Shown piece after piece: positions 1-32,000 of a stretch of 32,000 nt of DNA. This DNA comes from an uncultured bacterium (GTDB lineage: Bacteria > Babelota > Babeliae > Babelales > Babelaceae). The stretch covers positions 370,154 to 402,153 of the forward strand of contig OY970209.1 in the NCBI GenBank assembly GCA_963713855.1, given 5' to 3'. Each line of letters begins with the position of its first letter. Position 1 is the first letter of the stretch. The notes beneath the pieces are model-generated. The model worked only from the letters and a program-made list of their open reading frames with translations, made no database searches and was not told the origin of the DNA. A program made the position numbers and the translations under genes.

Positions 1-247
1 GCAGACTACTTGACGGTGCAATCAATTTCATAACCGAACTCCCTAAGTCATTTTGTAAAAACTAGTCAAGTTTTATTTGTCTACGACGTATTATATCACT
101 CTGTTTTCAATTTTGTCTAACCATGTGGCTTTTTTTAGTATTATCTCTCAAAAAGACGCTTTTTCTGCTTTTTTAAGGAGCGATATCATTTTACTTGTTA
201 TCTAAATATAAAGATATGTCTCAAAGATAAGGCGTGGCTTTATATAC

Positions 248-880
248 TTAAATCAATGACGAAAGAGTGTATTCGCTTGCTTGTTGCACCTGACCTATAA
301 GTTTTTCCAAGCGTTGTAAGAACAATTTTAATTTGCGATAATCATTGCCCGCGATGATAGAAAGTGTTGCTATAAACGTATCAATATGGGTTGGTGTAAG
401 CAGATTATTATGAAAAAGCTGCTTTAAAAGCGCTAATAAAAGCTCGTCGAGCGAAAAAAGATTTTGAGAAGCACCACATAAAAGATGAACATAAAGGGCT
501 TCTGCAAAAAAAAGCTGTAATTCTTCATGATCAGCAAGTCTGACGAATGCATGAATTTTAGGTGGCCTTGGTGCCAATTGATAATACATATTTGTATGTT
601 CTTTATAACCGAGAGTCAGGCATGACACGTGCGTTTGAAGAAGGGCAAAAATTTGTGGCTGCTCTCTATGCAGCTCCTCTTCAGTTTTTTGGTAGGGAAA
701 AGGATATCGGCTTGCATCAATTGAGCCTGTCGTGACCTGCGTAACAATGCCAAAAAGCTTTATATGCTCTTGTAGAGTTACTACTAAAGACCCAAAGGCA
801 GGCATGCTATCCCATTTCCAACAATGAACTTTCCAGCTTGAAAGGGAGCTTTCTATAACTTCACCAAAGTGCTTCATCAT
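248..880 (-). CDS. hypothetical protein (210 aa), translationally coupled to rnhB
   Basis: Complete ORF. Its ATG overlaps the rnhB stop (ATGA at 877-880). The N-terminal ~60 aa are beta-rich (FGSLVVT...LFGIVTQVTTGS) and the C-terminal half is helical and Leu-rich. No family recognised. Confidence 0.6.
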   Translation of the reverse strand: MMKHFGEVIESSLSSWKVHCWKWDSMPAFGSLVVTLQEHIKLFGIVTQVTTGSIDASRYPFPYQKTEEELHREQPQIFALLQTHVSCLTLGYKEHTNMYYQLAPRPPKIHAFVRLADHEELQLFFAEALYVHLLCGASQNLFSLDELLLALLKQLFHNNLLTPTHIDTFIATLSIIAGNDYRKLKLFLQRLEKLIGQVQQASEYTLSSLI

Positions 881-1551
881 GAATAGCCACCATCTGAAAG
901 GGTCAATTGTTCCTCGTCTAAATCAAAGTGGTCTACAAAGCTAGTACGATGAATGATACTCCTACCCAAGAGCTCAATATTTTTTCTATGTAAGGCCGTG
1001 GCATATCCCTTGTGCTGACCGATGCCATAGGAAGGAAAAGCATTACCCATACTTTCCATTATCCGATCACGAGTCACTTTAGCAATGATAGAAGCTGCCG
1101 CTATAGAAATAGATTTACTTTCGCCTTTAGGAAAAGCAATAACCTTACTTTGACCCTCGATGGTTAATGGGAGGGCATCGACCAAAATATATGAAGGTAC
1201 ACTTGACGAGCGAGGTAGCACCTGTATGACCGCTCTCTTCATAGCCATAAGCGTGGCCCTGTAAATGTTTACAGTATCTATTGCACGATGGTGAATCACG
1301 CCCACAGCCGCCACACCATTATTGAGTATCCAAGTATAAGCGCGAAGCCGCTCAGGACAAGTAAGTTCTTTGGAATCTTTTATTAAACGGCTTTTGACTG
1401 TAGAGTTAAGAATAACGGCCGCAGTGACCAAAGGGCCTGCTAATGAGCCTCGACCTACCTCATCAACACCGCAAACACATTCCCGGGCTTTCCATGCTGT
1501 ATCTTCGTAAAAATTCTTTTTAAAGTCAGGCTTACGCCGCACGGTAACCAT
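877..1551 (-). CDS. rnhB: ribonuclease HII
   Basis: CGVDEVGRGSLAGPLV (the DE-x-GRG catalytic motif), IAAASIIAKVTRD and a C-terminal HR-x-SF motif. The ORF is open up to 1647, but I chose the internal ATG (M33) at 1551 so the gene does not run through the divergent promoter. That choice gives a normal 224-aa length. Confidence 0.9.
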   Translation of the reverse strand: MVTVRRKPDFKKNFYEDTAWKARECVCGVDEVGRGSLAGPLVTAAVILNSTVKSRLIKDSKELTCPERLRAYTWILNNGVAAVGVIHHRAIDTVNIYRATLMAMKRAVIQVLPRSSSVPSYILVDALPLTIEGQSKVIAFPKGESKSISIAAASIIAKVTRDRIMESMGNAFPSYGIGQHKGYATALHRKNIELLGRSIIHRTSFVDHFDLDEEQLTLSDGGYS

Positions 1552-1568
1552 AAGCTTCGTTTTTCCAT

Positions 1569-1596
1569 TTGACAAGAATAACGGGTTGAGTACAAT
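1569..1596 (+). promoter_or_regulatory. sigma70-like promoter for the LexA-like gene
   Basis: TTGACA (1569-1574), 16-nt spacer, TACAAT (1591-1596), about 64 nt upstream of the ATG at 1660. An 11-bp palindrome GGTTAATAACC lies just downstream at 1608-1618. Confidence 0.5.
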
Positions 1597-1659
1597 TAGA
1601 ATTACGCGGTTAATAACCATACTATCATGCTTTTCAAAAACATACAAAAGGAGTTGACT

Positions 1660-2346
1660 ATGTCAGCGTCATCATCACCTACGGCACTACGCGTAAAAGA
1701 GCTACTACGCGAAAAGGGATGGACGACCAAAATCTTAGCTGAAAAGACTGGAATGTCAGAAAGCTATTTAACCCACATCAAAAATGGAACAAGACGGTGG
1801 AATGAGGATTCTCTTAGAAAGCTTGCACATGCTTTTGAAGTAGGACCTATCGAGCTTTTTGCCCAGCATCGTCAACGCACTGATCAGGTAATAAGCAACG
1901 TTAAAATGCCTGAAAAATCCGATGTTCAGGTACAAGTGCAAATCGTACCTGTAGTTGGTGATATACCTTCACATCCTTCTCCATATAATAACCAGCTTAT
2001 GCAAATAACGACTGGATGCAAAGATATGTTTGTTCCTATATTGAACAAAACCGATCCAGGCATGTTTGCATTAGCTCTTAATAACAACCTTCTTGCGCCT
2101 ACTTTTGAAAAAGGTGATTTACTTATTGTCTCGACTGAGGTATGGACCCGCTCTGGAGACATTGCAGCGGTCGAGTTTGGCAATGACACACCTGTAAAGG
2201 GAATCATGAAAGTTACCTTTACCGATGACTTTGTCGTTCTCGAGTCAGTCAACTATAAGCAAGCACCAATTGCTCTTGTAAGAGCCAAAGACCATTTCAG
2301 GATAATTGGGCGTGTAATTGCTCGCTATCAAAATCTTGAAGAATAA
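1660..2346 (+). CDS. XRE-family HTH / S24 LexA-like transcriptional regulator with a degenerate peptidase site
   Basis: AGGAG sits 7 nt upstream of the ATG at 1660 (the ORF track starts at 1627). N-terminal HTH: LREKGWTTKILAEKTGMSESYLTHIKNG. The C-terminal region aligns with LexA/UmuD (GDLLIV...GDIAAV...PVKG...IIGRVI). The G-D-S-M nucleophile position reads N-N-L-L. Confidence 0.8.
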   Translation: MSASSSPTALRVKELLREKGWTTKILAEKTGMSESYLTHIKNGTRRWNEDSLRKLAHAFEVGPIELFAQHRQRTDQVISNVKMPEKSDVQVQVQIVPVVGDIPSHPSPYNNQLMQITTGCKDMFVPILNKTDPGMFALALNNNLLAPTFEKGDLLIVSTEVWTRSGDIAAVEFGNDTPVKGIMKVTFTDDFVVLESVNYKQAPIALVRAKDHFRIIGRVIARYQNLEE

Positions 2347-2367
2347 GAATTAGTATAAAACTGCTAA

Positions 2368-2393
2368 ATACGTGCTTTTGCAAAAGCACGTAT
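2368..2393. terminator. 26-bp perfect palindrome (hairpin; terminator or operator)
   Basis: ATACGTGCTTTTGCAAAAGCACGTAT lies 22 nt after the LexA-like stop and 34 nt before rpsF. No U-tract follows. A TATAGT -10-like hexamer overlaps its 3' end. Confidence 0.4.
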
Positions 2394-2426
2394 AGTGTAA
2401 ACACTTCCATTTAGTAGAGGACCTTG

Positions 2427-2936
2427 ATGACAACACGATATGAACTTATGATGATCGCTAGTCCAGAAATAACGAGCGATGAATCAGCAAAGCTTGAGTC
2501 CGCTATTGCGCAAACAATAGACGAAAATAAGGGTAGACTTATCTCCTTCGAGCAATGGGGCAAGTACCGCCTTGCATACCTTATTGAAGGTAAAGAATAT
2601 GGCGTTTACTTTCTCGTTCGCTTTGAAGCATCTGAAATCAATGCCAATAACGTGCTTTCTGCCTTACACAAGCTGCTTTCGGTGGCAAATGTAGAGCTTG
2701 TTATGCGCTTTAGAATCTTTAAACTTGACCCACGTGCTTCTCTTTCATACCACCGACCAGAGTCTCTTGAAGAAACGCCAAGCAAGGACGTTGAAAGCTT
2801 TCTTAAGGACAGCAGGATGACGGGGCTTTTGCATGGGCGATCTGAAAGAGGAAGAGGTCCACGTGACTTTAACAAAAACCAGGAAGAATCAATTGACGTT
2901 GATGACCTGGAAGAATCTATTGAAACGGAGGCATAA
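2427..2936 (+). CDS. rpsF: 30S ribosomal protein S6 with an acidic C-terminal extension
   Basis: [10 protein letters not shown]...WGKYRLAY is the S6 signature region. AGAGGA lies upstream. A TTG at 2424 is an alternative start. The tail is Asp/Glu-rich. Confidence 0.9.
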
Positions 2937-2938
2937 GA

Positions 2939-3229
2939 ATGGCTCGTAGAGTTAAACTTAAAGTAAGTGCACGTCTTCTGCGTAAAAAAGCTCGAAGAGG
3001 CTCTTTATTTGCAGGAAAACACTGCAGATTCTGTAGCAGCGATGCTCAGGCAGCATCACTTGATTATAAGAACGCAAATTTACTCAAAAGCTTCATTACT
3101 GAGCGTTGCAAAATTTTGCCTTCACGCATATCAGGTAACTGTGCTCTGCATCAGCGCAGGCTCGCTACTGAGATTAAAAGAGCCCGCGTCATGGCATTAC
3201 TACCCTTTGCTTCACATCAAGTAGCTTAA
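2939..3229 (+). CDS. rpsR: 30S ribosomal protein S18
   Basis: CRFC...[49 protein letters not shown] is the classic S18 core. It starts 3 nt after the rpsF stop. Confidence 0.93.
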
Positions 3230-3234
3230 AGGTA

Positions 3235-3270
3235 CTTTCTTAAGAAGGGGCGTTCCCCTTCTTAAGAAAG
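3235..3270 (+). terminator. strong hairpin after rpsR
   Basis: CTTTCTTAAGAAGGGG-cgtt-CCCCTTCTTAAGAAAG: a 16-bp perfect stem with a 4-nt loop, starting 6 nt after the rpsR stop. There is no clear trailing T-run. Confidence 0.6.
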
Positions 3271-3316
3271 GTCAAACTCAGTTATTCATCGGTTAACTCA
3301 GCTAGACAAAAAAAAC

Positions 3317-3344
3317 TTGACCGATATACTAAAAGAAATACTAT
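3317..3344 (+). promoter_or_regulatory. sigma70-like promoter for typA
   Basis: TTGACC (3317-3322), 16-nt spacer, TACTAT (3339-3344), preceded by an A-run and 41 nt upstream of the typA ATG. Confidence 0.4.
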
Positions 3345-3384
3345 CCACGTCACTTACGCATTTTTACGAGAAAGATTCAAGGGC

Positions 3385-5181
3385 ATGGCCTTACAGCACA
3401 GAGAGAAGGTACGCAACATAGCAATTATTGCTCACGTAGACCACGGCAAGACAACGCTGGTTGATAAACTTTTGCGCCAAGCGGGCACTATAAGTGAAGC
3501 TGCTGGTGAGCGAGTTATGGACAGTAACGCGCTTGAGCGCGAACGGGGTATTACCATTTTAGCCAAAAATACTGGCATCAAGTGTGGCGATTACACTATC
3601 AACATCGTTGATACTCCTGGACACAGCGACTTTGGTGGCGAGGTAGAGCGCACTCTGCAAATGGTTGAGGGCTTTTTGCTCTTAGTGGATGCAGCTGAAG
3701 GAGTTTTGCCAGGGACAAGATTTGTGCTCTATAAAGCCTTACAACTCAACTTAAAACCTATCGTTTTTATTAATAAAATCGATCGTAAAGATGCCGATAT
3801 TGAACGAACGGAAAACCAAATTCACGATCTTTTTCTCGATCTTGCTGTTAGTGACAATCAATTACATTTTCCGGTCTTATACGGTTCTTCACGCCAAGGA
3901 TTTGCTACCGCCGATATCAAAAAGTCTTCTGAATCGTTAAAACCTCTTTTTGATGCTATCATTGAGCACATTCCCGCTCCTATTGAAAAAGAACAAGGCT
4001 TACAGCTTCTTGTAACCAATTTAGACCACTCAGACTTTTTAGGAACTATAGCAATTGGCAGGATTTTCAGTGGTAAGATTCGCGTTGGACAATCCTTCAT
4101 TTGCTGCAAGGACGACTTTGTAAGTAAGCCAATGCGCGTTACTAAACTGTATACTTTCTATGGCCTTGAGCGCGTTGAAACAGCTGAAGCATGCTTTGGT
4201 GATATTGTAGCGCTTACCGGATTTACTGAACCTGTAAGCATCGGAACAACACTTTGCGATGTTTCAAACCCTCTACCACATGCCTACGTCAAAGTTGATG
4301 AGCCGACCATGGCAATTTACATCTCGGTCAACGACTCACCGTTTAACGGGCAAGATGGAAAGCTCCTTACTTCAAGGCAAATTAAAGAGCGCCTTGAAAA
4401 AGAGCTTAAAACTAATGTGGCTCTACGCGTGGAAGCTACAGATTCGCCCGATGCATTCAAAGTCTCCGGTCGCGGACAACTTCATTTAAGCATCCTTATT
4501 GAAAACATGCGCCGTGAAGGCTTTGAGCTTCAGGTTTCTGCACCTGAAGTGATTTATCAAACTATTAACGGCACAAGGCACGAACCGATCGAGTATCTCG
4601 TTGTAGATATACCAGAAGAGTACCAGGGCGTCGTTATTGAGTCTTTGGGTCGCAAAAAGGCTGATATGAAAAACCTTGTACATTACGGAAATAAACGTGT
4701 TCGCATTGAATTTGAAATACCTTCGCGCGGACTTCTCGGTTTTAGAAGCCAATTTTTAACCGATACTCGTGGTACAGGTATTGCAACATTTAGCTTTTCC
4801 GGTTACCAGCCCTACAAAGGCGACATTCAATTACGTACCAAAGGCACACTCGTGTCAATGGAACAAGGCTCTGCTACCTCCTTCGCTTTAGAAACCCTCC
4901 AACAAAGAGGGGTCTTATTCGTTCGACCAACTAACAAGATCTATGAGGGTATGATTGTCGGTGAGAATAGCCGCGAAGGTGACATGGATGTTAATCCCTG
5001 CAAACTGAAGAAATTAACTAACATGCGTGCTGCAGGTTCTGAAGATCTTGTAAAGCTAGAGCCCCCTCGGGTAATGGATCTTGAGATGTGCATGGAATGG
5101 ATAATGCCCGACGAGCTTATCGAGGTCACCCCTAACCATATACGGCTCAGGAAAAAGATTTTAAGAGCCGCGTTGCGGTAG
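3385..5181 (+). CDS. typA: translational GTPase TypA/BipA
   Basis: N-terminal [18 protein letters not shown], plus DTPGH and NKID G-motifs. The 598-aa length and the C-terminal domain are typical of BipA rather than EF-G or LepA. Confidence 0.95.
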
Positions 5182-5183
5182 AC

Positions 5184-5882
5184 CTAGTCTTTTTTTTCGT
5201 GTGCCCTTAAAGTGCTCACAAAAGCGTATACAAGTACGATGACTCCAAGAAGAGTGAAAAGGGTCAAGAAGCGTCCCGTGTGTCCGCTCTCTTTACCTGT
5301 AAGGGCCAGGGCTTTAATATGGCTAGCAGTACAGGTATATATCCAGCTTACCGGCATACTTGCAAAAAATATAGCGAACGTAAACGTTATTAGTCGCATA
5401 GAGGAAAGTGCTGCTAAAGCGGTAATGGCCCCAAAAGGCATTATGGGTAGAAGTTGTAGCGCAAATATATAGTACACGCCCGATCGCTGAAAGTAATAGC
5501 GAAATCTCTCTAAAAATCTTCCATATTTGCGCTCAATATAGGGTGATGCCCACCGACGGATGATCACAAAAGCCACAATAGCTCCGAGGGTGGATGCAAG
5601 CACCGTATAGACAAAGCCTTCTAAGCAGCCAAAGACGAATCCACCCATCATGGTTAGAGCAATTGTAATAGGAAGCCCGATTGCTGCTACAAAGGCATAG
5701 GCAAATATGTACGCAAGCACAGCCGTACCATATCTTTTTTGCACAAGAGTCTCAAGAGCGTGTGTATACCTTAAAAATCGCTCCAAGGAAAAAAAATCTC
5801 GAAATAACCAATAGATGAGAAGAAAAACGCCAATCAACAAGGCGGTAAAACCTATCCGGTACCAGCGCTTTTTATGTTTCAC
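5184..5882 (-). CDS. TVP38/TMEM64 (DedA-related) membrane protein
   Basis: Multi-pass hydrophobic protein with an LPI-x-PFG-type loop (LQLLPIMPFGAITALAA). The ORF track starts at a TTG at 5930. I prefer the GTG at 5882 (MKHKKRWYRIG...), which has AAGGA about 8 nt upstream. Its stop is 2 nt from the typA stop (convergent). Confidence 0.75.
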   Translation of the reverse strand: MKHKKRWYRIGFTALLIGVFLLIYWLFRDFFSLERFLRYTHALETLVQKRYGTAVLAYIFAYAFVAAIGLPITIALTMMGGFVFGCLEGFVYTVLASTLGAIVAFVIIRRWASPYIERKYGRFLERFRYYFQRSGVYYIFALQLLPIMPFGAITALAALSSMRLITFTFAIFFASMPVSWIYTCTASHIKALALTGKESGHTGRFLTLFTLLGVIVLVYAFVSTLRAHEKKD

Positions 5883-5996
5883 CAAAATTCCTTTCAAAAG
5901 CACAATCAGCTTATAAGGATGCCCTACCAAGAGCGGGCTAAAAGATTTTATGCTTATGATTATGGAACAACAAACAAAAATAGCAAGCGCTTAAGC

Positions 5997-6030
5997 AAAA
6001 AAAGACCGGCTTCGAATAACCGGTCTTTTT
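5997..6030 (-). terminator. bidirectional intrinsic terminator
   Basis: A-run, GACCGG, 10-nt loop, CCGGTC, T-run. It lies 12 nt downstream of the stop of the 6042-6791 gene on the minus strand. Confidence 0.7.
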
Positions 6031-6041
6031 AAAAAATATAA

Positions 6042-6791
6042 TTAAACCCTATTGATAAGAAGGGAAACGGTCGTTTCAGCATCACCAATTGCGCTCAACT
6101 GGCAAGTCTCATCATCTCCTAAAAACTCTAACTTAAAATTCTGTCCTGCAACTCCTTTAAGGAGAAACCTCGTATTAGTGCTTTTTAAGAAATTCGATCC
6201 ATAATTGCCTGTCTCGCTACCTTCTACCTTTTCTTCTGCACCCAGTGGTCCAAACATAGCACGTATAACAACACCTTTATGGGTCGTTTCTCTTAACATA
6301 GCAACACCCGCGGTGTAACTGACCTCATAAGCGGCGGTTTCCGGGCACGTAAAATTCGCGCTACCGAGTTCGTGCTTCCAGCCTTCTGATTCACCTTTTT
6401 GATTAAAGGTTATTGCCTGATATTTATCGACTGATTTATAGGCTTGTACCTCGTTAGAAGAAGCGCTTATATAGCTTTTCTGATCTCGAGAACAGTCGCA
6501 AGGAAAGCCATCTTTTCCAGGTCTTCCATCCCTACCATCTTTCCCATCGAGACCTTTTACGATTTTTACGGGCGTGGGCGTATCGTCCAAGCTTTTATAA
6601 CCATTTTTGGATGATTTCCCTTTGCAGCCCCCATTTCGTCTACATGAATTTTTTGAGGAACCTTTGTTACCTTTTTTCTTCATGATATGGGCTTGCCGTC
6701 CATCACGCGAAAGTGCCCAATCAGTACTGAAAGAGCAAGATAATGCTACAATTGACAAAAGCGCAGTTTTTAAGAAGGATTCTCTTTTCAT
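6042..6791 (-). CDS. secreted collagen-like (GXY)6 protein with a C1q/BclA-like C-terminal domain
   Basis: Start chosen at MKRESFLKTALLSIVALSCSFS (signal peptide), with AGGAG 7 nt upstream; the ORF is open up to 6857. A basic Cys-containing linker is followed by GLDGKDGRDGRPGKDGFP, six uninterrupted G-X-Y triplets. The last ~150 aa form a beta-rich domain. Confidence 0.8.
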   Translation of the reverse strand: MKRESFLKTALLSIVALSCSFSTDWALSRDGRQAHIMKKKGNKGSSKNSCRRNGGCKGKSSKNGYKSLDDTPTPVKIVKGLDGKDGRDGRPGKDGFPCDCSRDQKSYISASSNEVQAYKSVDKYQAITFNQKGESEGWKHELGSANFTCPETAAYEVSYTAGVAMLRETTHKGVVIRAMFGPLGAEEKVEGSETGNYGSNFLKSTNTRFLLKGVAGQNFKLEFLGDDETCQLSAIGDAETTVSLLINRV

Positions 6792-6904
6792 ATACATCTC
6801 CTTTTTATACATGAACAATGAGCTTTTATACATTAGCACATCAAGGAGAATATACAAGCCGAGTTATGTTAGAGCCTATTTTATAAGACTTGCAATGATG
6901 CCTT

Positions 6905-6940
6905 TAAAAAAGATAAGGCGTGCTCACGGGCACGCCTTAT
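6905..6940 (-). terminator. intrinsic terminator
   Basis: ATAAGGCGTGC-tcacgg-GCACGCCTTAT is an 11-bp stem. The A-run on the plus strand (6905-6911) gives a T-run after the hairpin on the minus strand. It lies 30 nt downstream of the 6970 stop. Confidence 0.7.
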
Positions 6941-6969
6941 TATCTTACAGTGCGGCTCTTTTTTGCTTT

Positions 6970-7578
6970 TTATAGTTCGGTCTTTACAGCCGCAGCTAAA
7001 ACTTGTTCTACGGTTAGCCCTGGATTTGTCGCCTTAAATGTTTCAACAATCTCCTTCAAGGCTTTTTCAACATCTCTTCTTTTTTCAGCTTTTGCTTTTG
7101 CGACTTCGGCTTCGTCCCGCGCGTCTTCAAGATCAGCGTCGTGTTGCCAAGAGAGAAGCACTTGCTGAGTAGCTATGTAAAGCTCTCTTAAGAAAGTCAC
7201 GCTACCAAAACCAATTCCTAGCATCTTTATTAACTTAGGCATAAGATTGAGCACACGTGATGGACTTGGACTGCTTGCATCTGCGCCCTTCGTTGTTATC
7301 TCCTCAGTAGTACATGGTTTTTTCGCACTTTCTACGCCAGCTCGAAGAAGGTAGGTAAGAACGAGTGCTAAAGTTAGGCCTGAGATTCCTCCAAAAAATG
7401 CATCTGTTTTCCAGTAATTTGCTTGACCTAATTGATGCAAATACTCATCATCAACTTTGTTTTGTGTTTCGGCTAGTTGGGCATCAATATCGGCAATCGC
7501 CTTGTCATGTTTTTGACCAAAGCAATTTAGCGATAGCAAGCTCCAGGCCATGGCCCAGCTTAGAATAAGCTTATTCAC
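6970..7578 (-). CDS. hypothetical signal-peptide membrane protein with a charged coiled-coil tail ending in KTEL
   Basis: GTG start with GAAGGAG 6 nt upstream. Signal-like N-terminus MNKLILSWAMAWSLLSLNCFG. Internal hydrophobic segment FFGGISGLTLALVLTYLL. The C-terminus is rich in Asp, Glu and Lys. Confidence 0.7.
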   Translation of the reverse strand: MNKLILSWAMAWSLLSLNCFGQKHDKAIADIDAQLAETQNKVDDEYLHQLGQANYWKTDAFFGGISGLTLALVLTYLLRAGVESAKKPCTTEEITTKGADASSPSPSRVLNLMPKLIKMLGIGFGSVTFLRELYIATQQVLLSWQHDADLEDARDEAEVAKAKAEKRRDVEKALKEIVETFKATNPGLTVEQVLAAAVKTEL

Positions 7579-7995
7579 TGAACTCTCCTTCAGAGATAAA
7601 GGTTTTTAATATAGGGACGGCATCCTTTGATAAAAATCTTTAAGCCGATTGAGCGTAGCATACCTTAAACGCCACGTCCAGAATATTATGTCAAAAAAAA
7701 AATCCCTTTTTCTGGCTGTCAATGGGAGCTTTTTAGCTTTAGATTTAAAAGCAAACTTTTCTATCAACTAAAGTGTCTGCGAATCCGAACAGTCAAACGA
7801 AGAGTACTATAAGCCCCCAAAGATAAACCTTAAACCATATTTCATAAGGTTCTCTTTAATTGTAGGCAAAATACCAGAGTTAGAATAACGATGGGCTTTT
7901 TGTTGTCAAGAAAACCACAAGGGCCACTTGCTCTCCTAAAGAAGTTTGTGCATACTTTTAGTGAAGAGCTTTAAAAAGGGCATACGCGCGAAACT

Positions 7996-8766
7996 GTGAA
8001 ATATCTTATTCTTTTGGCATACGATGGAACCCGCTATCAAGGTTGGCAGGAACAACCTCATCAAAGCACTGTTGTAGATACGCTTAAAAACACCTTTTTA
8101 GAAACTTTTGGGACCCCGGCTTTCTTATATGGAGCATCTAGAACCGATAGTGGTGTGCACGCTTTGGGACAAGTGGCAGAGGTCACGTCTTCCTTCGAGA
8201 TCGACCCGGAAACTTTAAAGCGGGCATGGAATGGTCGGTTGCCCCAAGACATCCACATCCGTAAAGCAGTTATCACACCCAATGAGTTTAACCCCCGATC
8301 TTGTGTGCGAGAAAAAACGTATTACTATCACTTTTTTACCCAAAGAGCATTACCCCATTGGGCGCGTTACGGAACGGTATACTGGCAAGCTTTAGACTTT
8401 GACAAACTTAAAGAAGCGCTTACGCTTTTTGAGGGGACGCACGATTTTAGGTCTTTTTGCACGGGCGATGAACAGGAAAACACTATTAGAACGATCAACG
8501 CTATAAAATTAATTTACTTAAAAAACTTCAAAACCTATAGAATCGTATTCCAGGGACCAGGTTTTCTTAGATACATGATTAGGCGCATTGTCGGGGCATG
8601 CATGGCCTCAGCTATGCGACAAGAGATCTCTCTAGAACTTCTTTCAAAAACACTTGTCTCTTGCGATCCCCATCACACCTTGCCTACAGCACCTGCTCAC
8701 GGTTTGGTACTTCGGAAAATAGAATATATACAATCACCTTGGAAAGAAAATGACACGCACATTTAA
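7996..8766 (+). CDS. truA: tRNA pseudouridine(38-40) synthase
   Basis: LAYDGTRYQGWQ and GASRTDSGVHALGQV (catalytic Asp motif). GTG start. Confidence 0.93.
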   Translation: MKYLILLAYDGTRYQGWQEQPHQSTVVDTLKNTFLETFGTPAFLYGASRTDSGVHALGQVAEVTSSFEIDPETLKRAWNGRLPQDIHIRKAVITPNEFNPRSCVREKTYYYHFFTQRALPHWARYGTVYWQALDFDKLKEALTLFEGTHDFRSFCTGDEQENTIRTINAIKLIYLKNFKTYRIVFQGPGFLRYMIRRIVGACMASAMRQEISLELLSKTLVSCDPHHTLPTAPAHGLVLRKIEYIQSPWKENDTHI

Positions 8767-9304
8767 AAAAAGTCTCCTTATTGGTTCACTATTAATCGCC
8801 AGTTTTGGCGGGCTTACTTATTGGTACTATGACACATATACCGCGTGCCAAGGTATTCAGCTCTATCGCCCATCGCGAGATCGCCAACCGATCATAGATC
8901 TATTTAAAGACAATTGGTATTGGCTTATTCCAGATTCGCTTACTACTTTTTCGATAGAATCTTATCTAGATACAAACACAAAGCTTCAAGGCACTAGTAA
9001 GGAAGATAACAAAATACTTGTTTACTGCGTTGACAATAAAACAATTGGTATGGTGGCCTTTTATGAAGATTCTTTCTACAAAGGACAACTCCGTTTCATT
9101 GTGCTTGACAAAGCATATCGTGGTCAAGGCTATGCCGAAAAGCTCATGAACTATGCTCTTGATGATATGAAAAAACGAGGATTATCCAAAGTAAAGCTTA
9201 TTACTCGCACAAACAATGAGCCCGCCCGCAAATTCTACTTAAAGCTAGGGCTCAAAGAGTTACAACCAAAAGGCGGCTATGTTGAATTTGAAAAAGATTT
9301 ATAA
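8750..9304 (+). CDS. GNAT-family N-acetyltransferase with an N-terminal membrane anchor
   Basis: Acetyl-CoA motif A VLDKAYRGQGYAEKLM and a C-terminal NEPARKFYLKLG. The N-terminus has a transmembrane segment, LLIGSLLIASFGGLTYWYY. It overlaps truA by 17 nt. Confidence 0.8.
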   Translation: MTRTFKKSLLIGSLLIASFGGLTYWYYDTYTACQGIQLYRPSRDRQPIIDLFKDNWYWLIPDSLTTFSIESYLDTNTKLQGTSKEDNKILVYCVDNKTIGMVAFYEDSFYKGQLRFIVLDKAYRGQGYAEKLMNYALDDMKKRGLSKVKLITRTNNEPARKFYLKLGLKELQPKGGYVEFEKDL

Positions 9305-9378
9305 TTAATTAGGTATCGACGGTAAAATACTCTTTTGATACAATTAAGTACAGTTTTTAAAAACACTAAGGTAACATT

Positions 9379-10185
9379 ATGAAATTAATTGTCATGAGCT
9401 TAAGCTTACTTTTTACGGTAACCGTTTATAAATCGCACGCCCAGGAAATTGACCCAAAAAAAATCATAGCTTACTGCGATGACGATGGTTGCGTACATCC
9501 ACAGGCAAATCGCCATTATTCAAACCCAAGAAAAGATAAAAACAATGGCCAAGAGCCTTATACTGCACCAATCAAGGAAAATCTTGCAAAAGCCAACCGA
9601 CTTTTTCAAGCAATGCGCGATTTTCAAGAAGTTGCAGATATCGTTAAAAACAGTCCAGCCGATCCTGAGCTAGATGCCCTACTTCAAGATGCTCCAATTG
9701 CCCCAACATTAGAGTACTTTGTATCTCTTTCTCAAACAGAAAGAGAGCTAGCCATTGACGAATTTATTAAACACGTTGAAGACGTAAAACAACACCTCGC
9801 GGCCCGTCAACAAGCAAGCGAGGCCGATATAGATGCCTTGATTAATGAGCAAAATTTCGCTCAACAATACGAGCAGTTATCTGAAAAACAAAAGTCGGAA
9901 CTTCGAGAAGGGCCTTCATGGGTAACCATTTGGTTTGAAGAAACGATAGCTTCCCTTTTTGAAATATTTCCGTCGCTTGAAGATTCTACCCTCGCTCTTG
10001 TTGAAAAGTATCCTTTCTTACTTGAATGGTATGCAAAATATTACGAATACATGTATCCTGAACCAGAAACAATAGATATTGCATACGAACCTGATATCAC
10101 TATTGAAGATGAAGAAGACATAGTGCACGTTAAATCCGATGAGACGCCATCAGAAGAAACGGCGAACAGCGATCATGAGCTCTAA
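9379..10185 (+). CDS. hypothetical secreted acidic protein ending in DHEL
   Basis: Signal peptide MKLIVMSLSLLFTVTVYKSHA|QE. The rest is Glu/Asp-rich and helical. No family recognised. Confidence 0.7.
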   Translation: MKLIVMSLSLLFTVTVYKSHAQEIDPKKIIAYCDDDGCVHPQANRHYSNPRKDKNNGQEPYTAPIKENLAKANRLFQAMRDFQEVADIVKNSPADPELDALLQDAPIAPTLEYFVSLSQTERELAIDEFIKHVEDVKQHLAARQQASEADIDALINEQNFAQQYEQLSEKQKSELREGPSWVTIWFEETIASLFEIFPSLEDSTLALVEKYPFLLEWYAKYYEYMYPEPETIDIAYEPDITIEDEEDIVHVKSDETPSEETANSDHEL

Positions 10186-10936
10186 ATCACATATCTTTGC
10201 CCTCTATTATGCTCAACTACCGAGCTCAAAAATAGAGGGCACATTTTTAATCGATGACATATCCTTAATACAACGCTTAAATCGTGTATTACGAGCAAGC
10301 GAAGATCAAGAATTAATTCTTTTTAATACTATCGCTAATGCACACATTGTTCTTAAAGCTTTTGATAAAAAGCACATAGAAGCACTCGTGCTTAAATGGG
10401 AGCTTAATAAACAGATTGCACCATTAGTCACTTGGTGGCTCCCACTCTTAGAAAAAAACGATTGGGAAGATGCTCTCTCTTTCTTAACCATTTTGGGCGC
10501 CACTACTATTCAGCCACTTATTACAAAAAAGACTCACCGACAAAAGCTTTTTGATGGTGAATCTGAACGATTACAGCGTGTTATAATAGCAGCGGCGGAA
10601 CAATCAAAGCAGTTTAGCTTACCAACGCTTGAAAAGGTTATAACGCTGGAAAACGCCCTAAAACTGCCAAAAAATGGGCCTTTAGTTTTTTTTGATGTGA
10701 ATGGGCAATCTGCTTACTGCGTAATGACTCAATTAGAAAACCTAAAACCAGCGCACATTACGTGCATGGTGGGCCCAGAGGGTGACTTGACAGATGAGGA
10801 GAAGGGGCTTATTAAAAGTTATGGTTTTCAATTTTGTGCGCTTACGACTTCGATTTTACGTTCAACACATGCCTCATTTCTTGGCATGGGGCTTATACGA
10901 TCTCTTATACGGAGCACAGCGTCTCATCAAGAATAG
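10175..10936 (+). CDS. rsmE: 16S rRNA (uracil1498-N3)-methyltransferase
   Basis: C-terminal MVGPEGDLTDEE...LTTSILRSTHA matches the RsmE GPEGG...ILR-x-ETA knot motif. Start chosen at the ATG at 10175 (MSSKSHIF); the ORF is open from 10139. It overlaps the upstream gene by 11 nt. Confidence 0.8.
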   Translation: MSSKSHIFALYYAQLPSSKIEGTFLIDDISLIQRLNRVLRASEDQELILFNTIANAHIVLKAFDKKHIEALVLKWELNKQIAPLVTWWLPLLEKNDWEDALSFLTILGATTIQPLITKKTHRQKLFDGESERLQRVIIAAAEQSKQFSLPTLEKVITLENALKLPKNGPLVFFDVNGQSAYCVMTQLENLKPAHITCMVGPEGDLTDEEKGLIKSYGFQFCALTTSILRSTHASFLGMGLIRSLIRSTASHQE

Positions 10937-11636
10937 GACACGAAGAAGTTGAAGAGGCTTTTAAGTAAAGCGGTAATACCTGGTCAACGCTTTGCCCAAT
11001 ATCCCACAATTTCCAAGCAACATCATTAATCGATGCAAGGGATGCTAAAAGTGGGAGAGGCTCCGGAATAACACTTTTTTGTAAAACACTGTTCTGTAAT
11101 AGTTTTTCATGCAATAAAACGCCATTACCCACCAGGGTGATAAGCTTTTGAGATGAATTTGATGGTAAAGCTACAAGTTGCTCAATCCGTGCACACACTG
11201 CAGTTGCCCGCTCGCAGCCGTGCGCAATCATGCCGTTTTTTACATCGTAAAGCGCAAAATAGAGATCATCACAAAAAGCATTAAGAAGGACTGCTATATA
11301 CGGTGTAGATACGTTGTGCCGCACACTTTCTACAAACGCATCGAGGCCATCAACGCCAACTATAGGCTTTTTAGTTGCATAGGCCAAACCGTTAACAGTT
11401 GCAAGTGTAACCCGCAGTGTCGTAAAGGGAGCGGGGCCCTTATGGACGACAAAAAATGAACAATCAGAAAGTGTTAATCTACATCGATCAAGCAGAGCAT
11501 CAACAGTAACTAAAAGCTCCTTACTTGCTTGATGTTTTGCAACAATTTGAGATTCGAGAAGTACACCATCTCGTGCTATTGCAATTTCTATTGCTTCATA
11601 ACCTGGATGGAAGAGAAGAGCGTAAAGGGGAGTCAA
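10905..11636 (-). CDS. tsaB: tRNA t6A biosynthesis protein TsaB (YeaZ)
   Basis: IEIAIARDG...VVHKGPAPFTTLRVTLATVNGLAYA is the TsaB/YeaZ core. TTG start with AAGGA 7 nt upstream. Its 3' end overlaps the rsmE 3' end by 32 nt (convergent). Confidence 0.8.
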   Translation of the reverse strand: MTPLYALLFHPGYEAIEIAIARDGVLLESQIVAKHQASKELLVTVDALLDRCRLTLSDCSFFVVHKGPAPFTTLRVTLATVNGLAYATKKPIVGVDGLDAFVESVRHNVSTPYIAVLLNAFCDDLYFALYDVKNGMIAHGCERATAVCARIEQLVALPSNSSQKLITLVGNGVLLHEKLLQNSVLQKSVIPEPLPLLASLASINDVAWKLWDIGQSVDQVLPLYLKASSTSSCPILDETLCSV

Positions 11637-11648
11637 AAAAATCCTTAA

Positions 11649-11831
11649 CTAATGATTGCGGTTTTTATATTTTTGCTGCTGATAAAAAAGGCTAAAAGCG
11701 TCGTATTCTATAGTTTTTTCCTTTTTGGCTACTATTTTACCACAATTTAAGCACTTCCATCCTTCAAAATTTAAAAAATGGTCAAAAAATGACTGAAGTA
11801 CCATTAAGCCCGAGCACTTTGAGCACCTCAT
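11649..11831 (-). CDS. small zinc-ribbon protein (60 aa)
   Basis: CSKCSG...CLNCG gives two CxxC pairs 22 residues apart. AGGGGA lies 7 nt upstream of the ATG. The gene is 12 nt upstream of tsaB on the same strand. Confidence 0.5.
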   Translation of the reverse strand: MRCSKCSGLMVLQSFFDHFLNFEGWKCLNCGKIVAKKEKTIEYDAFSLFYQQQKYKNRNH

Positions 11832-12038
11832 ACAATTTCCCCTTTCCTTAAAAGCGTCTGCGTTAGAGAGAAATCTAGAAGAGGGCTTTATACGTTGTCA
11901 ATAACTACCTAGATTAATCTATAAAGCAGAGCAAGAATGAAAGCTCTGGTTCTTACTATAGCTTACAACAATTTCTAAAAATAACCTTAAAAAGCCTTAA
12001 GGTACGCTGATGTCTGCACTCCTTCATTATCAAAAACC

Positions 12039-12461
12039 CTATGAGCAACCATCCAATCGATGATAACGTATGTACATCAAATAGGAATCTAGAATAAAAG
12101 CTGCGGCTACTGAATGACTTTTAAGTTTTTCTTGCGGAGTTCGAGCTGCAGAAAGTGATTCAGCTCGTTTACTACTCAATCGTTCATCCCATAAAGTAAA
12201 AGCCATGCTTGGAAAGCTCTTTTGTAATCCAGCAAATGCCGCCTCTATTTTAACCGTTTGCTGGCTAGACTTGCCACTCATAGTTTTAGGGTGCCCCACA
12301 ACGATTTCTTCTATAGATTCATCATTAAGTACATCCTTAATAAATTGATCTAATACGTCCCTAGAGATGGTTTTGTAGGGACGAGCAAGCACTTTTGAAG
12401 CATCAGATAACGCGGATCCTACCCACGCATCGCCAATATCCAGTGCCATAACCTTGCCCAT
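12039..12461 (-). CDS. ruvX: YqgF/RuvX putative pre-16S rRNA nuclease (Holliday junction resolvase-like)
   Basis: MALDIGDAWVG (catalytic Asp motif), VVGHPKTMSG, ERLSS and AAAFIL are typical of RuvX. GAAGGAG lies upstream. Confidence 0.85.
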   Translation of the reverse strand: MGKVMALDIGDAWVGSALSDASKVLARPYKTISRDVLDQFIKDVLNDESIEEIVVGHPKTMSGKSSQQTVKIEAAFAGLQKSFPSMAFTLWDERLSSKRAESLSAARTPQEKLKSHSVAAAFILDSYLMYIRYHRLDGCS

Positions 12462-12562
12462 GATCTCCTTCTCTTTGCAAAAAGCAGTTTTAAAATCTAT
12501 ACTAAAGGCTATTCAATAAGCTATAGTATGCCTTAGTTTACAAAGAGTTTAAGGGAGATACA

Positions 12563-13915
12563 ATGTCCTCTGCAGATCTTAACGCGTGGGTGGAATACAT
12601 TGATAATGCAATTTGGGGCGGCTGGCCCCTTCTTGGCTTTATAATTTTTGCAGGCATAATCCTCACCTTGGGATTACGGTTCGTGCAATTTAGGTACTTC
12701 TTTTCCGCATGGAAATACATATTCCCTAAAGCGAGCGACGGCAAACAAACTGAAAACTATATCACACCGTTTCAAGCATTTCTCAACACGCTTAGCGCCA
12801 GTATAGGAAACGGCAGCGCCGCAGGCATGGCAACAGCGGTAAGCGGAGGCGGTCCCGGAGCTGGTATATGGATTTTCATTCTCGGATTTTTATACATGGT
12901 AATTCGATACGCCGAGGTTTTTGCAAGTATGGAATACCATGAAACGACTGCAACTGGCGCTGTTAGAGGCGGTCCCATGGTCTATCTTAAAAAATTACCC
13001 TTTGGTCACCTGTTAGCATATATTTATGCTTTGTTTTGCCTTGGCTTAAGCTTTATTACAGGCAACGCAATGCAATGTAATTCGATCACCTTGGGTCTTA
13101 CGAGGCTTACCGGACTATCTTCTATGATTATCGCGGTAGCGCTATTCGCGCTCCTTCTTTACATCATGTTTGGGGGTGCAATGCGTATTATTAAAGTTTC
13201 CGAGGCTATCGTGCCGGTTAAAGTGGGGCTTTTCTTTGTTGCAACTATCATACTCCTTTTATACCATTATGCTTCGTTGTGGCCAGCATTAAAACTTATG
13301 TTCACGTGCGCTTTCACACCTAAAGCTATAGTTGGCGGAGCACTTGGTTACAGTGTGCAACAAGCGGTTCGCTATGGTATGTCTCGATCACTTAATGCTA
13401 CTGAAGCTGGACTTGGTACTGCAGGTATTCTATTTGGAGCAACACGTGGCAAGCATCCTGTTGAAAATAGTATCATGTCTATGACATCAGCATTTATTAG
13501 TAGCAACCTTGTATGCTTTCTTATTATTTTAGCACTTGTAGCATCAGGTGTCTGGGACAGCGGACTTGTAAGCACACAGCTTACAATGGCAGCCTACGAA
13601 ACAGCTTTTGGCCGACTCGGCAGCATCGTGGTGAGCTTTTTAACCATAAGCTTTGGTTTAGGTGTGCTTGTCGCATATGCGTATATTGGCCGTGAATGCT
13701 GGCTCTATTTGACCAGAGGCCGCCTTGTTATGGTATATACCATGCTCTATTGTTTAATGGCATTATGGGGGTCTGTTGCTAAAGTTGATCTGGTTTGGAA
13801 TGCTACAGGTATTATTAACGCAGGGCTTGTGGTCATTAACCTCTGCGCTTTGATGTACCTCTTGCCTAAAATGCCAGGTGCTCTTAAAGCTTGGGAAATA
13901 AAACAAAAATCGTAA
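12563..13915 (+). CDS. alanine/glycine:cation symporter (AGCS) family transporter
   Basis: Polytopic 450-aa protein. FQAFLNTLSASIGNGSAAGMATAVSGGGPGAGIWIF matches the AGCS signature region (G-x-GNI-AG-VA...GGPGA) in divergent form. AAGGGAG RBS. Confidence 0.8.
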   Translation: MSSADLNAWVEYIDNAIWGGWPLLGFIIFAGIILTLGLRFVQFRYFFSAWKYIFPKASDGKQTENYITPFQAFLNTLSASIGNGSAAGMATAVSGGGPGAGIWIFILGFLYMVIRYAEVFASMEYHETTATGAVRGGPMVYLKKLPFGHLLAYIYALFCLGLSFITGNAMQCNSITLGLTRLTGLSSMIIAVALFALLLYIMFGGAMRIIKVSEAIVPVKVGLFFVATIILLLYHYASLWPALKLMFTCAFTPKAIVGGALGYSVQQAVRYGMSRSLNATEAGLGTAGILFGATRGKHPVENSIMSMTSAFISSNLVCFLIILALVASGVWDSGLVSTQLTMAAYETAFGRLGSIVVSFLTISFGLGVLVAYAYIGRECWLYLTRGRLVMVYTMLYCLMALWGSVAKVDLVWNATGIINAGLVVINLCALMYLLPKMPGALKAWEIKQKS

Positions 13916-13932
13916 AAGCGACATCAAAAAAG

Positions 13933-13971
13933 AATTGGGCGCTACGTTTAGCGCCCAATTTCACGTTTTTT
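13933..13971. terminator. bidirectional intrinsic terminator
   Basis: AATTGGGCGCTA-cgtt-TAGCGCCCAATT is a 12-bp stem. An A-run precedes it and a T-run (13966-13971) follows. It lies between the convergent AGCS and ankyrin genes. Confidence 0.75.
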
Positions 13972-14062
13972 AGGATCCTAACATTCTACACAAAAGCCAC
14001 CCTACAGCGATGCTAATGCAAGCTATATTAAGCCAAAGGTAGAACGTCAAGCTTTTCATATA

Positions 14063-15463
14063 TTAAAGCTCTTTTTTATTTCGATCTTTTCTTGAAGAAT
14101 CTCTTTTGCCTTTACCTTTGCCTTCTTCAGGTTTATTTTTTTCTGGTTTTCTTGCCTTTGCTTTTGTGCTCTCTGTTTTATCTTTTTTAGCTACATCGTC
14201 TTTTGCCGGCTCAGAAGATTCAACGTCCATGCTCTGCTCGGGGTTTTTCGGTTTTTCTGGCTCTACAGCTGGCTCGCTTTTAGCAGGCATTTCCGGTATG
14301 GTTGGCTCATCAGCAACCTTTGCCTCATCCGATTGGTGCTTTACCTCCTGCTGTGCATCCTGTTCGAGTACTATCTCAGGCTCTTCTAATGGCAATTCAA
14401 CCTTTGCTTCTTCTTTGGATTCCTCTAAAACTTGTTCAACTTTTTCAACTTGCTCAGTGTTTTCAGATTTAGAAGGCTCAGATTCTACCACAAGCTCTTG
14501 AATTTCTATCACCCTAGGCTCTTCTAATTTAGGTTCGAATTTTTCCTCCTGAACTTGCGCTTCAGAGCCCGAAATTTGAGCACCTTTTGTTAACGCCACT
14601 TTCAACTTTTCAACAACTTTCGTAAAGTCTTTAGCTTCTGCAAGCGTAAGCGCTCCTTCAAGCTCGGTCACCGCATCATGCATGTAATCGATTAACAATA
14701 ACGCAATACCCTCGTGCCCGTACTCAATGGACCACCAAAGAGCAGGATTTCCCTCTGCATCTTTAAGCTTTGGATTACTACCAGCTTTAAGAAGTAACTC
14801 AACAACTTCTTCGCTATTGCCTTCTTTGGATGCAATCATAAGCGGTGTCAGGCCATCATTTGCAACTGCGTCAACCGTAACCTTCTTAGAAAGAAGAAGT
14901 CGCACAGTGTCGGGATCACCATTTTCTGCTGCCAAAGATAGAGGAACGTGGCCGTAGTCATCAGCTTTTTCAAGCTCGAAATCCTTTTTTATAAGCTCAA
15001 CAGCCTTCTCGCTATTTTTATTAAGAAGGCTATCAGTTAAAGCACCTGGTTTAGCAATAGGATCCACATCTGAAACAAAAGCGCGCCGCAGTTTTAGCGC
15101 CTCCTTATCTCCTTTGCTTATCCCAAATGCGTTTTCAAAATGAGCACCTTCTACTTTTGCCTTGTTAAATTTAGCACCGGTAAGATCAGTCCAAGAAAAA
15201 TCAGATCCTCTAATATCCGCTTGACCAAATTTTACGCCCCTTAAATCTAGGTTAATAAGCTTTGCATTTCTCAAAATGGATTTACCAAAGTCCCCACGAA
15301 CAACCGATCCTTCATGAAAGACAGTGCGCTCTTGTTCGCTCAAATCTATACCACCTTTAGAAACCTGCGTATCGCCTGCAATCACTAAATCACCTGAACG
15401 AAACTCAGCATATGCCATAAGAGGCACAAGCGAGGATAGCGCTAGAAAAAATGTCGTCTTCAT
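14063..15463 (-). CDS. secreted pentapeptide-repeat + ankyrin-repeat protein with a long charged tail
   Basis: Signal peptide MKTTFFLALSSLVPLMAYA|EF. Ten in-phase pentads follow (LRNAK LINLD LRGVK FGQAD IRGSD FSWTD LTGAK FNKAK VEGAH FENAF). Three ANK repeats follow (G-x-VPLSLAAENGD, GLTPLMIASKEGN, GNPALWWSIEYGH). The last ~180 aa are a low-complexity Glu/Pro/Lys tail ending in KKEL. Confidence 0.85.
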   Translation of the reverse strand: MKTTFFLALSSLVPLMAYAEFRSGDLVIAGDTQVSKGGIDLSEQERTVFHEGSVVRGDFGKSILRNAKLINLDLRGVKFGQADIRGSDFSWTDLTGAKFNKAKVEGAHFENAFGISKGDKEALKLRRAFVSDVDPIAKPGALTDSLLNKNSEKAVELIKKDFELEKADDYGHVPLSLAAENGDPDTVRLLLSKKVTVDAVANDGLTPLMIASKEGNSEEVVELLLKAGSNPKLKDAEGNPALWWSIEYGHEGIALLLIDYMHDAVTELEGALTLAEAKDFTKVVEKLKVALTKGAQISGSEAQVQEEKFEPKLEEPRVIEIQELVVESEPSKSENTEQVEKVEQVLEESKEEAKVELPLEEPEIVLEQDAQQEVKHQSDEAKVADEPTIPEMPAKSEPAVEPEKPKNPEQSMDVESSEPAKDDVAKKDKTESTKAKARKPEKNKPEEGKGKGKRDSSRKDRNKKEL

Positions 15464-15862
15464 AACTACGACCCTTCTTGTAAAAAAGTTAAGATATAAA
15501 CTGTTTTTAATAACAGCAGTACCATTATAGGAAAAAGAAAAAGGATCTTCAAATTAAAGTTAAGCTTCCAGCTTCAACTAAATAAGGCTGAATATCTTGC
15601 TTCTTTCTTAATAAAACCTTACCTCAACAATTTTTGCACATTACGCTCAATGCGAATTTTTTCCCATTTTATATGCTTACATAGACCGTCAATGTCAAGC
15701 TCTTTGTATGCAAGAAGTATCTTGAGAATAAGGCCACGTATCTGCCTTCGGACCCTTCGAAAGAAGACTGTTTAGTATAAGATTTTATATAAATAACAGT
15801 ACTCCCTTATGCAACAATTGCTATAAATCAGCAGCCAACTAGCCAGACTTTTACAAGCACAT

Positions 15863-18800
15863 CTACACGATGCTATTCATCGGCTGTTCAGTGCCATCAA
15901 AATGAACACTGCCCCCTGGATGCCTAAACATATATTTATAGAATGCAAAGCTTACAGCAGCCGCTGTTCCTGCGCCTATAATAAAGGCGGCGGGAACGCC
16001 TAACGATACACCAAGAGCAATCCCGAGCGTAGTTGTGCCACCATCGCCCGATTGAACAGCTCCGCTATTAGTACCGCTCGAGCCGGTACCAAGCAACGAC
16101 CCTAGAGACACATCATTTGAATCAAAGTTAGCAGTTGCTAGATATTCAGTACTGACGGTGCCGTTATTGGGAGCAAAAACGAGTGCAACGCATTTAGTGG
16201 AATTTCCTGGCAAAGGGTATGAGGACGCTTGATTAAAACTACCACTAGTAAGATTAAAAACAGTAAAGCTACTTGATCCGCTATTGGCAGTAGCAAGATA
16301 GCCGCCGTTTGACGAAGCTGCTATCGATTGCGGATTAAAAGACCCTGCAGGCAAAGAATACGATTTTCCAAACCCTAAGCTCGTTTGCTGAACAGGAAAT
16401 ACGCTAATATCATTCGAGCCGCTATTTGCCGTGACAAGCGCCAATTGAGTGGGACTGACCGGTAAAAAAATAACCGCCTGGGGCCCGGTCGATCCCGTCG
16501 GCAAGGAAGTGATACTTCCACCTGAAAGAGCCCCTTGTAAAAATTGAAAGAGCGCGACATTGTTCGTACCGAAATTGGCAGTGGCGAGCAAAGAACCATC
16601 AGAACTAAAAGCCAGCGCCTCTGGCGTCGTTGCTCCGGCGGGAAGCTTATAGGCAATCCCATTGCTCAAAACTCCATTAGCTACCTGAAAGACTGCCACG
16701 TCATTTGAACCGCTATCAGCAACAGCAAGATATAGGTCACCAGGAGCAAACTGGATAGCAGCAGGAACGGTTGATCCAACGGGCAATGCATACGAAAGAG
16801 CTCCGATCAATTGTCCTCCAGCAACCTGGAAAACGCTTACATCATTTGTTTTTTGGTTAGCAGTAGCCACATAAACACCATCTGATGTAAATGCTACCGC
16901 AATCGGAAGAGAAGGCGTAACCCCATTATACGGTAATGGGTATGATCTTTTAGTCCCGAGAGCAAACACATTGCCCGTTGAGTTAGTATTAAAAAGGGTA
17001 ACATCGCTGGTAGCATAATTTGCTGTTGCCAGATAGGCAAGGTTCGACGAAAAAGCAACGGCATTCGGCTGGCGCGAACCTTTAAAGAGTGGCGGTAAAG
17101 TATAAATGGCGCCAGTATTTAATGCTCCACCAGTAACGTTAAAGATAATAATCTCAGACTGGGACCGATCGGTTAATGCCAAGTACAATCCGTTGGGAGA
17201 AAAGGTAATTGTCTCCCCATAAGATGTTCGAGGGGGCAATGGATATTCAGTTTGATTGGTCAACACCCCACCGGTACCCACCGTAAAGACTATCACAAAT
17301 CCAAGACCATTAGCGAAAATATATGAAGCAATAGCAAGATAGGTGCCCGATGGAGAAAAAACCAACGAATAAGGGCTTGCACCACTATAGAGAGCATAAG
17401 ACTGTGCACCACTCAAGGCTCCTCCCCCTCCCACCTGAAAAATAGTAAGGTTTTCAGAATCCACACAACCGACGGCAAGAAGCGTATTATCAGGCGAAAA
17501 TGCTATAGTAAGCGGGTGAGCAGATCCTGTGGGTAATGCGTATGATGTTGGCGTGCCCAAAACTCCACCGCTTTGAATAGGAAAAATCGTTACATCATTC
17601 GATGATTCATTGGCTGTTGCAATATATGACCCATTGGGCGAAACAGTCAAAGCACGAGGAAGCGTAGAGCCAGCTGGCAATGAGTATGAAGTAGGGTTAC
17701 TTAAAACTCCACCGGACCCAACGCTCCATACAACAAGCGTGCCTACGAAGGTCGAGGTAACAAGATATGATCCGTTGGCAAAAAACGCTAGAGCTTCAGG
17801 ACCTGAGCTACCACTCGGAAGCAAATAGGAGGTTCCATTAGTAAGCACTCCTTGGGCTTGGACCGTGAACATGGTTATCGTATTAGCTTGGGTGTTTGCA
17901 GTAGCAAGATATGACCCATTTGGAGAAAATGCCAATGCATAGGGCTCTATCGAATCAGAAAAGACGGTATACGCAGTTCCATTAGTAAGAGCACCAGTTC
18001 CTCCAACAGTAAATACCGCTAAACCGTTTAAGTTATAATTAGCAAGAGCAAGATAACTGCCTGATGGCGCAAAAGAGACAGAACGCGACTGCGTCAAACC
18101 GGCCGGAAGGCCATACTGAGTAAGGTTGGCCAAAACGCCTCCTGCTTGGACATCAAAGGTCACAACAACCCCCGAGATCGATGTAGCTGCAAGATAAAGA
18201 CCATTGGGTGAAAATGATACTGCGTAAGGATTGCCGACGGGCCCATACGATGCGGCTCCACTAAGTGTGCCATTTCCGTTAACAGTAAAGACCGTTACAT
18301 CGCTCGAATTGAAGTTTGCAGTAGCCAGATAAGCACCACTGGGTGAAAATGTTACCCAGGTCGGCTGGGTCGAGCCGACAGGCAATGCGTATGATGCTCC
18401 GGCGCTCAGGACACCTGATTGAAATGAAAATACCGTCACATTGTTAGTACCAGAATTGGCGGTGCCAACCAAAGAGCCTGAGGGAGAAAAAGCGAGTGAA
18501 AAAGGTTGAGTCGCGCCGGAGGGTAACGCATATGATATCGGATTGATCAAAGTCCCCTGGGAACTTAAAGTAAAAACCGTGAGATCACTCGAGTTGTAAT
18601 TAGCCGTAAGGACGTATTGCCCCGAGGGAGAAAAAGTTATCGATTCCGCAGTGCTTGAGCCAGAAGGCAGTGTATAAGAAACCCCGCCTTCCAATGCTCC
18701 TGTCTGACTAACGCTAAAAAGGGTCACATCGTTTCCATTAGCGCTAACCAGATACGAGCTATCAGGTGAGAAAGCAAGTGCCGCCGGAAGTACAGAGCCC

Positions 18801-19186
18801 AGCGGTAAGGCATAAGGAACGCCATTACCAAGTACGCCATTAGCGCCTACCGGAAAAATAGTGATATCTGCTGAATTATAATTTGCAGTAGCAAGATACA
18901 AACCATTTGGAGAATACACAGCTGCTATGGGCTGCGTTGCACCTTGGGGTAATAGATACGAAGCCCCGTCATATAAGTTGCCACTCGTATTTACATTAAA
19001 TACTGACACGTCATTGCGATTCGCGGTAGCCAACAAATTGCCACTGGGGGAAAATTGTGCCTGAGTAGGCCAGCCTGAGGCACCTGGCAAAGGGTAACTT
19101 TCTTCGCTCAGAAGCACTCCCCGTAGTCCCAGTACCCAAAACATTATCAAGATAAACAACACATAAAGACGATTTACGGCAAACAT
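15863..19186 (-). CDS. 21-blade beta-propeller repeat protein (lactonase/YVTN-like) with an N-terminal signal peptide and a C-terminal TM anchor
   Basis: 1107-aa ORF with signal-like MFAVNRLYVLFILIMFWVLGL. I count 21 units of about 48 aa with consensus SY-LP-GS-P-ALAFSP-G-YLATAN--SNDVTVF-V---G-LS. These are followed by a Gly/Ser linker, a hydrophobic LGIALGVSLGVPAAFIIGAGTAAAVSFAFY segment and a 24-aa tail. Confidence 0.9.
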   Translation of the reverse strand: MFAVNRLYVLFILIMFWVLGLRGVLLSEESYPLPGASGWPTQAQFSPSGNLLATANRNDVSVFNVNTSGNLYDGASYLLPQGATQPIAAVYSPNGLYLATANYNSADITIFPVGANGVLGNGVPYALPLGSVLPAALAFSPDSSYLVSANGNDVTLFSVSQTGALEGGVSYTLPSGSSTAESITFSPSGQYVLTANYNSSDLTVFTLSSQGTLINPISYALPSGATQPFSLAFSPSGSLVGTANSGTNNVTVFSFQSGVLSAGASYALPVGSTQPTWVTFSPSGAYLATANFNSSDVTVFTVNGNGTLSGAASYGPVGNPYAVSFSPNGLYLAATSISGVVVTFDVQAGGVLANLTQYGLPAGLTQSRSVSFAPSGSYLALANYNLNGLAVFTVGGTGALTNGTAYTVFSDSIEPYALAFSPNGSYLATANTQANTITMFTVQAQGVLTNGTSYLLPSGSSGPEALAFFANGSYLVTSTFVGTLVVWSVGSGGVLSNPTSYSLPAGSTLPRALTVSPNGSYIATANESSNDVTIFPIQSGGVLGTPTSYALPTGSAHPLTIAFSPDNTLLAVGCVDSENLTIFQVGGGGALSGAQSYALYSGASPYSLVFSPSGTYLAIASYIFANGLGFVIVFTVGTGGVLTNQTEYPLPPRTSYGETITFSPNGLYLALTDRSQSEIIIFNVTGGALNTGAIYTLPPLFKGSRQPNAVAFSSNLAYLATANYATSDVTLFNTNSTGNVFALGTKRSYPLPYNGVTPSLPIAVAFTSDGVYVATANQKTNDVSVFQVAGGQLIGALSYALPVGSTVPAAIQFAPGDLYLAVADSGSNDVAVFQVANGVLSNGIAYKLPAGATTPEALAFSSDGSLLATANFGTNNVALFQFLQGALSGGSITSLPTGSTGPQAVIFLPVSPTQLALVTANSGSNDISVFPVQQTSLGFGKSYSLPAGSFNPQSIAASSNGGYLATANSGSSSFTVFNLTSGSFNQASSYPLPGNSTKCVALVFAPNNGTVSTEYLATANFDSNDVSLGSLLGTGSSGTNSGAVQSGDGGTTTLGIALGVSLGVPAAFIIGAGTAAAVSFAFYKYMFRHPGGSVHFDGTEQPMNSIV
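16103..19102 (-). repeat. coding tandem repeat array (21 propeller blades, ~144 nt each; boundaries approximate)
   Basis: The blade core YLATA is encoded by an exact recurring 14-mer, GCAGTAGCAAGATA on the plus strand, at 16287-16300, 17898-17911 and 18885-18898. Many near-copies occur. The units are diverged at the DNA level. Confidence 0.8.
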
Positions 19187-19542
19187 GGATAACTTCTCCC
19201 TTACAGTCCTGAAAGACTAATTTAACGGCCTATTATAGTGAGCACTCCCTGGTTTGTCTAGCCAGCTCGATACGTCATGGGGCTATAAAAGTCAATCAAA
19301 CAAATTGACCAGCACGTATTTAAGTTGATCTATCCAATTAGCTAACATAATTACGCTCTACTTCAGCAATGCGATTTCTACAGCTCAGCCAGATGGGGCG
19401 ACTGCCCTCCTCGGTTATCTGTGCTCATCGAACAGAAAATAGTGAGTGAAGAAGTCTCTAATTGCATGTTAGATCTTTCAGAATGTGCTTTTGGTGCTAT
19501 ACTCTTACTGTGCGTACTTGGTTTATATTGCGAGGAATACTT

Positions 19543-20157
19543 ATGCAATTGCCTTTTTTATTATCACATGAACAAGAAGTCTGCATACAAGAACGATTGC
19601 AGCAGTTTTCAGCTTTACAGAAATGCGACGAGAAAGCATGGTTTAGTGAGCTTTGTTTTTGCATCTTAACGGCCCAATCTTCCGCGCTAAAAGCTATAAA
19701 GATACAAGAAGAGGTGCAAGAGGCAGGCTTTTTGACCTATTCTCAGGAAGAGCTAAAATCCATTTTAAGAAGACACTCGCATCGCTTTCACAACAAAAAA
19801 GCTTCGTATATTGTCGAAGCTAGAAAGCATGCTGATATTAAAAAAACGCTCACAATACTGCACTCTGGATCAATAGACGCTATCAAAGCCCGTACGTATA
19901 TTGCTCAGAACGTTAAAGGCATTGGGCTTAAAGAAGCCTCCCACTTTTTGCGCAATGTTGGCTTTAGTAACGTCGCCATTATTGACCGTCATATTATTCG
20001 CTTTTTAGTGAGGTATAATGTTATCGATAAAGCGCCAAAAAACATTACCAGTCATGACTATTTTAAGCTCGAAAACGCCCTTAAAAAATATGAAATACCG
20101 CTTGACAGACTTGATCTAATGATTTGGTGCCATATGACTGGCACTATCCTTAAATAA
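19543..20157 (+). CDS. ogg: N-glycosylase/DNA lyase, Ogg2-type 8-oxoguanine DNA glycosylase
   Basis: ELCFCILTAQSSA and the HhH region VKGIGLKEASHFLRNVGFSNVAIIDRHI match the archaeal/Thermotoga-type Ogg. Start chosen at the ATG at 19543, with GAGGAA 5 nt upstream; the ORF is open from 19462. Confidence 0.8.
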   Translation: MQLPFLLSHEQEVCIQERLQQFSALQKCDEKAWFSELCFCILTAQSSALKAIKIQEEVQEAGFLTYSQEELKSILRRHSHRFHNKKASYIVEARKHADIKKTLTILHSGSIDAIKARTYIAQNVKGIGLKEASHFLRNVGFSNVAIIDRHIIRFLVRYNVIDKAPKNITSHDYFKLENALKKYEIPLDRLDLMIWCHMTGTILK

Positions 20158-20160
20158 GTG

Positions 20161-22788
20161 CTATCCACTTATACGTCCAACACGGAAAGTAGCTAGATCC
20201 TGTGCTAAAAGCCGCGATACAGATTCTTGTACCTCGTCGAGTCTTATCGCTTGTAGATGCTGGGCACGAGTGTCAAAAAACGTTGCAGGCAATTTAAACC
20301 GATCTAAAAAGAGAAAACTATTTGCTATTTGGTGGTTTGAAGCAAAATGATCGACAAGGTTTGCAGCGATAGCTCTTTGAGATTCTAAAAGCTCGCTGTC
20401 AGTCAAATCTTCCGCTTTCTTATTCAAAACCTTCTTTATAAGAAGCTCTGCTTCTTCAGCTTTCTCGCCAGAAACAATCGTTTTGATAAATATCATGCCG
20501 GGCTCAGTATGAGCACCAGAGACAAGAGAACCTCCTATCGTATAAAAAAGGCCAGAACGCTCTCTAATTTGAAAGAGTCGTGAATTCATCGACCCTGAAG
20601 CTCCGCCAGTCAACACGTGGTCAAAAAGAAAAAGCTTATCAAAATCTGTGTCCATACGTCGCACAGAAAGCCCCGCAAACGCAAGTACCATTTGGTCCCG
20701 ATTAATATAGCGGTTCACACTCGTCTTATCAGAGCGCACAAGGTTAGGAAAAATAATGTCTGGCACCTCCGGACCCTGCCATGAGCCAAGAGACTCTTCA
20801 AGTAAATTTTTTAAATCGGATGCTTTAAAATCGCCTACTATCGCTAAACGTGCTTCTCGGGGAGTTATGAAAGCGCGGTAGGCGTGTAAAAGGTCCTCTC
20901 TACGTATCGAATTTATGCTTTGTACAGTACCTAGATATGACTTTTTATAAGGGTGGCCTTCGTAAATGGCCTCGCGCGCTAATTGTCCAATAAACTGGGT
21001 AGGAGTGTCCCAGTAATCTTTAATATCTGCAAGAATGTGCGTACGCACTTTTTCGATGGTTTTGGGCTCAAAAAGAGCCTCAGTTAGAATGCTACTAATT
21101 AGAGAAAGCGCTTTGGGAAAATCCGTGCTTAACATGCTCATACTTATTTGACCAGCATGGGTCTGCAACGCAATACCAAGGGACTCAAGCTCCTCAACGA
21201 AAGTGTGGCCAGGAAAACGAGCAGTTCCTTCATCGAGCATATCCATCATAAAACTCTGAAGACCTTCCCTCGCGTCAGGGTCATAATATCCACGTGCTTT
21301 AAAATCTATAATGACACTGATCTTTGGCACATGTGAACTGGCGCTATACAAAACTCGAAGACCATTTGAAAGTGTCATCGACTCATATTTAGGAAAATCG
21401 AAATGCTCCCATTCTCTAGGTTCTACGGTATGCACAGCCAATCCAGCTTCAATCTCGCTTTCACGTACGATTCGATTAAGAACGAGGGCATCTTCTTTGT
21501 CCGATAGTGCCTGAAGTTGAAGCCAAAAAGGCTTTTCCTTTTCCGTTATTGGAAGTACTTGGCCTACGTGCATTACAGATGGCCTTAAGTACGTTGTTAT
21601 AAAATGCTCAAATTCTTTGCGAATAGCGTCTTGATCATGCCTGATATAGTGTAGAAGATACTGCTCATCAGAAGTAGCAAGATAATGTTTGCCTAGCAAA
21701 AAAGCGCACCTTTCTTGATCTTCTAAAATGCCCATCCAGTCAAGCTCAGTTTTTTTCTTTGCTCTTAAAAATTCGCTATCTGTGCACCCGTTAACTGAAA
21801 GCTCTTCAAGTTCTCTCTCTATAAGACCAATCGCTTTTTCAATAACTTCTTGGCAAGTAGGCTGAAAATGCACGATAAAGAGAGCGTGATCCATAAGGTC
21901 GTAAACCATGGCCTCAACATCAGTAGCTATCTGCTCAGTATCAACCAGGCGTTTAAAAAGTCGTGAACTTTTACCCGACCCGATTATACTTGCGGTTACA
22001 TCCATAAGGTAGTCAGATCGCGCACGTAGCCCGGGAACAACCCAAGCTACCATGACGAACGGCTGCTGTATATCGCGGTATACAACCACGCGCTGACTAC
22101 TAATATCCGGCGAATGATAATACTCTTTTGGAGTGTATGACCAATCAGGCATAAGGTGCGAGAAAGCCTCCTCTACTCGCTCTTTGACTTCGTCTTCTTT
22201 TACAGCACCTGTTACAATGAGCGTAGCATTGTTCGGAATATAGTGTTTTTTATAAAAAGCTACCAAATGGTCTCTATTAAGGTTCCACAAATCTTTTTTA
22301 TAGCCGATAACAGGATAGCGATAGGGGTGATCCGAAAAAAGCGAACCCATGAGCTTTTCAATGAGAATGGAGCCGTAATCGTCCTTATACATCTTTAATT
22401 CTTGTATGACCGCTTTAAGCTCTGCATTAAGAAGATCTTCTTTGAATGTGCAGTTTACCATGCAATCAGCCATAATCGGCAAAGCTTTATCCCAGTTAGT
22501 TGAGGGTAGCTCAAACATATAACCAGTATAGTCATGGGACGTAAACGCATTACAATAGCCAGCTAGCTTGTGAGTAATGAGATTAATATCCGATTCGGAA
22601 AGCGTCGTAGTCCCTTTAAAAATCATATGTTCAATCAGGTGCGCTATGCCCTTTTCTCTCGAGCTTTCATCCTTCGAACCAACACGATACCAAAGCTGCA
22701 ATGAAACTTTTGGTATGCGAAATTGAGGCAGCGTCAATACTGTCATACCATTTGATAAACGATGCTTATAAACAGCTGATGTAGCCAT
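20161..22788 (-). CDS. fused two-unit M16 (pitrilysin-family) zinc peptidase
   Basis: HLIEHMIFKG (inverted zincin HxxEH) is in the first half. The second M16-like unit starts near MTLSNGLRVLY and lacks HxxEH. At 875 aa it has a PqqL-like architecture. Its stop is 3 nt from the ogg stop. Confidence 0.88.
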   Translation of the reverse strand: MATSAVYKHRLSNGMTVLTLPQFRIPKVSLQLWYRVGSKDESSREKGIAHLIEHMIFKGTTTLSESDINLITHKLAGYCNAFTSHDYTGYMFELPSTNWDKALPIMADCMVNCTFKEDLLNAELKAVIQELKMYKDDYGSILIEKLMGSLFSDHPYRYPVIGYKKDLWNLNRDHLVAFYKKHYIPNNATLIVTGAVKEDEVKERVEEAFSHLMPDWSYTPKEYYHSPDISSQRVVVYRDIQQPFVMVAWVVPGLRARSDYLMDVTASIIGSGKSSRLFKRLVDTEQIATDVEAMVYDLMDHALFIVHFQPTCQEVIEKAIGLIERELEELSVNGCTDSEFLRAKKKTELDWMGILEDQERCAFLLGKHYLATSDEQYLLHYIRHDQDAIRKEFEHFITTYLRPSVMHVGQVLPITEKEKPFWLQLQALSDKEDALVLNRIVRESEIEAGLAVHTVEPREWEHFDFPKYESMTLSNGLRVLYSASSHVPKISVIIDFKARGYYDPDAREGLQSFMMDMLDEGTARFPGHTFVEELESLGIALQTHAGQISMSMLSTDFPKALSLISSILTEALFEPKTIEKVRTHILADIKDYWDTPTQFIGQLAREAIYEGHPYKKSYLGTVQSINSIRREDLLHAYRAFITPREARLAIVGDFKASDLKNLLEESLGSWQGPEVPDIIFPNLVRSDKTSVNRYINRDQMVLAFAGLSVRRMDTDFDKLFLFDHVLTGGASGSMNSRLFQIRERSGLFYTIGGSLVSGAHTEPGMIFIKTIVSGEKAEEAELLIKKVLNKKAEDLTDSELLESQRAIAANLVDHFASNHQIANSFLFLDRFKLPATFFDTRAQHLQAIRLDEVQESVSRLLAQDLATFRVGRISG

Positions 22789-23056
22789 TTTCCCCGGTCT
22801 CCTATCGCCTTAATCTCACACTTTTAATAAACTTCGCTTTTACTATAATAATAAAATACTGAAAATTTTAAAAATTACCACCCAAGTTATGAATTTCAAT
22901 TAAAGAATAATGAACTGCCAATCCGCGAAGAATCGCAAATGTACAATAGCCAGACCGCTCAAGGCAGCCATGTGGCGTAATCTGTTGCTCTTTCTATCTC
23001 GTTCTTTTGCTGATATAGTATGATCATAGTACTTAAGCTTACAAAATAGTTTGACC

Positions 23057-23629
23057 ATGAATATTCCAACGCTGCTGACCCTCATTAGACTCATACTTTC
23101 GCCCCTGATCATGCCTTGGCTTTTAATAGTATTTCTTCCGCTTAATATCTTGTGGATCAACGCTTGTCTATCCTCCTTGTTCATTCTTTTTAGCTTTACG
23201 GATTTTTTAGACGGTTATCTGGCTCGAACGCGACAACAAGAAACTGCTCTTGGTAAAGTATTAGATCCTATTGCAGATAAGTTTCTGGTCTATTCCACGC
23301 TTATTGCGCTTGTGGCTACAAAAAAGCTCTTTTTCTTTTGGCCTATCGTCATTATAGGGCGTGAGTTTTTTATCATGAGTTTACGAGAAATTGCTCTTAG
23401 CCATGGATTTACGATTTCGGTTAATCAGATGGGAAAGGCAAAAACTTTTGTTCAAATGCTTTTTATAGCCTTCATCATACTTAATCCGGCACAGCAACAA
23501 GGCGGCTATGTTCTTTGGAACAGCATTGAAAGTGTTCTCATCATGGTAACTGTTGGCTTGACTCTTTACTCGGCGCTTTCATATGGCCGAACTTTTTGGT
23601 GTAAATGGATGCTCATTGGTTGCAATTAA
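23057..23629 (+). CDS. pgsA: CDP-diacylglycerol--glycerol-3-phosphate 3-phosphatidyltransferase
   Basis: MNIPTLLTLIRL plus the CDP-alcohol phosphatidyltransferase motif DFLDGYLAR...G...DPIADK. A TTG at 23051 is an alternative start. Confidence 0.88.
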   Translation: MNIPTLLTLIRLILSPLIMPWLLIVFLPLNILWINACLSSLFILFSFTDFLDGYLARTRQQETALGKVLDPIADKFLVYSTLIALVATKKLFFFWPIVIIGREFFIMSLREIALSHGFTISVNQMGKAKTFVQMLFIAFIILNPAQQQGGYVLWNSIESVLIMVTVGLTLYSALSYGRTFWCKWMLIGCN

Positions 23630-24750
23630 GGTATATATCCATTTCGCTGCCTCCCATCGTTTTTCTTACTTTGTCATTTGCTCTCGGTATTTTTGTTGGG
23701 CATACACATCTACCACTCTGGTACCCTTACCTGGGATTTACTTTCCTTGCCTGTCTTATACTGTCCTTGCAAAAACCAGTTTATGCGGTCGTGATTCTTT
23801 GCCTATGCTCGCTAGCAACAGCAGCTGGCTACTATAGGATCGAGACAACCTACCTAAAAGAACGCGCACTTTCCCATTTTCTTGAAAGCTCACCTTTTGA
23901 GCTAAAAGGCTTAGTAACAGATGTTTGCAAAATCAAGTCAAAGCGCTTTAAGAAAAAGATTGGCTTATCCCTCGACTCCATCGCGAATGGCTCGAAAACG
24001 GTAAAACCTGCAAGGACGTGCGAGCTCTATCTTCCTTATAGATCCAGTGTGCATGTTGGGCAAAAAATCACGATAACTGGTGCGATGCTTATGCCCCAAA
24101 AAAGGAGGGAGCAATCAAATCAAGCCCCTTTGTTACGCTTTAGCGTGCCTTCGAGCCATGCGCATATTGTTGATACCAAGATGAGCATCGGAGAAAGACT
24201 AAAGAGCGCAGTATTAAGCGCACGCTATAGAATTGCTCTTCGGATTAGTAGCAAATTGCTTCCCACAACAAGCACTCTTTTTAAATGGCTCTTTCTGGGT
24301 TTATCGACTCATGACGAAGACGTTTTGTACCTAAAAGAGCACTGTAAATCCTGGGGAATTAGCCATTACTTAGCACGCTCTGGCTTGCACGTAGGCATGA
24401 TGCTTATGGTATGGCAATCGCTTTTGAGGCACATACCATTCCCATTACTCATTAAAGAATTACTCCTCCTTTTTATTCTTCTTATTACAACGGTGCTTTC
24501 TTGGCCCAGCATCTCCTTTAGCCGCGCTGTCAGCTCATATATTTTTTTAAAGTGCTACTCACTTTCAAGGCTATCGATACACCCGTTCCATGTATCATTT
24601 TTAACATGCTTCCTGTTTTTATGTTACAACCCACTCTACCTTTTAAGCATCAGTTTTCAATTAAGCTTTTTGGGAGTATTTTTACTTACGTGGGTCCAAG
24701 AAATTGAATTACTACGAAAAAGACCTATCGATGCTCAAAAAAACGTATAG
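23605..24750 (+). CDS. comEC: ComEC/Rec2-family membrane protein, short form
   Basis: N-terminal TM helices, an OB-like insert (ELKGLVTDVC...GQKITITGAML) and the competence-domain motif GISHYLARSGLHVG. It is only 381 aa and I see no metallo-beta-lactamase domain. It overlaps pgsA by 25 nt. Confidence 0.75.
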   Translation: MDAHWLQLRYISISLPPIVFLTLSFALGIFVGHTHLPLWYPYLGFTFLACLILSLQKPVYAVVILCLCSLATAAGYYRIETTYLKERALSHFLESSPFELKGLVTDVCKIKSKRFKKKIGLSLDSIANGSKTVKPARTCELYLPYRSSVHVGQKITITGAMLMPQKRREQSNQAPLLRFSVPSSHAHIVDTKMSIGERLKSAVLSARYRIALRISSKLLPTTSTLFKWLFLGLSTHDEDVLYLKEHCKSWGISHYLARSGLHVGMMLMVWQSLLRHIPFPLLIKELLLLFILLITTVLSWPSISFSRAVSSYIFLKCYSLSRLSIHPFHVSFLTCFLFLCYNPLYLLSISFQLSFLGVFLLTWVQEIELLRKRPIDAQKNV

Positions 24751-24785
24751 TATAGTTGATAGACAGCAGTTCTGAAAGCAACACT

Positions 24786-25367
24786 ATGAACATTAACGCC
24801 TTTAAGCTCCATCTTTTAAATGAGGCATACGCTGCGTACCTACAGCTTAAAAAATGCCCTGTAGATACAAGCGGATGCACAAAACTCGTTTTTGGTGAAG
24901 GAAATCCAGATGCTAAAATTATGTTTATTGGAGAAGCACCCGGAAAGGAAGAAGATGAACAGGGTCGCCCCTTCGTGGGAAGGTCAGGCAAATTACTTAA
25001 TGCCTGCCTCAACGCTGCCAACCTCAAGCGGCAAGATGTGTTCATCTCTAATATAGTAAAATGCCGACCTCCAGAGAACCGAAAACCATTGCCCTCGGAA
25101 ATCACCTGCTATAAACCACTGCTGTTGCATGAAATCAAGATTGTTCGACCCATTGTCTTATGCACCCTCGGCAGCTCAGCCCTCGAAGCCCTCATACTAG
25201 AACCCTTTTCTATGACCAAAATTCGGGGGAAACACCTCGACTTTCTAGGAATCACCCTTATTCCCACCTTCCACCCAGCTTATGTCTTAAGAAATCAAGC
25301 CGCACTACCCGAGCTCCAGCATGATATAGACGAAGTTTCTCGCATAGCATACCAAACAAAAAAATGA
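24786..25367 (+). CDS. udg: uracil-DNA glycosylase, family 4
   Basis: C-x6-C then LVFGEGNPDAKIMFIGEAPGKEEDEQGRPFVGRSGKLL and a C-terminal HPAYVLRN. The start is uncertain: ATG at 24786 (chosen) or TTG at 24756. Confidence 0.85.
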   Translation: MNINAFKLHLLNEAYAAYLQLKKCPVDTSGCTKLVFGEGNPDAKIMFIGEAPGKEEDEQGRPFVGRSGKLLNACLNAANLKRQDVFISNIVKCRPPENRKPLPSEITCYKPLLLHEIKIVRPIVLCTLGSSALEALILEPFSMTKIRGKHLDFLGITLIPTFHPAYVLRNQAALPELQHDIDEVSRIAYQTKK

Positions 25368-25432
25368 TCATCCGCGTTTTATCTACCTCTATTTCAAACG
25401 TACATAAATTTTTTTTTGTAAAAAGTTAGGTA

Positions 25433-25474
25433 TGTGGATAAGTGGTGGATAAGTGGTGGATAAGTGGTGGACAA
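25433..25474 (-). repeat. four phased DnaA-box-like 9-mers (bottom-strand orientation)
   Basis: TGTGGATAA (25433), GGTGGATAA (25444), GGTGGATAA (25455) and GGTGGACAA (25466). The starts are exactly 11 nt apart. These are reverse complements of TTATCCAC(A/C). Confidence 0.8.
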
Positions 25475-25587
25475 AGTTTTAAGCACGTTTTGCGTAATAC
25501 GTAACACAGACACCTTTGAGCATCATCTTAAAGGATTTGTTTGATCACAAAGGAGATATAGGTGGAATAGGTTTAGGGGCTAAAAAG

Positions 25588-25618
25588 TTATCCACCACTT
25601 ATCCACCACTTATCCACC
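25588..25618 (+). repeat. three phased DnaA-box-like 9-mers (top-strand orientation)
   Basis: TTATCCACC at 25588, 25599 and 25610, with exact 11-nt spacing. The array forms an inverted repeat of about 30 nt with the 25433-25474 array, 113 bp away. Confidence 0.8.
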
Positions 25619-25666
25619 ACTTTTAATAGGGTCAAAAAGGCTTCTGGTAAAGGTTATAGCTCAAAG

Positions 25667-25675
25667 TTATCCACA
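25667..25675 (+). promoter_or_regulatory. perfect consensus DnaA box TTATCCACA
   Basis: Exact match to the E. coli-type 9-mer consensus. It lies 20 nt upstream of the AT-rich tract. Confidence 0.7.
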
Positions 25676-25695
25676 AAAATCGTCGATACAACAAC

Positions 25696-25732
25696 TATAT
25701 ATTAAATATAGATACTATGTATAAATATATAT
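25696..25732. other. AT-rich tract (candidate DNA-unwinding element)
   Basis: TATATATTAAATATAGATACTATGTATAAATATATAT: 34 of 37 nt are A/T. Confidence 0.55.
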
Positions 25733-26027
25733 GGTTGCTAATAGCACAGGCTGAAAACCTGACAGATAAACCTCTAAAAGATGGTGGTGCTTTATTGCCT
25801 TTTTCCAGTTATGAGCTATACTGGCAAAGTATGCGATAAACGTGCTTTTTGGCATGTACGGCGAAAGGCTTAAGGAGTCTACGTCGTAAAGTGTGTGCGC
25901 TGGATGCTAAGTAAACCTAACTCTCAGGCAATCTCTAAAAATAGTTTTAAGTTAGGTCAAGTGTGATATACTTGATTAGCTCATAGAGCATGAGCTGTCT
26001 CAAGTATAGGTTACCCTAAGGAAAACT

Positions 26028-27086
26028 GTGCAATTATCACAGGTTATTGAAGAACTCGTCGAAGAAAAAGGTCTTGATCGCACCCTTCTCACGGACATTG
26101 TATGTGAAGGCATTTTGAGCGCCTATCTAAAAAAATACCCTACGGCAAAGCTGACTGTTTCCTACAATAGAAAGAGCGATGAGCTGGCTATTAATGCTGA
26201 AAAGAAAGTTGTGCAAACTGTTGTAGATGATCTGTTGGAGATAAGTTTAAGAAAAGCAAAAACATTTAACGAGAGTTCTCAACTGGGCGATGTCATACAG
26301 GTTCCCTTCCAAGAAAGTATCGGGCGAATCGAGATTTTAAGAGCTAAACAGATTATTGCCCAAAAGATCAAAGATGTTGAAGCAGAAATAATTTACAATC
26401 AGTTTAAGGACAAGCTTAATACCATCGTCCACGGTATCGTGCACAAGGCTGAAAGAGCTGGTGTGACGGTCAAGCTTAATGACGCCTTAGCATTTTTGCC
26501 AAAATCTCTCATGATACCGGGAGAAGAATGTTTGGTTGGGCACACGGTAAAAGCGCTTTTAAAAGAGGTTCTTGAAGAGCCAAGAAATGAAAATCAACTT
26601 ATTTTAGATCGCGTGTCTCCTCTTTTTGTGGCTAAATTGTTTGAACTCGAGATTCCAGAGGTCTTTGAGAAAATAGTAGAGATTAAAAAAATCGTAAGAA
26701 TCCCGGGATATAAATCGAAAATAGCCGTCATCTCCCACGACGAGAATATTGACCCGGTAGGTACATGTATCGGTGTTGGCGGAGCAAGAATCAAGCCTAT
26801 TTTACGCGAACTTAAGACTGAAAAAATTGATGTTATTAGATTTAGCAACTCTTTAGAAGAGCTTATTCGTGATGCTCTTAAGCCGGCAGTGGTAAATCGC
26901 ATACAAATTATCGATAATCAAAATGCTCAGGTGTGGCTTGATGATGACCAGAGGTCACTGGCCATTGGCAAATCAGGCCAAAATATAATACTTGCTTCAC
27001 AGCTTGTAGGGCTGACGATCCATTTAGTAAAAAATGAGCCGTCTACAGCGCTTGGCGAGCATTTAGAAGCAGAGCCTCAGGACTAA
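26028..27086 (+). CDS. nusA: transcription termination/antitermination factor NusA
   Basis: The N-terminal domain (L-x-VIEELVEEKGLDRTLL...AY), an S1-like segment and two KH segments (VGTCIGVGGARIKPI and LAIGKSGQNIILAS) are present. GTG start with AAGGA 5 nt upstream. It is followed by infB. Confidence 0.9.
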   Translation: MQLSQVIEELVEEKGLDRTLLTDIVCEGILSAYLKKYPTAKLTVSYNRKSDELAINAEKKVVQTVVDDLLEISLRKAKTFNESSQLGDVIQVPFQESIGRIEILRAKQIIAQKIKDVEAEIIYNQFKDKLNTIVHGIVHKAERAGVTVKLNDALAFLPKSLMIPGEECLVGHTVKALLKEVLEEPRNENQLILDRVSPLFVAKLFELEIPEVFEKIVEIKKIVRIPGYKSKIAVISHDENIDPVGTCIGVGGARIKPILRELKTEKIDVIRFSNSLEELIRDALKPAVVNRIQIIDNQNAQVWLDDDQRSLAIGKSGQNIILASQLVGLTIHLVKNEPSTALGEHLEAEPQD

Positions 27087-27113
27087 ACTGACTTGTAAAG
27101 GTACCAGCACATA

Positions 27114-29153
27114 ATGAGAGTTTACGAATTTGCCAAAAAATACAATCTCAGCAACAAGGATATACTGGTCTTTTTGCAAGAGAATGGATTTAAGATCCAA
27201 AGTCACATGGCAATGGTTCCGGCAGCAGCGCTAGAGCTTCTGACAAAAAAGTATGCTAAAGTCGAGGTTGCTTCCCCTACACCAAAACCTGCCAAAGCTC
27301 AAATTATCGAACAAAAACCGCCAAAAGAAGAAAAAAAACCAACTCCTCCTGCCCCACCAGTACCGCCTCAACCGACATTCAAACAACCGGCTAAGCCTCC
27401 GGCTAAAGAGATGCCGGCTAAGCAGGTAGCGCAACCCGAACCTATCGTTCAACCCGCAGCACCTGAAGGTATTCATCTGGAGCCAATGACGGTCAGTGAT
27501 TTTGCTATGCGAGCAAAAAAGCCCGTTGGTGACGTTATTCTTAACCTTTTGCGGCAGGGAACTGTGGCGGTAAAAAATCAAGTTATCAATGAAAAAGTGG
27601 TTGCACAGCTTGCGCGTTTTTATGGTCTTAAAATACTTGAAGAAGTGCAAAAAGTATCTCCAGCAGCACCTAAAAAAGATGTTGAAGGTGCTACTGAGGA
27701 AAGGTTGCCTGTTGTTGTCGTCATTGGACATGTCGATCATGGAAAAACAACCCTTCTCGATTTTATCAGAAAAACCCGTGTGGCAGCTAAAGAAAAGGGT
27801 GGGATTACTCAGCATTTGGGGGCATACGAGGCACATACTAAACAAGGTGATCTTGTCTTTTTGGATACTCCGGGTCACGCAGCTTTTACTAAAATGAGAG
27901 AAAGAGGCACACGCGTTGCCGATATTGCTGTCCTTGTTGTTGCCGCTGATGATGGTGTGATGCCACAAACTACGGAGGCTATTAAACAAGCTCAAGCTGC
28001 TAACATACCTTTAGTTGTTGCAATTAATAAGGTTGATAAAGCTTCGGCTGGGCAAATTGAAGCGGTAAAGCGTTCGTTAACTCAGTATGGACTTGTTCCT
28101 GAAGAATGGGGTGGTCCAACCATTTTTATGCCGATTTCCGCTAAATTTGGCACTGGAGTTGAAGAACTTCTTGATGTGCTCGTTTTGCAGTCAAAAGTTA
28201 TGGAGCTTACTGCGGCGCTTTTTGTACCGGCAAGGGGCTTCGTTCTTGAAGCAAAGCAAGAGAAAGGGCGTGGATCAGTTGCAACTGTCATTAATCAGCA
28301 TGGCATTTTGAAGGTGGGTGATACCTTCGTCACGAGCGCCGGAGTGACTGGTAAAGTTACGTCTTTAATCGATTCGTCAGGTAAACGTGTCAGGCAGGCA
28401 CACCCTTCTCAGCCCGTACAAGTTGCTGGTTTTGAAAGTTTGCCTCAGGCAGGTGACACGTTTGAAGTCGTTATGCCTGGCGAGATGAAGAAAATTAAGC
28501 AAGCAAGTCAAGGCCGCGTTTTGCACGTTACACGTCTGTCCCAAGATCATGGCATAAACGTTGTACTTAAGGTGGATAATGATTCTTCTCGAGAAGCTCT
28601 TTTAGGCGCCATTGAAAAGTTAAACGACAAGGCCTACCAAAAGATTAATGTCATCGCTGTTGGTATAGGTGCTATTTCTGAGAGTGACATTCAGCTTGCT
28701 GATGATACTCGTTCGACTGTTTATGGCTTTCATACCAAGGCCGACCCTTCTGCATTGGCTCTAGCTACAAAAACCGGCGTAATTATACATCAGTTCGATA
28801 TAATTTATCGCTTATTAGAGCATTTGGAGGCAATCACTAACGCTGGAAAACCTGTTAAAAAGATCGCAAAAAAGACGGGTGAGGCGATCATACTTAAGGT
28901 ATTTGATATCAAAAATATCGGTAAGGTCGCGGGTGGTCAGGTTAAATCTGGCAAGATTGTGAAAGATGGCAAGGTAACGGTATGGCGCTCAAAACATAAA
29001 GTTGGTGAAGGCACGATTAAAAGTTTACAGCGTGAGAAAAAGACCATAAAAGAGGCTCTTACGGGAATGGAATTTGCGTTTATGGTTGACGGATTTGATG
29101 ATTGGGTACCAGAAGACAGAGTTGAATGTTACCAAGAGGTACCTGAAGCTTAA
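27114..29153 (+). CDS. infB: translation initiation factor IF-2
   Basis: Pro/Lys-rich linker, then [21 protein letters not shown] and NKVD. The C-terminal domains and the position after nusA fit IF-2. Confidence 0.95.
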   Translation: MRVYEFAKKYNLSNKDILVFLQENGFKIQSHMAMVPAAALELLTKKYAKVEVASPTPKPAKAQIIEQKPPKEEKKPTPPAPPVPPQPTFKQPAKPPAKEMPAKQVAQPEPIVQPAAPEGIHLEPMTVSDFAMRAKKPVGDVILNLLRQGTVAVKNQVINEKVVAQLARFYGLKILEEVQKVSPAAPKKDVEGATEERLPVVVVIGHVDHGKTTLLDFIRKTRVAAKEKGGITQHLGAYEAHTKQGDLVFLDTPGHAAFTKMRERGTRVADIAVLVVAADDGVMPQTTEAIKQAQAANIPLVVAINKVDKASAGQIEAVKRSLTQYGLVPEEWGGPTIFMPISAKFGTGVEELLDVLVLQSKVMELTAALFVPARGFVLEAKQEKGRGSVATVINQHGILKVGDTFVTSAGVTGKVTSLIDSSGKRVRQAHPSQPVQVAGFESLPQAGDTFEVVMPGEMKKIKQASQGRVLHVTRLSQDHGINVVLKVDNDSSREALLGAIEKLNDKAYQKINVIAVGIGAISESDIQLADDTRSTVYGFHTKADPSALALATKTGVIIHQFDIIYRLLEHLEAITNAGKPVKKIAKKTGEAIILKVFDIKNIGKVAGGQVKSGKIVKDGKVTVWRSKHKVGEGTIKSLQREKKTIKEALTGMEFAFMVDGFDDWVPEDRVECYQEVPEA

Positions 29154-29165
29154 AAAAGAGGTCGG

Positions 29166-30260
29166 GTGATGTTAATGATGGGCATACGACTTTTGGGTGC
29201 TCTGGTCGTAGGTTTCTTTGCAAGCATTTATTTTGCTCCCGTGCTCATTAAGTTAGCTCATGCCTTCAACTTTCTCGATCGACCTAATGGTCAGCTTAAA
29301 AATCATGGACAACCCATTCCTTACGCCGGTGGACTTGTTGTCTATTTGGGCATGCTCGTGTCTTTGATGCTTTTTTTTCCCTTAAAAGAGACAAACACAT
29401 TCTTTTTGTTCGGCTCAACTTTCTTGCTCATGATAGGATTGATCGACGATTGCATTTCTTTAAGCCCATTTCAAAAAATGAGTGGTCAACTGCTTGCGAC
29501 TATTTGTTTTGTCAAAGGAGGGCTCTATCTTAAAGAAAAATTTCTCCTCGCGTATGATCATCCTCTTTCTTACTTTATCTGGATGTCCCTTTCCTCTTTT
29601 TGGATGCTCTCTATTATTAACGGCTTTAATCTTATAGATGTCATGGACGGCCTTGCCAGCGTGGTGGCCTTGATGGCATCCTTTAGTTTTTTGGGCATGG
29701 CTCTTCTTGCGGGAGCATATACCCCAGCATTTCTTCTTGTGGCGCTTTCAGGCTCTCTTCTTGGCTTTCTATGGTACAATAAGCCCCCCGCAAAAATGTA
29801 CTTAGGAGATGCTGGTGCATTATTTATAGGTGGTATCTTGGGGGCGGCTCCCTTTATGATTCCCTGGGGAACCTTTTCATTGTGCGGCTATTTTATTCCT
29901 GTGCTTATTTTGGCTATCCCTCTTCTCGAAATAGGTACGTTAATTCTCATACGTACTTATTTAAAAATACCTTTCTATAATGGAAGCCCGCATCATTTTT
30001 CACATTTCTTTAAAGCTCGCAGCTGGTCCATACACCAGATTTTAGCATATACTATCGCATTCTCCATTTTGCTCTCGATGGCAGGATTCCTCTTTGCTCT
30101 TCAGCACATTACTTTTGTTGCTTTTGTCTCATTGTCGCTTATTCTTGTTGCTTTTTGGTATTTTATGCTCCTTTTTTCCAGAATCGGCTTAAAGGGCTTT
30201 GTGTTGCCCGGCTTTCTTTTTCGGGCAAAAAGAAGCGATTTTTTTGAAAAAAGCCTTTAA
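29166..30260 (+). CDS. glycosyltransferase family 4 polyprenyl-phosphate sugar-1-phosphate transferase (WecA/MraY superfamily)
   Basis: FLDRPNGQLKNHGQPIPYAGGL (WecA-like), NGFNLIDVMDGLAS, MYLGDAGALFIGG and SPHHFSH. About 10 TM segments. The start may be GTG at 29166 or ATG at 29169. Confidence 0.85.
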   Translation: MMLMMGIRLLGALVVGFFASIYFAPVLIKLAHAFNFLDRPNGQLKNHGQPIPYAGGLVVYLGMLVSLMLFFPLKETNTFFLFGSTFLLMIGLIDDCISLSPFQKMSGQLLATICFVKGGLYLKEKFLLAYDHPLSYFIWMSLSSFWMLSIINGFNLIDVMDGLASVVALMASFSFLGMALLAGAYTPAFLLVALSGSLLGFLWYNKPPAKMYLGDAGALFIGGILGAAPFMIPWGTFSLCGYFIPVLILAIPLLEIGTLILIRTYLKIPFYNGSPHHFSHFFKARSWSIHQILAYTIAFSILLSMAGFLFALQHITFVAFVSLSLILVAFWYFMLLFSRIGLKGFVLPGFLFRAKRSDFFEKSL

Positions 30261-30427
30261 ATAAGCTATAATTTTGTTGTTGCTCTTTAATACTTCCGAA
30301 CTTTGGTTGTATTTTCGGGCTGCTTGAGAGAGAATGATCATGCCTCATCATTGATATCTCAAAATATCTGTGTCAACTCCTTTCCTTGAGCACATAGATA
30401 GTATTGGTTTAAAGGCGCTGCGTACAT

Positions 30428-30480
30428 CAGCGGTCAAGATTTGTCATGATCTTTCATGCGATCCTGGCCGCTGTTTTTTT
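30428..30480 (+). terminator. hairpin plus T7 run
   Basis: CAGCGGTC (30428-30435) pairs with GGCCGCTG (30466-30473), with one G-U pair, and is followed by TTTTTTT (30474-30480). The loop is 30 nt with an internal AAGAT/ATCTT pairing. Pairing is better on the plus strand than on the minus strand. Confidence 0.45.
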
Positions 30481-30494
30481 GAAAAAACGTTGAG

Positions 30495-31364
30495 CTATTT
30501 TACAAGGCTTCTTAAGAGGTCGATGTTTTGAGCGTACAGTCTTAGTGCGTCTTTAGCATAATTTTCGTACGGCGTCTCGAGAATTTTAGGCAGGGCTTTA
30601 AAGTGGTTATCGTTCATAAGTAGGCGGAAGGCTTCTATTCCTATTTTTCCCTTGCCGATCTGTTCATGACGGTCTACGTGCGAGCTTAGCTCTTTTTTGG
30701 AATCATTAAGGTGGAATGCTTTTAGGGATTTGATACCGATTATTTCGTCAAACTGTTTCCAAAAAGCGTGGTAGGTTTTGGGAGTAGTAAAATCATATCC
30801 TGCTGCAAAGCCGTGGCAGGTGTCAAAACATATTCCAGTGCGCTTTTTGTTTTCAATCGCATGTAGCATGAAAGCGAGTTCTTCTAGTGTTGAGCCGCAC
30901 ACGTTTCCTTGTCCTGCCATATTTTCAAGAAGAATCGCTGTCTTTCCAGGCTTTGAGCTTAAGGTTTCATTAATGCCCTCGGCTATAAGTTCGAGGCTTT
31001 GTTTTGGTGTTGTATCAGTTGCGGTTCCCGGGTGTAATACTAAATAGGGAATGCCGAGTTCTTCACATTGAATGATTTCTTTTTTGAGCATCTCTAGTGA
31101 GCGTGATCGAGTTTCTTTATTGCCAGATCCAAGATTTATAAGATAACTTGCATGGACGATGACGTAAGCTATTGGCGAGTCTGGCACGACCGCTTTATAT
31201 TCTTTTATTTGCTCAGCCGTTATATTTTTCATTGCCCACTGTCTATTGCTATGCAGAAATACTTGCATAGCAGTACAACCTATCGATTCAGCGTCTCTGA
31301 CAGCCTTTGGAAACCATCCACTTATTGAAATATGCGCTCCTAAAGGTTGTTCTTTAATACTCAC
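30495..31364 (-). CDS. nfo: endonuclease IV (AP endonuclease)
   Basis: LGAHISISG, VHASYLINL, VLHPG, ILLENMAGQG, CFDTCH and HLNDSK are the Nfo metal-ligand motifs in order. GTG start with AGGA upstream. Confidence 0.92.
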   Translation of the reverse strand: MSIKEQPLGAHISISGWFPKAVRDAESIGCTAMQVFLHSNRQWAMKNITAEQIKEYKAVVPDSPIAYVIVHASYLINLGSGNKETRSRSLEMLKKEIIQCEELGIPYLVLHPGTATDTTPKQSLELIAEGINETLSSKPGKTAILLENMAGQGNVCGSTLEELAFMLHAIENKKRTGICFDTCHGFAAGYDFTTPKTYHAFWKQFDEIIGIKSLKAFHLNDSKKELSSHVDRHEQIGKGKIGIEAFRLLMNDNHFKALPKILETPYENYAKDALRLYAQNIDLLRSLVK

Positions 31365-31435
31365 TTTTTTCCTCGCTTAATTGTAATTGACAAAGTAATT
31401 AGAACAAGTAAATTGTTATTTGTCTTCTAAAAATT

Positions 31436-32000
31436 ATGAAGATTATCTTTTCTGTTTTAGCAATGATTCTGGAGTCTGCGATGTGTCGCCGTGATAGTAG
31501 GGCACCGAGTGCTTTTCTTTTTACTAAAAGTCTTTTTATTTTTCTTGTTGTAGCGCAAAGTAATATCCCTGTGGATGCGAGGGCGGTTCCGCCGCTAGTG
31601 CCCTCTCCTTTTGTAAAGCCTCTTATTACGACAGATTCAATTCCTGCTCAAGGCGGGACTAATATATCTAAGACTACTTTTGATGATAAAGCAAGTAAAA
31701 AAGAGCAGCTTCCTAAGCATTCGTCAACCCCGTCAACCCCGCCCCAGGATGCCGGTAAAGATGACGCTATTGATGATAGGGTGAAAACTGAAAAGGGTTT
31801 TTTCAAACTTTCTTTTGGTGATAGCACCTTTGAAATTACCAATCGTCTACGTATAGAAAGTCTTTACGGACAAAATCTGCGTTTTCTAAATAACGAGAAT
31901 AATGAAGAAGACCCACAACTTGATAAGATAGCCTATCCTGGAAGGCACACATTAGATATATGGTTTTTATATACGTACGGTCAATTAAGCAAGGGTTATG
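31436..32000 (+). CDS. partial CDS running off the window: signal-peptide protein, possibly an outer-membrane beta-barrel
   Basis: My own translation in this frame is open from the ATG at 31436 to the window end (188 codons). It is not in the ORF track because it is incomplete. An alternative start at 31481 gives MCRRDSRAPSAFLFTKSLFIFLVVAQSNIPVDA|RA. A Pro/Ser/Thr linker is followed by alternating-pattern strands (FFKLSFGDSTFEITNRLRIESLYGQN). Confidence 0.6.
   Translation, partial: MKIIFSVLAMILESAMCRRDSRAPSAFLFTKSLFIFLVVAQSNIPVDARAVPPLVPSPFVKPLITTDSIPAQGGTNISKTTFDDKASKKEQLPKHSSTPSTPPQDAGKDDAIDDRVKTEKGFFKLSFGDSTFEITNRLRIESLYGQNLRFLNNENNEEDPQLDKIAYPGRHTLDIWFLYTYGQLSKGY

Follow-up and report, generated by a model that had tools for sequence, protein, structure and literature searches.

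A predicted 21-blade, membrane-anchored propeller protein of an uncultured Dependentiae bacterium belongs to a large paralogous family whose anchor resembles that of eukaryotic type-I glycoproteins

The window analyzed here, a 32,000-nt stretch of contig OY970209.1, derives from an uncultured Dependentiae bacterium (TM6, Babeliales-like), whose IF2 has Candidatus Babeliaceae and Dependentiae as nearest named relatives. Dependentiae are widespread parasites of protists, almost none of them in culture. Cultured members are Sec-reliant intracellular parasites of protists (PMC6561590). The reverse strand of the window encodes a 1107-residue protein, P0001, whose features are listed from the 5' end of the gene.

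19232..19260, (-): promoter-like TAGACA-17-TATAAT, 11/12 positions; no more than a match to the consensus, with the ATG about 46 nt downstream
19194..19202, (-): Shine-Dalgarno-like AAGGGAGAA, 7 nt before the ATG, from the upstream sequence
15863..19186, (-): complete P0001 coding sequence, 1107 aa plus stop codon, from the ORF list and translation
19106..19186, (-): predicted signal peptide, residues 1-27 (n-region MFAVNR, h-region LYVLFILIMFWVLGL, c-region RGVLLS)
19076..19102, (-): lone N-terminal fourth strand, ESYPLPGAS, residues 29-37 (unit HMM)
18092..19069, (-): predicted propeller 1, blades 1-7, residues 40-365 (unit HMM, AF2, Foldseek)
17090..18088, (-): predicted propeller 2, blades 8-14, residues 367-699 (unit HMM; AF2 pLDDT lower, about 50-88)
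16079..17068, (-): predicted propeller 3, blades 15-21, residues 707-1036 (unit HMM; AF2 pLDDT about 85-95)
16028..16078, (-): Gly/Ser/Thr linker, residues 1037-1053 (sequence; AF2 pLDDT below 50)
15941..16027, (-): predicted TM segment, residues 1054-1082, LGIALGVSLGVPAAFIIGAGTAAAVSFAF, with a small-xxx-small (glycine-zipper-like) pattern; AF2 helix 1067-1086
15866..15940, (-): conserved 25-aa tail, residues 1083-1107, YKYMFRHPGGSVHFDGTEQPMNSIV, predicted to lie on the cytoplasmic side (conserved in the alignment)

The TAGACA-17-TATAAT element is the best promoter-like site of the region; such sites are in total no more numerous than expected by chance, and terminator-like and promoter-like sites in the flanks of the gene also occur at chance level. 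As the sequence-only reading had described, a pentapeptide-ankyrin gene lies downstream and ogg is divergent. The flanking gaps hold only short ORFs, which are probably spurious. An Rfam search of these gaps returned no RNA element at E ≤ 0.1. Direct repeats within the gene are 60–77% identical at the DNA level and are spaced by multiples of 141–144 nt; TRF detected no tandem array. An identical protein is also encoded on a separately assembled 39-kb contig, which argues against mis-assembly. The earlier proposal that the array is old, and neither a recent expansion nor an artefact, is supported.

An HMM of the repeat unit, built from P0001 itself, located 20 complete units of 45–48 aa (residues 40–997), a final unit without a fourth strand (residues 1000–1036) and a lone fourth strand, SYPLPGAS, near the N-terminus (residues 29–37). 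P0001 thus comprises 21 three-strand sets and 21 fourth strands, giving the 21 blades counted in the sequence-only reading. Pfam Lactonase (PF10282) matched the protein in seven stretches with 209 bits (E=1.5e-61; gathering score 21.7), in agreement with the proposed lactonase kinship. The YVTN repeat model, TIGR02276, gave no match among the NCBIfam results at E ≤ 1. WD40 (PF00400) reached 78.7 bits when summed (cut-off 27), with no single stretch passing, a likeness at the level of the superfamily. The nearest solved sequences are the 7-bladed lactonase-like propellers 4qrj, 3fgb and 3scy.

AF2 modeled residues 26–366 (blades 1–7) as one compact domain (pLDDT 94.9, pTM 0.91). With this model, Foldseek retrieved whole 7-bladed propellers, namely 1ri6 and 6nau (TM 0.73–0.75 for these two), 3fgb, 3scy, 4qrj and 6igb, and the superpositions have TM-scores of about 0.7 over about 320–335 columns. 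In the full-length model, each unit of the all-beta P0001 contributes four strands, and a helix follows at the C-terminus. Foldseek matched this model to multi-propeller proteins; the pTM of 0.43 leaves the mutual arrangement of the three propellers not fixed. Propeller 3, whose last blade has no fourth strand, is of the membrane-proximal module type. The lone N-terminal strand may close a ring in the manner of a 'velcro'; this role is suggested by a pair of conserved cysteines in the 7- and 14-blade paralogues (Cys about 25 and Cys about 355–366), which fits ring closure after seven blades. In the AF2 model of P0001, residues 29–37 are not placed as a strand and do not close a ring.

The propeller array is bracketed by sequences characteristic of a type-I membrane protein. 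At the N-terminus a basic n-region (MFAVNR) leads into a hydrophobic core of 15 residues, and a site of small residues precedes E28; AF2 places a helix at residues 2–19, and the paralogues align at the predicted cleavage site A-(I/L)-(S/T)|E-(V/I)-S-Y. The topology is likewise predicted. Together with the AF2 helices, these features agree with the type-I layout proposed earlier (a signal peptide, a single C-terminal TM helix and a tail), except that the tail, which begins YKYMFRH, is 25 aa long and not 24.

No bacterial anchor known to us accounts for this C-terminus, as the sequence-only reading had also concluded. A Pfam scan detected no autotransporter domain, the C-terminus being a single alpha-helical TM segment plus tail. 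The C-terminal 70–83 aa matched no NCBIfam model at E ≤ 10, those for sortase (LPXTG), exosortase (PEP-CTERM) and rhombosortase (GlyGly-CTERM) substrates included, and Sortase, Exosortase_EpsH and Rhomboid had no match in the 91%-complete genome, so that both a known sorting signal and shedding were rejected. A lipoprotein was rejected as well: P0001 has no lipobox and no Cys before residue 574. Many of its shorter paralogues do carry an N-terminal Cys, yet with atypical residues at the -1 position. N-glycosylation was a further candidate that we discarded, with 19 sequons in P0001 against 16 +/- 3.4 in shuffled sequences and 733 in the family against 765 expected; STT3 was not found in the genome search.

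The genome encodes BamA and LspA. BamA indicates that an outer membrane is present, and an outer membrane combined with the predicted type-I topology places the propellers in the periplasm unless a further step exposes them. Searches of Pfam, NCBIfam and the genome yielded no outer-membrane translocation domain or sorting enzyme for P0001. The earlier designation of P0001 as a surface protein is therefore unsupported.

P0001, which had been taken for a singleton, is one of about 74 paralogous ORFs that together occupy 142,770 bp, or 9.4% of the 1.52-Mb genome, in which a search gave 159 matches. Roughly 48 of the ORFs are intact and about a third are fragments, and many members sit in one genomic island. 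We define the Dependentiae multi-propeller anchor family by three features: a signal peptide, lactonase-type blades in multiples of seven, and an anchor composed of a G/S spacer, a GxxxGxxxG-like TM helix and the tail motif YKY..R.R..GSVNF.G.E...L. P0001 has all three. From end to end it can be aligned with 18 paralogues, to which it is 43–53% identical, and all structural hallmarks are kept. A search for related loci with P0001 alone gave a single Saprospiraceae match, which is irrelevant.

Blade counts in the family are 7 (16 genes), 14 (12 genes), 21 (13 genes, plus five with 20) and 28 (one gene). This quantization supports reading P0001 as 3 x 7 blades. Propeller modules are position-specific across paralogues, and the type of P0001 propeller 3 recurs as the last propeller of the 14- and 28-blade members. 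The family counts, the AF2 model of the first module and the Foldseek superpositions thus support the proposal that the 21 blades of P0001 are arranged as three 7-bladed propellers of the lactonase type.

The family genes arose by old whole-gene duplication and have diverged to about 45–55% identity, while blade cores, TM helix and tail were conserved. No DNA segment shared by a paralogue pair exceeds 86% identity over 72 nt, and the upstream regions are unrelated, with no shared sequence among paralogues. Variation by cassettes or gene conversion is therefore unsupported, and no sign of recombination or of a switching system was seen. Nor do we claim hypervariability of a single propeller face, because the variable positions fall on both faces. 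In the family tree the two species of the genus are interleaved, with P0001 pairing with G000:614231 (100/100), and family members turn over between the sister species. The sister species, G001, has no positional orthologue of P0001: its M16 peptidase orthologue (60% identity) adjoins neither a propeller gene nor ogg.

In the family alignment, the glycine-zipper TM helix and the tail (YKY..RHR..GSVNF.G.E...L; family tail consensus YKYxHRHxxGSVNFxGxE...L) form a conserved module, to which the TM segment of P0001 belongs (module A2; E=1e-24 against the anchor profile). The module is present in 2 of 261 genomes of the phylum, both from this genus, with two further marginal matches. All 42 anchor-bearing ORFs of the genome encode propeller proteins. 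Leu is the last residue in 28 of the 43 anchor ORFs; in G001, most tails terminate in -EL or -DL.

A search of 1.84 billion representatives with the anchor gave only 33 matches. P0257, P0260, P0264 and others carry the module without propellers, and it occurs on sequon-rich type-I proteins of eukaryotes. Comparison of the Dependentiae and eukaryotic anchors by hhalign gave a probability of 97.4% (E=9.7e-12), and BLASTP gave 25/61 identities, including LGxIIGTTVG and SVNFDGTES; the similarity extends over no more than some 60 residues, and the TM helix makes up about half of that length. One carrier lies on a Cyanidioschyzon merolae contig, a gene neighboring P0282 is identical to C. merolae CMQ170C at 403/404 positions, and the P0260 contig bears a copia-type Pol fragment. 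The search with P0260 also matched P0290, a Kelch-like-repeat tail protein of a phage, which was set aside as irrelevant. Judged from sequence, the anchor module is homologous to the TM helix and tail of eukaryotic type-I glycoproteins, including Cyanidioschyzon merolae genes. An exchange of the module between a eukaryote and the Dependentiae lineage, with fusion to propeller arrays, is therefore probable. The remark in the sequence-only reading that P0001 has a eukaryotic receptor-like layout was more literal than meant. We know of no description of the eukaryotic tail motif, and our literature search found no paper linking Dependentiae to propeller or lactonase families, or to Cyanidiophyceae, and none of the sample accessions turned up in it.

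As to the direction of transfer between eukaryote and bacterium, which we infer, a possible though doubtful version is that the genus captured a eukaryotic (Cyanidioschyzon-like red-algal) type-I TM helix and tail and fused them to 7-, 14-, 21- and 28-blade arrays. The resulting chimeras, roughly 40 in number, would be mimics of host receptors or would be sorted by the host through VNF...L-COOH. If so, one could also read from the anchor which host or habitat the uncultured lineage has.

We consider it fairly probable that P0001 is a Sec-exported, type-I anchored protein with three propellers, and that its family is a diversified repertoire for binding and host contact built on an anchor shared with eukaryotes. 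P0001 would be exported by Sec and lose its signal peptide, leaving three tandem propellers of the lactonase superfamily (PF10282) outside the cytoplasmic membrane, followed by a short Gly/Ser linker, one glycine-zipper-like TM helix and the conserved 25-residue tail. The family is assembled from seven-blade modules in four sizes of one, two, three or four propellers. Most likely the propellers would serve as non-enzymatic binding platforms, so that the family would equip the parasite envelope with a diversified set of proteins for recognition or adhesion in contact with the eukaryotic host. Through the conserved anchor, members would insert into the membrane in a common way, associate helix to helix and share a tail signal. 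The anchor would have been exchanged between a eukaryote and the bacterial lineage and fused to propeller arrays.

Several observations used above can be read differently. The presence of BamA and LspA, the predicted topology and the lack of a translocation domain or sorting enzyme would also fit inner-membrane proteins that face the periplasm, with an envelope-internal role such as scaffolding, quality control or the capture of polymers or metabolites taken in from the host, no direct host contact, and a family size that reflects partitioning of substrates; some lactonase-family propellers, such as PpgL (6igb), are indeed periplasmic. We think such a role unlikely, because about 74 paralogues at ~50% identity that fill 9.4% of a reduced genome and turn over between sister species form a pattern of interface or host-interaction proteins and not of housekeeping, because G001 has no positional orthologue of P0001, and because the anchor is common to eukaryotic surface glycoproteins. 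That last homology, together with the conserved extreme C-terminus and its predominant Leu ending, could instead mean that the proteins are brought into a membrane derived from the host, where they would imitate its type-I receptors; host cytosolic sorting would read the captured TM helix and tail (VNF...acidic...L-COOH), and the propellers would face either the lumen or the parasite. Export of numerous effectors with Sec signals and shedding of vesicles are described for Dependentiae (PMC6561590). However, no route is known that would bring a Sec-inserted inner-membrane protein into a host membrane, the tail is predicted to face the bacterium's own cytoplasm, and the motif has no known function in any eukaryote; we regard this scenario as less likely still.

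The match to Pfam Lactonase, the automatic annotation of many homologues as '6-phosphogluconolactonase' and the putative lactonases among the closest PDB sequences raise the question of whether P0001 could be a 6-phosphogluconolactonase-like enzyme, one of the lactonase / 3-carboxymuconate cycloisomerase family, that by chance was triplicated and tethered. This is very improbable: equivalog scores in NCBIfam fall far below their cut-offs (PRK11028, 108 bits against 370; PGL_lacton_Staph, 44 against 500), identity to lactonases is about 20%, and the protein is predicted to be exported and membrane-anchored, with three tandem propellers and about 74 divergent paralogues. We give almost no weight to a mis-assembled array or a decaying pseudogene. 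Although repetitive genes can be mis-assembled and fragments make up about one third of the family, the repeats are too diverged at the DNA level to collapse, the same ORF occurs on an independent contig, and the ORF of P0001 is intact, with a Shine-Dalgarno and a promoter-like site and every structural hallmark conserved.

Since this one family takes up 9.4% of a 1.5-Mb genome, it very probably has a central part in how the lineage lives. With their strict modularity of 7, 14, 21 and 28 blades, its members show in a clean natural case how proteins with several propellers grow. Among the 261 phylum genomes searched, the anchor occurs in one genus alone, yet it is common to eukaryotic (red-algal) type-I glycoproteins; module exchange or mimicry between eukaryote and parasite rarely leaves so concrete a trace. 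The anchor also provides a testable handle on the host or habitat of the lineage and on a eukaryotic tail motif.

P0001 shares its superfamily, the seven-blade fold and four strands per ~47-aa unit with PF10282 propellers such as E. coli YbhE/Pgl (1ri6), Klebsiella Pgl (6nau), the Bacteroides proteins 3fgb, 3scy and 4qrj, and Pseudomonas PpgL (6igb). Those known proteins are single-domain soluble enzymes of about 330–360 aa, whereas P0001 has three propellers in tandem, is predicted to be exported and TM-anchored, and is massively paralogous. The archaeal surface-layer YVTN propeller-PKD protein of Methanosarcina (1l0q), rank 18 among the Foldseek matches to blades 1–7 of P0001, uses the same broad 7-bladed class as a cell-surface module, but with a TM-score of 0.55–0.62 and an rmsd of 10 Å, without a YVTN model match in P0001, and with a different organism, envelope and mode of anchoring.

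Chlamydial Pmps form a large, old and diverged paralogue family that fills several percent of a reduced intracellular-parasite genome and combines repeated beta-structure with a common membrane-attachment part. The P0001 family resembles them in being large and old in a reduced genome, in its repeated beta-structure and in its shared attachment part. Pmps, however, are type V autotransporters with a beta-helix passenger and an outer-membrane barrel, whereas the P0001 family lacks a barrel, its propellers being joined to one alpha-helical TM anchor that ends in a tail. Giardia VSPs and Trichomonas BspA-like proteins combine a signal peptide and a variable repeat ectodomain with a TM helix and cytoplasmic tail that are highly conserved across dozens of paralogues. 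They are eukaryotic, with Cys-rich or LRR ectodomains, and expression switching is documented for the VSPs; the P0001 family has the same layout, but no switching machinery was seen. The eukaryotic carriers, from Cyanidioschyzon merolae-like red algae and further metagenomic eukaryotes (P0260, P0275, P0279, P0282, P0264, P0267 and others), have in common with the P0001 family a juxtamembrane spacer followed by the TM helix (LGLIIGTTVGI...), a basic stretch and the tail motif [SG]VNF(D/S)G.E...[DEQ]L. Their ectodomains are unrelated to P0001, being Kelch, RCC1 or unassigned folds with 13–17 N-glycosylation sequons, and their genes are eukaryotic, none with a described function.

The 1107-aa reading frame recognised by eye was recovered by ORF calling and translation, with the following features upstream of it:

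window 15863–19186, minus strand: coding sequence of the propeller protein P0001, 1107 aa (ORF call and translation)
7 nt upstream of the P0001 ATG, minus strand: Shine-Dalgarno-like AAGGGAGAA (upstream sequence)
window 19232–19260, ~46 nt upstream of the ATG, minus strand: near-consensus sigma-70-like promoter TAGACA-17-TATAAT (promoter scan)

The promoter-like site sits in the divergent intergenic stretch between ogg and P0001 and is the top-ranked site of the region; because site counts in the scan are at chance level, it is a consensus match only. With an HMM trained on units of the protein itself, 20 full units of 45–48 aa each are resolved, spanning residues 40–997. The last unit (residues 1000–1036) lacks the fourth strand, and a solitary fourth strand, 'SYPLPGAS', occupies residues 29–37, immediately C-terminal of the signal peptide. 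Three-strand sets and fourth strands thus number 21 each in P0001, which gives the 21 blades counted in the sequence-only reading. The array matches Pfam Lactonase PF10282 (209 bits, E=1.5e-61), in line with the lactonase-type likeness noticed in the units, and the closest solved sequences are the seven-bladed lactonase-like propellers 4qrj, 3fgb, 3scy, 6nau, 6igb, and 1ri6.

The proposed folding of these blades into three seven-bladed propellers is supported by blade numbers, by module order, and by modelling. Blade counts in the family of lactonase-type ORFs of the source genome are quantised independently of any model: 7 (16 genes), 14 (12), 21 (13, plus 5 with 20 detected), and 28 (1). The seven-blade modules are position-specific among paralogues, first module pairing with first module, and a single type of final module is common to 14-, 21-, and 28-blade proteins. 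Residues 26–366 of P0001, modelled alone (39 sequences), reach a pLDDT of 94.9 and a pTM of 0.91 and match complete seven-bladed propellers end to end (1ri6 and 6nau, TM 0.73–0.75, ~335 columns); further structural matches include 3fgb, 3scy, 4qrj, 6igb, G-beta, and the archaeal S-layer YVTN propeller 1l0q. The full-length AlphaFold2 model, computed from an alignment of 19 paralogues, has an all-beta fold in which each unit contributes four strands, plus a helix near the C-terminus (1067–1086); its mean pLDDT of 76.3 and pTM of 0.43 leave the mutual arrangement of the domains unfixed. In Foldseek, this model comes closest to multi-propeller proteins (LRP2, tandem WD40 pairs, and DDB1). A Cys pair is co-conserved in 7- and 14-blade members, one Cys lying just ahead of the lone N-terminal strand and the other just past strand three of blade 7; we infer a disulfide that locks the ring shut at exactly seven blades. 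P0001 lacks this pair, and its N-terminal strand is not modelled as a strand by AlphaFold2. Variable positions among the family propellers are not limited to one propeller face, which weakens the binding-platform reading given below.

The N-terminus of P0001 opens with a basic n-region; a hydrophobic core of 15 residues and then a small-residue site follow, and the paralogues align at the putative cleavage site A-(I/L)-(S/T)↓E-(V/I)-S-Y. At the C-terminus, a Gly/Ser linker precedes a 29-residue hydrophobic segment and a tail that opens with the basic and aromatic YKYMFRH, which, by the positive-inside rule, implies an N-out/C-in orientation. The predicted topology, with a signal peptide and a single C-terminal TM segment, agrees with the type-I layout suggested earlier, except that the tail has 25 rather than 24 residues. 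The label 'surface protein' found no support. The genome encodes BamA and LspA, so the organism is a diderm, and the predicted place of the propellers is the periplasm, barring some exposing step.

P0001 has 159 matches within its genome (G000, a single contig of 1.52 Mb). A census with the unit HMM, counting ORFs of at least 100 aa, found 74 family ORFs that total 142,770 bp, or 9.4% of the genome; ~48 look intact and about a third are fragments. The family genes are clustered, but P0001 is an isolated outlier away from the clusters. Representative loci are:

G000:C1:1063007-1066321: 21-blade family gene interrupted by two stop codons (TGA and TAA), leaving ORFs of 646 and 411 aa
G000:C1:1100000-1162000: island with ~46% family coding DNA on both strands and other signal-peptide ORFs in between
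G000:C1 813505-814698, 1233057-1234316, 1234629-1235912, and 1430832-1432067: examples of single-propeller paralogues

Paralogues are 43–53% identical to P0001. No pair of them exceeds 86% DNA identity over 72 nt, and the upstream regions of family genes are unrelated, with no common sequence; a recombining cassette system is not supported. The family is an old, stable repertoire. Charged residues are scarce, with a median D+E+K+R content of 6.2% in the family and 5.1% in P0001, compared with 22.9% in other ORFs of at least 250 aa; exposure to an acidic habitat could account for this. The single-propeller paralogues (~380–430 aa) lack the TM anchor and end in a Thr-rich linker and a ~20-aa amphipathic helix. 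They share a conserved Cys pair at ~25 and 355–366, probably a ring-closing disulfide, and their signal peptides finish in an atypical Cys-containing site, so that they could be lipoproteins.

The closest named relatives of the window's IF2 are Candidatus Babeliaceae and Dependentiae (51–54% identity). A comparable family expansion is present in G001, a sister species of the same genus (59 matches), and a smaller one in G008, from another genus (25 matches); most relatives in the phylum have few or weak matches. In a tree of 29 twenty-one-blade proteins the two sister species interleave, with species-specific duplications in addition, and P0001 is sister to G000:614231 (support 100/100) on long branches. 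P0001 and ogg flank an M16 peptidase gene in the window. Neither a propeller gene nor ogg lies beside the G001 orthologue of this peptidase (G001:C2:578000-593000), and P0001 thus has no positional orthologue in G001. This G001 region, a turnover hotspot for effector-like genes, also holds two giant ORFs (1455 and 1030 aa) that weakly resemble the pentapeptide-ankyrin protein of the window in their ankyrin repeats.

A C-terminal anchor module is common to all multi-propeller members; the alignment divides it into four parts:

part 1: G/S-rich spacer, terminating in GDGSS
part 2: 'LPLGVIIGTTVGVP...', a small-xxx-small, glycine-zipper-like TM helix
part 3: 'YKYxHRHxx'
part 4: 'GSVNFxGxE', followed by 4–10 residues

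Of 43 anchors, 28 terminate in Leu; in G001 most tails of the family finish with -EL, -DL, or -SL. NCBIfam sorting-signal models do not match the module, and sortase, exosortase, and rhomboid were not found in G000. Among 261 genomes of the phylum, the anchor profile is present only in G000 and G001, with two marginal hits elsewhere; within G000 it is confined to propeller proteins (42 ORFs). In public sequencing runs, a third related species has a similar anchor on the protein P0002, which comes from the same two runs as an IF2 81% identical to that of the window. Run ERR11571144 contains the genome studied here, and runs SRR6913656 and SRR12244810 contain its relative.

Searched against 1.84 billion representative proteins (E<=1e-3), the anchor profile gave only 33 hits. 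Propeller fragments of this lineage make up about half of them. The rest lack propeller units and keep the spacer, the TM helix ('LGLIIGTTVGI', 'GLIIGVAVAVPVAV'), the basic stretch, and the tail ('KSVNFDGTESN...DQL', 'GSVNFSSHDQL', 'AVNFEPDENDDQL'). Aligned by hhalign to the C-terminus of one of them, P0260, the profile scored a probability of 97.4% (E=9.7e-12), and BLASTP of one paralogue's anchor gave 25/61 identities with P0260, including LGxIIGTTVG and SVNFDGTES. Relatives of P0260 are type-I proteins with 13–17 N-glycosylation sequons each; P0275 has Kelch repeats, and one cluster-mate of P0273 bears the annotation RCC1 propeller protein. P0282, likewise type-I and sequon-rich, has a tail with VNFDGSE. 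The algal anchor-sharing proteins also appear charge-poor when their sequences are read.

The P0260 contig bears a copia-type Pol fragment (SH3_retrovirus domain), the gene adjoining P0282 on its contig (JGI 3300050388) matches CMQ170C of Cyanidioschyzon merolae at 403/404 positions, and several P0260-type members share one end point directly ahead of the VNF motif, the pattern that read-through into an intron would produce. Together, these observations identify the non-propeller anchor-carrier genes of the P0260 type as eukaryotic. The C. merolae-like assignment of the P0282 contig comes from the single CMQ170C match, and the CMQ170C-like gene has different neighbours on different contigs, so this locus may be multi-copy or variable. 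On sequence grounds the anchor probably shares ancestry with a eukaryotic TM-plus-tail module.

The most economical reading is that the propellers would form a diversified set of putative binding platforms, tied to the membrane by the common anchor and used at the parasite–host interface. Such platforms would fit the known biology of cultured Dependentiae, which are intracellular parasites of protists, have a large proteome exported via Sec signal peptides, and shed vesicles (PMC6561590; PMC4776705). Heading four alternatives, the family proteins may act inside the periplasm, where the propellers of P0001 are predicted to lie. Next, they may be inserted into host membranes as receptor mimics that exploit the eukaryotic tail.

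That P0001 is a lactonase enzyme, as its Pfam family might suggest, is unlikely: its equivalog scores fall far under the cut-offs, and neither its architecture nor its paralogy matches such a role. The last alternative, an artefactual array, conflicts with the DNA. TRF detects no tandem repeats in it, its direct repeats, spaced by multiples of 141–144 nt, are 60–77% identical, and an identical protein is encoded on a separately assembled 39-kb contig. These data argue for an old array, as originally supposed, and not an assembly artefact.

The propeller domain of P0001 is itself ordinary. What is new is the triple-propeller type-I architecture, its topology being predicted, the strictly modular 7/14/21/28-blade family, to which so large a share of a reduced genome is devoted, and the anchor, which is limited to one genus yet eukaryote-like. 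The searched literature yielded no description of this architecture, family, or anchor; the family belongs to a broader known class, the expanded interface families that intracellular bacteria build from repeat proteins.

Follow-up and report, generated by a model that had tools for sequence, protein, structure and literature searches.

A probable DnaA-dependent chromosomal origin between udg and nusA in a bacterium of the Dependentiae

Described origins and the udg-nusA gap

In E. coli oriC the left DnaA-oligomerization region (DOR) faces the DNA unwinding element (DUE) and the right DOR is opposed to it (PMC10380432), with DOR sites 2 bp apart (PMC6070618). Read in the flipped direction, this origin presents the order R4(-), R2(-), R5M(+), R1(+), a 13-bp spacer and the DUE, R5M and R1 being 55 bp apart from start to start and separated by a gap of 46 bp. 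The basal unwinding system (BUS) of origins of the Bacillus subtilis type is defined by a DnaA box with two mismatches at most, located no more than 16 bp from a run of three or more DnaA-trios (3'-NAN-5') on a strand running 3'-to-5' away from the box, and its commonest spacer is 13 bp (Pelliciari et al. 2021, PMC8287927). Two further layouts relevant here are those of DARS, formed by head-to-head boxes I and II, and of datA, formed by an IHF site and boxes 2, 3 and 7 (PMC10380432). As for the Dependentiae (TM6) themselves, whose published genomes are reported to encode DnaA, the only origin descriptions found in the literature were statements on Babela and Chromulinavorax. The origin of the isolate Chromulinavorax destructans was predicted at 651641-652233, a region of 593 bp, from GC skew and TTATCCACA boxes, in a paper that does not say which genes flank the region or how its boxes are arranged (PMC6561590) and one of whose supplementary files makes no mention of nusA, dnaA or infB. 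For Babela massiliensis, GC skew led to an origin placed upstream of dnaA, at a distance of 152 nt (PMC4378268).

The element described here belongs to an uncultured Dependentiae genome and was analysed within a window of 32 kb (the whole stretch of DNA under study). It lies between udg, a gene of the uracil-DNA glycosylase family on the + strand (24756-25367, Pfam UDG 1.4e-36), and nusA (26028-27086, + strand, GTG start, Pfam NusA_N and KH_5), which is followed by infB (27114-29153). The intervening 660 bp (25368-26027), reported as the largest ORF-free gap by an initial annotation of this DNA, indeed form the largest internal gap between open reading frames of at least 120 amino acids. Neither a tRNA nor a tmRNA was found in the window, and no Rfam family reached the gathering threshold there, so that a known RNA gene does not explain the gap. 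We regard the 300-bp element within it as very probably the DnaA-dependent chromosomal oriC of this bacterium of the Babeliales, located between udg and nusA and not linked to dnaA. It is an element of a known kind, well formed and conserved across its group, with an E. coli-like layout. The C. destructans origin can be compared with it by description only, and on that basis the two share the phylum, the presence of TTATCCACA boxes and a similar setting in terms of length, a 593-bp region against a 660-bp gap.

Box arrays, spacers and the unwinding module

Two opposed arrays of DnaA boxes are found in the gap. The left array (25433-25474, - strand) consists of four bottom-strand boxes at an 11-bp pitch, TGTGGATAA, GGTGGATAA, GGTGGATAA and GGTGGACAA, corresponding to a perfect TTATCCACA at 25433(-), boxes with a single mismatch at 25444(-) and 25455(-), and a fourth box at 25466 with two mismatches. 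The right array (25588-25618, + strand) is composed of three top-strand TTATCCACC boxes, each with one mismatch, at 25588(+), 25599(+) and 25610(+), again at an 11-bp pitch. Its boxes point toward the DUE and are oriented as the lone perfect TTATCCACA box (25667-25675, + strand) that lies proximal to the DUE. Tandem Repeats Finder describes both arrays at 100% match, as 3.5 copies of an 11-bp unit (25434-25471) and 3.2 copies of TTATCCACCAC (25588-25622). Pairing between the inverted arms extends along 42 nt at 93% (25440-25481 and 25581-25622), or along 30 nt if a match of 100% is asked for, and the arms enclose a spacer of 113 bp (25475-25587); a second, A-tract-rich spacer of 48 bp (25619-25666) leads from the right array to the lone box. 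The initial annotation had described the 11-bp spacing within each arm, the inverted arms of about 30 nt set 113 bp apart, the consensus box at 25667-25675 and a 37-nt tract with 3 G/C, and its coordinates and sequences proved right to the base. Twelve boxes with at most one mismatch occur in the whole 32 kb, against 6.9 expected from shuffles counting both strands, and seven of these twelve are packed into 243 bp; set against 6.9 expected per 32 kb, this density rules out a chance origin of the cluster.

Several features are held in common with E. coli oriC. Neither origin adjoins dnaA, each contains two opposed arrays of about four sites in which the 2-bp separation amounts to an 11-bp pitch, and in each the DUE-proximal array is oriented as the DUE-proximal box while the distal array is opposed. 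The polarity of the proximal box toward the DUE is also the same, with a 13-bp spacer in both. By analogy, the left array would correspond to the right DOR of E. coli (C3/C2/I3/C1/R4) and the right array to its left-DOR array R5M-tau2-I1-I2, whereas the lone box at 25667 could be equated with R1 and with the BUS box. The 48-bp A-tract spacer would then sit where E. coli has its IHF/HU bending site between R5M and R1, the R5M-R1 gap of 46 bp comparing with 46-49 or 57-60 bp in Dependentiae loci. The two systems also differ in some respects. The E. coli arrays are made of cryptic low-affinity sites, whereas those of Dependentiae are nearly all consensus or one mismatch away from it; no central counterpart of R2 was identified, an unconserved spacer of ~100-113 bp standing in its place; and the 13-mer repeats and GATC clustering of E. 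coli were not seen in the Dependentiae element. Moreover, where E. coli has TT[A/G]T(T) motifs, TAA/TAG trios of the B. subtilis type stand beside the Dependentiae spacer, and the element is flanked by udg and nusA, the E. coli origin by mnmG and mioC. Since orientation, 2-bp separation and the 13-bp box-to-DUE spacer are those of E. coli, and the trios of relatives those of the BUS, the geometry is canonical, and the head-to-tail, inverted-arm arrangement that had initially been called unusual follows the same logic as oriC. A geometry specific to Dependentiae was considered and rejected, as at least 120 stretches of metagenome sequence, varying widely in GC content, contain three boxes at an 11-bp pitch. 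With 11-bp DnaA-box arrays present in other, possibly non-origin, contexts, the arrays alone are not diagnostic.

Conservation of the whole arrangement was assessed in Dependentiae nusA loci, for which at most 21 kb of sequence per locus was available beside the 32 kb of the window. In about 20 of 24 long loci, from relatives whose NusA is 54-77% identical, seven to ten boxes with this layout precede nusA by 170-600 bp. In other phyla, 34 nusA loci were examined, and all of them have three boxes at most. The shared order is left array, spacer, right array, spacer, lone box, 13-bp spacer, CTA/TTA repeats and AT-rich tract; the element is located, for example, near 38.6-38.8 kb of OY969622.1, near 1,043.9-1,044.2 kb of OY969927.1 and, as a predicted origin, near 597.1-597.3 kb of CAVRKK010000002.1. 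The gene context is similarly maintained: of 26 Dependentiae loci with enough upstream sequence, 24 have udg at a distance of 444-825 bp before nusA, and the nusA-infB order is found in all loci reaching beyond nusA. The left array, kept as three to five boxes in about 20 relatives, is 93-95% identical to its homologs, compared with 33-41% for the adjoining spacer, and boxes in general are 88-100% identical to those of close relatives against 33-57% for spacers. As judged from these sequences, the arrays are under selection relative to their spacers. In one locus (L029) a variant box, TTTTCAACC, occupies every position of the architecture, implying that a single protein reads all sites. A search for NusA homologs returned no Babela or Chromulinavorax protein among the best 120 matches. 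The dnaA-adjacent placement published for Babela is at odds with the nusA-linked element observed in the Babeliaceae loci L012 and L015.

Spacers are constrained in length but not in sequence. The 113-bp inter-arm spacer aligns without gaps to that of a close relative (L065, NusA 94%) at 41% identity, and in 20 loci its length falls into classes of 98-102, 110-114 and 123 bp. The spacer between right array and lone box measures 46-49 bp in six of 20 loci and 57-60 bp in the other 14, a difference of one helical turn; the last right-arm box precedes the lone box by 55-58 or 66-69 bp. Of the pitches within arrays, 80 are of 11 bp and 15 of 12 bp. A k-mer search for conserved motifs in the spacers detected A-tract enrichment only, AAAAAA occurring in 11 of 20 spacers between right array and lone box, against a shuffle maximum of 8.

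Beyond the lone box lies the unwinding module. Of 25 aligned loci, 23 have the lone box in the corresponding position, with a conserved AG directly before it, and the box is 100% identical in L065 and L068. It is followed by a 13-bp spacer, AAAATCGTCGATA (25676-25688), in which an A-run gives way to a G+C-rich cluster, a composition that recurs across loci (10% GC on average in the first four nucleotides, 57% in the next nine). The DUE (25693-25732) begins 17 bp past the lone box and has the lowest duplex stability in the 32 kb, its 40-mer having a dG of -35.0 as compared with a window mean of -51.7 (sd 3.7). The 37-nt AT tract (25696-25732) lies inside this 40-mer, and the equivalent 40 nt average 16% GC over 23 loci. 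Between spacer and DUE, and overlapping the latter, the position of the DnaA-trios (25689-25697, - strand) reads CAA CAA CTA on the top strand, continuing with TAT in the register set by the 13-bp spacer, so that the third triplet alone is a canonical trio (bottom strand 3'-GAT-5').

This module resembles the BUS. With its perfect box at 25667-25675 and 13-bp spacer, the window has the box component of the BUS rule, and in relatives the likeness extends to a 13-14-bp spacer ending in a GC-rich segment, three or four CTA/TTA triplets and an AT-rich tract. The CTA/TTA of the top strand correspond to 3'-GAT-5' or 3'-AAT-5' on the bottom strand, which runs 3'-to-5' away from the box as in published 5'-tail scaffolds. 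In relatives (C/T)TA is repeated three to four times at the trio position, and at least three perfect trios at the 13-14-bp register are present in 16 of 25 loci. In the window's own species the run is degenerate and falls short of the strict three-trio rule, two of the three trios being CAA, with the wrong middle base. Other differences from the B. subtilis type are a single proximal box in place of the tandem pair and the lack of a bipartite arrangement around dnaA. Beyond the AT tract, a mirrored TAATAATAG is present in many relatives, a feature outside the BUS definition. A symmetric double-BUS was considered and dropped as a general feature, since a mirrored box beyond the DUE occurs in one of 25 loci (L013).

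Strand asymmetry and rival explanations

GC skew changes sign at the element in all of 23 Dependentiae loci, from a mean over loci of -0.092 in the 9 kb to its left to +0.111 in the 9 kb to its right, as against no switch in control loci from other phyla (n = 15). For 20 of the 23 loci the cumulative-skew minimum maps to the interval from -630 to +126 relative to the start of nusA. Within the 32 kb of the window the minimum is at 25399, i.e., at the gap, the place at which the initial annotation had proposed to look for it on the full replicon. Because these stretches cover 32 kb of the window and 21 kb per relative, the switch is a local result. Gene-orientation bias was examined as its source and rejected: the sign of the skew is the same for genes on either strand, and the + strand genes on the left side are still negative, so that gene orientation is not the cause. 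On that side 59% of coding bases (pooled loci) are on the + strand, not co-oriented with a leftward fork, which tells against the origin reading. A search for dnaA by DnaA-signature regular expression and by tblastn with E. coli DnaA, a probe validated against Pfam, found none in the window or in 68 loci, nor was any dnaA detected within 10 kb of the element in the window or any relative locus. An origin unlinked to dnaA, as had been suggested from the 32 kb alone, is supported by this result together with the conservation, the skew switch and the unwinding module.

None of the alternatives raised along with that suggestion (datA-like or DARS-like sites, promoter control, foreign iterons) is favoured by these data. 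The element could in principle be a DnaA-regulatory locus, either datA-like, DARS-like or an operator of the nusA-infB promoter, with the origin elsewhere, e.g., by dnaA. The cluster is situated directly upstream of the nusA promoter region, any dnaA of this genome would lie outside the window, the Babela origin has been published as dnaA-adjacent (PMC4378268), and datA and DARS are known examples of DnaA-box clusters that are not origins (PMC10380432), which in E. coli (datA, DARS1/2) are likewise distant from dnaA. However, a regulatory site would not produce a skew switch, and the origin-polarity switch at the element in 23/23 genomes counts against this reading, which we consider improbable. 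The attached module of box, 13-bp spacer, trios and AT-rich unwinding tract also counts against it. Unlike the Dependentiae element, datA and DARS have no DUE and are not located at a skew switch; DARS is a head-to-head pair, in contrast to head-to-tail boxes with arms 113 bp apart, and neither the DARS nor the datA layout was found here. By their definitions the element is thus neither a datA nor a DARS locus, and with a DnaA-consensus core and no Rep-like family among the 20 larger open reading frames compared with Pfam it does not fit a plasmid-type iteron origin either. A dual role as origin and in promoter control is possible, and is no rival to the origin reading.

Housekeeping neighbours (udg, comEC-like, nusA, infB) and a repeat core that is an exact DnaA consensus make it very improbable that the arrays represent iterons, or a replication origin, belonging to a plasmid, a phage or another mobile element that has integrated, and are recognised by a non-DnaA protein of the Rep type. 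Short tandem direct repeats with inverted arms and an adjoining AT-rich tract would fit an iteron origin as well, and long 11-bp DnaA-box arrays do occur in unrelated GC-rich contigs (L112). Nevertheless, no rep, integrase or partition gene was found among the 20 larger open reading frames of the window compared with Pfam, and neither a linked Rep-family gene nor a patchy presence among close relatives was seen; synteny of the locus extends through a phylum-level group, and the strand asymmetry of the chromosome switches there. Hardly credible, finally, is the view of the element as a functionless assembly artefact or dispersed repeat. The right arm is where a short-read Logan contig from this organism (L001) ends, 435 bp upstream of nusA, showing that the repeats do disturb assembly, but the element was recovered in independent long-read and short-read assemblies, and compared with its spacers it is under selection. 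The array is present once in the 32-kb window, and the densest box cluster of each 21-kb relative locus is at this same site upstream of nusA, a conservation at one syntenic position that refutes the artefact and leaves no room for the dispersed repeat against which the initial annotation had cautioned.

Proposed mechanism and uses of the probable origin

If the element is the origin, it is placed, in this uncultured Dependentiae genome and, by conservation, probably in most Babeliales, between udg and nusA and not beside dnaA. Such a placement can be used for rotating and checking MAG assemblies, for peak-to-trough estimates of growth rate and in origin databases. Alignment across the phylum separates what is fixed, namely the orientation of boxes, their 11-bp pitch, the 13 bp between box and trios and spacer lengths in steps of helical turns, from what is free, the sequence of the spacers. 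No new principle of replication is involved.

In mechanistic terms, DnaA bound at the lone box (25667) and the right array (25588-25618) may form a head-to-tail oligomer facing the DUE, while a second, opposed oligomer would assemble on the left array (25433-25474) with its four boxes, mirroring the left and right DORs of E. coli. The A-tract-rich spacers, varying by about one helical turn, would hold all boxes to the same side of the helix and leave room for bending or looping. From the lone box DnaA is predicted to extend over the 13-bp spacer onto the DnaA-trios of the bottom strand, and this engagement could open the AT-rich tract (25693-25732), where the helicase would be loaded. Transcription of nusA-infB, directed away from the DUE, may assist in opening. 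A promoter-like TTGCCT-16-TATACT (25795-25822, + strand), identified by consensus scan and pointing in this direction, is probably the nusA-infB promoter; its sequence is kept in L065, and TACACT/TAGACT-like motifs precede nusA in other loci.

A more elaborate reading, which we advance tentatively, joins two filaments in one origin. Opposed consensus arrays following the logic of E. coli would act together with a trio module following that of B. subtilis, on an 11-bp lattice maintained throughout by spacers that shift by whole helical turns. The origin would have moved from dnaA to the udg-nusA interval no later than the base of the group, the boxes of L029 would have been rewritten in concert (to TTTTCAACC), and those of L006, L008 and L009 would have decayed to low affinity. 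If true, this reading would offer an unusually clean comparative system for the cooperation between opposed DnaA oligomers and trios, and would be informative also on the means by which helical phasing is maintained and on co-evolution between DnaA and its boxes. With regard to the trio position itself, the variant CAACAACTA is common to the window and L065.

Box arrays and AT-rich tract of the udg–nusA gap

On sequence grounds, the DnaA-box arrays and adjoining AT-rich tract between udg and nusA very probably form the chromosomal replication origin (oriC) of this Dependentiae bacterium, without linkage to dnaA. The gap (25368–26027), flanked by a UDG-family gene on one side and nusA-infB on the other, is the largest internal one between ORFs of at least 120 aa in the window, as the initial annotation had stated, and its description of the repeats, inverted arms, boxes and AT tract proved exact on re-reading. 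Tandem Repeats Finder delineated 3.5 perfect copies of an 11-bp unit in the left array (25434–25471) and 3.2 perfect copies of the unit TTATCCACCAC in the right array (25588–25622). Perfect TTATCCACA boxes are located at 25433 on the minus strand and at 25667 on the plus strand, the latter being the lone box between the right array and the AT tract; the fourth left box (GGTGGACAA, 25466) carries two mismatches, and the remaining five array boxes one each. The arms, 113 bp apart, are mutually inverted, with 93% pairing along 42 nt or 100% along a 30-nt stretch. Allowing up to one mismatch, the 32-kb window contains 12 DnaA boxes against 6.9 expected, seven of them packed into 243 bp, and the AT tract is its least stable 40-mer duplex (dG −35.0; window mean −51.7, sd 3.7). 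Searches of the window detected no tRNA, no Rfam family and, as previously noted, no dnaA.

Conserved layout and strand asymmetry upstream of nusA

Relatives of the window's NusA belong to the Dependentiae (TM6; order Babeliales), with a best match of 77% identity in the GTDB species set and a 94% relative in Logan assemblies. The comparison drew on 21-kb nusA loci of about 28 Dependentiae genomes, with 34 nusA loci from other phyla serving as controls. DnaA boxes are most densely clustered (7–10 boxes per 400 bp) 170–600 bp upstream of nusA in approximately 20 of 24 long Dependentiae loci, and the control loci (n = 34) never exceeded three boxes. The common order is a left array of 3–5 bottom-strand boxes, a spacer, a right array of 3–5 top-strand boxes, a second spacer, the lone top-strand box, the AT-rich tract and nusA. 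Neighbouring boxes of an array are set at a pitch of 11 bp (80 cases) or 12 bp (15 cases), while the inter-arm spacer measures 98–102, 110–114 or 123 bp and that between right array and lone box 46–49 or 57–60 bp, length classes roughly one helical turn apart in spacers whose sequence is unconserved. Specifically, between the window and its closest relative (L065) the boxes are 88–100% identical, and the inter-arm spacer is 41% identical at exactly equal length. Such retention of boxes around a spacer diverged at fixed length is the signature of selection acting on boxes and helical phasing rather than on the sequence of the spacer.

Among 26 loci that extend far enough upstream, 24 keep the order udg, gap, nusA, infB. 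Two Babeliaceae loci (L012 and L015) are without udg upstream of the left array, their box architecture intact, so that this family has undergone a rearrangement at the left edge of the origin region. The rearrangement may be relevant to the origin published for Babela massiliensis, which GC skew placed next to dnaA, 152 nt upstream of it (PMC4378268), in conflict with the udg–nusA location. For Chromulinavorax destructans an origin was predicted at 651641–652233 from GC skew and TTATCCACA boxes, its neighbours unnamed (PMC6561590). In the literature searched, neither an origin at udg–nusA nor a two-arm architecture was described.

Within the window the cumulative GC-skew minimum falls at 25399, and in 20 of 23 Dependentiae loci the local minimum is confined to −630 to +126 relative to the start of nusA (median −93). 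All 23 loci have negative skew in the 9 kb on the left side of the element (mean −0.092) and positive skew in the 9 kb on its right side (mean +0.111), a polarity befitting an origin and not a terminus; control nusA loci from other phyla (n = 15) showed positive skew on both sides. Gene orientation was ruled out as the source of this switch, since the sign holds for plus-strand genes on the left (−0.082, negative in 23/23 loci) and for minus-strand genes on the right (+0.044). Pooled over the 23 loci, 59% of coding bases in the left 10 kb are on the plus strand, with no preferred co-orientation with the leftward fork, and 82% on the right side are co-oriented; transcription of the udg, comEC-like and pgsA-like genes beside the origin would be head-on to replication. 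The earlier suggestion of an origin without dnaA linkage draws support from the conserved layout, the predicted unwinding module and the local skew switch in 23/23 loci. The element is a tidy example of phylum-wide conservation rather than a surprise.

Predicted unwinding module and comparison with E. coli oriC

Alignment of 23 loci on the lone box gave a consensus of AG-TTATCCAC(A/C), AAAA, ~9 nt at 57% GC, three to four (C/T)TA repeats and ~40 nt at 16% GC. Top-strand CTA and TTA correspond to 3'-GAT-5' and 3'-AAT-5' on the bottom strand, whose 3'-to-5' direction leads away from the box. Judged from its sequence, the (C/T)TA run in relatives represents the DnaA-trios of the basal unwinding system (BUS). 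The box-to-trio spacer is 13 bp, reported as the most common length in BUS (PMC8287927). At least three perfect trios occur at this register in 16 of 25 loci; the run is degenerate in the window (CAA CAA CTA) and in L065, so that for this species the trio signature is only partial.

The anatomy of the element and the homology of its layout suggest a mechanism in which mutually opposed, head-to-tail DnaA oligomers would form on the two arrays, DnaA would spread from the lone box across the 13-bp spacer to the bottom-strand trios, and the AT tract would then open, possibly aided by nusA transcription.

The geometry, initially considered unusual, is instead canonical when set against E. coli oriC (the oriC sequence used aligned with 5404 E. 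coli genomes along 80% or more of its length, best 100%). Flipped to place the DNA unwinding element (DUE) on the right, the latter reads R4(−), R2(−), R5M(+), R1(+), a 13-bp G+C-rich spacer, CTAATAAGAGATC and the remaining DUE, with 55 bp from R5M start to R1 start. Its low-affinity sites are arranged as two groups of four with 2-bp separations (PMC6070618). The boxes of the left DnaA-oligomerization region share one orientation, and two DnaA pentamers oppose one another, R1 and R5M flanking a bending site for IHF/HU (PMC10380432). Orientation logic, pitch, the 13-bp spacer and a similar gap between proximal box and array are shared, whereas the Dependentiae arrays are written in consensus boxes.

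Several further features surround the module. Many relatives carry a mirrored TAATAATAG past the AT tract, which is often bracketed by an inverted trio repeat, CTATTATTA ... TAATAATAG (e.g., L013:9873–9903, and loci L012, L016 and L023). In L013, alone among 25 loci, a perfect box facing inward lies exactly 13 bp beyond the mirrored trios, which makes the module symmetric and double. Just downstream of the AT tract, CA..CTGAAAA (25745–25757) is invariant in the window, L065 and two other fetched loci (L068, L002), with a one-base variant, CTGAAAC, in L004; the motif is not box-like and its flanks have diverged. The nusA leader of the window (~25900–26010) is 81–116 nt longer than in the closest relatives, the extra stretch including a hairpin at 25978–25996 with a perfect 7-bp stem (AGCTCAT-agagc-ATGAGCT), and GTG is the apparent start of every Dependentiae nusA examined.

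Altered boxes and arrays beyond Dependentiae

A divergent Dependentiae lineage (L029) preserves the layout (L029:2500–2830, nusA at 3101) with every box reading TTTTCAACC / GGTTGAAAA in place of TTATCCACA, in four left repeats at 11-bp pitch, in the right arm, in the lone box preceding TTATTATTATTA, and in a mirrored box past the AT tract. This concerted replacement implies that a single protein would read all sites, and suggests that DnaA-box specificity changed in concert. Layout, 11-bp lattice, GC-skew switch and a lone box followed by trios all persist in three other loci (L006, L008 and L009), in which the arrays consist of degenerate boxes (e.g., GGTGAATAA, GGTGAATGA, TGGGGATAG, GGTGTATAA; 400 bp upstream of nusA, locus positions ~9600–10000) and resemble the low-affinity arrays of E. 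coli.

Box arrays at 11-bp pitch are common in metagenomes, where at least 120 stretches with three or more TTATCCAC boxes were found. Among 80 of these that were fetched, 12 are Dependentiae nusA-linked two-arm origins and three adjoin dnaA, the rest spanning 26–67% GC. One metagenome contig at 62% GC (L112:5289–5561) bears 25 consecutive (A/G)GTGGATAAAT units, which are DnaA boxes at 11-bp pitch, in an intergenic gap directly upstream of an ORF, and L143 has 10 units of this type; such arrays could titrate DnaA or serve as origins for other replicons. One short-read contig from the organism of the window (L001, Logan ERR11571144) begins at window position 25593, inside the right arm; de Bruijn assemblies break at the inverted 11-bp arrays, and such origins would often lie at contig ends in short-read MAGs.
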